59,746 nt of DNA, from contig VMGA01000001.1 of assembly GCA_007376345.1 (NCBI GenBank), positions 1 through 59,746 on the forward strand. The letters run 5' to 3'. The translations under genes and the position numbers were made by a program. Positions 1 through 59,746 of this stretch are shown in pieces; position 1 is the first letter of the stretch, and each line of letters starts with the position of its first letter. Below the pieces are notes generated by a model that was not told where the DNA came from, did not search any database, and worked only from the letters and a program-made list of their open reading frames with translations. The DNA comes from Microgenomates group bacterium Gr01-1014_16. GTDB lineage: Bacteria > Patescibacteriota > Microgenomatia > CAZETR01 > Amesbacteraceae.

Positions 1-3
1 ATG

Positions 4-76
4 TGGACGATGCTGGTCACGATCCAGCGGCCTTCGCAATGTGAATGCGACGCTCTACCAACTGAGCTAATCGTCC
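4..76 (-). tRNA. tRNA-Val(CAC)
   Basis: Reverse complement folds as a cloverleaf: GGACGAT/ATCGTCC acceptor, GCTC/GAGC D-stem, TCGCA-TTCACAT-TGCGA anticodon arm, GCTGG/CCAGC T-stem, discriminator A. CCA is not encoded and the T-loop (ATCGTGA) is atypical. Confidence 0.9.
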
Positions 77-348
77 TCGACCTGATTTATTTGGTTTGAT
101 TTTAAATAGTTCGAAAGGACTTTTTTAAGATGGGTTCTGCCCCAGCCTGTTTTGAAAAATTTCTCCCGAGAGGTGGCATCCTGTTGATTAAGATATCCCT
201 CGAGGAAGATTATTTCAAGCGGTCTTCTATACTTGGTGGCCTCGACTTTGCCTTTATTATGATACTCCAACCTTTCTCTTGGATTATTGGAGTACCCTAT
301 ATAAAGTTTGTTGTCTTTTAGACTTTTTAAGGCGTAAACGAAAAACAT
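67..348 (-). CDS. Small stand-alone GIY-YIG nuclease
   Basis: FVYAL...LYIGYS..P.ERL..HN.G...T...RP...E...RE.FFK.G.GR pattern, 93 aa. The stop codon lies inside the 5' end of the tRNA. Confidence 0.9.
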   Translation of the reverse strand: MFFVYALKSLKDNKLYIGYSNNPRERLEYHNKGKVEATKYRRPLEIIFLEGYLNQQDATSREKFFKTGWGRTHLKKVLSNYLKSNQINQVEDD

Positions 349-350
349 AG

Positions 351-431
351 GTAAATGCGACGCTCTTCACCCGACTAAATTTTTTGCGAGGCAAAAAACT
401 TTGACGGGTAAACCAACTGAGCTAATCGTCC
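351..431 (-). other. 5' half of tRNA-Val(TAC) with a 45-nt hairpin inserted in the D-loop
   Basis: 351-366 and 412-431 match 41-56 and 57-76 except for the wobble base. The insert spans 367-411. Homology stops right after the anticodon. Confidence 0.85.
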
Positions 432-439
432 GTGGACAA

Positions 440-461
440 ATTTTAACATAGCTGTGATAAT
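440..461. promoter_or_regulatory. Back-to-back extended -10 elements for the tRNA/GIY-YIG unit (-) and lepB (+)
   Basis: Minus strand TG-T-TAAAAT (448-440); plus strand TG-T-GATAAT (453-461), 6 nt before ATG 468. Confidence 0.55.
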
Positions 462-467
462 GGAATG

Positions 468-1034
468 ATGTTCAGATTAAGGAGGGGAAATATTGCGATT
501 TTGGACGCACTGGAGCCGGTGGTGCTGGCATTTGCCATCTTTATGATGGTGTATCTGTTTTTGTTCCAGCCGCATAAGGTGGACGGGAATTCGATGTACC
601 CTAATTTTCACGACCGGGAGTATATTTTGACGGATAAAATCAGCTACCAAAAGGGCGAGCCGCAGAGGGGCGATGTGGTCGTATTCCACGCGCCGCCGCC
701 GTACACCAGTGATTTTATTAAACGGATAGTGGGCATGCCGGGCGAAACGGTAATGGTCCAATCCGGATTCATATACGTCAACGGGCAGAAATTGATGGAG
801 GTGTATTTGCCGGAAAATTACGTGACTTCAGAAAAGTCGTTTTTGAGAGAGGGGGTGCCTTATAAGATTCCGGAGGGATATTACATGGTGTTTGGGGATA
901 ACCGGGGGTACAGTTCGGACTCGCGTGAATGGGGTCCTATTTCGAAAAAAGCGATCGTGGGAAAGGCCATGATCCGGTATTGGCCGATGGACCGGGTTGG
1001 ATTGATACAACACCAGGAATACGGAATTAAGTGA
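468..1034 (+). CDS. lepB: Signal peptidase I
   Basis: N-terminal TM helix, GNSMYP (catalytic Ser), FIKRIVG (catalytic Lys), GDNR..S.DSR.WG. Start could also be 465. Confidence 0.95.
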   Translation: MFRLRRGNIAILDALEPVVLAFAIFMMVYLFLFQPHKVDGNSMYPNFHDREYILTDKISYQKGEPQRGDVVVFHAPPPYTSDFIKRIVGMPGETVMVQSGFIYVNGQKLMEVYLPENYVTSEKSFLREGVPYKIPEGYYMVFGDNRGYSSDSREWGPISKKAIVGKAMIRYWPMDRVGLIQHQEYGIK

Positions 1035-1857
1035 TGGAAGTGATGGCCTTGAAGAGTTTTTGCAAACGCTCTTCTGTGTCTTGTAAATTTCCCTTGAGGA
1101 CGATAAGGAGACGGGTTTCGGCTCGGGAACGGGAGAGCTTGACCTGGTTTTTGGGCTGGCCGCCCAGAGCGTCTTCAATTTCCTGGCGCATGCGGTCGAG
1201 CTCTTCCGATACTTCATGAGCAGGGCGAGATTTTTGGCCGACCGGCTTATCCCCAATGGCGGTGCGCATTTTGCGGGCGAGCTCTTCTGCGCGGCGGACT
1301 GAACCTGACTCCCGGAGAATAATTTTGTAAGCTTCGACAATGAGCCGATGATCGTCTATTGCTGCCAGCGCCCGGGCGTGACCCTCGGAAATCAAACCGG
1401 TGAGAAGGCCGTCTTTGAGGGCATCGGGGAGAGTCAAAAGACGAATCGAGTTGCTGACATAAGCCGGGCTTTTGCCGATTCTTTGGGAAATCACAGTCGT
1501 TGCCAGGCCAAACTCGGAAATGAGGCGGTCAAAGGCCTTGGCTCTGTCGATAGCATTGAGGTCGGAGCGTTGGACATTTTCCACAATGGCCATTTCCAAC
1601 ATGCCCTGGGGAGTGGTTTCTTTGATAATGGTTGGAACGGTTTTAAAACCTGCAAGTTTAGCTGCCCGCCAGCGGCGTTCGCCGGCTATGATTTGGTAAC
1701 CGGCCGGAGTTTTGGCAATTACCAGGGGTTCTAAGATGCCGTGCTCTTTGATGGAGTCGACCAGATCTACCAGTGATTCAGGACTGATGACGCCGCGGGG
1801 TTGAAGCGGATTGGCTTGAAGAGCTTCGATTTCCAAATCGATGATCTGCTGATTCAT
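1027..1857 (-). CDS. parB: ParB/Spo0J partition protein
   Basis: NPLQPR, GILEPL, IIAGERRWRAA, ENVQRSDL and an HTH region. Confidence 0.93.
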   Translation of the reverse strand: MNQQIIDLEIEALQANPLQPRGVISPESLVDLVDSIKEHGILEPLVIAKTPAGYQIIAGERRWRAAKLAGFKTVPTIIKETTPQGMLEMAIVENVQRSDLNAIDRAKAFDRLISEFGLATTVISQRIGKSPAYVSNSIRLLTLPDALKDGLLTGLISEGHARALAAIDDHRLIVEAYKIILRESGSVRRAEELARKMRTAIGDKPVGQKSRPAHEVSEELDRMRQEIEDALGGQPKNQVKLSRSRAETRLLIVLKGNLQDTEERLQKLFKAITSIT

Positions 1858-1858
1858 G

Positions 1859-2104
1859 CTACTTTATGGCCAATAACTGACGGCCCTGACGTTTTAGAAA
1901 GGTTAATATGCCCTCTTTTACGGCATACAGGGTAAAGTCGTTGCCCATTTTGACTCCAATTCCGGGATGAAAGGTGCTACCGCGCTGACGAACCAAAATA
2001 TTGCCGGGGTAAACTTTTTCCCCGCCAAAAATCTTGACTCCCAGTCTTTTACCTATCCGGTTCCCTTTTTGTCTGGTGGAACCACCAGCTTTCGTGTGGG
2101 CTAT
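1859..2104 (-). CDS. rpmA: 50S ribosomal protein L27 (ATA start codon; absent from the ORF track)
   Basis: Manual translation: (M)AHTKAGGSTRQKGNRIGKRLGVKIFGGEKVYPGNILVRQRGSTFHPGIGVKMGNDFTLYAVKEG..., 81 aa, downstream of rplU. Confidence 0.93.
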   Translation of the reverse strand: MAHTKAGGSTRQKGNRIGKRLGVKIFGGEKVYPGNILVRQRGSTFHPGIGVKMGNDFTLYAVKEGILTFLKRQGRQLLAIK

Positions 2105-2113
2105 ATTTACAAA

Positions 2114-2149
2114 TTTCTAATTATTCTAATTAACCTAATTATTCTAAAG
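2114..2149. repeat. Four degenerate 9-nt tandem units
   Basis: TTTCTAATT ATTCTAATT AACCTAATT ATTCTAAAG in the rplU-rpmA spacer. Confidence 0.7.
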
Positions 2150-2172
2150 AATATATTATATTTTCACGAAAA

Positions 2173-2436
2173 TCAAGAGGCGGATTTCACGGGCTTTACT
2201 TCGGTGACCTTGAGGCGGTGAAATACAGTCCGGTGACCGATTGTTTTGTGATACCGGCTTTTGGCCTTGTATTTGGAGGTGCGAATCTTGGGACCTTTGA
2301 CCAGACCCAGATTTTCGACCAATACCTGATAAGCCTCCGGGTAAAGGACCCGATCTACCTGTGGCTTTGGAGCCAAAATTTCGAGACCCGGCTCGACTTG
2401 AAATTGTGAGGACCCGATTTTGATTATTGCCTGCAT
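2173..2436 (-). CDS. rplU: 50S ribosomal protein L21 (short, 87 aa)
   Basis: MQAIIKIGSSQFQV and KGPKI...KYKAKSRYHKTIGHR; adjacent to rpmA. Confidence 0.9.
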   Translation of the reverse strand: MQAIIKIGSSQFQVEPGLEILAPKPQVDRVLYPEAYQVLVENLGLVKGPKIRTSKYKAKSRYHKTIGHRTVFHRLKVTEVKPVKSAS

Positions 2437-2445
2437 GAGGCTTGA

Positions 2446-3471
2446 TTATACCCGAGAAAAGGTGTTTTGGGAAATGGAATTGATGATACCCAGGTGTATT
2501 CCCAGAGACAATAAAGATGAGCCGCCGTAGGACAGAAACGGCAGTGTTATGCCGGTAACCGGAGCCAAGCCCATGTTCATGGCAATGTTAATGAAAGTTT
2601 GAAAAGCCATAAGAGCGAGGGATGACAGACAAAAGTATGAAGCTGTAGGATGACCCAGACTTTGAGAAATTTTGTATATTTTCCAAAATAGAATTGAGAA
2701 TAAAGCTAAGACGGCTACGACCCCGACGAAACCCAGTTCTTCGGCTAAGGAAGCAAAAATAAAATCAGTATGTCTTTCCGGGAGAAACCGGAGTTGGGAC
2801 TGGGTCCCATGGCCAAGACCACGGCCTAACAGTTGGCCCGAGCCCACAGCAATTTTGGACTGGATAACGTGGTAGCCCTGATCCAGGGGATCCCTGTAGG
2901 GATTGATGTAAGTTTGCAACCGCTCCCGTTGATAGGGCCGAAGGAGAAAAATGTAGAAGGGGATGGCGAGGAGGGAAATAAAAATAAGGGACAGAGCCAC
3001 GGATTTGAGAGAGAAGCGGGAGAGGAGAATGACTAACCAGCCGGAAAAAATGACCAAACTGGTACCCAAGTCAGGCTGGAAAAAAATAATCAGCCAGGGG
3101 AGAACAAAAGCGGGAAATAAAAAAACGGGGTTGGCAAAAAAGGTGGAGAAAGTGTTTAACAAAAATGGTTTGACTATCTCTGACGGTTGGAGTGTATATT
3201 GGCCTATCTGAAGCCATCTGTTTGCACCACGAGAATCAATTCCAAACAGATACGGAGAAACTAGAAACAATAAGGAAATAATGAATATGGGAAGATGTAA
3301 TGACTTAAGTATTGAATAATCCAGTTTTGAAAAAAATAAAAAAAACGCAATTGAAATGAAGGTAAATAAAAGTTGGTTTGTAAATAAATCCGGAGTGATG
3401 CTGCGTAAAACTAATAGTCCTATTATTGTGAGCAAGAGTGCCGGGAGGGCTAACCACCAGTCGATTTTCAT
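2446..3471 (-). CDS. rodA: SEDS peptidoglycan polymerase RodA
   Basis: GANRW, QPSE, QPDLGT, GYHVIQSKIAVGSG, FLPERHTDFIF, LPFLSYGGSS. Confidence 0.88.
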   Translation of the reverse strand: MKIDWWLALPALLLTIIGLLVLRSITPDLFTNQLLFTFISIAFFLFFSKLDYSILKSLHLPIFIISLLFLVSPYLFGIDSRGANRWLQIGQYTLQPSEIVKPFLLNTFSTFFANPVFLFPAFVLPWLIIFFQPDLGTSLVIFSGWLVILLSRFSLKSVALSLIFISLLAIPFYIFLLRPYQRERLQTYINPYRDPLDQGYHVIQSKIAVGSGQLLGRGLGHGTQSQLRFLPERHTDFIFASLAEELGFVGVVAVLALFSILFWKIYKISQSLGHPTASYFCLSSLALMAFQTFINIAMNMGLAPVTGITLPFLSYGGSSLLSLGIHLGIINSISQNTFSRV

Positions 3472-6284
3472 AACAATTCTACTTTGAGCTCCGATCCATA
3501 CTCGATTTTATCTGCCAAAGTATGACGTTTAAGATCTTCAATAGATACCGGGTGTGATGGTAATACTAAATTTATTTTTTGATCAAGCCTGGCCCCTAAT
3601 TCTTTGCGCTTGTCCTGGATTTGGCGAATAAGTTCGCGGGTTTGGCCTTCGGCGATTAATAAATCATCTAACTTTAAATCAAGTTCGACTGATAATTCGT
3701 CTGATTTTTCAAATATAATGTTTTTAATATTAAGTTCGTCGAGAATTAATTTTTCTAATTGGATATTGGATATTGAATTTTGAACATTGACGGTCAGAGA
3801 CCTTAAGGGTTGGCGGACTTTGATGCCGGCGGCTTTGCGCGCGGACAAGCCTAATTCAACAATTTTGCGGACGGTTCGCATTTGCCCGATGAGTTTAAAA
3901 TCGATTTTGCCTACTTTCGGCCAACTGGAAAGGTGGACGGATGTTTCGCCAGTCAGGTTGCGATATATTTCTTCGGATAGATAAGGGGTGAAAGGAGCCA
4001 ATAAAGAACTCAAAGTGCAAAGTGCAAAGTGCAAAACCGAATAACAAGTTTGTTTGTCCGGCCCGTTTGGAGCTGACGGGCCGACGCGGTCGCGGGAACG
4101 GCGGACGTACCAAAGTGACAGGTCATTAACGAAATTTTCGATGGCATGGGAAGCGGTGTAAGCGTCGTATTTATCAAGTGATTTAGTAACGACGGAAATT
4201 GTTTGATTTAAGCGAGAAAGAATCCATTGATCCAAGACTGATTTAGGAGAGGAAATTTTGTTGGGAGAATACTTATCTATATTGGAGTAGGTGACGAAGA
4301 AGTTGTAAATATTCCAGAGCATGAGGTGGAACTGACGACGAGTATCGTTGGCCAGCTCCCAACCGAACAATAAGTTTTGAGTGGGATTTTGGGTAGCAAA
4401 GATCCAACGCATAACGTCTACTCCAGCTTTGTCCGCCCCTTCGTCGAAAGAAATGTAAGTTTTGGGGTTACTTTTGTGCATAATTTCTCCATCCGTCCCG
4501 CAGGCTGATGCAAATCCTAGCACGGTTTTCATTGAGTTGGTTTTGGCCAGGACGGTGCTCATGGCGATGAGGGAATAAAACCAGTTTTTGAACTGACCCG
4601 GAAACGATTCGGTAATAAAATCGGCCGGGAACCAATCGGGCGGGAGTGTAGAAAACGAAACTATGCCAGCGTCCAGCCAGGGGTTGCCGACGTCAGAAAC
4701 CCGGCTAACAACGTTTCCACATTGGGAACATTTGGTTTTTACCTCATCGATCCAAGGGCGGTGAGGAGAATTACCATCGAATTTGTCCCACCCGGTAACA
4801 CATTTGGATTTCAACTCTTCTTTGGAACCAATAACTTCAAAGTGGTGACATGAAGTGCATTCGTAAATCGGCAAGGCCAGGCCCCAATAACGGTTTTTTT
4901 TGGAAATAAGCCAGTCATGCATGTTTTTGAGCCAGTCCAGCTCTCGGTCTAACCCAAAAGCCGGCAGCCATTTGATTTTTTTGGCTATCGCCATCATCTG
5001 TTTCCTGAGAGACTTACCTGTGTCGTCCGGTTTGTCCATACTGATATACCATTCGTCAGCGACTTTCCAAACCAGTTCGGTTTTACAGCGCCAGCAGGCC
5101 GGGTACCTGTGAGTATAATGTTCAGTTTTCAATGTCCAATGTTCAGTTTTGAGATAGTCAAGAATTAGTTCGGGGTGTTTTTTGGCGTTGAGACCGGTGA
5201 GATCACCCAGGCCAGGTAAGTAGTCCGCGTTGTCCGCGATTACGGGAACCATAGGTAGATCAAGCTTTTGACCTAGCTTGAAATCTTCTTCTCCGGCGGA
5301 GACGGCGGTGTGTACTAAGCCGGTACCTTCCTGGCTATTGATAGGCATTATTTTGGAATCGGTGGCAACCACTGTATGAAAAAGCCTATGAGAGGCTGCT
5401 TTTTGAACTGCTTCCAAATTGTCGTATGGACCGGTGTATTTTAGTCCGACTAATTTTTTACCAGAAAGAGTTTTTTGAATAGGAGAAGACGGGAATAACC
5501 TGGATGTAGCATCTGAAGCAACCCAACAGTTTTCCACAAGTGAATAATCAAAGGACGGTTCGACAGCCACGGCAATATTGGCCGGAATCGTCCAGGGAGT
5601 GGTTGTCCAAACCAGTAAAAATTCGCCCGGATTGTTTACAAGGGGAAACTTGAGATATACTGACTCGTGGATTAATTCCTGATAATCTTCGGTGAGAATC
5701 TCGTGTTGTGAAATAGCCGTTTCACAGCGGGGACACCAGGGGACGGAGTCATGGCCTTTGTAAAGCCAACCCCTTTCCCAACAAACTTTGAGGAAATGCC
5801 AGATTGCGTAATTATTGGCATCGGACATGGTGTAATACGAGTTTTCCCAGTCCATGAAGTAGCCCAGTCTTTTGGATTGCTCCGCCTGAATGGCGGAGTA
5901 TTTCATAACCCGGTCTTTGCATTTATTGACGAATTTGTCTACTCCATAGGTTTCAATGTCTTTTTTGGATTTGAAGCCCAAGTCTTTTTCGACTTCGACT
6001 TCTACCCAAAGACCTTGACAGTCAAAGCCATTTTGAAAACGTTGTTTATAGCCTTTGAGATTAAAATACCGCTGCCAGAGGTCTTTGTAAGTCCGGCCCC
6101 AGGCATGGTGGACACCCATGGGGTTGTTGGCGGTTATCGGGCCGTCCAAAAACGAAAACTTCTTTTTGGAGTTGTCGTTTTTGTGCAAATACTTATCCAC
6201 TACACCCGACTCATACCACCACTTGAGAATCTCTTTTTCCAAAGCGGGAAAATCAACCTGCGAAGTGATTGGTTTGAAGGCCAT
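3468..6284 (-). CDS. ileS: Isoleucine--tRNA ligase, type 2
   Basis: DGPITAN..MGVHH, GFDCQGL, WTTTPWT, GTGLVH, DWLISK, MHKS (KMSKS variant). Confidence 0.95.
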   Translation of the reverse strand: MAFKPITSQVDFPALEKEILKWWYESGVVDKYLHKNDNSKKKFSFLDGPITANNPMGVHHAWGRTYKDLWQRYFNLKGYKQRFQNGFDCQGLWVEVEVEKDLGFKSKKDIETYGVDKFVNKCKDRVMKYSAIQAEQSKRLGYFMDWENSYYTMSDANNYAIWHFLKVCWERGWLYKGHDSVPWCPRCETAISQHEILTEDYQELIHESVYLKFPLVNNPGEFLLVWTTTPWTIPANIAVAVEPSFDYSLVENCWVASDATSRLFPSSPIQKTLSGKKLVGLKYTGPYDNLEAVQKAASHRLFHTVVATDSKIMPINSQEGTGLVHTAVSAGEEDFKLGQKLDLPMVPVIADNADYLPGLGDLTGLNAKKHPELILDYLKTEHWTLKTEHYTHRYPACWRCKTELVWKVADEWYISMDKPDDTGKSLRKQMMAIAKKIKWLPAFGLDRELDWLKNMHDWLISKKNRYWGLALPIYECTSCHHFEVIGSKEELKSKCVTGWDKFDGNSPHRPWIDEVKTKCSQCGNVVSRVSDVGNPWLDAGIVSFSTLPPDWFPADFITESFPGQFKNWFYSLIAMSTVLAKTNSMKTVLGFASACGTDGEIMHKSNPKTYISFDEGADKAGVDVMRWIFATQNPTQNLLFGWELANDTRRQFHLMLWNIYNFFVTYSNIDKYSPNKISSPKSVLDQWILSRLNQTISVVTKSLDKYDAYTASHAIENFVNDLSLWYVRRSRDRVGPSAPNGPDKQTCYSVLHFALCTLSSLLAPFTPYLSEEIYRNLTGETSVHLSSWPKVGKIDFKLIGQMRTVRKIVELGLSARKAAGIKVRQPLRSLTVNVQNSISNIQLEKLILDELNIKNIIFEKSDELSVELDLKLDDLLIAEGQTRELIRQIQDKRKELGARLDQKINLVLPSHPVSIEDLKRHTLADKIEYGSELKVELL

Positions 6285-6303
6285 TAAATGATTTTACATC
6301 AAA

Positions 6304-7461
6304 TCAACGGCCGTGGCGGAGGAAGGCCGGTATGTCGAAGTCGACGGGGGGTTCTTCGGCGTCGGGGGGGACGAATTGGTCGGGAATCTCGGTAGGTGGT
6401 TCAGGAGGTGGAACGCTTTTTGGTTTTTCGGAGACAATGCCGGTAGTTATGCCGGACGGGGCGACCGGGCGGGTGCGGGTAACCATATTGACCAGGCGGG
6501 AGCGGGTTTCGTCGAAGCCTGTGGCTATAACCGTGATTTTCATCTGGTCGATGAGTTTGCCGTTTAAGGCTGCCCCGAAGATAATGTTGGCATCGGCGTC
6601 GGCGGCTTCGGAGATGATCCGGGCGGCTTCGTCCACTTCGGTCATGGTCATATCCGGACCACCTATGATGTTAAACAAAACTCCTTTGGCTCCATCTATG
6701 GAAACTTCCAAGAGCGGAGAAGAAATGGCGGCCCGGGCGGCCATTTGGGCCCGATTATCCCCTACCCCGGACCCAATACCCATAAGAGCCGAGCCGGCGT
6801 CGCGCATAATGGATTTGACGTCGGCAAAATCGACGTTTATCAGGCCGGGGACGGTAATAATGTCAGAAATGCCCTCGACGCCTTGAGTTAAAACCGAATC
6901 GGCCACCCGGAAGGCTTCGAGAAGGGTCATCTTGCGATCGACGACGTCCAGGAGGCGCTGATTGGGGATGACAATTAATGTATCGACTTTGCTCTTGAGG
7001 TTTTCGATGCCCTCTTCGGCGTTGACCATCCGGCGGGCGCCTTCAAAAGCAAAGGGTTTGGTAACAATGGCGACTGTTAAGGCTCCGACTTCTTTGGCCA
7101 CCTCGGCAATAACCGGAGCGGCCCCCGTGCCCGTACCGCCGCCCATGCCGGCAGTAATAAAAACCATATCCGAGTCTATCAAGTACTCTTTAATTTTTTC
7201 CCGAGATTCTTCAGCCGCCTGCAATCCAATATCAGGATTACCCCCAGAACCTAATCCTTTGGTCAAATTATCGCCGATTTGGATTTTGACGTTGGCAAGA
7301 TTGGTGAGAAGAACCTGGGCATCGGTATTGACGGTAATAAAATCCACGCCGGTTATTGTACCGCTTTGAATCATGGAGTTGAGGGCATTGCCGCCTCCGC
7401 CACCGACACCTATAACTTTTATTTTGGCAAATCTGCCGACGTCCGGTTTAACTAAAGCCAT
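6304..7461 (-). CDS. ftsZ: Cell division protein FtsZ
   Basis: [27 protein letters not shown]-terminal DIPAFLR. Start reassigned to MALVKP. Confidence 0.97.
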
Positions 7462-7500
7462 ATAGTAAGGGCAGGAGCTGCGCCGATTGTACCACAAGAC

Positions 7501-8742
7501 CTAGGGCAGTAAAGACCTGAGGAAGGAAACTATTTTGAGTTTGCCGAAATTGGGAAGTGTTGGAAACTTGGATCCCGGCTGATGAACGGGTTCGGAGGAT
7601 TCGGTCAGGGCATATTTGAGCAACCCGACTGGGGCGGCAAAAGCGGGATTTTCTATGTCATCAATGAGACCGGAAATACCTACAGGAGAAGCGACGCGAA
7701 CCGGCATACTTAAGACTCTCTTGGCGGAGTCGGAAATGCCAACGGTGAGAGCGCCGCCACCGGTTAAGACCAGCCCGGCCGGAGTCAGACCACCCAAATT
7801 AGATTTTTTGATTTCGGCGGTAATCAGCTGAAATATTTCATTGAGCCGGGGTCGGATAATGCCGTCGACTAGAGTTTTGTAGGAAACTGTTTTGAGCTCT
7901 TCTGGTAGGTGAAGTGAGGACAGATCAATGTCGTCCTCTTTAGATTTGAGAGTGCTCAAGAAGAGCTTGATTTTTTCGGCACTTTCTAAAGAGATGCGCA
8001 AACCGATAGCTAAATCGTTGGTAACGTTTTTGGCGCCGACGGGCAAAACCGAAGAATATGACAGGGCGCCTTCGGTAAACATGGCGATACCGGTCGTCCC
8101 CCCGCCGATGTCAATTAAGACGACCCCCAGCTCTTTTTCGGTATCAGAAAGAACAGCCAGCCCTGACGCCAGACCAGTGTATACCAAACCGGCGGTATCG
8201 CAACCAACTTCGGAGACACATTTAACCAAATTCTTCAACGAAGTCGACGAGCCGGTAACGATGTGGGTGGTAACTTCAAGCCGGACACCGGTCATGCCGC
8301 TGGGATCTTTGACGCCTTCCTGGCTGTCAACATTGTAAGACCTCGGAACAACATGGATGATTTCGGAGGCGGTGGGCAAGGAAATGGCACGGGCTGCTTC
8401 TAAAACCCGACGGACATCTTCGGAATTGATTTCACCTTTGGGCTCACTGACAGCAACGACGCCGTGGCTGTTTTGGGAAACAATGTGCGAGCCGCCGACT
8501 GAAACCCAGACTTTGGCGATATTAAAGCCGGCCATGCGCTCTGCGGCCTCGACCGATTCGGTAATGGCCACCACGGCTTCTTCGATATTGACTATTTGAC
8601 CTTTGCGGACGCCTTTAGAGGGGACACTGGCAACGCCGACAATGTGAAGTGAATCGGAGTCGGGATCACGAAGTTGGGCAATAAGAGTAGTAATTTTGGA
8701 CGTGCCAATATCGAGGGCGGAGATGAGTTTGCCTTTGGCCAT
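7501..8742 (-). CDS. ftsA: Cell division protein FtsA
   Basis: LDIGTSKI, IDIGGGTT, LTGGGA; directly upstream of ftsZ. Confidence 0.96.
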   Translation of the reverse strand: MAKGKLISALDIGTSKITTLIAQLRDPDSDSLHIVGVASVPSKGVRKGQIVNIEEAVVAITESVEAAERMAGFNIAKVWVSVGGSHIVSQNSHGVVAVSEPKGEINSEDVRRVLEAARAISLPTASEIIHVVPRSYNVDSQEGVKDPSGMTGVRLEVTTHIVTGSSTSLKNLVKCVSEVGCDTAGLVYTGLASGLAVLSDTEKELGVVLIDIGGGTTGIAMFTEGALSYSSVLPVGAKNVTNDLAIGLRISLESAEKIKLFLSTLKSKEDDIDLSSLHLPEELKTVSYKTLVDGIIRPRLNEIFQLITAEIKKSNLGGLTPAGLVLTGGGALTVGISDSAKRVLSMPVRVASPVGISGLIDDIENPAFAAPVGLLKYALTESSEPVHQPGSKFPTLPNFGKLKIVSFLRSLLP

Positions 8743-8743
8743 G

Positions 8744-9076
8744 CTAATATGTGACTATACTGCGATTAAAGCGCAAGTCAATCCGGCTGGGTGTCCGGCC
8801 GGTGACGCGGCTGCGGTCTAAAATAGCAGTCAGTGAAGAATACCAATTATCGGGCGATTTTTCTATATCTAAAATAACTTCCGACCCTGAGGCGAGATAA
8901 ATTGTTAGAGTTTTGTTATCAAGTTTTGCTGATGATGCCTGGTTTCCCAGCCGGGAAAAAAAGCGCTGGGTCGGATGAGTAGACGGAACAGCAGTGGCAG
9001 CTTGCGAAGGAACAGTGCGATAACGATAGAGCAGGAGAAGGCTAAAGATGGCAATAGGAAGTATGACTTTCCTCAT
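8744..9076 (-). CDS. Minimal FtsQ/DivIB-like protein
   Basis: Lies between murG and ftsA; N-terminal TM helix; C-terminal RIDLRF motif. Confidence 0.6.
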   Translation of the reverse strand: MRKVILPIAIFSLLLLYRYRTVPSQAATAVPSTHPTQRFFSRLGNQASSAKLDNKTLTIYLASGSEVILDIEKSPDNWYSSLTAILDRSRVTGRTPSRIDLRFNRSIVTY

Positions 9077-10092
9077 GTAAATTGCTCTTTAATTAATTGA
9101 AGTAGGTTTTTTGTTCCGTCGAGCGGTAGGTTTAATGGTACGGGGTGGAGTGCTAATGCCGATTTGATTGAAGAAACGAGGGTTGACGGGGATAATAGGT
9201 TCTGGGGCAAAATTATCGCTTGGGACGAAAGCGCTTGGGCGTTTTTGAGTTGTTCGTTGTGTGAGACCCAGGGAATAGGTATAAGAACACATCTCTTGCT
9301 TAGAACGCCTAACTCGTAAGTGATGTGGGCTCCGGCTCGGCTGATCACAACGGCTGCCTCTTTGATAGAATTTATGGCTTTGGCTGAATCGTAATCAAAT
9401 GTTTCATAGTTAGCATGTTTTATGGATCGGGCAATTTTTATGTCCCTGAATCCGGTTTGGTGAATAACTTGATATTTTTTTAACAATTTCGGAAGCGCCG
9501 AAAAAACGGCTTTATTAATAACATGAGAACCGTTTTTCCCCCCCGTGATGTAAATGAGGTTTCGGGTTTGGGATTTTGAAGCAGTTATAATCTCCGGCCT
9601 AATCGGCAAGCCTGTAACAATCGTTTTGTCTTTGGGATAGTACCGGATACTTTCAGGCCATGATACAGCAATTTTTTTAACAAAATAGGATATGAGTTTA
9701 TTGGCTAGCCCCGCGACTACGGTTTGTTCATGAGTAATGCTGGGAATTCCTAAAAGCCAACCGGAAATTACGGTGGGGACGGCCAGATAGCCCCCGAAGG
9801 AAACGATGCCGTCGGGACGGTGTAGCAGTAACAGTAACAGTGACTGGAGGAAGCCGACGGGGATGAGAATCAATTTCAGTGGATTATAGGTGCGATAGAA
9901 TTTGCCGGCGTAGAGATTACAAAATTTGAAGCCGGCGGCGGTAACTTCACGATATTCGGCCGAATCGGAAGAATCGCCCCACAGGGAATGGCGATGGCCG
10001 AACCAGATAATTTGCCAGTCTTCTTTTTGCAAAGCAATGGCTACTTCCAGGGCGCTAGTGTGATGGCCTCCGGTAAAAACTAGTTTTTTCAT
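9073..10092 (-). CDS. murG: Lipid II GlcNAc transferase MurG
   Basis: TGGH, FGGYLAVP, HEQT..GLAN, TGLPIR, ISRAGA, EQLKNA. Confidence 0.92.
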   Translation of the reverse strand: MKKLVFTGGHHTSALEVAIALQKEDWQIIWFGHRHSLWGDSSDSAEYREVTAAGFKFCNLYAGKFYRTYNPLKLILIPVGFLQSLLLLLLHRPDGIVSFGGYLAVPTVISGWLLGIPSITHEQTVVAGLANKLISYFVKKIAVSWPESIRYYPKDKTIVTGLPIRPEIITASKSQTRNLIYITGGKNGSHVINKAVFSALPKLLKKYQVIHQTGFRDIKIARSIKHANYETFDYDSAKAINSIKEAAVVISRAGAHITYELGVLSKRCVLIPIPWVSHNEQLKNAQALSSQAIILPQNLLSPSTLVSSIKSALALHPVPLNLPLDGTKNLLQLIKEQFT

Positions 10093-11146
10093 GGCGGGAA
10101 ATACTGATGAGGATACCTGAAGCTAGCAAAAGGACGACCAGGGAAGAACCGCCATATGAAACAAGGGGGAGCGGGACGCCGGTTAAGGGGGTGAGGGCAA
10201 CTTGGGAGGAAAGGTTGAGAAATGTTTGGATACCGAGCCAAGAGGAGATACCGGCAGCCAGATTGCGGGTAAACGGCGACGGAGCGGCGGCGGAAGCTTG
10301 AAACCCGAGATGGATAAGCAGCCAAAAAGCGGATAACACCAGCAGGGTGCCGAGCAAGCCAAATTCTTCCCCGATGACGGCAAAAATCGAGTCGGTGGTG
10401 ACTTCGGGCAAAAATTCGTATTTTTGACGAGACTGACCCAGCCCGCGGCCGAACAAGCCCCCTGAACCCAAACTAATGAGGGCCTGTCGAACCTGATAGG
10501 AAGAACCTAAGGGATCGTGACTGGAATCAAAATAAGTTCTCAAGCGGGCTAATCTATAAGGTGAGATGATTATAAACAGGGTTAGACAGGCAATAGCAAG
10601 GGGGACTAGGCCGAAAAAATGGAGCCACCGGCCACCGGCTACGAAATAAACCGCCAGGCCAATGCCAGCGAGAATGAGGGCCGTTCCCAAATCGGGCTGG
10701 AACAAAATGAGCCCGACTGGAAGAGCGAGGAGAACAAGAAATTGGAGAAACCGGGAGGCGGGCGGTGCCTTAAGAAAAGCTGACAAATACATGATGAGAG
10801 AGAGTTTGGCCAGCTCTGCCGGTTGAAAGGAAAACAAACCAAGATCCAACCAGCGACGGGCACCTAAAAGCTTGAGTCCTATGCCAGGAATGAGAACCAC
10901 CAGAAGTAGAATTAAACTGGTTATATAAAGGAAAGGAGCCGGTTTTTCCCAATACGATGGGTTGATCTTGGAAACAATGACCAGTCCCACCAGACCGAGC
11001 GCGGTCCAGACAGATTGGAGCTTGAGATAAAACCAACGGTCGGAAAAGTCGCGTTGAGCGGTGACGACCGAGGAACTAGCGACCATAATCAGGCCAAAAA
11101 TGGCTAAGCTGACGATCAGGACTACCAGAAGTCTTACGCTAGCCAT
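10055..11146 (-). CDS. ftsW: SEDS protein FtsW
   Basis: GARRW, QPAE, QPDLGT, GLGQSRQK, LPE..TDSIF, SYGGSS; dcw position. Start reassigned to MASVRL. Confidence 0.92.
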   Translation of the reverse strand: MASVRLLVVLIVSLAIFGLIMVASSSVVTAQRDFSDRWFYLKLQSVWTALGLVGLVIVSKINPSYWEKPAPFLYITSLILLLVVLIPGIGLKLLGARRWLDLGLFSFQPAELAKLSLIMYLSAFLKAPPASRFLQFLVLLALPVGLILFQPDLGTALILAGIGLAVYFVAGGRWLHFFGLVPLAIACLTLFIIISPYRLARLRTYFDSSHDPLGSSYQVRQALISLGSGGLFGRGLGQSRQKYEFLPEVTTDSIFAVIGEEFGLLGTLLVLSAFWLLIHLGFQASAAAPSPFTRNLAAGISSWLGIQTFLNLSSQVALTPLTGVPLPLVSYGGSSLVVLLLASGILISISRHEKTSFYRRPSH

Positions 11147-12165
11147 AAACCTAATATTGAGAGAATAACTCCGATAAGCCAGGCCCGTTGGACTATTTTT
11201 GGTTCCGGCCAACCGCGTATCTGAAGCAGGTGATGCAGCGGCGCAATGTGGAATAACCGACGGTGGAGAAGCCTAAGAGAAAGCGATTGCAGAAGCGAGG
11301 ATGACAGATCCAGAACAAAAAGTCCGCCGATGACAAAAAGTACGACTGGTTTGCCTAAAAGCAATGAAATAACAGCGAGAGTGGAACCAAAGGAGATGGC
11401 CCCGGCGTTACCTAGCCACAAACGGGCGGGAAAAATGTTGAAGTATAAGAAGGCTAATAGCGAGCCAAGCCAAAGGGCAATAAACACCGAAAGCGGAGTA
11501 TCCAGGGAGGCAACGGAAATGACCCAGAACGCAAGCAGGCAAATAAGCAATAAACCGGAGGCGAGGCCATCCAGGCCATCCGTATAATCAAAGGCGGTCG
11601 TAAAAAAAAATATGATGAGCGCGGAGACCGGGACATACCACCAACCAAGATGCCAAATCCCGACCACGGGCAAATTGAGGGCGGTGATGTGTAAGTTTTG
11701 GAACAACAACAGACCACAAAATAAAGACAGGATAAATTTCAGAAGCTGTTTGGAAGACTTCGGAATTATGGGGATTGAATCTTGGGACGAGGGAAAAATT
11801 TTGCGCAGATCGTCGTAAAGGCCGATTAAACCAAAAGAAATAAAGGTAAAAAAAACGATGTTCAGCTCTTCTTTGAGGGGAAAATTGCTGGAAATGTATA
11901 CGCCGCTTTTCGAGAGAAGAGGAAATAATAATAAATAGAGTAGGCTGACTAAAAAAATCATTAATATTCCTCCCCCAACCGGAGTGCCGGCTTTCCAAAT
12001 GTGGAGAGAGTGCAAGGCTGTGGAAGCCGGAGAAGATTCACGGGTTAGTCCGGAAGTATCAGAACGATGGGTGATACGAAGCCGGTAAAGCAGATCAATA
12101 AAAGGCACAATGGCCAAAGCGGTGATTATGAATGAAAAGAGAAGAAGTCCGAGATACAAGGCCAT
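11134..12165 (-). CDS. mraY: MraY-family phospho-MurNAc-pentapeptide transferase, divergent active site
   Basis: KAGTP.GGG, GLYDD, TDGLDGL, PARLWLGNAG, APLHH, GWPEPKIV; dcw position. Confidence 0.85.
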   Translation of the reverse strand: MALYLGLLLFSFIITALAIVPFIDLLYRLRITHRSDTSGLTRESSPASTALHSLHIWKAGTPVGGGILMIFLVSLLYLLLFPLLSKSGVYISSNFPLKEELNIVFFTFISFGLIGLYDDLRKIFPSSQDSIPIIPKSSKQLLKFILSLFCGLLLFQNLHITALNLPVVGIWHLGWWYVPVSALIIFFFTTAFDYTDGLDGLASGLLLICLLAFWVISVASLDTPLSVFIALWLGSLLAFLYFNIFPARLWLGNAGAISFGSTLAVISLLLGKPVVLFVIGGLFVLDLSSSLLQSLSLRLLHRRLFHIAPLHHLLQIRGWPEPKIVQRAWLIGVILSILGLWLA

Positions 12166-12177
12166 AATATTCAATGT

Positions 12178-12540
12178 TCAATATTCAATGTTCAATAACT
12201 TGGGAATAAATATTATCAGGGCGATGATAACGGCGCCGATGGCGTAGACCAACATGGCAGCAGCGGATACATCTTTGGCTATTTTGGCTTTAGAGTGGAA
12301 TTGGTCAGTAATTAGATCAACGGTTGACTCTATGGCCGTGTTGATTAACTCAATTACTAACCCAAAACTAATTGTGACGGCTAAAATCAGCCACTCGGGA
12401 GTGGAAATTTGATAAGAGTATCCAGCTACAATAGCGACAGCGGAAAGAAGCAAGTGAATGGCGAAGTTGGGTTGGGTAGTTAAAGCATAAAACAGTCCGG
12501 CGAGGGCGTGATAGAAAGAAACAGTGTGGCGGCGAAGCAT
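12178..12540 (-). CDS. dgkA: Undecaprenol/diacylglycerol kinase (DgkA family)
   Basis: SF.HA..GL, ELINTAIE..VD, AKIAKDVSAAA. Confidence 0.9.
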   Translation of the reverse strand: MLRRHTVSFYHALAGLFYALTTQPNFAIHLLLSAVAIVAGYSYQISTPEWLILAVTISFGLVIELINTAIESTVDLITDQFHSKAKIAKDVSAAAMLVYAIGAVIIALIIFIPKLLNIEY

Positions 12541-12555
12541 GAGATGATTATATCC

Positions 12556-14223
12556 CTAGTTTGTCGGGGGAATCCCGTAGTAAGCAAATAACTGACGGGC
12601 GATTGAAAACCAGATAGGGGCGGCCGTGGTACTGCCCCATTGAGACGGCGTAGGATCGTCAAGGGTGACTAACATAACGAATTTGGGATTATCGGCCGGA
12701 GCAAAGCCAATAAACGAGGAAATGACTTTGGTGGGATCGTAATGACCGGAGATGGGAACCTGAGCTGTCCCGGTTTTTCCGGCAATTTGAAAACCCGGGG
12801 GCTTGTAATACCGAACTTCGCCACGATTGACACCGTTGACCATCATTTGCGTGACAAGGGCTGCAGATTTGGCAGAAATTATCCTGGTAGGCGGGGTGGG
12901 AGAAAATGGCTCGATTCGGCCATTAATTAATTGGCCGGATCCAATTCTGGGGGAGACTAATTTTCCGCCGTTGGCAATTACCGATACCGCCCGCAAGAGT
13001 TGAAGGCGAGTAATAGCAATGCCCTGGCCAAAGCCCAGGGTGGCCCAATCGATTTCACGCCACTGATCATCGGGGCGGAGCGGAGGGCTGGATTCTTCCT
13101 GCAAGTCTATTCCCGTCGGGCTACCGAATCCAAAACGGCGAATATAGTCTAACAACTGAGACCTGCCTAACTTGCGGCTGACAAAGACCATGCCGACGTT
13201 GTCGGAGTGGAGAATGACATCGAACATATCCGATCCGGGGTAATACTTGTCATTGTAACTTCTGACGGTGGCATCGCCGATAGTTACCGGACCGGAGCAG
13301 GTCGCGCAAATCGTCTGTGGAGTCACGACCCCTGAATCCAACGCGGCTGCCATGACGATGGCTTTGAAAGTGCTGCCCGGCTCGTAACTGTCGGCAACCA
13401 AGGGGTTGGGATAGTCGCTTTGAGAATATTTGGAAAAGGCGGCTGGATCATAGCCGGGGATGGAAACCAGACCCAAAACTTGGCCAGTAAAAGGTTCTAA
13501 TACGGCAATACTTCCGCCCCGGGCATTATATTTGGCAAGCCCATCGCTAAGTGCTTGATAGATAATATGTTGAACTGTCCGGTCAATAGAGGTTTTGATG
13601 CTATGCCCTGATTGGGGAAGAATGCGAAAATTTTTTCCAAAGATGATCGGACGGTTAAAAGCGTCGTGTTCCTGGAGGAGTCGGCCGGGCCGTCCGGAAA
13701 GAAGCCGGTCGTAAAAACCTTCCAGACCAAAATACCCCTGTGGCAAGCCGGATTGATTTTGGGCGACGAAACCCAGAAGATACGCGCTGGCGGTTCCTTC
13801 GGGATAAGTCCGGCCGGGTTCCGGCTCAAAACCCAAACCGGAAATGTGCCTGGACTCAATTTCTTCTTTAACCGACTGGGGCACTTGGTGGGAGAGTACG
13901 TACCAGGATAAGCTGGAATCCAGGGCCGTCTGTAACCGGGCTTTAGCGCTGTCGGAGGAAGGCAGGGAAGCAAGAAAATCGGTGGACGAAAGTTTTTGCG
14001 GGTCGATATAGAGAAGATAATTTTCTACGCTGGTGGCGAGAGGGAACAGGTCCGAGGCCAGGATATCTCCCCGAGGACTAGGAATATCAAACCAGGTGAG
14101 TTGCTGTTGGTCGGCCTGGGCCTTGAGGGAAGAGGCTTGAAACACTTGCCAATAAATTAACCTGCAGGCTATACCCAGACCGCCCAACCAGAAAACAAAT
14201 TTAAGAAGGCGGATCCGGCTCAT
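12556..14223 (-). CDS. ftsI: Class B penicillin-binding protein (FtsI-like)
   Basis: PRGDI, R.YPEG, EPGSTFK (SxxK), SDN, KTGTAQ; dcw position. Confidence 0.88.
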   Translation of the reverse strand: MSRIRLLKFVFWLGGLGIACRLIYWQVFQASSLKAQADQQQLTWFDIPSPRGDILASDLFPLATSVENYLLYIDPQKLSSTDFLASLPSSDSAKARLQTALDSSLSWYVLSHQVPQSVKEEIESRHISGLGFEPEPGRTYPEGTASAYLLGFVAQNQSGLPQGYFGLEGFYDRLLSGRPGRLLQEHDAFNRPIIFGKNFRILPQSGHSIKTSIDRTVQHIIYQALSDGLAKYNARGGSIAVLEPFTGQVLGLVSIPGYDPAAFSKYSQSDYPNPLVADSYEPGSTFKAIVMAAALDSGVVTPQTICATCSGPVTIGDATVRSYNDKYYPGSDMFDVILHSDNVGMVFVSRKLGRSQLLDYIRRFGFGSPTGIDLQEESSPPLRPDDQWREIDWATLGFGQGIAITRLQLLRAVSVIANGGKLVSPRIGSGQLINGRIEPFSPTPPTRIISAKSAALVTQMMVNGVNRGEVRYYKPPGFQIAGKTGTAQVPISGHYDPTKVISSFIGFAPADNPKFVMLVTLDDPTPSQWGSTTAAPIWFSIARQLFAYYGIPPTN

Positions 14224-14489
14224 GGCGCCATGGCGGTGGACAGGGGAGACAGAACGGTGGCGTTTGTGTGAATAAAATTAAGTCCGGCTGCCGAAGCTTG
14301 AATCGAGGCCAAAGACGATTTGCCCCAAATTGCCAATTGCAGCTGGGAGTTTTGAGATTTGATTTCGGAAACTTGCGAGGAAACACCACTTATTTCCCGA
14401 CCGGCGGCAGAATAAGCCGAGGTGAGCAAAAACTGGGCGCCCAAAAGGGCAAGATTTATAAAAATGATGGCAAGTTTAAGTTTTGACAT
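14220..14489 (-). CDS. FtsL-like protein
   Basis: TM helix plus coiled coil, between rsmH and ftsI; ends ...ASAAGLNF. Confidence 0.6.
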   Translation of the reverse strand: MSKLKLAIIFINLALLGAQFLLTSAYSAAGREISGVSSQVSEIKSQNSQLQLAIWGKSSLASIQASAAGLNFIHTNATVLSPLSTAMAP

Positions 14490-15273
14490 ATACACGAAGC
14501 TTGGCGTTTTTTTCACCTGACAAATATTTAATTAATTTATCTTTGGAAAATTGTTGTTTGACGAGACGATCTTCTAATGAGTGAAAGCTAATGACGACTA
14601 ATCTACCGCCTGGCTCAAGCAGATCATAGGCTTGGGGCAAAACCGATTTGAGAGCTCCCAGCTCGTCATTTACGGCAATGCGCAAGGCCTGGAAAGCTTG
14701 TTGAGACCATTTGCCAGTTGTTCTGGCAAACTCAAATGTGGTGCTAAACGGCCGGTTTTCAACAATTTTGCGGGCTAGATACTTTGAGACCGGTATTTCA
14801 CCGTACGATTTGAGTAAATGGTTTAATTGTTGAATTGTTAATTTGTTAACTAAATCCGCGGCGGTGTTAGATAGAGAAGGATCCATGCGCATGTCCAGAG
14901 GTCCGTCTTTTTGAAAAGAGAAGCCCCGGGAATCTGTGAAAATCTGATGTTCGGACACTCCCAGATCGATGAGCACGCCTGAAACTGGGTTAAATCCGTA
15001 TTGATTTGCAACTTCGGTTAGGTGGATGAAATTTGAATGGACTATAACAAGATCAGGCCCCCCTTCGCCTAAAGGCTTCGGAGGGGCAAGGCAGGCAAGT
15101 GATTCTGTTATAGCGTCAGGGTCTTGGTCCATGGCCAGGACATTTCCACCTTGTTTGAGAATTTCGAGTGTATGGCCGCCACCACCTAAAGTACAATCAA
15201 TATATTTTTTGCCGGGGCAAACGGCTAAAAACGCGACAGCTTCTTGTAAAAGTACAGGGTTATGATATGTCAA
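14476..15273 (-). CDS. rsmH: 16S rRNA C1402 methyltransferase
   Basis: HNPVLLQE, DCTLGGGGH, DLGVS, GPLDMRM, FQALRIAVNDEL, ISFHSLEDR. Confidence 0.95.
   Translation of the reverse strand: MTYHNPVLLQEAVAFLAVCPGKKYIDCTLGGGGHTLEILKQGGNVLAMDQDPDAITESLACLAPPKPLGEGGPDLVIVHSNFIHLTEVANQYGFNPVSGVLIDLGVSEHQIFTDSRGFSFQKDGPLDMRMDPSLSNTAADLVNKLTIQQLNHLLKSYGEIPVSKYLARKIVENRPFSTTFEFARTTGKWSQQAFQALRIAVNDELGALKSVLPQAYDLLEPGGRLVVISFHSLEDRLVKQQFSKDKLIKYLSGEKNAKLRVYVKT
15057..15093. repeat. Palindromic element in frame inside rsmH
   Basis: GCCCCCCTTCGCCTAAAGGCTTCGGAGGGGCAA; related to the intergenic copy at 15829-15858. Confidence 0.7.
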
Positions 15274-15685
15274 GTTTTTCGGCTATAGCCTCTCTTTTGG
15301 CATTAACTTGCGAGGTATAGCTGGCAAACTTGGTTTTGTCCCAGATTTCGATTCTGTCTATGGCCCCAGCGACAACGCAGATTTCGCTGATGCCAGCAAA
15401 ATTGCGCAGAAAGTCCGGAACCAGTATTCGGCCAAGAGAATCGATTTCGACCTCTGTAGCCCCGTAGGACAGGGCGCGGGTGAATCCCCGGGCGTCCGTC
15501 CTGGTTAGAGGCAGTTGGGACAATTTGTAAATGAGCTGTTCCCAGGCGGCTTTAGGATAGAGAAATATACATCCGTCCAAGCCTTGGGCTAGGACGGCTC
15601 CATCGTCAAGTTGGGAACGGAATTTTTTCGGTATTGAGAGACGACCCTTGGCTTCGAGTGAGTGTTCATATTGGCCGATAAACAT
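15260..15685 (-). CDS. mraZ: Transcriptional regulator MraZ
   Basis: MFIGQYEHSLEAKGRLSIP, DSLGRILVP, IEIWD. Confidence 0.95.
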   Translation of the reverse strand: MFIGQYEHSLEAKGRLSIPKKFRSQLDDGAVLAQGLDGCIFLYPKAAWEQLIYKLSQLPLTRTDARGFTRALSYGATEVEIDSLGRILVPDFLRNFAGISEICVVAGAIDRIEIWDKTKFASYTSQVNAKREAIAEKLDIS

Positions 15686-15698
15686 AAGTCATAATTTA

Positions 15699-15722
15699 CC
15701 ACTTTTTACCACTTGATGCCAC
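15699..15722 (-). promoter_or_regulatory. MraZ-binding repeats
   Basis: Three GTGG boxes at exact 10-nt spacing (plus-strand CCAC at 15699, 15709, 15719) just upstream of mraZ. Confidence 0.8.
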
Positions 15723-15749
15723 TATAGACGCGTTGACATACTTTGTCAA
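15721..15749 (-). promoter_or_regulatory. Sigma70 promoter of the dcw operon
   Basis: TTGACA (15749-15744), 17-nt spacer, TATAGT (15726-15721). Confidence 0.8.
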
Positions 15750-15756
15750 CGCGAAT

Positions 15757-15804
15757 ATATGCCGAAACCGGCTCGATCCTCGAGCCGAAAAAGTTTTGGC
15801 ATAT
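15757..15804. repeat. Long hairpin element
   Basis: ATATGCCGAAAC-CGGCTCGA-TCC-TCGAGCCG-AAAAA-GTTTTGGCATAT. Confidence 0.7.
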
Positions 15805-15828
15805 GATATGTTTTCACGAAGATGTCAA

Positions 15829-15858
15829 GCCCCCTTCGCTGAAGCTTCGGCGGGCCAA
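15829..15858. repeat. Small palindromic element (intergenic copy)
   Basis: GCCCCCTTCGCTGAAGCTTCGGCGGGCCAA. Confidence 0.7.
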
Positions 15859-15874
15859 AGGACAATAAGGTAGA

Positions 15875-16357
15875 TTAGAGGTTGATGGAAGTTCCGGGGG
15901 AGACTGTGAAGGGAAGAGTGGCGTTGTAGACGCTGCGGCCGGCGGAGTCACGCAAAGCTAGTTCCATGACGGCGTTGTCTATTTTGGTGTGATAGGTGAA
16001 CTTGCCGGAAGATTCGGAGCCTAGAAGTTGTTTATAGGAATAATCGGTCTGGCCGTCGAGTTTGGCGGAGGCATTCACACCGGTTTGGATTTTATTGCCT
16101 TTGACTGTGGCATCGTAAATGAGATTGTACTCCAATTGGTCAGATTTGATATTGGTGATATTGACTGTGACGTAATGAGCGTCGGAGCTGAAGTCCAGAC
16201 GAGCTTTGGGGTATTGGTCGGGGGTGAGTTGTTCGGCGATGCCGGGGATAGGAGTAGTTGTTGGTTGTTGGTTGTTGGTTGTTGGTTTGCGAAATAGAAA
16301 AAACCCGCCAAGAATTAAAACAAGAACAACAGTACCAACGATTATTTTTTTCTGCAC
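15875..16357 (-). CDS. Hypothetical membrane-anchored/secreted protein
   Basis: N-terminal TM helix, low-complexity linker encoded by (GTTGTTG)4, beta-rich domain. Confidence 0.8.
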   Translation of the reverse strand: MQKKIIVGTVVLVLILGGFFLFRKPTTNNQQPTTTPIPGIAEQLTPDQYPKARLDFSSDAHYVTVNITNIKSDQLEYNLIYDATVKGNKIQTGVNASAKLDGQTDYSYKQLLGSESSGKFTYHTKIDNAVMELALRDSAGRSVYNATLPFTVSPGTSINL

Positions 16358-16360
16358 GAC

Positions 16361-17620
16361 TTAGTTTAACTTCGAAGCAAAGAAAGAGTCAAGTTGGGAG
16401 ACGGAAACACGCTCCTGCTGAGCTGTATCTCGATCACGGACGGTCACTGTATCGTCCTCTAATGTCTGATAATCAACAGTGACGCACCAGGGGGTGCCGA
16501 TTTCATCCTGGGCATAATATCTTTTGCCGATGTTGCCGCGATCATCGAAAGTAACAGTAAGTGTAACTGTAACAGATTTAAGATTTTTATAAATTTCCTT
16601 AGCCTTATTTACTAAGTTTTCTTTATTGGCGACCAAGGGAAATACGGCAACTTTGTATGGGGCGAGTTTGGGGTGGAGCTTCAAAACCACCCTGTCTCCC
16701 ACTTCGGAATAGGAGTCAAGTAAAAAGAATAGTGTTGCCCGATCTACTCCGCCCGAAGTTTCAATAACCCAGGGCGTGTAATCTTTGTATGTTAGTTTGT
16801 GCCGGGACAGATCCCAGTCGCCGCGATGATGAATACCTTCAAATTCTTTCCAGCCGAAAGGCGAATTGTACTCAATGTCCTCTGCTTTTCTAGCATAGTG
16901 AGCTCGCTCATCTAAAGAGTGCTCTCGAAAACGCAAATTTTCTTTTTTAATACCTAATTTCTCATACCATTCAATACGCATTTGACGCCAATAGAGAAAC
17001 CATCGTTCGGCTTCGTTTTCGTCTGGTTTCACAAAAAATTCCAATTCCATTTGTTCAAACTCGCGACTTCTGAATGTGAAATTGCCCGGAGTAATTTCGT
17101 TTCTAAATGCTTTGCCGATTTGGGCTATGCCGAAGGGGATTTCTACACGAGAAGAGTCAACAACATTTTTAAAGTTTACAAATACGCCTTGGGTAATTTC
17201 GCCACGCAAATAGGTTTTTGTTTTAGGTTCGGTTGAGCCCAGATAAACCTCGGTCAAGAGATTAAAAATTTTTGGTTCTGTAAGCTGCCCATCACAATCG
17301 GGGCATTGACTGCCGACTAGTTGATCGGCACGGAAGCGATGATGACAAGATTTACATTCGACGAGGGGGTCGGTAAAGGCTTGGGTGTGGCCGGAGGCTT
17401 CCCAAACAGTTGGGTTCATGATGATGGCGGCGTCCAGACCTACCACGTCATTCCTTTGGTAAACCATCGATTTCCACCATTCTTTTTTGATATTGTTTTT
17501 AAGCTCTACTCCTAGTGGACCATAATCCCAAAACCCCTGCAATCCTCCATAAATTTCGGAGCCGGGGTAGATAAATCCTCTTCTTTTACACAAACTGACA
17601 ATCTTTTCCATTAGATCCAT
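16361..17620 (-). CDS. glyQS: Glycine--tRNA ligase, alpha2 type
   Basis: CKRRGF, IYGG, DYGPLG, FRNEITP, REFEQME, IGKRY...DEIGTP. Confidence 0.95.
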   Translation of the reverse strand: MDLMEKIVSLCKRRGFIYPGSEIYGGLQGFWDYGPLGVELKNNIKKEWWKSMVYQRNDVVGLDAAIIMNPTVWEASGHTQAFTDPLVECKSCHHRFRADQLVGSQCPDCDGQLTEPKIFNLLTEVYLGSTEPKTKTYLRGEITQGVFVNFKNVVDSSRVEIPFGIAQIGKAFRNEITPGNFTFRSREFEQMELEFFVKPDENEAERWFLYWRQMRIEWYEKLGIKKENLRFREHSLDERAHYARKAEDIEYNSPFGWKEFEGIHHRGDWDLSRHKLTYKDYTPWVIETSGGVDRATLFFLLDSYSEVGDRVVLKLHPKLAPYKVAVFPLVANKENLVNKAKEIYKNLKSVTVTLTVTFDDRGNIGKRYYAQDEIGTPWCVTVDYQTLEDDTVTVRDRDTAQQERVSVSQLDSFFASKLN

Positions 17621-17624
17621 GTTG

Positions 17625-18170
17625 TTATTTTAACTTATTTAAGAGTTTTGGGGAATGGAGGGGGCGGTTAACTATACTTTCAACATACTTCCAAATATTT
17701 CCTGTAAATTGTTTAGCTTTGGGCCAGTAACCTAGTTCGATTAAAATATTCAAGATCCAAGATTCAAGACTCAATTTCCAGTCGTTTTTGAGAAGTGAGA
17801 TGTGAGATAGAGAGTCTGATAGAATTTCAAAGATTTCGGGGTGGGGTTGGTGGTCGGGAGTGAGTTTGTCGATGACTTCGGCCAGTTGGTAAGCCAGGGT
17901 GACACGGCCGAGGTGTTTGCGCCAAGAAGAATATGATTCTATTAATATAACTTCGGTTATAGTATCGATTTCTCCCCTACCCTGGACGGCGTGGAATTTG
18001 ACGAGATTAAACAATTCCAGAAGCCCCGCCCGCTTTGAAGTGGGTTTGCGCAGACCTTTGGCGATAGCGGTAATTTTTCCATGGGTTTTGGAAAAAATGG
18101 TGATCAGCTTGCCGGCCTCGCCAATATTGCTGCGTTTGATAACGATACCTTCATCGGTGTAAGAATACAT
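17625..18170 (-). CDS. recO: DNA repair protein RecO
   Basis: GIVIKR...GEA.KLITIFS..HGKI.AIAKGLRK..S. Confidence 0.9.
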   Translation of the reverse strand: MYSYTDEGIVIKRSNIGEAGKLITIFSKTHGKITAIAKGLRKPTSKRAGLLELFNLVKFHAVQGRGEIDTITEVILIESYSSWRKHLGRVTLAYQLAEVIDKLTPDHQPHPEIFEILSDSLSHISLLKNDWKLSLESWILNILIELGYWPKAKQFTGNIWKYVESIVNRPLHSPKLLNKLK

Positions 18171-18171
18171 A

Positions 18172-18444
18172 TTATTCTAATGTTCTTAAGAACTTGAGAA
18201 TAGCAATGCCGCGGGGAGTGAGTTTGTGACGGACGGATTGACGAGCCGACCGTTTTAACACCAGACCTGAAATCGCCATTCTGCGAATGTGTTCGGAGGC
18301 GGTCTTGAAGTTAATGTTAACTTTATTGGAAATTTCAATGACGGAAAGTTCAGGAATTTTTTCCAGAAGTTCAAGAATAGAAATCCGGCGGTGATTGGCG
18401 AAGCCTTTGACAATTCTTTCCAGTTCCCTGTATGTTTTATCCAT
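18172..18444 (-). CDS. ArsR-family winged-helix regulator
   Basis: KGFANHRRISILELL...LSV.EI.....INFKTASEHIRRM..SGLV. Confidence 0.8.
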   Translation of the reverse strand: MDKTYRELERIVKGFANHRRISILELLEKIPELSVIEISNKVNINFKTASEHIRRMAISGLVLKRSARQSVRHKLTPRGIAILKFLRTLE

Positions 18445-18460
18445 CAAATCCAGTATACGC

Positions 18461-18558
18461 TATAGCCAACAAACCCGAGTCCGCCGACGGACGAGAGTTT
18501 TTGGATATATGCCCAACGCGGTTTGCTTGCAAACCGGAACACGTTGGGGATATTCCAA
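18461..18558. repeat. Two adjacent long hairpins
   Basis: TATAGCCAACAAAC...GTCCG-CCGA-CGGAC...GTTTTTGGATATA and CCCAACG-CGGTTTGC-TT-GCAAACCG...CGTTGGG. Confidence 0.65.
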
Positions 18559-18581
18559 TGTTCTTGAGAATTTGAGAATAG

Positions 18582-19007
18582 TTATCTCCAGAGGGAAAAC
18601 TTCTTTGTGAGTTGATTAATGGTCTCCTTTTCGCCAAACATACATATTCCATAGTATTCCAGCTGATCTTCCGGAGTGTTGCGAGTCCGCTCTTGCTGCT
18701 CGAGGTAAGTTCCAGTTGTCATAGTGTTAGAAAAATCCACAAAGTGTATAGCTTTTTCGACCAATTGTTGACGAAGGGTTCGAATTTGATTGAAATTATC
18801 CGCCTGTAAAATTATGAAAGGATTATCCGAAATGTTTTTGTGATCGTTGCCATCTTTATCAACATAGCTATCGAAGCGCATTTCGCTTAAGTTAGGATAA
18901 CTCCCTGCAAGTCCGGCGGCCATGTGTCCTAAAGCGTTCATGAGGGCACCGACGGGAATTTTCTTATTGAGGATAGCTACAAATTTGTGAGTCAAACTTA
19001 CATCCAT
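18582..19007 (-). CDS. DUF2000-like protein (Pth2-like fold)
   Basis: KFVAILNKK...G..MNALGHM..GL, YVDKDGNDH..IS..PFIILQA, YYGICMFG...LTKKFSLWR. Confidence 0.7.
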   Translation of the reverse strand: MDVSLTHKFVAILNKKIPVGALMNALGHMAAGLAGSYPNLSEMRFDSYVDKDGNDHKNISDNPFIILQADNFNQIRTLRQQLVEKAIHFVDFSNTMTTGTYLEQQERTRNTPEDQLEYYGICMFGEKETINQLTKKFSLWR

Positions 19008-19010
19008 ATT

Positions 19011-20915
19011 TTAATAGGGCAACGATAATTCTTTATCGGAAGAGAGGAGGAGTTCGGGGTGGGAGCGGCCGTTAACCTTGATATTGTAGGGGAAGGGTTT
19101 GGAGCCGGCTTGTTTTTGAATCAGGATTTTATAGGGGGATTTGATTTTGTCCGGCAATTCATATTTTAACGTAATTGTTTTGACATTTTGGGGAGTGAGA
19201 GTAAAGAAGCCTTCGAAGACTGTTTTTCCCAGATCCTCGGAGGTTTTGTCGCCGGTTTCAAAGCCTTTCGATTCTAATAATTTACTTCCCTTGGGGACAT
19301 AAATGCGAAGCCAATCACGGAAAATGCCGTTTAGTTTAAGATTGGTGCCTTTTTCGGAGAAATATTGCTGGGGATTTTTGTAGGTGAGTGTCAAAGTTTT
19401 GGTTACCTTGCCATCACCGGAAACTTCGATCTTTTGATCCGCGGTATAAGTCACCCAGGCGTTGGTTTTGGCACCGGCGAAATTGGTATCGATAATCATA
19501 AGATAATCACCGGAAAAGTCGCGGACGCGGCCAGCCAGGTTGAAACTTTCGGCGGCTTGCTGAACCTCCGGATCGATGAAATAAAACTGGACGTGTTTGG
19601 CGTTTATTGAGGAAAAAACCGTGTTGAATAAGTCCCCCATCCTGGCTTTGGGCTGGGCCATGACATTGGCCAAAACCGAATGCATCATAGGACCGATAAA
19701 AGACTTGCGGTTGCCGTAATTTCGGGGGGCAAAAACGATGTTGCCGGAAATAGAATCCCAAACGACCGGACCTTCCTGGTCGGCAAATTTTTCCAATTCA
19801 TAAAATACTTGTGGACAGTTGCAGCGTTTGTCTATCTCGGCGCTGTAGTTGCCAAACCCGGGAACGCCAATCGGCCCGGTGACTTTGAGCAGGTCAACTA
19901 ACAGCTGGGTATCAACCGCAATGATACCGTCAATTTTAGGCGATTTGGTAAGGAGATAATTGGGGTGGAAGGTGTCCATTGAGACTTTGAAGTCGGGAGA
20001 GAGATTTTGGTCACGCAGGTTCCAGTAGGCCACCTTTGGTAAGTATTTTTTGATAGGTTCAGGAGCGGGGATTTTTTTGGGGAATTTCTCGTCTAAGGTA
20101 TAAATGTCGTTGGATTGAATAAGACTGATTTTGCCCTTCTCGACCTGGATAATGGCGTAGGCGGTAATAAAGCCGCCGGTGGGGCGAAGTTCGGCATCGT
20201 TTTGGAAAAGAACCAGGTATTTTCTGGCGGAGTCGATACCCAACATAAACGGAGCCGATTCCAGAAGGGGCTGGGCATCGTTGACCAAAAGAGCGGCCTG
20301 GTTCAAAAGTGAAATGGCGGAAACTAACTTGGGCCGGATTTTTTGGGGGTAACGGTTGGGGTTGACCTGGTCAATTTCTTTGCGGGCTGTGTCCAGGCGG
20401 GAACCAATCTGGGACAATTGCGGCTTTATTTTGTCGAGAGTATTGATAATGAAATTGATCCGATCTTCGGCTGTCTTGGCCCCGTCACCCGTACCGGTCA
20501 ACCCTTTGAGACCGATAACATCGGCGTAGGGGGCAATGGCGTCAATAGTAAGATTGCCGGCAGTCAACAATTCATCGGCGGCGACAAAGACGTGATTGCC
20601 GTCGCGATAGTAGTTATTGGCAAACGGAATAAAACCGAGCCAGGAAAACGCAGAAAAGTCGCGTTTAACTTTGTCCAGCTGAACTTTAACCTGCTCCAAT
20701 TGGCTTTTTGTCCCGGGTAAGTCCTGATTTTTTACCTGGTCAGAAACCCCATTGGCTACAGTTTCCAATTGGGAAAGAGAAGCGATGAGTTTTTTGCCGG
20801 GGAGGAAAATTCCGAAAAAAGCAAAGGCGCTTAAAGCTATGAGAATGGCTCCAGCGACAGCTAGCCATTTGGGAAATTTTTTGGGTTCGAGTGAGTGAAG
20901 TAGTTCTTCAGGCAT
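19011..20915 (-). CDS. DUF4012-domain membrane-anchored protein
   Basis: YLVLFQNDAELRPTGGFI, LRDQNLSPDF, IDGIIAVD, WLRIYVPKGS. Start reassigned to MPEELL. Confidence 0.8.
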   Translation of the reverse strand: MPEELLHSLEPKKFPKWLAVAGAILIALSAFAFFGIFLPGKKLIASLSQLETVANGVSDQVKNQDLPGTKSQLEQVKVQLDKVKRDFSAFSWLGFIPFANNYYRDGNHVFVAADELLTAGNLTIDAIAPYADVIGLKGLTGTGDGAKTAEDRINFIINTLDKIKPQLSQIGSRLDTARKEIDQVNPNRYPQKIRPKLVSAISLLNQAALLVNDAQPLLESAPFMLGIDSARKYLVLFQNDAELRPTGGFITAYAIIQVEKGKISLIQSNDIYTLDEKFPKKIPAPEPIKKYLPKVAYWNLRDQNLSPDFKVSMDTFHPNYLLTKSPKIDGIIAVDTQLLVDLLKVTGPIGVPGFGNYSAEIDKRCNCPQVFYELEKFADQEGPVVWDSISGNIVFAPRNYGNRKSFIGPMMHSVLANVMAQPKARMGDLFNTVFSSINAKHVQFYFIDPEVQQAAESFNLAGRVRDFSGDYLMIIDTNFAGAKTNAWVTYTADQKIEVSGDGKVTKTLTLTYKNPQQYFSEKGTNLKLNGIFRDWLRIYVPKGSKLLESKGFETGDKTSEDLGKTVFEGFFTLTPQNVKTITLKYELPDKIKSPYKILIQKQAGSKPFPYNIKVNGRSHPELLLSSDKELSLPY

Positions 20916-20919
20916 GGGT

Positions 20920-21582
20920 TTATACGGCGCCTTTGGCAGATAACATGGCAAAGGGGGTTTGGAAAAGAATCTTTAGATCATACCACACGGCTTTGCCGAA
21001 AGAATTGGATATGATCTGGGCGTAATGAGCGTCAAGCTCCACTCTTTTATCAAAGTTAACCTGGCTGCGTCCGGTAACTTGCCAAAGGCCGGTAATTCCC
21101 GGTTTAACAGATAAAGCCAACTCTATAGATTTTTTGGTATGAGGGTATTCTTTTCTCTGGCGTTCGATTTCATCGGGATAGTAAGGCCGAGGGCCGATGA
21201 GGCTCATGTCACCCCTGATCACATTAATAAACTGGGGAACTTCGTCTATTGAATACTTGCGGATAAATTTTCCTACTTTTGTTACCCTGGGATCGTTCAT
21301 GATTTTATAATTTCCACCCTTTTGCTGTTCTTCGTAGGCTTTTTTGAACCTCGGATCCGTTTTTAGAAGCTGATAGGCGTTGGGGATCATGGATCGGAAT
21401 TTGTAGGGGTAAAACGGCTTGCCGTTTTTACCTACCCGTTTGGGGGTATCGGCGAAGACAGGACCGTCGGGAGATTCCAGTTTGATGGCAATGGCTGTGA
21501 TTATGCAGACCGGAAAAAACAAAACTCCCAATATTGTTGCCAAAATTAAATCTAATACCCGTTTAAATTCCAGATAGGACAT
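20920..21582 (-). CDS. Priming polyprenyl glycosylphosphotransferase (bacterial sugar transferase)
   Basis: KRVLD, YKFRSM, DPRVTKVGKFIRKYSIDEVPQ, GDMSLIGPRP, KPGITGLWQV. Confidence 0.92.
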   Translation of the reverse strand: MSYLEFKRVLDLILATILGVLFFPVCIITAIAIKLESPDGPVFADTPKRVGKNGKPFYPYKFRSMIPNAYQLLKTDPRFKKAYEEQQKGGNYKIMNDPRVTKVGKFIRKYSIDEVPQFINVIRGDMSLIGPRPYYPDEIERQRKEYPHTKKSIELALSVKPGITGLWQVTGRSQVNFDKRVELDAHYAQIISNSFGKAVWYDLKILFQTPFAMLSAKGAV

Positions 21583-21592
21583 GATTGTGTAG

Positions 21593-22651
21593 TTATAAGG
21601 CATTAAGGCCTTTGGATTCAATAATTTTAACAATTTCATTAACCCTGCCGCTTTGGTCAAGCGGGCAAACCAGCAATCCGCCGGGGGTATCGATCACCGC
21701 TAAATTATTGACTCCAACCAGAGCTACAACTTTATTTTTATCAGCAACTTCGACAAAATTATCTTTTCCGTCCAGGTCAATGATGTTTCCTGGAGGGTGA
21801 TAGAGATCATTAGCTATGGAGAATTCACTTAGGGATTTCCAAGTACCAATGTCTACCCATTTAAATGGCAGCTCGACTACCAACGATTCGCCCCGGGCGT
21901 GAACCTGCTCGGTTACTTCTTCAATCGGACCGGGAGCCATTTTGGCATATTCTGTTTTTACATCCGAGCCGTTGATAATATTCGTTAAGGGTTCGTACCA
22001 GTCTGGCCGATAGGTTTTGAGCATAGTTATGAAGTTTTTGGGGGTCATACAAGAGTGGTTAGCGTGGACCAGCAATAACCCATCCTTTATATGGGCTTCG
22101 ATTTCCTCAACCGATTTTCTCCAGAGATATTTAGCGACCTTGAAAACCCCAATCTCCCCGTCCTGGCTAATTTTTTCTCCTTTAACCAAGTAGTCTACGC
22201 CCTGAACAAGACTGTCGGGCTTAAACCCCCCGGTAATGTACTTTGTCTCCATCCTGGCAAGCTGGTCGCAAACATCCAGCATCCTAAGAAATTCTTCCAC
22301 TGGTTCGCGAAGATCATCCACTTGGACGACCATGAAGGGTTCATCCGCAAAGCCTAATTTCAGAAGCGTTGCTGCGATTAAGCCCGTAGCCGGACCCTGG
22401 TTCCTCATTTCCGGCTCCAGAATGTAGTTTTCAAAGGGAAGTTCCGGTATTTGTTCTTTGACGATTTTCGCCTGTTCTTCGTTAACGGAGATGTAAATAC
22501 CTTGAGGCTCGAATTTGGTTCGTAAGGTCTCGTAATTTATTTGAAGCAAAGACCTACCTTTAACCAGAGGTAGAAATTGTTTGGGCATGTGTCGGCGGCT
22601 GATCGGCCAGAGCTTGGTGCCGAACCCGCCGCAAATTATTACAGGAATCAT
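21593..22651 (-). CDS. manC: Mannose-1-phosphate guanylyltransferase-like protein
   Basis: PVIICGGFGTKLWPISR..MPKQF, EPEMRNQGPA, WVDIGTW, DT..GLLV. Confidence 0.8.
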   Translation of the reverse strand: MIPVIICGGFGTKLWPISRRHMPKQFLPLVKGRSLLQINYETLRTKFEPQGIYISVNEEQAKIVKEQIPELPFENYILEPEMRNQGPATGLIAATLLKLGFADEPFMVVQVDDLREPVEEFLRMLDVCDQLARMETKYITGGFKPDSLVQGVDYLVKGEKISQDGEIGVFKVAKYLWRKSVEEIEAHIKDGLLLVHANHSCMTPKNFITMLKTYRPDWYEPLTNIINGSDVKTEYAKMAPGPIEEVTEQVHARGESLVVELPFKWVDIGTWKSLSEFSIANDLYHPPGNIIDLDGKDNFVEVADKNKVVALVGVNNLAVIDTPGGLLVCPLDQSGRVNEIVKIIESKGLNAL

Positions 22652-23763
22652 GTGTATGCTTTACGGTAATTAGACCATTGAGCTGTAAATACTTTAACAA
22701 ATTCCGCTTTGAATCTCTCCTGAGAGAATTTTGAGGCATGAGATTTGATGAAGCGTGGGTCAAAACGGGTATGATCGAAAGAGGAAACAGCAGCAGCCAA
22801 TGAATTGGGTGAATCATCGTCTAACAGTATGCCTGTTCGATTGTGTAGGACAATTTCAGAGGCGCCTCCCCGGTTTAAGGCAATGACGGGCTTGCCGGCT
22901 GCATGGGCTTCGACGGGAACTAATCCAAAATCTTCTTCATGAAAGAAAATTACCGCTTTAGAATGTTGATAATAAGCTATGAGAGACTCGTCGGATACAA
23001 GACCGGCAAAATAAATGTGAGGTTTGGCAATTTTCTTTAACTTTTTTTCTTCTGATCCAGTACCGATAATAACCAAGGGTAAATCAATTTGGTTAAAAGC
23101 CTCTATGACCACCTGGGGCTGTTTGTGAAAAACCAAGCGGCCGACGTAAAGAAAAAAATCTTTGATAGATGGGGGGGGTTGGGGGGTTGAATAAACATCG
23201 ACATCTACTGGGGGGTAAATTAATGACGACGTCTGGTGATAATAGGTGGAAATTCGACTCTGGACAGTTTTTGAAATTGCGGCATAAGAATCGGGACGAT
23301 GACTGGCGACTTGATCCCAATACTTTAAATAATTAAACATGGGATGGTAGATTGAAGGTACTTGTTTTTTATAAAGAAGTTCGTGACTCCATAGATAGCG
23401 AGTAGGTGTAAGACAATAACAAAAATGAAAAGTTCCCGGTTTGGTAATTATTCCTTTGGCGTCGGCCGAAGTTACGGAAATGACGGCGTCATATTGGTCA
23501 AGATTCAATGATTCAAAAGCAAGAGGAGTAAGCCAAGGATAAAGTTCGTGATTGGATTTGGCGAAAAGCAGACGTTGTAAAAAAGTGGGGATGACTTTCG
23601 GAAATACTTTAGCCCACTCGGCAGTGGCAGGATTGTATACCGCAGTGTAGAGTGGCGCTTGGGGAAAAAGATCGTGCAAGACCAAGAGAACTCTTTCCGC
23701 CCCGCCCCATTTGTTTACTCGATCATAAACCAGGGCAATTTTTTGTTTTGACAAATCGGTCAT
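22648..23763 (-). CDS. GT4 glycosyltransferase
   Basis: KIALVYD...WGGAERVL, YCLTPTRYLW, EEDFGLVPVEA. Start reassigned to MTDLSK. Confidence 0.9.
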   Translation of the reverse strand: MTDLSKQKIALVYDRVNKWGGAERVLLVLHDLFPQAPLYTAVYNPATAEWAKVFPKVIPTFLQRLLFAKSNHELYPWLTPLAFESLNLDQYDAVISVTSADAKGIITKPGTFHFCYCLTPTRYLWSHELLYKKQVPSIYHPMFNYLKYWDQVASHRPDSYAAISKTVQSRISTYYHQTSSLIYPPVDVDVYSTPQPPPSIKDFFLYVGRLVFHKQPQVVIEAFNQIDLPLVIIGTGSEEKKLKKIAKPHIYFAGLVSDESLIAYYQHSKAVIFFHEEDFGLVPVEAHAAGKPVIALNRGGASEIVLHNRTGILLDDDSPNSLAAAVSSFDHTRFDPRFIKSHASKFSQERFKAEFVKVFTAQWSNYRKAYT

Positions 23764-23779
23764 ATTGTGATAGTGTTTG

Positions 23780-23868
23780 GGTACTAGATCGGGTGGCTTA
23801 GGGACCTCCCTGAATATCACTGGGGGCTGAACTAAGATTTCCTCCGCAAGGAGTCCCCGGTCTTTTTT
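23780..23868 (+). ncRNA. Candidate structured ncRNA convergent with the DUF3800-like gene
   Basis: Upstream TG-T-GATAGT (23766-23774); closing stem AGATCGGG/CCCGGTCT; inner CTTAG/CTAAG and CCTCC/GGGGG stems; CTCC-GCAA-GGAG GNRA hairpin; 3' T-run. Confidence 0.6.
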
Positions 23869-24362
23869 GGTGTAGTTCGAAAGGTGATGATGATGTCTTC
23901 AAAACTTATTTTTTTGTCTGGTTTTATTTTTCCCCTGTATACGCCAATAGCTAGGAGGTGGGCGTTTGATTTTTTACCAATTAAGATAAACTCTATTTTA
24001 TCTTTATCTATTTTTTTACCTACGCCAAGGAATAAATTTATAAGATGCTCTTTAATCTTGGCATTGTGTCCTTGATATTCTATGTCTATTTTTACCGTTC
24101 CAACGTTGTCAATGTGATCTTTGAGCAGTAAAAACAAACATGACGAAAACAGTTCGAGGTAAAGGGTGGTACCAGATTTTCCATTTTGACGAAGTGTTTC
24201 TAGGCACTTTCTTTTTACTTGAGATGTAACTTCGATTGAATATTTATTAGAGTTTGAAAAAGCTAGGACGGTATTTACTCGAGTGTCTCCAATTTTTCCA
24301 CTCTGATCAACTTCGACTGAGTATGTTGAATGGTTTCTGTTTTTTTTATTAAATTTTTTCAT
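23832..24362 (-). CDS. RNase H-fold protein, remote DUF3800-like
   Basis: N-terminal beta-strand EVDQSGK (compare YIDESG), central KIDIEY, C-terminal GKKSNAH; AT-rich. Confidence 0.55.
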   Translation of the reverse strand: MKKFNKKNRNHSTYSVEVDQSGKIGDTRVNTVLAFSNSNKYSIEVTSQVKRKCLETLRQNGKSGTTLYLELFSSCLFLLLKDHIDNVGTVKIDIEYQGHNAKIKEHLINLFLGVGKKIDKDKIEFILIGKKSNAHLLAIGVYRGKIKPDKKISFEDIIITFRTTPKKTGDSLRRKS

Positions 24363-24367
24363 TTATT

Positions 24368-24430
24368 TCTAATACTAGGTAGTATTGGAGTAACGATCGT
24401 TAATTACCATACTCTGTAGTATGGTAATTA
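24368..24430. repeat. Palindrome cluster of the ATACT-NNGT-AGTAT family
   Basis: TCTAATACT-AGGT-AGTATTGGA; TAACGATCGTTA; perfect TAATTACCATACT-CTGT-AGTATGGTAATTA. Confidence 0.8.
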
Positions 24431-25434
24431 TGAGGACAAAACGTTTTGGTAAATTTGCCATGTTTGTGCGGCCATTTTACGCCAGGAGTATTTTTTCACC
24501 TGTTGTTTGCCTTGGATAATATACTCCTTTCGGAGTTTGGGGTTATTTAAGATCGATTGGATTTTGTGGCGGCAATAACCGGTGTGCCGCAAGCCATGGC
24601 TTCCAAGCCGGGAAGTCCAAAACCTTCAATTAGGGAAGGGAATATAAACGCCATTGATTTTTGGTAAAGATTGATCAGGTCGTCATCTGAAACACGTCCT
24701 AAATATTTGACATGCGGACTTGGCGGAAGATAATTTTCAAAAACAGATCGGGCACAGACAATTACCAGTATTACTTTACCTGACAAACGGTTGATAGCAT
24801 CGATCAGGATCGGTACGTTTTTGTGGGGATAAAGATTGCCCGTATAAATGACGTAAGGACGAGCGGGAATGATATTTCTGGTGGGTAAGGGGTTTTGTAA
24901 AAACGCATTAGAAACGCCTTCGTAGGTGACAGAAACTTTACTTTCAGGGATATGGTATCTTCTCACTAATTCATCTTTCCAATATTGCGACGGGGTGATG
25001 ATGTGGCTGGAGCGATGAACCGCCATCCAAACAACATACAGATAACCAAAATATTTCAACCAATAAAAGAGTGGGTCGCGGGTGGTGGTATTGCTGCCGC
25101 GGGAGTAGTGTTTGATCAGATCATGAATGGTGACTACTATTTTGCCGTGCCAAAAAACTGGGATGGTGAAGTGGGTGGAATGTAAAAGATCGGGTTTGAT
25201 TTTCCACATAAGCATGAGCATTTCTTGCTGGGAAAGGATGCTATATGGGTGAAGATGGGCGACAAACTTATCGAACTTGGCTAATTTTGGATCTGAATAT
25301 GTATCCGGGGATACGATAAGGACAATTTTGTAATTGGGATCGTCGGGAAGGTTGGCGATAAGATTTTCCGTATACCGGCCCGGGCCGGTGTCCTTGATTC
25401 CGTAAAGCCTGGCATCAATGCAAATTTTTTGCAT
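24428..25434 (-). pseudogene. GT4 glycosyltransferase with an internal deletion and frameshift near 24568
   Basis: The ORF stops soon after EGFGLPGLEAMACGTPVIAA. The expected C-terminus (HKIQSILNNPKLRKEYIIQGKQQVKKYSWRKMAAQTWQIYQNVLSS*) is in another frame ending at 24428. Confidence 0.75.
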
Positions 25435-26218
25435 ATCTAAATTGTTTTAAAATAATAATTCCTAAATAAGTAAACCAGTTTATAAAAAACGGATATTTTT
25501 GGGACAGGTGTTTGCGGTAAAAGATATGCATGGCGTCGGTGGAGTTATTTGCCCATCGGAGACTGGTGTCTTTGGTAGCTTTGGCGGAGGAGCCTTTGAA
25601 ATGGGTAATTTTGACATCGGGAATATACATGATTTTCCAGCCTTTTTCTTTTAATTTGTAACAAAAATCAAGGTCTTCGCCGTTCCAGAAGTAATCTTCA
25701 TCCAACCAACCAACTTGGTCTCCGGCTGTCTTTCTTATCAGGGCAAAAGCCCCGGTGAGAGCGTCAATCTCGTGGATGGCATTGGGAACGTTTTTTGTAG
25801 AATAAGATGAGCGAATATTTAGGAAGTGCGCGAGAGAATTCCATGGATTCGGGAAGCCGCGATGGCAGGAATAATCGAGTGAGCCACCCGGTAACTCCAC
25901 CCGGCAAGTGGCGGCTCCAACTTCGGGGTGGGATTGCATATACTTTAAAATAGTTTCGATTGTTTCGGGATATACCATAGTATCGGGGTTTAATAAAAGA
26001 ACGAAAGAAGATGAAGAATTCTGGATTCCAATATTGTTTCCCGCAGCGAAACCGAGATTTTTTTTATTTTTGATTGTGGCAAGTTTTGCGCTGCCGTCGG
26101 TGGAAGCATTATCAACAACAATTATTTCCCATTCTTTGTGTTTGGGAATAGAAGCCAAGCAGGCTGTAAGCAGCTTTTTGACGTTGTAGCTAAGAATGAC
26201 TATGGATAAGGTTTTCAT
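25415..26218 (-). CDS. GT2 glycosyltransferase (rhamnosyltransferase-like)
   Basis: LSIVILSYN, VVDNASTDGS, NLGFAAGNN, LLNPDT, EDLDFC. Confidence 0.9.
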   Translation of the reverse strand: MKTLSIVILSYNVKKLLTACLASIPKHKEWEIIVVDNASTDGSAKLATIKNKKNLGFAAGNNIGIQNSSSSFVLLLNPDTMVYPETIETILKYMQSHPEVGAATCRVELPGGSLDYSCHRGFPNPWNSLAHFLNIRSSYSTKNVPNAIHEIDALTGAFALIRKTAGDQVGWLDEDYFWNGEDLDFCYKLKEKGWKIMYIPDVKITHFKGSSAKATKDTSLRWANNSTDAMHIFYRKHLSQKYPFFINWFTYLGIIILKQFRYAKNLH

Positions 26219-27411
26219 AAATTAGCCACTTTGCGATAAATGCCGTCAAGTTTTTGGGATATTGTTTTCCAGTCATACTTTTGGGCCACGAATTCTTTAC
26301 CAGCTTTGGCAAGCTTTTTTTGAAGTTTGACATCAGATACAACCTTGTAAACTGAATTTGCCATTTCTTGAGCCGTATTGGCCACTATGGCCTGTTTTCC
26401 GGGTATGATGTCCAGTCCCTCTAAGGCAATTTTTGTACCGATAGCTGGAGTACCTGTCGCCATAGCTTCCAGAATCTTGTAACGAGTGCCTTTCCCGCTA
26501 AAAACCGGAGCCAAAAGGACGTGAGCCTTAGCGTAGGCATCACGAATATCTGGAATGCCTCCGGTAACAATAATAGACGGATCCGATTGTTGATAAGAGA
26601 GGGCTTTTGTGGTGGGACTATTGCCAACAATTAAAAGAGAGGCCAGGGGCATTTTTTTCTTAATCAACGGCCAGACTTCATTTACCAAAAAATCAACAGC
26701 TTCTGAATTTGGTAACCATTTAAAAGTTCCAACGAATAGTATGGTTGGATTTTCGGGTAATTTTTTTCTGGTTTGATTAAACCAACTGACGTCCACACCG
26801 TTGGCTACTACATCTATGTTTTTGACGTTGGAAGCAACTGATTTGATGAATTGTTTATCGTCTTCACTCATGGTGATAAGAAAGTTGCAGCTTTCCCAAT
26901 AGTGTTTCTCCCAAAGCTTAATTTTTAGAATGTCTATCGCAAAAAAAGGTTTGAGAAAGGGTAAGCTGCTTTTGTCCGCATAACTTTGGTAACCCAAATA
27001 CTCAATCGTTTGTTCAACCAAAATAACCGGAATGGGATTTTTGGGGATGTTGGGCATCATATAAAAAGTCTCGGCGTGTATGAGATCGTAGTGGTTTTCT
27101 CTAATTTCCTTTTCGACAGTTTCTTTGGTCCCACTTACCAGATTCCTGGTCACCAGAAAAGGATAAAGACTGAAGCCGGCCCGGAGAATGTTTTTAGGAT
27201 GCCAGGGAGAAAAGGTGCGTTTAAAGACTTCTATTTTCCTACAATATTTTGATAGTTCAGGAAGATATTTTTTTTCAGACTCATCTTTAATTAAGGCAAA
27301 CAACGTAATATCGTGTTTGGAACTTAAGCTTTTAATAAGATTGTAGGAACGGATTTGTCCACCTGAAAGCAGCGGGAAAGGCAGATAGGGGGTGAGCATT
27401 AGAATGTTCAT
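26215..27411 (-). CDS. GT4 glycosyltransferase
   Basis: PFPLLSGGQIR, FVGTFKWLPN, GKGTRYKILEAMATGTP. Confidence 0.9.
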   Translation of the reverse strand: MNILMLTPYLPFPLLSGGQIRSYNLIKSLSSKHDITLFALIKDESEKKYLPELSKYCRKIEVFKRTFSPWHPKNILRAGFSLYPFLVTRNLVSGTKETVEKEIRENHYDLIHAETFYMMPNIPKNPIPVILVEQTIEYLGYQSYADKSSLPFLKPFFAIDILKIKLWEKHYWESCNFLITMSEDDKQFIKSVASNVKNIDVVANGVDVSWFNQTRKKLPENPTILFVGTFKWLPNSEAVDFLVNEVWPLIKKKMPLASLLIVGNSPTTKALSYQQSDPSIIVTGGIPDIRDAYAKAHVLLAPVFSGKGTRYKILEAMATGTPAIGTKIALEGLDIIPGKQAIVANTAQEMANSVYKVVSDVKLQKKLAKAGKEFVAQKYDWKTISQKLDGIYRKVANL

Positions 27412-37470: not shown

Positions 37471-38087
37471 GTGACTGTGTGGTAAACCATCATTAAATAA
37501 CTCAAAAAAAGCCCGTGCTTGCCGTCGAGAAAACCTTTATGCCATAAATAACGGCGGAGAAAATCATAAAAAGGGTTTGTTGTTTTTGACTCTAAGGACG
37601 TGTATGTGTTCATCTTGGCAATAAACTCTTCTACTGTTCTGTAATTTTGATGAATTTTGTAATTAGTTAGTTTGCCAACTTTGCCATTAACTTTAACTTC
37701 TTCGTGGACATTGTTGGACCAGTGAGATTTGTTTTTGTTGAATAACCAAATATGTGTATCACTTGAAGGTTCCCAGTTTGAGTGATAAATAGGTTTGCCA
37801 AAAATATAGTTCAGCCTTGGCATTAAATAGGCATCGTAAGAAAAGTCTAGATTCTTTATTTCTTCAATTAACTGTGGAGATAGCCATTCGTCAGCGTCGA
37901 GAGAGAAAACCCAGTCGTGTTTGCATTTGGAGACTGCGTAATTTTTTTGGTCAGAGTAATTTATAAACTTGTGATCGGCATTGGTAATAATAACCACGTC
38001 ATCAGAAATTTTATTGGCGCTTTCGAGACACTGGGGTAAAATAAGCGCCCGGTCTTTAGCGATGATGGCCACGGATAAGTTGGTCAT
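37446..38087 (-). CDS. GT2 glycosyltransferase
   Basis: LSVAIIAKD, QKN, WVFSLDADE, VHE. Confidence 0.85.
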   Translation of the reverse strand: MTNLSVAIIAKDRALILPQCLESANKISDDVVIITNADHKFINYSDQKNYAVSKCKHDWVFSLDADEWLSPQLIEEIKNLDFSYDAYLMPRLNYIFGKPIYHSNWEPSSDTHIWLFNKNKSHWSNNVHEEVKVNGKVGKLTNYKIHQNYRTVEEFIAKMNTYTSLESKTTNPFYDFLRRYLWHKGFLDGKHGLFLSYLMMVYHTVTWVKRKLS

Positions 38088-38928
38088 ATTTTTGAGTAAT
38101 TTTGTCCCAGGAAAATTTTTCGGCTTGTGACCTAGGCAAGTTACCCCAGTCCCGGGATAGGGCAGTACGGATGACCGCGGCTAATTCGGCCGGATTTTCG
38201 GGATGGGAGACAAACTTGCCGGCATTGCCAATTATTTCACGGCGGATCGGGTCGTTGGAAGTGACGACCGGCAAATTGGAGGCCATGGCTTCCAGAAATA
38301 CCAGGCCAAAAGCTTCCCAAGGTTGGGGGACAAAACAGAATACATTAGCGTTTTTATAAATTTCCGGCATTTTTTCAAAGGGGACTTGTTCCGGTTGTCC
38401 AGGGCCGACAATCCTCAATTTGACACCAGGAAGTAATTTGATAGCACTGGATACTAATTTAACGCGTTTCGCAGGATGGTTGGCGGCAACGCATAAGACA
38501 ACCGGTTTTTTTGGCTTGGTACCCGGAGTAAAAGTGTTTATATCGACGGCGTGGGGAACAACTTCGATCTTGGTCCAGGGAAGCTTGAATCTAGCAGCCC
38601 AAACCGCCTGGGCTCTGGTAAAACAGACAAATGTGTTCGGACAGCATAAAAGATTCCATTTATCGTCTGCTCCCGGGCCGGAGTGGCTAAAAATGACTAG
38701 GGGCTTTCGCAGTGTCCAGCTCAATAAGCGAGCCAGAACGGATTGAAACCTGCCGTTTGTCGGTATAATCAAGTCATACTTGATCCAGTAAAATGGATTA
38801 AGAGCAAGTGACCCATTTAATATGTCTATTTGATAACCCTTGACGTGATCCTGAACGTTTTTTGACCACGACTCTACTCCTCTATTGTTAACTCCAGAAT
38901 AATAAGAAAGTATGGCTATTTTTTTCAT
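38056..38928 (-). CDS. GT4 glycosyltransferase
   Basis: RGVESW, PHAVD, EAFGLVFLEAMASNLPVV, FSWD. Confidence 0.88.
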   Translation of the reverse strand: MKKIAILSYYSGVNNRGVESWSKNVQDHVKGYQIDILNGSLALNPFYWIKYDLIIPTNGRFQSVLARLLSWTLRKPLVIFSHSGPGADDKWNLLCCPNTFVCFTRAQAVWAARFKLPWTKIEVVPHAVDINTFTPGTKPKKPVVLCVAANHPAKRVKLVSSAIKLLPGVKLRIVGPGQPEQVPFEKMPEIYKNANVFCFVPQPWEAFGLVFLEAMASNLPVVTSNDPIRREIIGNAGKFVSHPENPAELAAVIRTALSRDWGNLPRSQAEKFSWDKITQKYDQLIRGHHR

Positions 38929-39630
38929 TTAGTCAACGAATTTGTATTTAATTAGGGTCCAGACGGCAATAAGGCCGTCGCGCCAGCCGATTTTTTTGCC
39001 CTGCGCATAACTTCTAGGGTTAACTTTGATGGGTACTTCAATTATTTTGATACCACGTTGCAAAATCTTGGCCGTTATTTCGGGCTCGATGTCAAAGCGA
39101 TTGGACTTGAGACGCAAAGACAAAAAAACGTCACGCCTGATGGCTTTATAACATGTTTCCATGTCAGTTACCGACCGGTTAAATAATAAATTTGTCAAAA
39201 GGGTGAGAAAATGATTGGCGAGCCAGTGAACCGGCATGGGGGTTTTTTGAGGACCATAAAACCTAAGAGGATAGTTTATTAAACGACTGCCATAAACGAC
39301 GCGGGTATCCACATTTTTGAAAGGCGTTAATAATTTGAGATAGTCACGGGGATCGTATTCGAGATCGGCGTCCTGGATTAAAACCACATCGCCCGTGGCA
39401 TGATTGAGGCCGGTTCTGATGGCAGCCCCCTTACCTAAATTTTGGGGGTGAGAAATTAAAATGCAACTTGATTTGGGAATAAACGCAAGAGTGCGGTCGG
39501 TCGAGGCATCGTTGACCACGATTATTTCTTTGATAAATCCCGAAGGAATCCGGGCGGCAAAAACCCGTTTGAGAATTTGGGCAATAGTTTTTTGTTCGTT
39601 GAAAACGGGTATTATTATCGAGACCTTCAT
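38929..39630 (-). CDS. GT2 polyprenol-phosphate glycosyltransferase (DPM1-like)
   Basis: SIIIPVFNE, NLGKGAA, QDADLEYDP, VYGSR, TDMETCYK. Start reassigned to MKVSII. Confidence 0.9.
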   Translation of the reverse strand: MKVSIIIPVFNEQKTIAQILKRVFAARIPSGFIKEIIVVNDASTDRTLAFIPKSSCILISHPQNLGKGAAIRTGLNHATGDVVLIQDADLEYDPRDYLKLLTPFKNVDTRVVYGSRLINYPLRFYGPQKTPMPVHWLANHFLTLLTNLLFNRSVTDMETCYKAIRRDVFLSLRLKSNRFDIEPEITAKILQRGIKIIEVPIKVNPRSYAQGKKIGWRDGLIAVWTLIKYKFVD

Positions 39631-40325
39631 GGTTTTTGGACAATAATTATAAGTGACAGGCCAATCGGAAAATGAACGCGTCTTTCGAGCCAAAGGATTG
39701 GACGAAAGGCTATGTCAAAAAACTTGACAGACATTAGAGGGATTGATCCCTTTTTCAAAATTTTTCCAATAATAAACCATCCGATTAAGCCTGCTGGATT
39801 AATATAAAAGGATTTTATTTCCTGAAAGCCTTCTCTCCTTGTTAGACCGTTTATTTGACCAATTGAATATCTTTTGACGTGACCTAGGTTTTTGTCTAAA
39901 GATGAATAAGCGAAATTAAAAGCCGGAACTAAAATAATTGCCTTGCCACCTGGCTTTAACATGGCGTAAATGTTTTTTATAGCCTGTGATATCTTTGGAA
40001 CATGCTCTAAGACGTTCAAGGTGACAACCGTATCAAACTTGCTACGGAGCCGGGCGGGGAGTATGGAACTTTGAAGGTCGAATTGAAAGATATCTTCCTT
40101 TGGATGTGTACGGGCGATTTGGTGAAGGTATGAAGGGTTGATATCGATAGCCGTGATTGAAATGTTGTCTCTCTTAAAAAAATTTAGGAAGTTGCCGGTT
40201 CCGACACCCGCTTCCGCGACTTTGCCTGAAATCCAGGGACGAATCAGCGAATAAAGCCACTGATTATAATATTCGGCCTGGTTCATGATTTCCAATGTTT
40301 GCTCGCCTACAGGATCGGATGGCAT
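39627..40325 (-). CDS. Class I SAM-dependent methyltransferase
   Basis: EAGVGTGN, FDTVVTLNVLEHV, LKPGG, VPA, GHVKRY. Confidence 0.88.
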   Translation of the reverse strand: MPSDPVGEQTLEIMNQAEYYNQWLYSLIRPWISGKVAEAGVGTGNFLNFFKRDNISITAIDINPSYLHQIARTHPKEDIFQFDLQSSILPARLRSKFDTVVTLNVLEHVPKISQAIKNIYAMLKPGGKAIILVPAFNFAYSSLDKNLGHVKRYSIGQINGLTRREGFQEIKSFYINPAGLIGWFIIGKILKKGSIPLMSVKFFDIAFRPILWLERRVHFPIGLSLIIIVQKP

Positions 40326-40366
40326 GTAAACGATTTTATCAGTTTTTTGAGTGTATACTTCTCACA

Positions 40367-42124
40367 ATGTGCGGAATAGCCGGAAAGATATGTTTTGGCG
40401 GAAGAACTATCAGAGAAGAGGAACTTTTGGATATGTCTGGCAAGATAATCCATCGCGGCCCTGATGATGAAGGAATATTTATTTCAAAGGACAAACGGGT
40501 GGGGTTGGTCAGCCGGAGGTTGGCAATAGTAGATTTGTCTAATAAGGGACACCAACCAATGGAATATAAAAATCGATATTGGATTGTATTTAACGGTGAA
40601 ATTTATAACTTCCAACAGGAGGCGAAGCGTCTTGAAAAAATGGGGTATAAATTCCACTCGCAATCGGACACGGAGGTGATTTTGGCACTGTATGATGAAT
40701 ATGGAACAGGTTGCTTGGAATACTTGAGAGGAATGTTTGCTTTTGCCATCTATGACGCAAAGAACAAAACAGTCTTTTTGGCCAGAGATAGAATGGGGGT
40801 GAAACCGTTGAAATATTACTGGGACGGGAAAACATTTATATTCGCTTCCGAACTGAAAGCAATACTTACACAGCGGGAGGTGAAGAGACATCCCGATTGG
40901 CTGGCAATACATTACTATTTGACCTTGGGATATTGTCCGGCTCCAATGACGGGTTTTGAAAAAATATACAAGTTGGAACCGGCAAGTTATTTACTCATTA
41001 ATTTGAGATCCTGCCAAATCGAGAAGAAAAAATACTGGCATTTGGATTTTAATAAAAAGTTGAATTTATCTGAAGGAGAATGGAAAGAAAGAATTTTGAC
41101 TGAATTGGAGACCGCTACCAAATTGAGAATGATTTCAGATGTGCCAGTCGGCGCGTTTTTGTCGGGAGGAGTGGATTCGAGCGCGGTGGTGGCTCTGATG
41201 GCAAAAAACTCATCCAGACCTATTAAAACCTTTACCATAGGCTTTGAGGATCCAGACGACGACGAGAGACAATACGCTAAAACAATTGCCAAAAAATTTG
41301 GGACAGACCACTTGGAGTTGGTGGCCAGCCCGCAATCGCTGGAGTTACTACCCGAAGTTGTCAGACAATACGAGGAACCTTTTGCTGATGGCAGCGCGAT
41401 AATTGCATTTATGATTAGTCGATTGGCGGGAAAATTTGTCAAAGTAATACTGAATGGAGACGGAAGCGATGAGAGTTTTTGCGGGTATTTGCGGCACAAT
41501 AAATTGCAAAGGGACTATTGGCTGGGTAAATTCAACAAATTTATGCCCATAGCCGGGATGGCCGGTATGGGGTGGCCGAGGATGAAAAGATTAATAGACA
41601 GGCAAGACACTGACATCAGAGAAAGGTACTTGGAATATAACTGCTACTTCACCAAATCGGAAAAATTGAAAATATATGACCAGGAATCGGATAACGGCGT
41701 GTATGAGCTGTGGAAGGCGCGGTGCGATGAAGCCCGGGTTGATGATGTACGAGATCAGCTGTTGTATGCCGATTTGACTTATTATTTTCCGGATAGCCAA
41801 TTGACTAAAGTTGACATTGCTAGCATGGCAGCCAGCCTCGAGGCCAGATCTCCATTTACCGATTACAAAATGATGGAATTAGCCGCTAGTATCCCCTACA
41901 ACTTAAAGGTTAGGAACGGGGTAAATAAGTATATCCTCAAAAAATCACTCGAGGGACTGGTACCGAAAGAAAACTTGTACCGGAAAAAAATGGGTTTTTC
42001 CATACCATTGGTCAAATGGTTCGGCGGGGAATTGAATGGATATACTTTTTCGCAAATAAACCCCAAACTCTGGAATCTATTGACTCTGGACTTGTGGTAT
42101 GGAGAGTATTTTGGAAGTCAGTAG
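40367..42124 (+). CDS. asnB: Asparagine synthase (glutamine-hydrolysing) amidotransferase
   Basis: MCGIAG (N-terminal Cys), HRGPD, RRLAIVDL, FNGEIYN, FLSGGVDSS, LEARSPF. Start reassigned to 40367. Confidence 0.93.
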   Translation: MCGIAGKICFGGRTIREEELLDMSGKIIHRGPDDEGIFISKDKRVGLVSRRLAIVDLSNKGHQPMEYKNRYWIVFNGEIYNFQQEAKRLEKMGYKFHSQSDTEVILALYDEYGTGCLEYLRGMFAFAIYDAKNKTVFLARDRMGVKPLKYYWDGKTFIFASELKAILTQREVKRHPDWLAIHYYLTLGYCPAPMTGFEKIYKLEPASYLLINLRSCQIEKKKYWHLDFNKKLNLSEGEWKERILTELETATKLRMISDVPVGAFLSGGVDSSAVVALMAKNSSRPIKTFTIGFEDPDDDERQYAKTIAKKFGTDHLELVASPQSLELLPEVVRQYEEPFADGSAIIAFMISRLAGKFVKVILNGDGSDESFCGYLRHNKLQRDYWLGKFNKFMPIAGMAGMGWPRMKRLIDRQDTDIRERYLEYNCYFTKSEKLKIYDQESDNGVYELWKARCDEARVDDVRDQLLYADLTYYFPDSQLTKVDIASMAASLEARSPFTDYKMMELAASIPYNLKVRNGVNKYILKKSLEGLVPKENLYRKKMGFSIPLVKWFGGELNGYTFSQINPKLWNLLTLDLWYGEYFGSQ

Positions 42125-42145
42125 CCGCTATGTTAAAATAAAGCC

Positions 42146-42460
42146 GTGAGTCCACATCTTCAGTCAGAAGTCACCAGCATCACTAGGCAGCTTATTAGCA
42201 AGTATCGCCCGGTCAAAATTATCCTTTTTGGCTCCGGCGCAAGAAACGATCCCCACGCTAACGACTTGGATTTTTTAATCATCAAAAACGACGTACCCAA
42301 CCGCAGTCTTGACCGGATGCGCCAGGTTCGCTCCCTCGTTCAAAAAAAGGCCGCCGCAGATTTTCTGATCATGACTGAGTTCGAACTTCAGGAACGGATC
42401 AGTTTGCAGGATCCATTTGCCCTGCAAATAACTCAGCACGGCCAGCTTCTTTATGGCTAA
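42146..42460 (+). CDS. Minimal nucleotidyltransferase (MNT)
   Basis: KIILFGSGAR....DLDFLII, 104 aa; overlaps the HEPN gene. Confidence 0.88.
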   Translation: MSPHLQSEVTSITRQLISKYRPVKIILFGSGARNDPHANDLDFLIIKNDVPNRSLDRMRQVRSLVQKKAAADFLIMTEFELQERISLQDPFALQITQHGQLLYG

Positions 42461-43259
42461 ACCAAAAATTGTCAACGAATGGATTAAGTTGGCTGACGAA
42501 GATTACGGCTTTGCCTGTTCCAATTTGTCAGACCCCGATGCAATCTACTTCGGTTTTATTTGTTTCCACTTCCAGCAGTCGGCCGAAAAGTATTTCAAAG
42601 CGTATATCGTTGCCAAAAGCCTAGAATTCACCAAAATCCACGATCTGGACTCTCTGTGTCAGATTTGCCTGGCGGACAATCCCAAATTCGATGAACTTAA
42701 AGACGAATGTCTTTTCCTCAACGACTTCTACGTCGCCACCCGTTACCCGGTCACAGTCCCTCCGTCCTTTTCTCGCGTGGAGGCGCAGCAAGCAAAAACA
42801 GCCGTGGAAAAAATATCCAAATTGGTAAAAACTTTCCTTGTAGACCCTAAAAATTCCGATATCAGTAAAGCCGCGGGGATAATTATTGTGGATCGAAAAT
42901 TACTGGTCGAAAAAGATTTCGATAAAGAATTTTACATCGCCCCTGGTGGTAAGTTAGATCCCGGTGAAACTCCAAAACAGGCCCTCGTCAGAGAGCTCAA
43001 AGAAGAATTTCTAATTGACGTCAGCGAGAATGATCTGGAAGAATTTGGTTCTTTCTCCGCACCGTCTTCCGGTCAGGAACACCGGACTATTCATATGTAC
43101 TGTTTTATAGTCAAAAAGTGTTGGGGAGAAATCTCCCTTGGCCATAAAGTGGAAAAGCTTCTTTGGCTCACTTCACAGATTCCCGACGGCATAAAAGTAG
43201 GGTCGATTTTTGAGCACGAAGTCATCCCCCGCCTCAAAGCCCAAAATCTAATAGACTGA
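42453..43259 (+). CDS. HEPN domain fused to a Nudix hydrolase
   Basis: N-terminal W...A.ED, FHFQQSAEKYFKA, KIHDL, YVATRYP; C-terminal Nudix box PGGKLDPGETPKQALVRELKEEF. Confidence 0.85.
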   Translation: MAKPKIVNEWIKLADEDYGFACSNLSDPDAIYFGFICFHFQQSAEKYFKAYIVAKSLEFTKIHDLDSLCQICLADNPKFDELKDECLFLNDFYVATRYPVTVPPSFSRVEAQQAKTAVEKISKLVKTFLVDPKNSDISKAAGIIIVDRKLLVEKDFDKEFYIAPGGKLDPGETPKQALVRELKEEFLIDVSENDLEEFGSFSAPSSGQEHRTIHMYCFIVKKCWGEISLGHKVEKLLWLTSQIPDGIKVGSIFEHEVIPRLKAQNLID

Positions 43260-43269
43260 TTTTCAACAG

Positions 43270-44097
43270 TCAGTAGCCGTTGGTTGATGAGTGAAATAAC
43301 TTTCTTTTAACCAATTTGAAAGGGGATTGGATCAAGGTAGCCAGCAGATATCCCGGACTTCTCGGCTTCCAAGGCGAAGGAATTATGTGGGGGTGCGGTA
43401 AATAAAATGGCTTGGGATAAATGAAATCCCGGGAAAAGGGAATGCCCAAATCAAACTTGCGCTTGAATGAACGTTTCATAACGCCACCGTCATGAGAAGA
43501 GCGGATGAGATGGGTAGCATGCAAATACGGCAGATCTAAAAAGTGCCCTCGAAACGGTTTGCGATCTTGGATGAGAGTATTTGCATCATCGAATAACCCT
43601 TGTTGGCCGTGGGGTTTGCTGAAGTGGAGTTTTGGTAACAATTTTAAGTTTACAAATCTGATAGTTATGTGGCCGGAATACTCATCAATTTTGTATCTTC
43701 CGGCTGATTTATCCTGGTAGTGAAACACGTCCCCTACCAGGTTGTAATAGGGGTGGATGAGATATTCATAAGGGTTCGCTGATTTGTTTATGAAACTTAT
43801 GGTTTGGCGAATTGATGCTTCCGGCCAGATTTCGTCACCGTCTAATATTAATAGCCAGTCCGATTTTGTGGCCTCCAACATTTCCTGACGGATGGTAGTA
43901 AGTGCATCGGGGTCAATGTGGGTGGAGTGAAGAAATTTGATTTTGGGACTGGAAATTGTCTTTATAATTTTAATTGTATTGTCGGTGGATCCGGTATCCC
44001 AAACTATGATTTCGTCAACGAAACTCAAAACCGAATTTAGGGAATGCCAGATCCAGTTCTGTTCATTTTTAACTATGGAATGGGCGGTTATTTTCAT
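43270..44097 (-). CDS. GT2 glycosyltransferase
   Basis: IVKNE, WDTGSTDNT, WLLILDGDEIW. Start reassigned to MKITAH. Confidence 0.85.
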   Translation of the reverse strand: MKITAHSIVKNEQNWIWHSLNSVLSFVDEIIVWDTGSTDNTIKIIKTISSPKIKFLHSTHIDPDALTTIRQEMLEATKSDWLLILDGDEIWPEASIRQTISFINKSANPYEYLIHPYYNLVGDVFHYQDKSAGRYKIDEYSGHITIRFVNLKLLPKLHFSKPHGQQGLFDDANTLIQDRKPFRGHFLDLPYLHATHLIRSSHDGGVMKRSFKRKFDLGIPFSRDFIYPKPFYLPHPHIIPSPWKPRSPGYLLATLIQSPFKLVKRKLFHSSTNGY

Positions 44098-44099
44098 AT

Positions 44100-44191
44100 T
44101 AATACCCACGACCTTACGGTCGGGGTATTATATCGCTGTCGGACTTCGTCCGATTTTTGGCAACCCCCGATTTAACGATCGGGGTTTTGCC
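44100..44191. repeat. Three stacked hairpins overlapping the 3' end of the flippase gene
   Basis: TAATACCC..CGACC-TTAC-GGTCG-GGGTATTA; TCGGAC-TTC-GTCCGA; GGCAA.CCCCGAT-TTAACG-ATCGGGG..TTGCC. Confidence 0.7.
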
Positions 44192-45436
44192 GCGATGGAA
44201 ATACCTCAAGCAAATAAGGGCTAAAACGATGTGACTGCCTAGAACCGAAAGAGCGGTGCCAACAACGCCAAGCGAGGGAGTCAGGAGCCGAATGAGAATC
44301 ACTAAAGCTATTCCCTGGGCAAGATTGGCCCAAAAGAAAAAGCGGGGACGATGGAGAAAATAGAGCAGATAATCTCTTAACGGATTGCCTGCCATGAATA
44401 TTATCAACGAAAGCAAGAGAACCAGAAAGGGAGTGAAGGCGGGACCAAAGTCTTTACCCGCTACCCAAATGACCAGAACCGCCACCGGAACCATAACCAG
44501 AGCTACGGCCAATCCGATTCCGGTAGTAAATAGAGTAGTTTTTTTTAAGTAAATGTCCGCTTGGGACTGATGTTTGAAACCGGCGAATTTAGCCGAAGTA
44601 ACGGCGCCAATGCTGCTGGAAATTTGGGGAAGAAAGGAAACCATAGTGACGGCCAGGGAGTAGGCTCCTATTGATGACAAATCCATGTACCTGCCGGAGA
44701 GGAGCACGTCCAGACGGGAAATGAGGGAGGACAAAACCATGAAGGCCGCTGTCCATTTGCTAAAATTCCAGAATTTATGGAAGTGGGCCAGACCTACGGG
44801 AGTGGTAATTATGCGCCGGTCCAACCAAAGCCAGGAAACGGCGAAGCCAGCGGTTGATGAGATAGAAAAAATAAGCAGAGATGTGAGGGGGTTAACAAGA
44901 CGCATGGAAAATAACAGACCCAAAAGCAACAATCTGAACAAATTCGGGCCTACTTGCAGACCACCCCAAACAAAAAATTTCTGCTGGGCTTGGGAAATTG
45001 AAACTGAAAACGATATCAACAAGTAAGAGAAAATTCCAAACCCCACAGCAGGGAGAAGGGGTTGCAATCCCGGTTGACGAAAAACCATGACGGCTATCGG
45101 TTTGGCAAAAAGCCACAAGGCCAGCCAACAAAGGCAACCGGCGACGAGTTTTGTGCGCAGTGCTAAGGAGGCGTATGGCAGATAGGCATCGCTACCGCGG
45201 TTTTGTCCGACAAACCTGACCAGCGCCGGCCCCATGCCGATGTCAGCCACGGTAACAATGAGAATCAGGGTGTATAAACTAAGGGAAAACAGTCCATAAC
45301 TGCCGGCTCCCATAACCCGGGCTAAAGCCAGATAAAAGACCGCACCGAGGGCGGCCGAAAGAAAAGTGGAAACTGAAGTAACGGCCGATTGGCGAAATGT
45401 ATGGGTATTTAAGACAAGTTTAATTCGCTCGCGCAT
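44114..45436 (-). CDS. Wzx-like oligosaccharide flippase
   Basis: About 12 TM helices; LARVMG...YG, DIGMG.ALVRF, D...G.YS.A. Confidence 0.82.
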
Positions 45437-46632
45437 AATTTGGCTACCTTACTCCCTAATTCTACGGCATAATTGGTGCCCCTGTCCCAGGGATATACCT
45501 GCTGGATGTTGGCGAGGTAGAGATTTGGGATAGAAGTGATGAGAGGGGGAATGAAGTGATTGAGAAGTACAATCGGTTGGGCAAAGGGGGCGGTCCAGAG
45601 CCAGGATTTCCTAATCCATGATTTGTTGAAATCAGGGTTGATTTGCTGTAAAAAGGGGAGAAATTCCGTGAGTAACTGAGCTTGTGAATAGCTGTAATAT
45701 TTGTGCCCGGCCGGAAGATAATTGCCAACATAAACCAGGTGATCGCCGCCGTAGTGGGACTGGTCAATAAAATTGGTGTGTTCGGTAACACATACAAAAG
45801 GCATTTTCCGATCGTTGATATTGAGCCAATATGTGCCGTCTGTTAAGAATTGTTTTTTGAGGGCGAGTACCAGGTTAACAGCTCCAAGCCCGGGCAGGGA
45901 TGGATACCGCAGACCCGAAATTTTGGAAAACAGGTGGGTGGGGAGAGTGCAAATAATTTTGTCGAATTTTTTCAGCTCGGATAGGCTCGTTATCTGTTTG
46001 TGGTAAATGAATTTGGCGCCGTATTTTTTGGCGGCAGATTCAATGGATTGAGCCAGCGAGAGAAAACCTCCGCGGGGGTAGCCCAGAGAGGCGGAGCGTG
46101 GGCGGATGCGGCCGTAAAACCAAACGGCTGCTATTTGACCGGCATAATCGTGGAATTTTCCCCGAAACAGCGGTTCCCAAAGTTTATTCCAGGATTTTTC
46201 ACCCATGAGAGTAGTGATATATTTTTTGGCAGTGAACAATTCAAATGGCTTATAAATAGGATTAAAGCGCATGAGGGATAAACCGAAAGCGGTGCGCAGG
46301 CGGTCAAGAATTGACAGGTGGGAAAATTTAAGCAGACTGCCCGGTGAGTCCAGTTGGGTAATCATATTGTCTATCCAGGTGGAAGTTTTGGGTCGGTAAA
46401 AATCAATGGGGTGGCCTATTTTGTCAGCCAGTTCTTTTATTATGGTATCGGTAGTAAACAAGTGATGATAATGCTTTTCTAAGGGCCAATCCCACTTGGG
46501 GTCTTTAAAACCGACAGCTAAACCGCCGGGCTGGTCATCTTTTTCAAAAACCGTGACATCGTGTCCGGCTTTGGACAAATAATACGCCGCACCTAATCCA
46601 GCAAACCCCGCGCCGATAATTGCAACTTTCAT
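45409..46632 (-). CDS. FAD-dependent oxidoreductase (amine oxidase-like)
   Basis: [15 protein letters not shown]...[20 protein letters not shown]. Confidence 0.85.
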
Positions 46633-46634
46633 AA

Positions 46635-47108
46635 TTAGTTTATTGCAGAGCTGACTTTCTCGTTAATTGAAATTAATTTAGGATAATCTAAAAATACACT
46701 GACATTTCTGAAAAAGCCCATGGAACCAAGAATACCTGTTTGTTGAGGAAGGGATATGGGAAAACCTGACTTTGTGAACCCCATGATATCCTTATACTCT
46801 ATTGGTTCATGTTTGTTTTCGGGATCTTCGACTTTAATTCCTACCCTGTGATAATAAATTTTGATTGAACTGCCACCAATTCCATAGGTAAGGAATGGTT
46901 TTCCGATTGCAATATCGTAACCCAAATATTCGCCAATTTCGCTGGTAAAAAATGTCGTGTCCGATCCTGAATCTATTAGGCAGTACGCATCAATTGTTCT
47001 CGACTCGTTCTTTGGATTGAAGATGGAGATATTTATCCAGGGAACTATCCTGTTTATTTTCTGGTGTTTGGCATTAAACCCAAACGCCAGTATATATTCG
47101 AAGTCCAT
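46635..47108 (-). CDS. Retropepsin-like aspartic protease
   Basis: [12 protein letters not shown] flap, GILG..GFF. Confidence 0.75.
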
Positions 47109-47110
47109 AC

Positions 47111-47296
47111 TTAACCCGCAAAGTTGACATCAAATCGCCCTACCTTGAAAACAATTGGGTTGGATATTTTTTCTTTCCTGGCCTTGGACATCGCAATTTC
47201 AAGTGTTTTTCCGCTTCCAACTAGTGACTTGTCTTTGGGTGAAAGAGCGACCCATCCACTTTTTACTTTTGTTAATATCTTAGTTAAATCTGTCAC
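47111..47296 (-). CDS. Small DUF5678-like protein
   Basis: GWVAL....LVGSGKTL..A..KA......P..FKV, 61 aa; 2 nt upstream of the protease gene. Confidence 0.65.
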   Translation of the reverse strand: MTDLTKILTKVKSGWVALSPKDKSLVGSGKTLEIAMSKARKEKISNPIVFKVGRFDVNFAG

Positions 47297-47313
47297 TTGT
47301 TTATTATACTACA
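47297..47313. promoter_or_regulatory. Symmetric bidirectional -10 element serving two leaderless genes
   Basis: TATTAT (+, 47302-47307) and TATAAT (-, 47308-47303), each 6 nt from its start codon; the starts are 18 bp apart. Confidence 0.6.
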
Positions 47314-47799
47314 ATGAAACGGGCAATTTTCATTGGGCAGGCGATGCCCAGGTTTAAAAAGGATCCGCACGACTGGCCGACGTTAAACACTTGGCTGTAT
47401 TCAATCGGAATCTGCCATGAGGAAATCGTCAGAAATTTTTTTTATTCGGCTCTGGTCGATTATTTTCCGGGTTCCAAAAATGGATCGCATCTGGTGCCAA
47501 CCGCTGAAGAAATTACAAAAGAGCGAATCAGATTGATTAAGACGATCGAAAATTTTTCTCCGGATATTGTTGTACCGATCGGTAAACTGTCTATTTCGCA
47601 CTGTTTGAGTCAACAAATTGGGTTGGCGGAAGTGATTGGAAAAAAGTTTGTGGCTGATCCTTACGGCGCTTTGGGCTATGGCTTGAACATTATCCCTCTC
47701 CCCCACCCTTCCGGCGCCAGCACGTGGCACAGAAAGCCAAAAAATAAAATATTATTAAATCGGGCATTGGATGTTTTGAAATCAAATCTTAATCTCTAA
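47314..47799 (+). CDS. Uracil-DNA glycosylase superfamily protein
   Basis: IFIGQAMP, FPG, PDIVVPIG, IPLPHPSGAS. Confidence 0.75.
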   Translation: MKRAIFIGQAMPRFKKDPHDWPTLNTWLYSIGICHEEIVRNFFYSALVDYFPGSKNGSHLVPTAEEITKERIRLIKTIENFSPDIVVPIGKLSISHCLSQQIGLAEVIGKKFVADPYGALGYGLNIIPLPHPSGASTWHRKPKNKILLNRALDVLKSNLNL

Positions 47800-47804
47800 A
47801 TCCA

Positions 47805-47891
47805 TAACTCCCATACTCTGTAGTATGGGAGTTAGTTATATTTACAATACTTGGTAGTATTGTAATTGTTTGCAAGAGGTCCTCTTGCAAA
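47805..47891. repeat. Three perfect palindromes
   Basis: TAACTCCCATACT-CTGT-AGTATGGGAGTTA; TTACAATACT-TGGT-AGTATTGTAA; TTTGCAAGAGG-T-CCTCTTGCAAA. Confidence 0.85.
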
Positions 47892-47895
47892 GGGC

Positions 47896-50388
47896 CTAGT
47901 GAACGCGTTTCCATGAAAGAAATGAAATTACGCTGAAAGTGATCAACGTAAGTGATGATATTATCAGACCCGGGAGAACGTAGCGCTGGGGGGAGAAAGA
48001 GATGATATATTCTCCCGATCCGGGAATGGAAAACCCATTAATGAAACTGTAAAGAGGAACCGGCGCCTTGTTGTCCAGTCTCCAGAATGAATCGTAGTTT
48101 TGGGAGAATGCCAGCGTGGCTGGTGCTGATAGTTTTTTAACGTTTACCGTATAACTGGTGGGGTTGTGTTTGACATAACTTATTTCGGGCTGGGTTGAAG
48201 AAGGGGGAGGGGGAAGGTAATTTATGAGCCGGTCGGCCTGGGATTGGAACTGTTGCCATAAAGAAATGGGAATAACGGCTAAGGCGTTGACCACGTTGAT
48301 GTGACCCTCGGTGGCAATAGTAATAGAGGTTGGGGAGGAAACTTGGCCGATTTCAAACCATAAAAATTCCGCCCGGTCAGAAGTTGTGGCTATGGTTTTT
48401 TGAGCGGAACCGGAAAATTCGATTTTTCCTCCTTGGGGACTAACCATAAACCTTGCTAGAACGACGCAATCCCCACCACAACTGTTCAAATTAACCGTAA
48501 GTGAATTATTTCCCTCGGATACTGCCCACCCGCCGCCAAAATCAAAATCTAGGTTATCCAGGCTATATTTTTGCTGCAGAAAATCCCGCCAACTTATTAA
48601 GTCCGAAGTTTCTCTTTTCCACCATCCGGTGTGATCGGGGTCGAAATTTAATTGTTGGGCGGGAAAAATAAAATCTTTCGGAGATATGAGAGCGGCCGCG
48701 ACGTCTATTTGCCGTTTGCGATTAAGAAGTAATTTGGATTGGGGAAATTGGGATATTTGAGATAGTATCCCCGGTTTTTCTTCCGCGAAGACCAGGGCAG
48801 TTTTGGTGAGATCGATATCAGACTGATAGATATCATCGGAGCCGATGATAAAAGAGGTGGAGGCTGGGACGAAAAAGAGGTTTTGATGTGTTTTTGTCTC
48901 AAGCAGGGTCACCGGACCGAAATCTAACCGGCTTTTAACCCACGGAAGCCGACTAAGCTGGTTGGTAAAAACCTGACGATATTTAACGTCCTGGGGTTTT
49001 AAGCTATCTCGGAGGGGGTCTATGGCAGCAAATCCCAGATACTTTACTGACGCAATGTCAAGCAGTTGGCCGGAGTAGCTGGCTTCGCGCAAAAAATTAA
49101 GAAGATCATAACTACCGACTACTCCGGTGGAAAACGGCCGCTTGTTAAGCAAGGTGAGGGCGTCCGTGGAAGGATGGGTGGGGCTGGAATAACCCAAGGG
49201 AGGCTTTGAGGGTATCCAGACTATGCCGCCTGGGTTGGGATCCGATTCTAGAAACCTGGCAAGCTGCAGGTAAGAATCGGGGTTTCGGACCTTGGAAAAC
49301 AAACCCGTGGCTTGGCCCCTTAAAATGGGGGTAATTAAAAAGAGTAAATAAATGACGATTAAGCCGGGCAGCAGACGATTTTTTTGAAAAAGATACTGGC
49401 TAGAAAAGGCGATGAGAACAGAGTAAGACAAAGCCAGGAGGGTAAAAAACTTGACAGGATCACGAAAGAGGGAAAACCCCGGTATATGGGAAAACAACCA
49501 GGGATAAACTTGGGGAAACGGGGGCTGGCTGCCCTTGACTAGAAACAACGATAACAGTGCTATACCCGTCCAATAAAATATCCGATTGTTTCTGGGGAAT
49601 ACAACCAGAGGTAAAAAAGCCAAAATCGGCAGCAAAAAAAAGTAAGGTGAGGGTGAGGAGATATGGCCAAAAATGTTTTTGGGCCAATGGGGTTGGATTA
49701 AGAATATGGCGTGGGTGAGACTGGCAAAGCTCAAAGAAGAGACCTGTGACTGCCGGGTGTAACCTGTGGGAAGTGAAGGGGCTTTGGTAAATAGTGAGGG
49801 CAACATCCAATAGCTATGTGCGCCCACAAGAACTAAGCCCGTGATCAGACCAGTGATCAAATAATATTTGAACTGACGGAGGTTTAAAATTGTGTGAAAA
49901 GACGCAAGAATCACCAGAAGATATAAGAATCGGATATCTAAAAAGGATATTGTCAGAGTTACCAGAATGAATCTGGATCTGGCGGAAATGTAATAAATTG
50001 CCAAGGGTATGAGCGAATATGCAATCGCCAAACTCAACTGGCCACCATCTATGAGCATCAGAATGAATGTGTTGGTCGCAAATAATGATTGCCCTATGAG
50101 TCTGGCCGAAGTTGAAAGTGAATAACTTTTGAGTAATTTACCCATCGCAAACCAACTGATTATGAAAGCCGGGAGAATACCTAACAAAAAAATTGAAAGA
50201 GTAAAATCCAAACCGATTTTGGCGCCCAGACCGTATAAAAGTCCGTACGGCCAGTCCCACAGGGTGGATGTGGTAAACACCCCCAGGGCGTCATGACTGG
50301 CGGGAGACCAGGTGTAGGGTAAACTAAAATTACTCGCGGCAAGGGCTGGAAAAAGGTAGGGAAAGTCGTGGGCAGCTATCGGAAACAT
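47896..50388 (-). CDS. Large multi-TM GT-C-like protein (YfhO/AftD-like architecture)
   Basis: N-terminal TM bundle, IPGFSLFRDPVKF, extracellular domain, C-terminal FSQNYDSFW...INGF and a TM helix. Confidence 0.65.
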   Translation of the reverse strand: MFPIAAHDFPYLFPALAASNFSLPYTWSPASHDALGVFTTSTLWDWPYGLLYGLGAKIGLDFTLSIFLLGILPAFIISWFAMGKLLKSYSLSTSARLIGQSLFATNTFILMLIDGGQLSLAIAYSLIPLAIYYISARSRFILVTLTISFLDIRFLYLLVILASFHTILNLRQFKYYLITGLITGLVLVGAHSYWMLPSLFTKAPSLPTGYTRQSQVSSLSFASLTHAIFLIQPHWPKNIFGHISSPSPYFFLLPILAFLPLVVFPRNNRIFYWTGIALLSLFLVKGSQPPFPQVYPWLFSHIPGFSLFRDPVKFFTLLALSYSVLIAFSSQYLFQKNRLLPGLIVIYLLFLITPILRGQATGLFSKVRNPDSYLQLARFLESDPNPGGIVWIPSKPPLGYSSPTHPSTDALTLLNKRPFSTGVVGSYDLLNFLREASYSGQLLDIASVKYLGFAAIDPLRDSLKPQDVKYRQVFTNQLSRLPWVKSRLDFGPVTLLETKTHQNLFFVPASTSFIIGSDDIYQSDIDLTKTALVFAEEKPGILSQISQFPQSKLLLNRKRQIDVAAALISPKDFIFPAQQLNFDPDHTGWWKRETSDLISWRDFLQQKYSLDNLDFDFGGGWAVSEGNNSLTVNLNSCGGDCVVLARFMVSPQGGKIEFSGSAQKTIATTSDRAEFLWFEIGQVSSPTSITIATEGHINVVNALAVIPISLWQQFQSQADRLINYLPPPPSSTQPEISYVKHNPTSYTVNVKKLSAPATLAFSQNYDSFWRLDNKAPVPLYSFINGFSIPGSGEYIISFSPQRYVLPGLIISSLTLITFSVISFLSWKRVH

Positions 50389-50534
50389 CGGATAATGAAT
50401 ATAAGAAATAAAAGAAAGTAGGCAATTTGTGATAATGATTGGACCTGTGAAGTCCGATGGATAAACAGCAGTAAAGATGATGCTGTAAGCGTCAGGACAG
50501 AAAGCATGTAAAGTGTTTTAACCGTGTTTGGCAT
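50376..50534 (-). CDS. Possible 52-aa two-TM protein, or a frameshifted N-terminus of the next gene
   Basis: ATG at 50534 overlaps the upstream gene; hydrophobic; fills the operon gap. Confidence 0.4.
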   Translation of the reverse strand: MPNTVKTLYMLSVLTLTASSLLLFIHRTSQVQSLSQIAYFLLFLIFIIRCFR

Positions 50535-50805
50535 GGGCGAGCCGCAAGGCACCAATGATGAGATAAATATATGACCAGTCGGACAATTTACGGACAACGG
50601 TTTCATCGACAACTCCGCTGCCAATAAAATAAAACAAGACTGCCAAGGTGATAAATACCAAAGACAAAATAAACCAGCTTTTGTAATCGCGAATTTTCCA
50701 GACTCCCAATCCGGTGAATACGACAAAGATGACGCTTGATAAAAGTCCTTTGACCGGGAGAACTACAGCATCAAACAAAGCCAATAAAGCAATTAGGATA
50801 GTCAT
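50518..50805 (-). CDS. Small hypothetical membrane protein
   Basis: Hydrophobic, 95 aa; ATGA overlap with the upstream gene. Confidence 0.65.
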   Translation of the reverse strand: MTILIALLALFDAVVLPVKGLLSSVIFVVFTGLGVWKIRDYKSWFILSLVFITLAVLFYFIGSGVVDETVVRKLSDWSYIYLIIGALRLAHAKHG

Positions 50806-53800
50806 TGGTGTCTGGGGCGCAATAAAGATTTTAAAACAAAAATTATGCCTAATAAATACGCTCCGGCTGAAATAGTATTAACGGTTGCAAAATAGTCATA
50901 CGGCTGAAAATATAATTTTAACTTTAAGCGCAGACTACCGTCAGGCATTATTTGATAATCAGACACCGGAAAATCAGACTTGATTACTCGCGGGTCAATT
51001 TCCCACATGTTGGCATAATCGAATACTACGTGATGGATATTGAAGGCTAACTGCTTGCCACTTTGGGTAATTAACTGCCACTTTTTAAGATGGGGATCCA
51101 GAAAAATCAACGAATGCTGACCAGTAAGATCGGAAATTTCAATGTCATAACTATGGGCGGCGTTTTTTTTGAAAGATAATTTAGCTCCGTGATTTGCAAA
51201 CGTGGCTGGACTGTCTGAAATGTAGATTTTTTCACTGCGATATTTTGGATTTATCTCATATAAACTATACCTCGATCCAAAATCTTTTATTTTATTCCCG
51301 ATTAGACTGGCGATAAATTTTGGGGGCTGAAGGGCAAATAAACCATCGGAAAACATAAAAGTGTTTTGTAAGTCTTCCGGTGTGGAGTTGCTGACTATCA
51401 CATATCTGACGTTGTATTGCCGCAGGAGACGGCCGATAGCGCCGTAGTCCATGTTCTCTAACCAATGAAACACATCTTTCGCTTTATCAGCAAAACTAAT
51501 TAGTCCGGACATATCGTTTTTGCCGGCTAATAACAATAATGGCGATACTCCGGCGTAATAATGATCTTTACGAAATTCATCCGGCACAATCACGCTGTTG
51601 CCGGACAATAGAGGTAGAGACAAGTAGCGACCGGCACTGTTCTGATTCTTAACGAATTTCAACATGTCTTGATAATCTCTATTAAAAGCCCGAATTCCGT
51701 CATAACTGTGAAGGCTGGTCCAGTAAGGCAGGTTTTCGAACTCTCCCAGGATGAAGGGCTTGGCGTTAAGTACGCTGATTAAAAAGACGGCAAACAATAA
51801 ATAAGCTTTGTGTTTTTCCGATTTAATAGATTTGACGACTATGGCTAAACTAACAGAAATAACCAACGCCCATTGAAATGCCAGGCCGTAAGCAAATTTG
51901 TCATACATGTTGCGAAAAATTACAAATCCCGGAATGTGATTGGAAAGCCACAAAAAGATTGATATTCCCCACGGTCCAATATTGACAGTAAAAAAATAAA
52001 TCGCCAAAGTAAAGCTAAACATCGCGGCTACATACAAACTCGTTCTGGTTTTGTCTTTTTCGATCACCAATCCTGCTATAATAATGACGGCTATAAGTAA
52101 ATAGCCGGAAATTAAGATCTTTGAGTACCAGGAAAAATAAATCGGCAGTTGGGGCCAGTGGTTTGCAAGCTGAATTTTTTGATGATATGAGTTTAGCAGC
52201 GGGAAAAAACTGTTATTAATCTCGGTAACCGCCCTGATTCCAGCTTCGTTCTGTTTGCGAAATTCGACGGATGTGATACTGGGCGTATATGAACCTGGCA
52301 AAGCTTGGGCGAAATTGGTGTAAGGGACGTATGCAAACCAGTGTAAATTGAGAATTACAAACAACAAACCTGCCAATGCTAAGTAAGCTGCTAGCCTGAC
52401 TTTATGCTTCCAAGTCGCGAAAACAAGCAATGGTAAACTGGTGATTAAGGCCGCGGCCGACAGAGGGAAGGTAACCGAGATAAAGTTGAAGGCTGACCAG
52501 ATAAGTACCGCTGCAACCAGAAAATAAAACTTCCCTTCACGGACTGCTTTGATGCCCAAATGCAGGGACAGCGGAAATAAACTAATCAGATATTCCGCCA
52601 TGAGTCGGGAATTGAACAGGGTATAGAAGTTGAAGATGGAAAAAACATACATGAACGAGGCTATGATGCAAATTACACGTTCATGTTTACCTTGCGGCCG
52701 CAACAAATAACCGATTAAGTAGTAAAAGGCAAAAAATCCTCCCATGATATTGGCCGAGTAGAGTAGCGCTTGAAGGTTAAAAATCGGCAAAATCTTTTTT
52801 AGACCAACAAGAATTATCAAGAAGGCGGACAGAGAGGAGGGAGGAATTGAATTGGTTAACTGGCTTAATCCTGTATCAGATACTATCTTTGACGCGTAAT
52901 TATTTAGAAATTCTTGAGGATATAAATAAAATATTCGCGTGTCGTCGCCGCCTAAATAATAGGTGGTGGATAATCCGGAGACAAAAACGAACAATATTCC
53001 CAGCAATAACAGAGCCCTTTTAGTCATCAAGTCGTCTAAGGTTGACAACATGTTGACACTGATCTTGTTAAAAAGTTTACCCATCCTGGCCAGCCTGTTT
53101 AAGACGGTGACCTGGAGAATATAAAAAATTACACTGCCAAAAAGCGTTATCCATAAATACACCGCCATCCGTTGGGCCAGCAAAAAATTACCGGAAATAA
53201 ATGCCAGTGACAGAATTATCAGCACTCCCGCGGGGACAAAGAACGGATTGATTTTATGAACATAATTTTGCAGGTCTTTTTGTCGAGTTACTATTTCGGA
53301 CTTAATCCCTGAATCCTTTCGGTAAATAGCTAAGGTGGAAAGAAGAGCAATTACAAACGAGATAGTACCAACTTTGACGTAATCCATACCGGCAATTACA
53401 GACGCAGACCTGTTTACGAGAATAGTCATTAATTTTCCGGGGGATTTGTAGGGCGTGTCACGGGGAAACACATATTTAGCCGTCAAAATTGGTACTGCCC
53501 TTAAGTCCAGAATGTTTTGTTTTTGTGTCAAGTTTGGGGTAACTATCTCAAACTCAATGACGAATTCTTTGTTTTTCGAGTCGGCTATTGTAGGAAAACC
53601 AAATTGATAGTCATCGTCATTATTAAAATAAGAAAAATCATACCGATTTTCCGCGTACCACTTGTTTTGACGCGCTTCTTTTATTCTGAATATCACCTGC
53701 CCCGGATTGCCTTTCAGCCGGAAGTAGTTAAACGAAATCGAGCCCAGATAACTATCGTGAGAGACGGCGTTGAAAGTGTACTTGAGAGTGGTATTGGGTT

Positions 53801-53960
53801 CATATTCCGGCTTAACTTTAACTTCAGAGGAAGCATAGGTGTCGGTGTAGTTAAACAGTTTATTTTCTTTGATCTCCTGATAAACGGAAAACAGCGCAAA
53901 TGCTGCCAGAAGTGCCGCCCAAACCACACCCAGCCTCACCAAAAACTTAAGCTTTCGCAT
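50802..53960 (-). CDS. Large multi-TM GT-C-like protein with an extra N-terminal domain
   Basis: GGDDTR.FYLYP, IPGFVIFRNMYDKF, C-terminal YANMWEIDP; paralog of 53947-56172. Confidence 0.65.
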   Translation of the reverse strand: MRKLKFLVRLGVVWAALLAAFALFSVYQEIKENKLFNYTDTYASSEVKVKPEYEPNTTLKYTFNAVSHDSYLGSISFNYFRLKGNPGQVIFRIKEARQNKWYAENRYDFSYFNNDDDYQFGFPTIADSKNKEFVIEFEIVTPNLTQKQNILDLRAVPILTAKYVFPRDTPYKSPGKLMTILVNRSASVIAGMDYVKVGTISFVIALLSTLAIYRKDSGIKSEIVTRQKDLQNYVHKINPFFVPAGVLIILSLAFISGNFLLAQRMAVYLWITLFGSVIFYILQVTVLNRLARMGKLFNKISVNMLSTLDDLMTKRALLLLGILFVFVSGLSTTYYLGGDDTRIFYLYPQEFLNNYASKIVSDTGLSQLTNSIPPSSLSAFLIILVGLKKILPIFNLQALLYSANIMGGFFAFYYLIGYLLRPQGKHERVICIIASFMYVFSIFNFYTLFNSRLMAEYLISLFPLSLHLGIKAVREGKFYFLVAAVLIWSAFNFISVTFPLSAAALITSLPLLVFATWKHKVRLAAYLALAGLLFVILNLHWFAYVPYTNFAQALPGSYTPSITSVEFRKQNEAGIRAVTEINNSFFPLLNSYHQKIQLANHWPQLPIYFSWYSKILISGYLLIAVIIIAGLVIEKDKTRTSLYVAAMFSFTLAIYFFTVNIGPWGISIFLWLSNHIPGFVIFRNMYDKFAYGLAFQWALVISVSLAIVVKSIKSEKHKAYLLFAVFLISVLNAKPFILGEFENLPYWTSLHSYDGIRAFNRDYQDMLKFVKNQNSAGRYLSLPLLSGNSVIVPDEFRKDHYYAGVSPLLLLAGKNDMSGLISFADKAKDVFHWLENMDYGAIGRLLRQYNVRYVIVSNSTPEDLQNTFMFSDGLFALQPPKFIASLIGNKIKDFGSRYSLYEINPKYRSEKIYISDSPATFANHGAKLSFKKNAAHSYDIEISDLTGQHSLIFLDPHLKKWQLITQSGKQLAFNIHHVVFDYANMWEIDPRVIKSDFPVSDYQIMPDGSLRLKLKLYFQPYDYFATVNTISAGAYLLGIIFVLKSLLRPRHQ

Positions 53961-56172
53961 GATTCTTTTTCACCAGAAAGAATAATTGAGAGCACGCCAA
54001 CACCAAAAATGACCCGAGGCTGATGTTACGAATAGGCCGGTTGTATTTCGCGGGTTCAAAATACAGCGACATCTTCAAATTAAGTGACCCATCGGGATTG
54101 GTGGTATAGTACGCCTCGGGAAAATTATTTTTTATCTCACCGGGGTCAATTTCCCAACCATTGGCAAAATTTTGAACCGGAACATTTTGGCCCTTGTGAT
54201 ACGCCCGGGGTTCAGGCCCCTCTATGTACAGCGTCCAATCCCGATAATAGGAATCCAAAAATACGATTTTTTGCGGTTTTTTGATATTTGATAAGCTCAC
54301 TTTATATAAAGAATCAGAGATTTTTTCGTAGTCCGCATTGGGTAATGCCCGGGGAAAGACATCGTAGTCATCAGTCAGATAAATACGATCGTTATTGTAT
54401 TTGGGGTTAATCTCGTAAAGCGTATAGCGAGTGCCAAAATCTTGAAGTTTTTTACCAAGTAACCCGTTTATAAACTCGGCGGTTTGCCATTTTAGGACAA
54501 CTCTGTTATCACCCCCGTATAAATAAGACGTCATACTCTCCGGTAGACTCTGTTTATCCAGGATCACATACCGGGCATTTAAAAGCTGAACCATGCGCCC
54601 GAATTCGATATATTTTCTGTCCCGCAGACCCGGAAAAATACTATCTCCGATGGCAATATTGGTTGAGGTGATAAAGCTATATTGACCGGCGTAGTCCTGA
54701 CGGTTGCTTAAGAAACGCAAAGGAGACGGACCAGAGTAGAAATGCCCGGGATGATATTTATCTTCGATATTAGTAAACGAGGGATAGTTAAGAGGCAGCC
54801 ATAAAATCCGGGAGGGGTTCTTTAAGTCCGAAAGATATGCCGCAAGATTATTAAAGTCATCATTGAAAGTGCCTGACATTTTGGCTTGCACTCCTACATG
54901 TTCAACTCTGGCTTGAAACAACGGATAGGCATTTACCAAAATAGTTATTATTAAACCTGCTCCGATTACCAAACGCACAATTTTATTCGTAAACCGATTT
55001 GCCAAAATAGATAGTCCAATTCCGAGTGTCAACGCGTAATAAAGGGCCGTCGTCAAGGCAAACTTGTCAAACATGTTTCTAAACATTGTGAAAAATGGCA
55101 CCCGTAGAGACAACCAAATAAACAAGTCAGGACCCCAATGCTGAAAATTCGGCGTCATCAAGAACCAGGAAATCAACAACCCTAATAACCCTAAAATAAA
55201 CCCCATAGTCAATACGTTGTTCTTTTCGCGATGGATAAACACCCCTGCCAAGACAATCAGGGAGATAAAAAGTAGATTGGTATAAGAAACAACGGTTAAC
55301 TTATCGACCAGGCCGATTTCCAATTGATTAATTACTCCGTTTAACGGGCTAAACATTGTGGTCGTACCCCTGATACCGGCAATATTAGCCTCAATAAAAC
55401 CTTCGGACGTGTAAGTATCCACAGTATTGGCAAGTCCTGTCTTGTGAAAATTCAAGTAAAACAAATGGAAAATCCAAGAAAAGTTAATTAACACATAACT
55501 AGTCCCGAACAGCAGACCATTTAGTAAAAATACTTTTTTTGACCTTAAAAATTCCCATAACAAAAGAGGGGCGCTGGTAATAAGTATGGGAATAGTCCAT
55601 GGTAGAGAACTTAAATTAGTACTTAAAAAGGTCAGGATTAAGCAAGCCGTGAATACATACAGGAAATTACGCTGGCGGACGCTTTTAATGAAGAAATACA
55701 ACGTCGCCGGGGCAGCGGCAATTAGATAAATGACAATCATTTGGTGCTTGTAAAAAGTCCGAAACAAAAATGGAGAAAATATGTAGAACAAACTTGCCGC
55801 TATCCTGATAAAAAAAATGGTTTTTGATTGATTAGATATCCAAAGACCCAAAAGCAAATATAAAAAAATAAAGGCCAATGCCCAGTTTAGGCCGTACATC
55901 ACAAATTGAGTATTTAAGAAAGGCAGTAAAGTTTTAACAACCAGCATCAAAGCTACGAGCGGAATCGGATGAGTAGCCGGATAATATCCCGTGTTGCCAC
56001 CTCCGATAGTATTGTCCGTAACGATATTTAGAAGAAGATTCTGAATATACTCCTTAGGGTATACATAATATAAGCGCATGTCATCACCTCCCACGAAATA
56101 TAAATTACCTTGTGTTAACAAAGGAGTAATACCCAGCACCAAGGCGATAAGAATAATTACAACTTTTCTCAT
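53947..56172 (-). CDS. Large multi-TM GT-C-like protein
   Basis: GGDDMRLYYVYP, VPFFTMFRNMFDKF, FANGWEIDP. Confidence 0.65.
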   Translation of the reverse strand: MRKVVIILIALVLGITPLLTQGNLYFVGGDDMRLYYVYPKEYIQNLLLNIVTDNTIGGGNTGYYPATHPIPLVALMLVVKTLLPFLNTQFVMYGLNWALAFIFLYLLLGLWISNQSKTIFFIRIAASLFYIFSPFLFRTFYKHQMIVIYLIAAAPATLYFFIKSVRQRNFLYVFTACLILTFLSTNLSSLPWTIPILITSAPLLLWEFLRSKKVFLLNGLLFGTSYVLINFSWIFHLFYLNFHKTGLANTVDTYTSEGFIEANIAGIRGTTTMFSPLNGVINQLEIGLVDKLTVVSYTNLLFISLIVLAGVFIHREKNNVLTMGFILGLLGLLISWFLMTPNFQHWGPDLFIWLSLRVPFFTMFRNMFDKFALTTALYYALTLGIGLSILANRFTNKIVRLVIGAGLIITILVNAYPLFQARVEHVGVQAKMSGTFNDDFNNLAAYLSDLKNPSRILWLPLNYPSFTNIEDKYHPGHFYSGPSPLRFLSNRQDYAGQYSFITSTNIAIGDSIFPGLRDRKYIEFGRMVQLLNARYVILDKQSLPESMTSYLYGGDNRVVLKWQTAEFINGLLGKKLQDFGTRYTLYEINPKYNNDRIYLTDDYDVFPRALPNADYEKISDSLYKVSLSNIKKPQKIVFLDSYYRDWTLYIEGPEPRAYHKGQNVPVQNFANGWEIDPGEIKNNFPEAYYTTNPDGSLNLKMSLYFEPAKYNRPIRNISLGSFLVLACSQLFFLVKKNHAKA

Positions 56173-56188
56173 GCTAAAATCCTATTAT

Positions 56189-57253
56189 ATGCGAATCGGC
56201 GTGGATTATCGCCTGGCTAACCGGCATTTGGGCGGAATGGCTGTGTATCTAAGGAATCTCATACCACTACTCAAGAAGATTGATAGCCAAAATGAATATT
56301 TACTGTTTAGTGACAATCCGTCTGGACGTCCGGGATTTAAGAGACACGCATGGACTATTATTTGGGAGCACATTTGGCTGCAACTGTGTTTGCCTTTTTT
56401 ATTCTGGAAAGAAAAAATAAATGTTGCCTATTTTCCTAATCCGCCTGTATCGTTTTTTTTAACTATTCCTATGGTTCTGACCATTCCGGATGTGTCGTTT
56501 ATGTATGACCTGTCAATGCCAGGATGGACCAAGGGGTATTTATGGATCATGTATTTTTTGTCCGCTCATAAAGCCCGGACAATTACTACTTTCTCTCAAA
56601 ATTCGAGTAATGACATTGTGAAATTTTTTAAAGTTGAGTTAGATAAGATTTATGTCACACCGCTCGCTCCATCCAATGCTTTGTCTCTACAAAAAACAAA
56701 GCGAGAACCGCAGAAAGAATATATTCTTACGGTACCAGGCACATTTATCTCTCGAAAAAATATTGAGGAGACTATTCTGGCATTTAAACATCTGCCGGCT
56801 ATTTTGAAGAATACTTATCGGCTTATTGTGGTAGGTGACCCCCACGGCGAGGGATACGAAAAAATAAAAGACTTTGTGGAGGTGGAAAATATGACCGAGA
56901 AAGTTATTTTAGCGGGACGAGTCAGTGATCATGAGTTATCTGCTTTGTATTCCAGATCTAAATTATTTGTATGTTCATCGCTTTATGAGGGGTTTGGTCT
57001 GCCTATACTGGAAGCGATGAAATGCGGCGTCCCGGTGATCTCCTATGATAACTCTTCGCTACCTGAAGTAGTCGGTGACGTGGGAATTTTAGTAAAGAAC
57101 GTTGATGAACTTAGCCGCGCGATGGAAGAAGTCTTGATCAATGAGAAATTACAAGTAAAACTGAAAAGTCGGGGGTTAAAGCGCGCTTCGCTTTACGGTT
57201 GGGACAAAACAGCAATTTCCTTTTTAACAAGCTTGCCAAAAAATGCTTACTAA
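56189..57253 (+). CDS. GT4 glycosyltransferase
   Basis: MRIGVD, GGMAVY, SRKNI, SLYEGFGLPILEAMKCG. Start reassigned to 56189. Confidence 0.92.
   Translation: MRIGVDYRLANRHLGGMAVYLRNLIPLLKKIDSQNEYLLFSDNPSGRPGFKRHAWTIIWEHIWLQLCLPFLFWKEKINVAYFPNPPVSFFLTIPMVLTIPDVSFMYDLSMPGWTKGYLWIMYFLSAHKARTITTFSQNSSNDIVKFFKVELDKIYVTPLAPSNALSLQKTKREPQKEYILTVPGTFISRKNIEETILAFKHLPAILKNTYRLIVVGDPHGEGYEKIKDFVEVENMTEKVILAGRVSDHELSALYSRSKLFVCSSLYEGFGLPILEAMKCGVPVISYDNSSLPEVVGDVGILVKNVDELSRAMEEVLINEKLQVKLKSRGLKRASLYGWDKTAISFLTSLPKNAY

Positions 57254-59746: not shown

What the first reader, a model, noticed from the sequence alone, without database searches (positions are those of the whole stretch)
4..448. GIY-YIG nuclease nested between a half tRNA-Val(TAC) and a whole tRNA-Val(CAC)
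Seen, on the minus strand: a -10 box, then a 5' half tRNA identical to the downstream tRNA except for anticodon TAC versus CAC. The half breaks off right after the anticodon (position 36), and the GIY-YIG ATG starts 2 nt later. The GIY-YIG stop codon is supplied by the first bases of the complete tRNA-Val(CAC). The 6 nt before the half tRNA (GTCCAC) also match the tRNA 3' end. No integrase or group I core is visible. Inference, three models: (a) a compact tRNA-targeting mobile element that inserts at the anticodon and rebuilds the tRNA, here switching its anticodon; (b) one locus producing two isoacceptors, since removing 350-41 would join the TAC half to the shared 3' half; (c) the half tRNA is a structured leader, guide or substrate mimic for the nuclease.
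Basis: partly seen in the sequence, partly recalled or inferred. Interest (0 to 1): 0.85.

Follow-up and report, generated by a model that had tools for sequence, protein, structure and literature searches.

The report
Tiny nuclease gene nested in tRNA
A very small nuclease gene and its DNA hairpin have lodged inside a valine tRNA gene of a tiny groundwater bacterium, leaving a dead front half of the tRNA and rebuilding a whole copy behind it, and the same design recurs at many tRNA genes in related bacteria.

Summary
On the minus strand lie a promoter, tRNA-Val nt 1-36 with anticodon TAC, CT, and the ATG of a 93-aa GIY-YIG ORF. Its TAG stop falls in nt 8-10 of a complete tRNA-Val(CAC).

The layout recurs. 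A paralogue on contig C50 shows it at tRNA-Gln(CTG). Of 80 homologue loci, 36 have a same-strand tRNA just downstream, and 24 of those repeat the tRNA's 5' end upstream.

Ten of eleven sister genera have an empty site, with lepB, the same promoter and tRNA-Val(CAC). One has a filled site and another holds a decayed remnant.

GTCCAC is a conserved promoter-proximal motif, not a tRNA 3' end. tRNA-Val(TAC) normally sits in a tRNA cluster that this assembly lacks.

The protein resembles Slx1/UPF0213 structure-specific nucleases, not I-TevI. H is a palindromic element in its own right and also lies in frame inside EF-G.

Best reading: a selfish nuclease-plus-hairpin element nested in tRNA genes, closest to phage SegB. 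The two-isoacceptor splicing model is not supported. The mechanism is inferred, not shown.

The parts
440..446 (-). -10-like box TTAAAAT of the native tRNA-Val promoter. With 432..439 it forms the motif TAAAATTTGTCCAC, which is conserved in sister genera.
   Evidence: the same motif precedes tRNA-Val at the empty sites L087-L096. The consensus scan did not list it, since no -35 match was found.
412..431 (-). Left-over tRNA-Val fragment, nt 1-20 (acceptor 5' strand and the 5' part of the D-arm). It sits at the ancestral tRNA position, directly after the promoter.
   Evidence: a 20 of 20 exact match to the whole tRNA. One search gives its position relative to lepB and the promoter.
367..411 (-). 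45-nt AT-rich palindromic hairpin (H) inserted cleanly in the D-loop of the fragment. The boundary is ambiguous by 1 nt.
   Evidence: -11.2 kcal/mol, z -4.55; the hairpin differs at 4 of 45 positions from the one at the same D-loop position beside the 75%-identical ORF at tRNA-Thr(CGT) in L147; single copy in this genome.
351..366 (-). Left-over tRNA-Val fragment, nt 21-36, with anticodon TAC at 353..351. It matches the whole tRNA at 15 of 16 positions.
67..348 (-). GIY-YIG nuclease ORF of 93 aa, Slx1/UPF0213-like and consisting of the catalytic domain only. The ATG lies 2 nt after the fragment and the TAG stop (69..67) lies inside the whole tRNA.
   Evidence: invariant Y5, Y16, G18, R26, H30 and E62 in 63 sequences; pLDDT 93.9; top Foldseek hits are HIGLE, Slx1 and UPF0213.
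3..76 (-). Complete tRNA-Val(CAC), rebuilt downstream of the ORF. Its T-loop reads ATCGTGA, which is unusual.
   Evidence: 63.4 bits.
465..1034 (+). lepB (signal peptidase I), the divergent neighbour used as the anchor for orthologous sites. It is not part of the element.
   Evidence: 38 of 41 genomes have a match. The name rests on my reading of the sequence; no family search was run on it.

Best explanation
This is a small selfish element nested inside the resident tRNA-Val(CAC) gene next to lepB. It has two parts. One is an ORF for a minimal, catalytic-domain-only GIY-YIG nuclease of the Slx1/UPF0213 branch. The other is a cognate palindromic hairpin (H). The insertion left the native 5' part of the tRNA (nt 1-36) attached to the native promoter, now dead because it is truncated and split by H in its D-loop. 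A complete tRNA stands directly behind the ORF, so the host keeps the tRNA. The ORF and tRNA share one orientation and lie 0-20 nt apart, so the ORF is probably transcribed from the tRNA promoter and its mRNA end set by tRNA processing (inferred). Spread most likely works as for phage SegB (inferred). The nuclease cuts tRNA-gene DNA at conserved stem-loop regions (D-arm or T-arm), perhaps recognising DNA shape rather than sequence. Recombinational repair against a filled copy, or unequal alignment between tRNA copies, then copies the ORF and duplicates part of the tRNA. H marks or occupies the cut loop. Shown here: the anatomy, its recurrence, presence/absence/decay at one locus, the fold class, and the independent spread of H. 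Not shown: nuclease activity, the cut sites, the recombination route, and expression. The TAC in the fragment is most simply a neutral C-to-T change in a dead copy. A real TAC-to-CAC replacement is not excluded.
For: Anatomy. A second copy in the same genome sits at tRNA-Gln(CTG) on C50: nt 1-12, a 36-nt H, nt 13-22, ACAA, the ATG of a 45%-identical ORF, stop, 6 nt, then the whole tRNA.

Recurrence: of the 80 best of 461 confirmed homologue loci, 36 have a same-strand tRNA starting -60..+250 nt from the end of the match. A rough expectation from 34 tRNAs in 1.03 Mb (my arithmetic) is 0.5%. Of those 36, 24 carry an exact 9-mer or longer of that tRNA upstream of the ATG, mostly starting at tRNA nt 1. 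Gapped alignment shows nt 1..k, a strongly folding 36-72-nt insert, then ..m in about 21 of 36, with k at nt 6-22 and m at nt 14-32. Mirror forms also exist, with whole tRNA, ORF, hairpin and a 3' tRNA fragment (L029, L043, L076).

Mobility signature at this very locus: 10 of 11 sister genera have lepB, promoter and tRNA-Val(CAC) with no ORF. G024 is filled and uses the same reading frame into the tRNA and the same TAG, while G011 of the same genus is empty. G042 holds a decayed remnant with half of H and ORF aa 46-84 at 77% identity, while G001 of its genus is empty.

Copy number is 1-9 profile matches in 27 of 27 family genomes. A 75%-identical ORF with H differing at 4 of 45 positions sits at tRNA-Thr(CGT), with a Thr-derived acceptor strand.

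Protein: catalytic residues are invariant. The model is confident. Foldseek's top hits are At-HIGLE, Slx1-Slx4 and UPF0213, while I-TevI ranks 16 at E 0.58. The sequence matches 1ywl at E 1.6e-4. A homodimer model scores ipSAE 0.69 against a best control of 0.20. Runs agree in at least 96% of contacts and partner pLDDT is at least 85. The mark was reached by 20 of 30 proteins solved as pairs and 1 of 23 solved as single chains, counts that hold only roughly with my own alignment. This supports pairing but does not show it.

H as an element: the pattern occurs in 12 of 27 family genomes, and the reversed control in 0 of 27. It lies in frame in EF-G and in six other long open frames, in T-loops of 3' fragments, and nested inside other H copies.

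Analogy: SegB recognises a conserved T-psi-C stem-loop motif and spreads with tRNA genes (PMC2330249, abstract). It also drives tandem tRNA-segB repeats through homologous recombination (PMC13096335, passages).
Against: No experiment or read evidence shows cutting or movement. No contig in the 3 runs joins the promoter directly to the whole tRNA, although contigs drop rare variants. The whole tRNA keeps intact D- and T-arms, so how the host copy escapes cutting is unexplained.

The order of parts is awkward for any single-step model. At L147, H and the ORF travel together, yet target-derived tRNA sequence lies both before H and, for 8 nt, between H and the ORF. L014 has a fragment whose acceptor strand differs from its whole tRNA.

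Of the 80 homologue loci, 44 have no tRNA in the downstream window, and 9 of these have one just upstream. Two of 30 family loci have an opposite-strand tRNA nearby.

Foldseek E-values are 2e-3 or weaker. The family is huge, with 23,972 clusters at E <= 0.001, so many members may be ordinary host genes. No RNA run was listed.
Confidence: 0.72

Rival explanations
1. One locus makes two isoacceptors. The TAC half is joined by splicing to the 3' half shared with the CAC tRNA, removing 350..41, as in archaeal split or tri-split tRNAs.
For: The TAC half is 35 of 36 identical to the whole tRNA and stands behind a conserved promoter. No tRNA-Val(TAC) gene is present in the assembly, although GTA makes up 17.8% of Val codons in 382 long ORFs.
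Against: A 45-nt hairpin splits the D-arm of the half. There is no group I core in 1-1200, and the only genomic group I matches are on C27. No tRNA-splicing endonuclease was found (PF01974: 0 matches here, 4 archaeal controls positive; genome 94.8% complete). Elsewhere the fragments end at nt 14-32, before the anticodon. tRNA-Gly, tRNA-Phe, four tRNA-Leu and tRNA-Pro(TGG) are also missing from the assembly. In relatives these sit with tRNA-Val(TAC) in one cluster, so the gap is an assembly gap.
Confidence: 0.03
2. The element changed the tRNA's identity. The native gene here was tRNA-Val(TAC), and the incoming copy rebuilt it as CAC, or the reverse.
For: The fragment lies at the native position and reads TAC while the rebuilt gene reads CAC. 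The anticodon at this locus does vary among sister genera: CAC in most, TAC in G008 and GAC in G011 and G024. G008 has the two Val genes swapped between the lepB site and the tRNA cluster.
Against: The case rests on one transition in 36 nt. Ten of 11 sister genera carry CAC at this site, so CAC is the simpler ancestral state. A C-to-T change in an unselected copy is the commonest kind of mutation (general knowledge). At G024 the position-34 change removes an in-frame TGA from the ORF's new start region (my reading), so such changes can have local causes.
Confidence: 0.15
3. The ORF is an ordinary, vertically inherited host gene, for example a DNA-repair or RNA-processing nuclease co-transcribed with tRNAs. 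The fragments would then be by-products of common tandem duplication at tRNA genes, not signs of mobility.
For: The Slx1/UPF0213 branch is widespread as a stand-alone minimal domain in prokaryotes, and a TrmH fusion hinted at an RNA role (PMC1564403, passages). All 27 family genomes have matches. The ORF is intact with all catalytic residues.
Against: Within a single genus there are both empty and filled sites, and a decayed copy exists. Copy number varies from 1 to 9. The tRNA partners cover many isotypes. A near-identical H and ORF pair occurs at Val and at Thr genes. Many homologues lie on short contigs.
Confidence: 0.08
4. The half tRNA plus hairpin is a functional RNA leader, acting as an mRNA stabiliser, translation element, guide or substrate mimic for the nuclease, rather than a relic.
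For: The layout is conserved. The fragment end lies 1-17 nt from the ATG in most loci. The D-stem stacks on H to form one long hairpin. The fragment is nearly unmutated here.
Against: H occurs in both orientations before the ORF (7 forward and 4 reverse among asymmetric copies, my count). H also lies inside protein genes and after tRNAs. Fragment length and H position vary. At G042 the fragment is lost.
Confidence: 0.1

Closest known systems
Phage T4/T6 SegB, a free-standing GIY-YIG homing endonuclease in the tRNA gene cluster
   Same: A GIY-YIG nuclease gene is embedded among tRNA genes. It targets a conserved tRNA stem-loop motif in DNA and spreads together with adjacent tRNA genes (PMC2330249, abstract). 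It also generates tandem tRNA-plus-nuclease repeats by homologous recombination, with microhomology between the tRNA 5' end and the nuclease gene's 3' end (PMC13096335, passages). The truncated tandem units in L107, L019 and L073 look like this.
   Different: SegB is a phage protein of the I-TevI lineage with extra DNA-binding parts (recalled). The present ORF has 80-93 aa, is the catalytic domain only, and matches Slx1/UPF0213 rather than I-TevI. It lives in cellular genomes, sits inside a single tRNA gene, leaves a tRNA fragment, and is paired with a palindromic hairpin. Nothing here has been tested at the bench.
Slx1 / At-HIGLE / bacterial UPF0213 (YhbQ-type) structure-specific GIY-YIG nucleases
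   Same: They share the fold and the minimal domain. Prokaryotic members are stand-alone minimal domains (PMC1564403, passages). A predicted symmetric dimer would suit two-fold symmetric DNA such as cruciforms or junctions.
   Different: In what I read, these are not described as mobile or as tRNA-gene-linked. Slx1 needs Slx4 (PMC8287910, search-listing abstract only).
Integrase-type genomic islands and prophages that insert in tRNA genes
   Same: Insertion within a tRNA gene is accompanied by a partial duplicate, so that an intact tRNA remains (recalled general knowledge).
   Different: Those elements use a tyrosine or serine recombinase, usually duplicate the 3' part, and are kilobases long. 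Here the whole insert is about 355 nt with no recombinase, and either the 5' or the 3' part can be duplicated.
Rickettsia palindromic elements and yeast mitochondrial GC clusters (as comparators for the hairpin H)
   Same: These are short palindromic inserts that spread within a genome and are tolerated in frame inside protein genes as well as in RNA genes (recalled). Here H lies in EF-G and in six other long open frames, always with a length that is a multiple of 3.
   Different: The sequences are unrelated. Here H is found beside a nuclease gene whose type it follows, and it favours D-loops, T-loops and the loops of other H copies.
Archaeal split and tri-split tRNA genes; group I introns in bacterial tRNA anticodon loops
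   Same: A tRNA 5' half is separated from the rest, with the break next to the anticodon at this one locus.
   Different: No splicing endonuclease and no group I core were found. The half is also broken in its D-loop, and the breakpoint is not conserved among loci.

Membership tests
GIY-YIG nuclease superfamily (Pfam PF01541) | Domain match above the curated cut-off | tested here: met
   53.3 bits against a cut-off of 22.6, E 3.5e-14.
GIY-YIG nuclease superfamily (Pfam PF01541) | Conserved Tyr (GIY), Tyr-x-Gly (YIG), central Arg and C-terminal Glu | tested here: met
   Y5, Y16, G18, R26, H30 and E62 are invariant in 63 sequences. The motif definition comes from PMC1564403 passages.
Slx1 / UPF0213 branch of GIY-YIG | Closer in fold and sequence to Slx1/UPF0213 than to I-TevI/UvrC; a minimal stand-alone domain | tested here: met
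   ranks 1-13 are HIGLE, Slx1 and UPF0213 (E 2e-3 to 3e-2, prob 0.96-1.00), with I-TevI at rank 16 and E 0.58; the only PDB sequence hit is 1ywl, E 1.6e-4. All E-values are modest.
Slx1 / UPF0213 branch of GIY-YIG | Cleavage of branched or hairpin DNA | not testable with these tools
   Needs an enzyme assay.
Free-standing homing endonuclease gene (SegB-like) | Presence/absence polymorphism of the gene at one conserved site among relatives | tested here: met
   10 of 11 sister genera are empty. G024 is filled while G011 of the same genus is empty. G042 holds a remnant while G001 of its genus is empty.
Free-standing homing endonuclease gene (SegB-like) | Degenerate copies, as expected from an invasion-decay-loss cycle | tested here: met
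   L163 keeps only ORF aa 46-84 and half of H.
Free-standing homing endonuclease gene (SegB-like) | Site-specific cut of the allele that lacks the gene, followed by copying of the gene | not testable with these tools
   No assay was possible. No empty-allele contig was seen in the same samples.
I-TevI-type intron/homing endonucleases (NCBIfam TIGR01453) | Family model above cut-off; C-terminal DNA-binding modules | tested here: not met
   17.6 bits against a cut-off of 56.05. The protein has 93 aa with only the catalytic domain.
Group I intron in a tRNA gene | Group I ribozyme core between the exons | tested here: not met
   no match at E <= 1 in 1-1200; genomic matches only on C27.
Archaeal-type split tRNA | tRNA-splicing endonuclease present; both halves intact | tested here: not met
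   PF01974 gave 0 matches (genome 94.8% complete). The half is interrupted by H.
In-frame palindromic insertion elements (RPE-like), for H | A repeated short palindrome found inside coding sequence without breaking the frame | tested here: met
   a 69-nt H lies in EF-G; six further long open frames carry H of 36, 39 or 42 nt; only EF-G was checked against Pfam; the pattern occurs in 12 of 27 genomes and the reversed control in 0 of 27.

The most novel reading that the evidence does not exclude
This is a two-part selfish system not yet described. A minimal Slx1-like, shape-reading GIY-YIG nuclease and a cognate palindromic hairpin together colonise the loops of tRNA-gene DNA (D-loop, T-loop and other hairpins). 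They duplicate part of the tRNA so that the host keeps a working copy, and they use the tRNA promoter and tRNA processing to make the nuclease mRNA. The hairpin also spreads alone, even in frame into essential protein genes such as EF-G. The system is widespread in Patescibacteria and present in some other phyla.
Probability: 0.35. Interest if true: 0.85.

Novelty: new variant of a known kind. Interest (0 to 1): 0.7.

Why it matters
If this is right, the stand-alone bacterial Slx1/UPF0213 nucleases, a very large family with no assigned role (23,972 clusters at E <= 0.001), would gain a concrete biology in at least one large branch: selfish elements that live inside tRNA genes.

It would explain three things. 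Small GIY-YIG genes sit beside tRNAs in these tiny genomes. tRNA clusters assemble badly there. tRNA fragments and GC-rich palindromes litter those regions and can confuse tRNA annotation.

It would also give a cellular counterpart to phage SegB. And it would provide a tractable case of a nuclease that may choose its targets by DNA shape, paired with a hairpin that can enter essential genes without breaking them.

Tried and rejected
Misassembly is rejected. Contigs of 3 runs cover the region with no differences, although all three come from one study and X1 may be the source sample.

A tRNA 3' end remnant before the half (GTCCAC) is rejected, because it is a conserved promoter-proximal motif.

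A constant 36/37 breakpoint is rejected.

Absence of tRNA-Val(TAC) cannot be used as evidence. The tRNA-Gly, tRNA-Phe, tRNA-Leu and tRNA-Pro(TGG) genes that share its cluster in relatives are also missing.

Single-step models fail on the data. A circle integrating by one crossover in the 5' part, and homing with a break in the D-loop, each predict a chimeric acceptor stem after a jump between isotypes. That is not seen at L147. A simple staggered-cut target duplication does not place H inside the left copy. I therefore leave the route open.

The idea that other tRNA genes of this genome are hidden by H insertions was not borne out. Canonical H occurs only twice, and a T-arm scan found no orphan tRNA bodies apart from two T-arm-plus-acceptor ends on C9 and C36 (one perhaps tmRNA; not checked).

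The metagenome scan for the window-type H arm gave 5 loci: one is the same as L147, two are solo H copies, and two are chance matches.

PHROGs gave no match.

No RNA holder was listed, so nothing can be said about expression. No joint skipping 41-350 was seen in the contigs, but contigs drop rare variants.

ARAGORN's intron-bearing tRNA-Met on C35 was not backed by Rfam.

Literature: seven full-text searches found no paper describing small GIY-YIG genes nested in bacterial tRNA genes with tRNA fragments and hairpins.
Full report
**1. What is in the sequence**

All coordinates here are on the minus strand.

- A -10-like TTAAAAT lies at 446..440, followed by TTGTCCAC.
- tRNA-Val nt 1-20 lie at 431..412.
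- A 45-nt hairpin lies at 411..367.
- tRNA-Val nt 21-36 lie at 366..351 and end in the anticodon TAC.
- CT follows, and then an ORF runs from ATG 348 to TAG 69..67.
- The TAG is nt 8-10 of a complete tRNA-Val(CAC) at 76..3 (ARAGORN; Rfam 63.4 bits).
- The ORF is a GIY-YIG domain (PF01541, E 3.5e-14).

The two tRNA pieces match the whole tRNA at 35 of 36 positions, and the one difference is T for C at position 34. As DNA the hairpin folds at -11.2 kcal/mol (z -4.55), and in the fold of the whole fragment the D-stem stacks on it.

The window is the start of contig C58. Contig C7 overlaps it by exactly 99 nt and carries what lies 3' of the tRNA. Logan contigs from three runs of one groundwater study cover 31-1500, 12-218 plus 194-584, and 350-606 without a single difference. 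The arrangement is therefore not an assembly artefact.

**2. The site in relatives**

I used the divergent neighbour lepB as an anchor. Ten of eleven sister genera of the same family have lepB, a conserved promoter motif TAAAATTTGTC[C/G]A[C/G] and then tRNA-Val(CAC) directly, with no ORF.

Three conclusions follow. tRNA-Val(CAC) is the resident gene at this site. The fragment in this genome stands exactly where the resident tRNA begins. The GTCCAC in front of it is part of the promoter region (L090 has the same six letters) and is not a tRNA 3' end.

One genus, represented by G024, has a filled site:

- the promoter, then tRNA nt 1-8;
- a different double hairpin, then nt 21-36, again reading ..TAC;
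- a 45%-identical ORF that reads into the whole tRNA in the same frame and stops at the same TAG.

G011, in the same genus, is empty, with conserved flanks on both sides.

G042 has a decayed remnant at the same site. It keeps the promoter, the 3' half of the AT-rich hairpin, ORF residues 46-84 at 77% identity, and then tRNA-Val(CAC). G001, in its genus, is empty.

Filled, empty and decayed states at one site, including within single genera, are the pattern expected of a selfish element that invades, decays and is lost.

**3. Recurrence**

The same genome holds a second copy on contig C50. Its order is tRNA-Gln nt 1-12, a 36-nt GC-rich palindrome, nt 13-22, ACAA, the ATG of a 45%-identical 80-aa ORF, a stop, 6 nt, and then the whole tRNA-Gln(CTG). 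Only these two of the 34 tRNA genes in the genome have a copy of their own 5' end within 700 nt upstream.

A scan of one genome per species gave 461 confirmed homologue loci, of which the best 80 were kept. They are mostly Patescibacteria, with some contigs labelled Bacteroidota, Ignavibacteriota, Omnitrophota, Cloacimonadota and others.

- Thirty-six of the 80 have a same-strand tRNA starting -60 to +250 nt from the end of the match, usually 1-20 nt after the stop codon. These cover some fifteen isotypes. The rough chance expectation is 0.5% (my arithmetic).
- Nine more have a same-strand tRNA ending 1-162 nt upstream.
- Twenty-four of the 36 repeat at least 9 nt of the tRNA upstream of the ATG, mostly from nt 1.
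- A gapped alignment shows the full pattern in about 21 of 36. The pattern is nt 1..k, a 36-72-nt strongly folding insert, nt k+1..m, and then the ATG 1-17 nt later. Here k lies at nt 6-22 (the D-arm) and m at nt 14-32. A few more are visible by eye.

The 36/37 break seen in the window is thus the long extreme and not a rule.

There are also other forms:

- Mirror forms have a whole tRNA, the ATG 0-6 nt later, the ORF, one or more hairpins, a 3' tRNA fragment, and then the terminator (L029, L043, L076).
- Tandem forms repeat the ORF's 3' end together with the fragment (L107, L019, L073).
- ORF-less forms have a fragment with a hairpin directly before or after a whole tRNA (L132, L135, L145).
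- One complex case has the ORF and a whole tRNA-Lys lying between two overlapping pieces of another tRNA (L137).

Within the family, 27 of 27 genomes have 1-9 profile matches (some weak ones may be other GIY-YIG proteins). Eleven of the 30 loci fetched have a same-strand tRNA within about 90 nt downstream of the ORF.

**4. The hairpin is an element of its own**

Most loci carry a conserved imperfect palindrome with the consensus CCCGCCTGCAACGC, a loop, then GCATTGCGGGCAGG. It occurs in either orientation.

The pattern is found in 12 of 27 family genomes at 1-5 copies each. The same pattern read backwards is found in none.

Solo copies lie in several kinds of place:

- in frame inside long open reading frames, with lengths of 36, 39 or 42 nt;
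- in the T-loop of 3' tRNA fragments;
- nested in the loop of another copy.

In this genome a nested 69-nt copy sits in frame inside EF-G (Pfam confirms EF-G).

The window's hairpin is an AT-rich variant. The same variant, with 4 differences in 45 nt, sits at the same D-loop position beside a 75%-identical ORF in G019. There the gene is tRNA-Thr(CGT), and the acceptor strand of the fragment is that of Thr. Hairpin type therefore follows nuclease type, while the tRNA sequences are local. Two solo copies of the AT-rich type turned up in metagenome contigs.

**5. The protein**

- Sixty-three homologues share invariant Y5, Y16, G18, R26, H30 and E62, which is the GIY-YIG catalytic set as described in PMC1564403 (passages).
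- The AlphaFold model is confident (pLDDT 93.9). The last ten or so residues, which are the ones encoded by local sequence and by the tRNA, are weakly predicted.
- Foldseek puts At-HIGLE, Slx1-Slx4 and the two UPF0213 NMR structures first, and I-TevI only at rank 16. The E-values are modest, at 2e-3 or weaker.
- The only PDB sequence match is UPF0213 protein EF2693.
- NCBIfam's group I intron endonuclease model is far below its cut-off, and PHROGs gives nothing.
- Source names are only 'GIY-YIG nuclease family protein' or 'putative endonuclease'.
- A profile search finds 23,972 clusters at E <= 0.001 and 6,485 at E <= 1e-10.
- A homodimer model scores 0.69 against a best control of 0.20. The runs agree in at least 96% of contacts, and partner pLDDT is at least 85. 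The mark was reached by 20 of 30 proteins solved as pairs and by 1 of 23 solved as single chains. The interface uses strand 46-54 and helix 77-81. This supports pairing but does not show it.

A dimer made only of catalytic domains, related to enzymes that cut branched DNA, fits a nuclease that reads DNA shape or two-fold symmetry. That step is inference.

**6. How it most likely works**

Shown: the element sits inside a tRNA gene, in the same orientation. It leaves a dead tRNA piece on one side and a whole tRNA on the other. It comes and goes at a given site. It has jumped between isotypes.

Inferred: the nuclease is transcribed with the tRNA, because the fragment keeps the native promoter and the ORF abuts the tRNA. 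tRNA processing would then set one end of its mRNA. In this copy the stop codon lies beyond the tRNA 5' processing site, which would limit expression.

Also inferred: spread resembles that of phage SegB. SegB is a GIY-YIG enzyme in the T4 tRNA cluster that recognises the conserved T-psi-C stem-loop motif and carries neighbouring tRNA genes with it (PMC2330249, abstract). [quoted passage not shown]

Hairpins lie in D-loops, T-loops and other hairpin loops, and duplications start exactly at tRNA nt 1 or end at the tRNA 3' end. This suggests cuts at the loops and junctions of cloverleaf-shaped DNA.

I could not derive the observed order of parts from any single event (see Tried and rejected). How the whole tRNA avoids being cut is also unknown.

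**7. The TAC question**

tRNA-Val(TAC) is not in the assembly. Neither are any tRNA-Gly, tRNA-Phe, four tRNA-Leu or tRNA-Pro(TGG), although their codons are in full use.

In relatives exactly these genes form one cluster together with tRNA-Val(TAC). Those clusters also hold copies of the nuclease gene, which may be why the cluster did not assemble here.

The genome has no detectable tRNA-splicing endonuclease and no group I core at this locus. The two-isoacceptor model is therefore very unlikely.

Whether the element changed the anticodon cannot be settled from one transition. Most sister genera have CAC at this site. G008 has TAC here and CAC in the cluster. G011 and G024 have GAC.

**8. Verdict**

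It belongs with free-standing GIY-YIG homing endonuclease genes linked to tRNA genes, such as SegB. It differs in four respects: the nuclease lineage and size, the cellular host, nesting inside a single tRNA gene with rebuilding of that gene, and the partnered palindromic element.

I found no description of it in seven full-text searches, within the limits of that library. I rate it a new variant of a known kind, with interest 0.7.

Noticed in passing
L081:1498-1566 (G000 contig C62:22997-23065, outside the window): A 69-nt nested GC-rich palindrome (H within H) lies in frame inside the EF-G gene, adding 23 residues after the G domain. Pfam matches end with EF-G domain IV, and no domain V match was listed for this 657-aa frame.
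   Followed up: partly
window 3-76, minus strand: The whole tRNA-Val(CAC) has an odd T-loop, ATCGTGA, where sister genera have TTCGAGC or TTCGAAT. Positions 54 and 58 look swapped. The tRNA still scores 63.4 bits.
   Followed up: no
G000 contigs C7 and C58 (window 1-99): C7 ends with the same 99 nt that begin C58, so the two contigs are neighbours. The break falls in the tRNA. In the Logan contigs, tRNA-like pieces of other organisms share words with it.
   Followed up: partly
G000 genome-wide and L099-L126: The assembly is 94.8% complete by markers but lacks a whole tRNA cluster: Gly, Phe, Leu cag/gag/taa, Pro tgg and Val tac. In relatives this cluster is peppered with GIY-YIG copies (L100 and L107 have two each).
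   Followed up: partly
G000 C44:6911-6982 and many loci: tRNA-Ile with anticodon TAT is called in this genome. It is the commonest partner of the nuclease gene among the 80 loci, in about nine of them.
   Followed up: no
G000 C35:4413-4673, C26:79659-79729 and C41:4503-4575: ARAGORN calls a tRNA-Met with a 190-nt intron (C35), and no Rfam family, tRNA or intron, matched that stretch at E <= 0.1. It also calls a 'tRNA-SeC(tca)' that Rfam tRNA does not list. Rfam lists a weak GC-rich tRNA-like match on C41 (34.8 bits) that ARAGORN does not call.
   Followed up: partly
L137:1064-1560 (G023 contig C3): A tRNA-like gene whose anticodon loop reads ACTTAGT is split. Its nt 1-51 lie before the nuclease ORF, and its nt ~10-76, with H in the T-loop, lie after a whole tRNA-Lys(CTT). 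The ORF and the tRNA-Lys look like one inserted unit.
   Followed up: no
L078 (contig labelled Methanosarcinaceae archaeon) and L002, L006, L010 etc. (labelled Gammaproteobacteria): Close homologues with H flanks occur on contigs whose organism labels lie far from Patescibacteria. This could be mislabelled bins, contamination or real transfer.
   Followed up: no
run X1, tables 5c and 7 (positions 54-70 of the window): Low-depth contigs of other organisms in the same sample carry GC-rich H-like inserts next to nt ~7-23 of Val-like tRNA sequence. The same kind of element is therefore active in neighbouring populations.
   Followed up: no
G000 C27:8248-10340: Two group I intron matches above the Rfam cut-off and one below it lie on the contig that carries tRNA-Ile(GAT) and tRNA-Ala(TGC), presumably within the rRNA operon.
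   Followed up: no
G000 C50:10779-10976: A third, weaker GIY-YIG profile match (E 4.7e-11) lies in a 164-aa open frame with no tRNA within about 11 kb of it (nearest is tRNA-Gln at 22177). It may be a different GIY-YIG protein.
   Followed up: no
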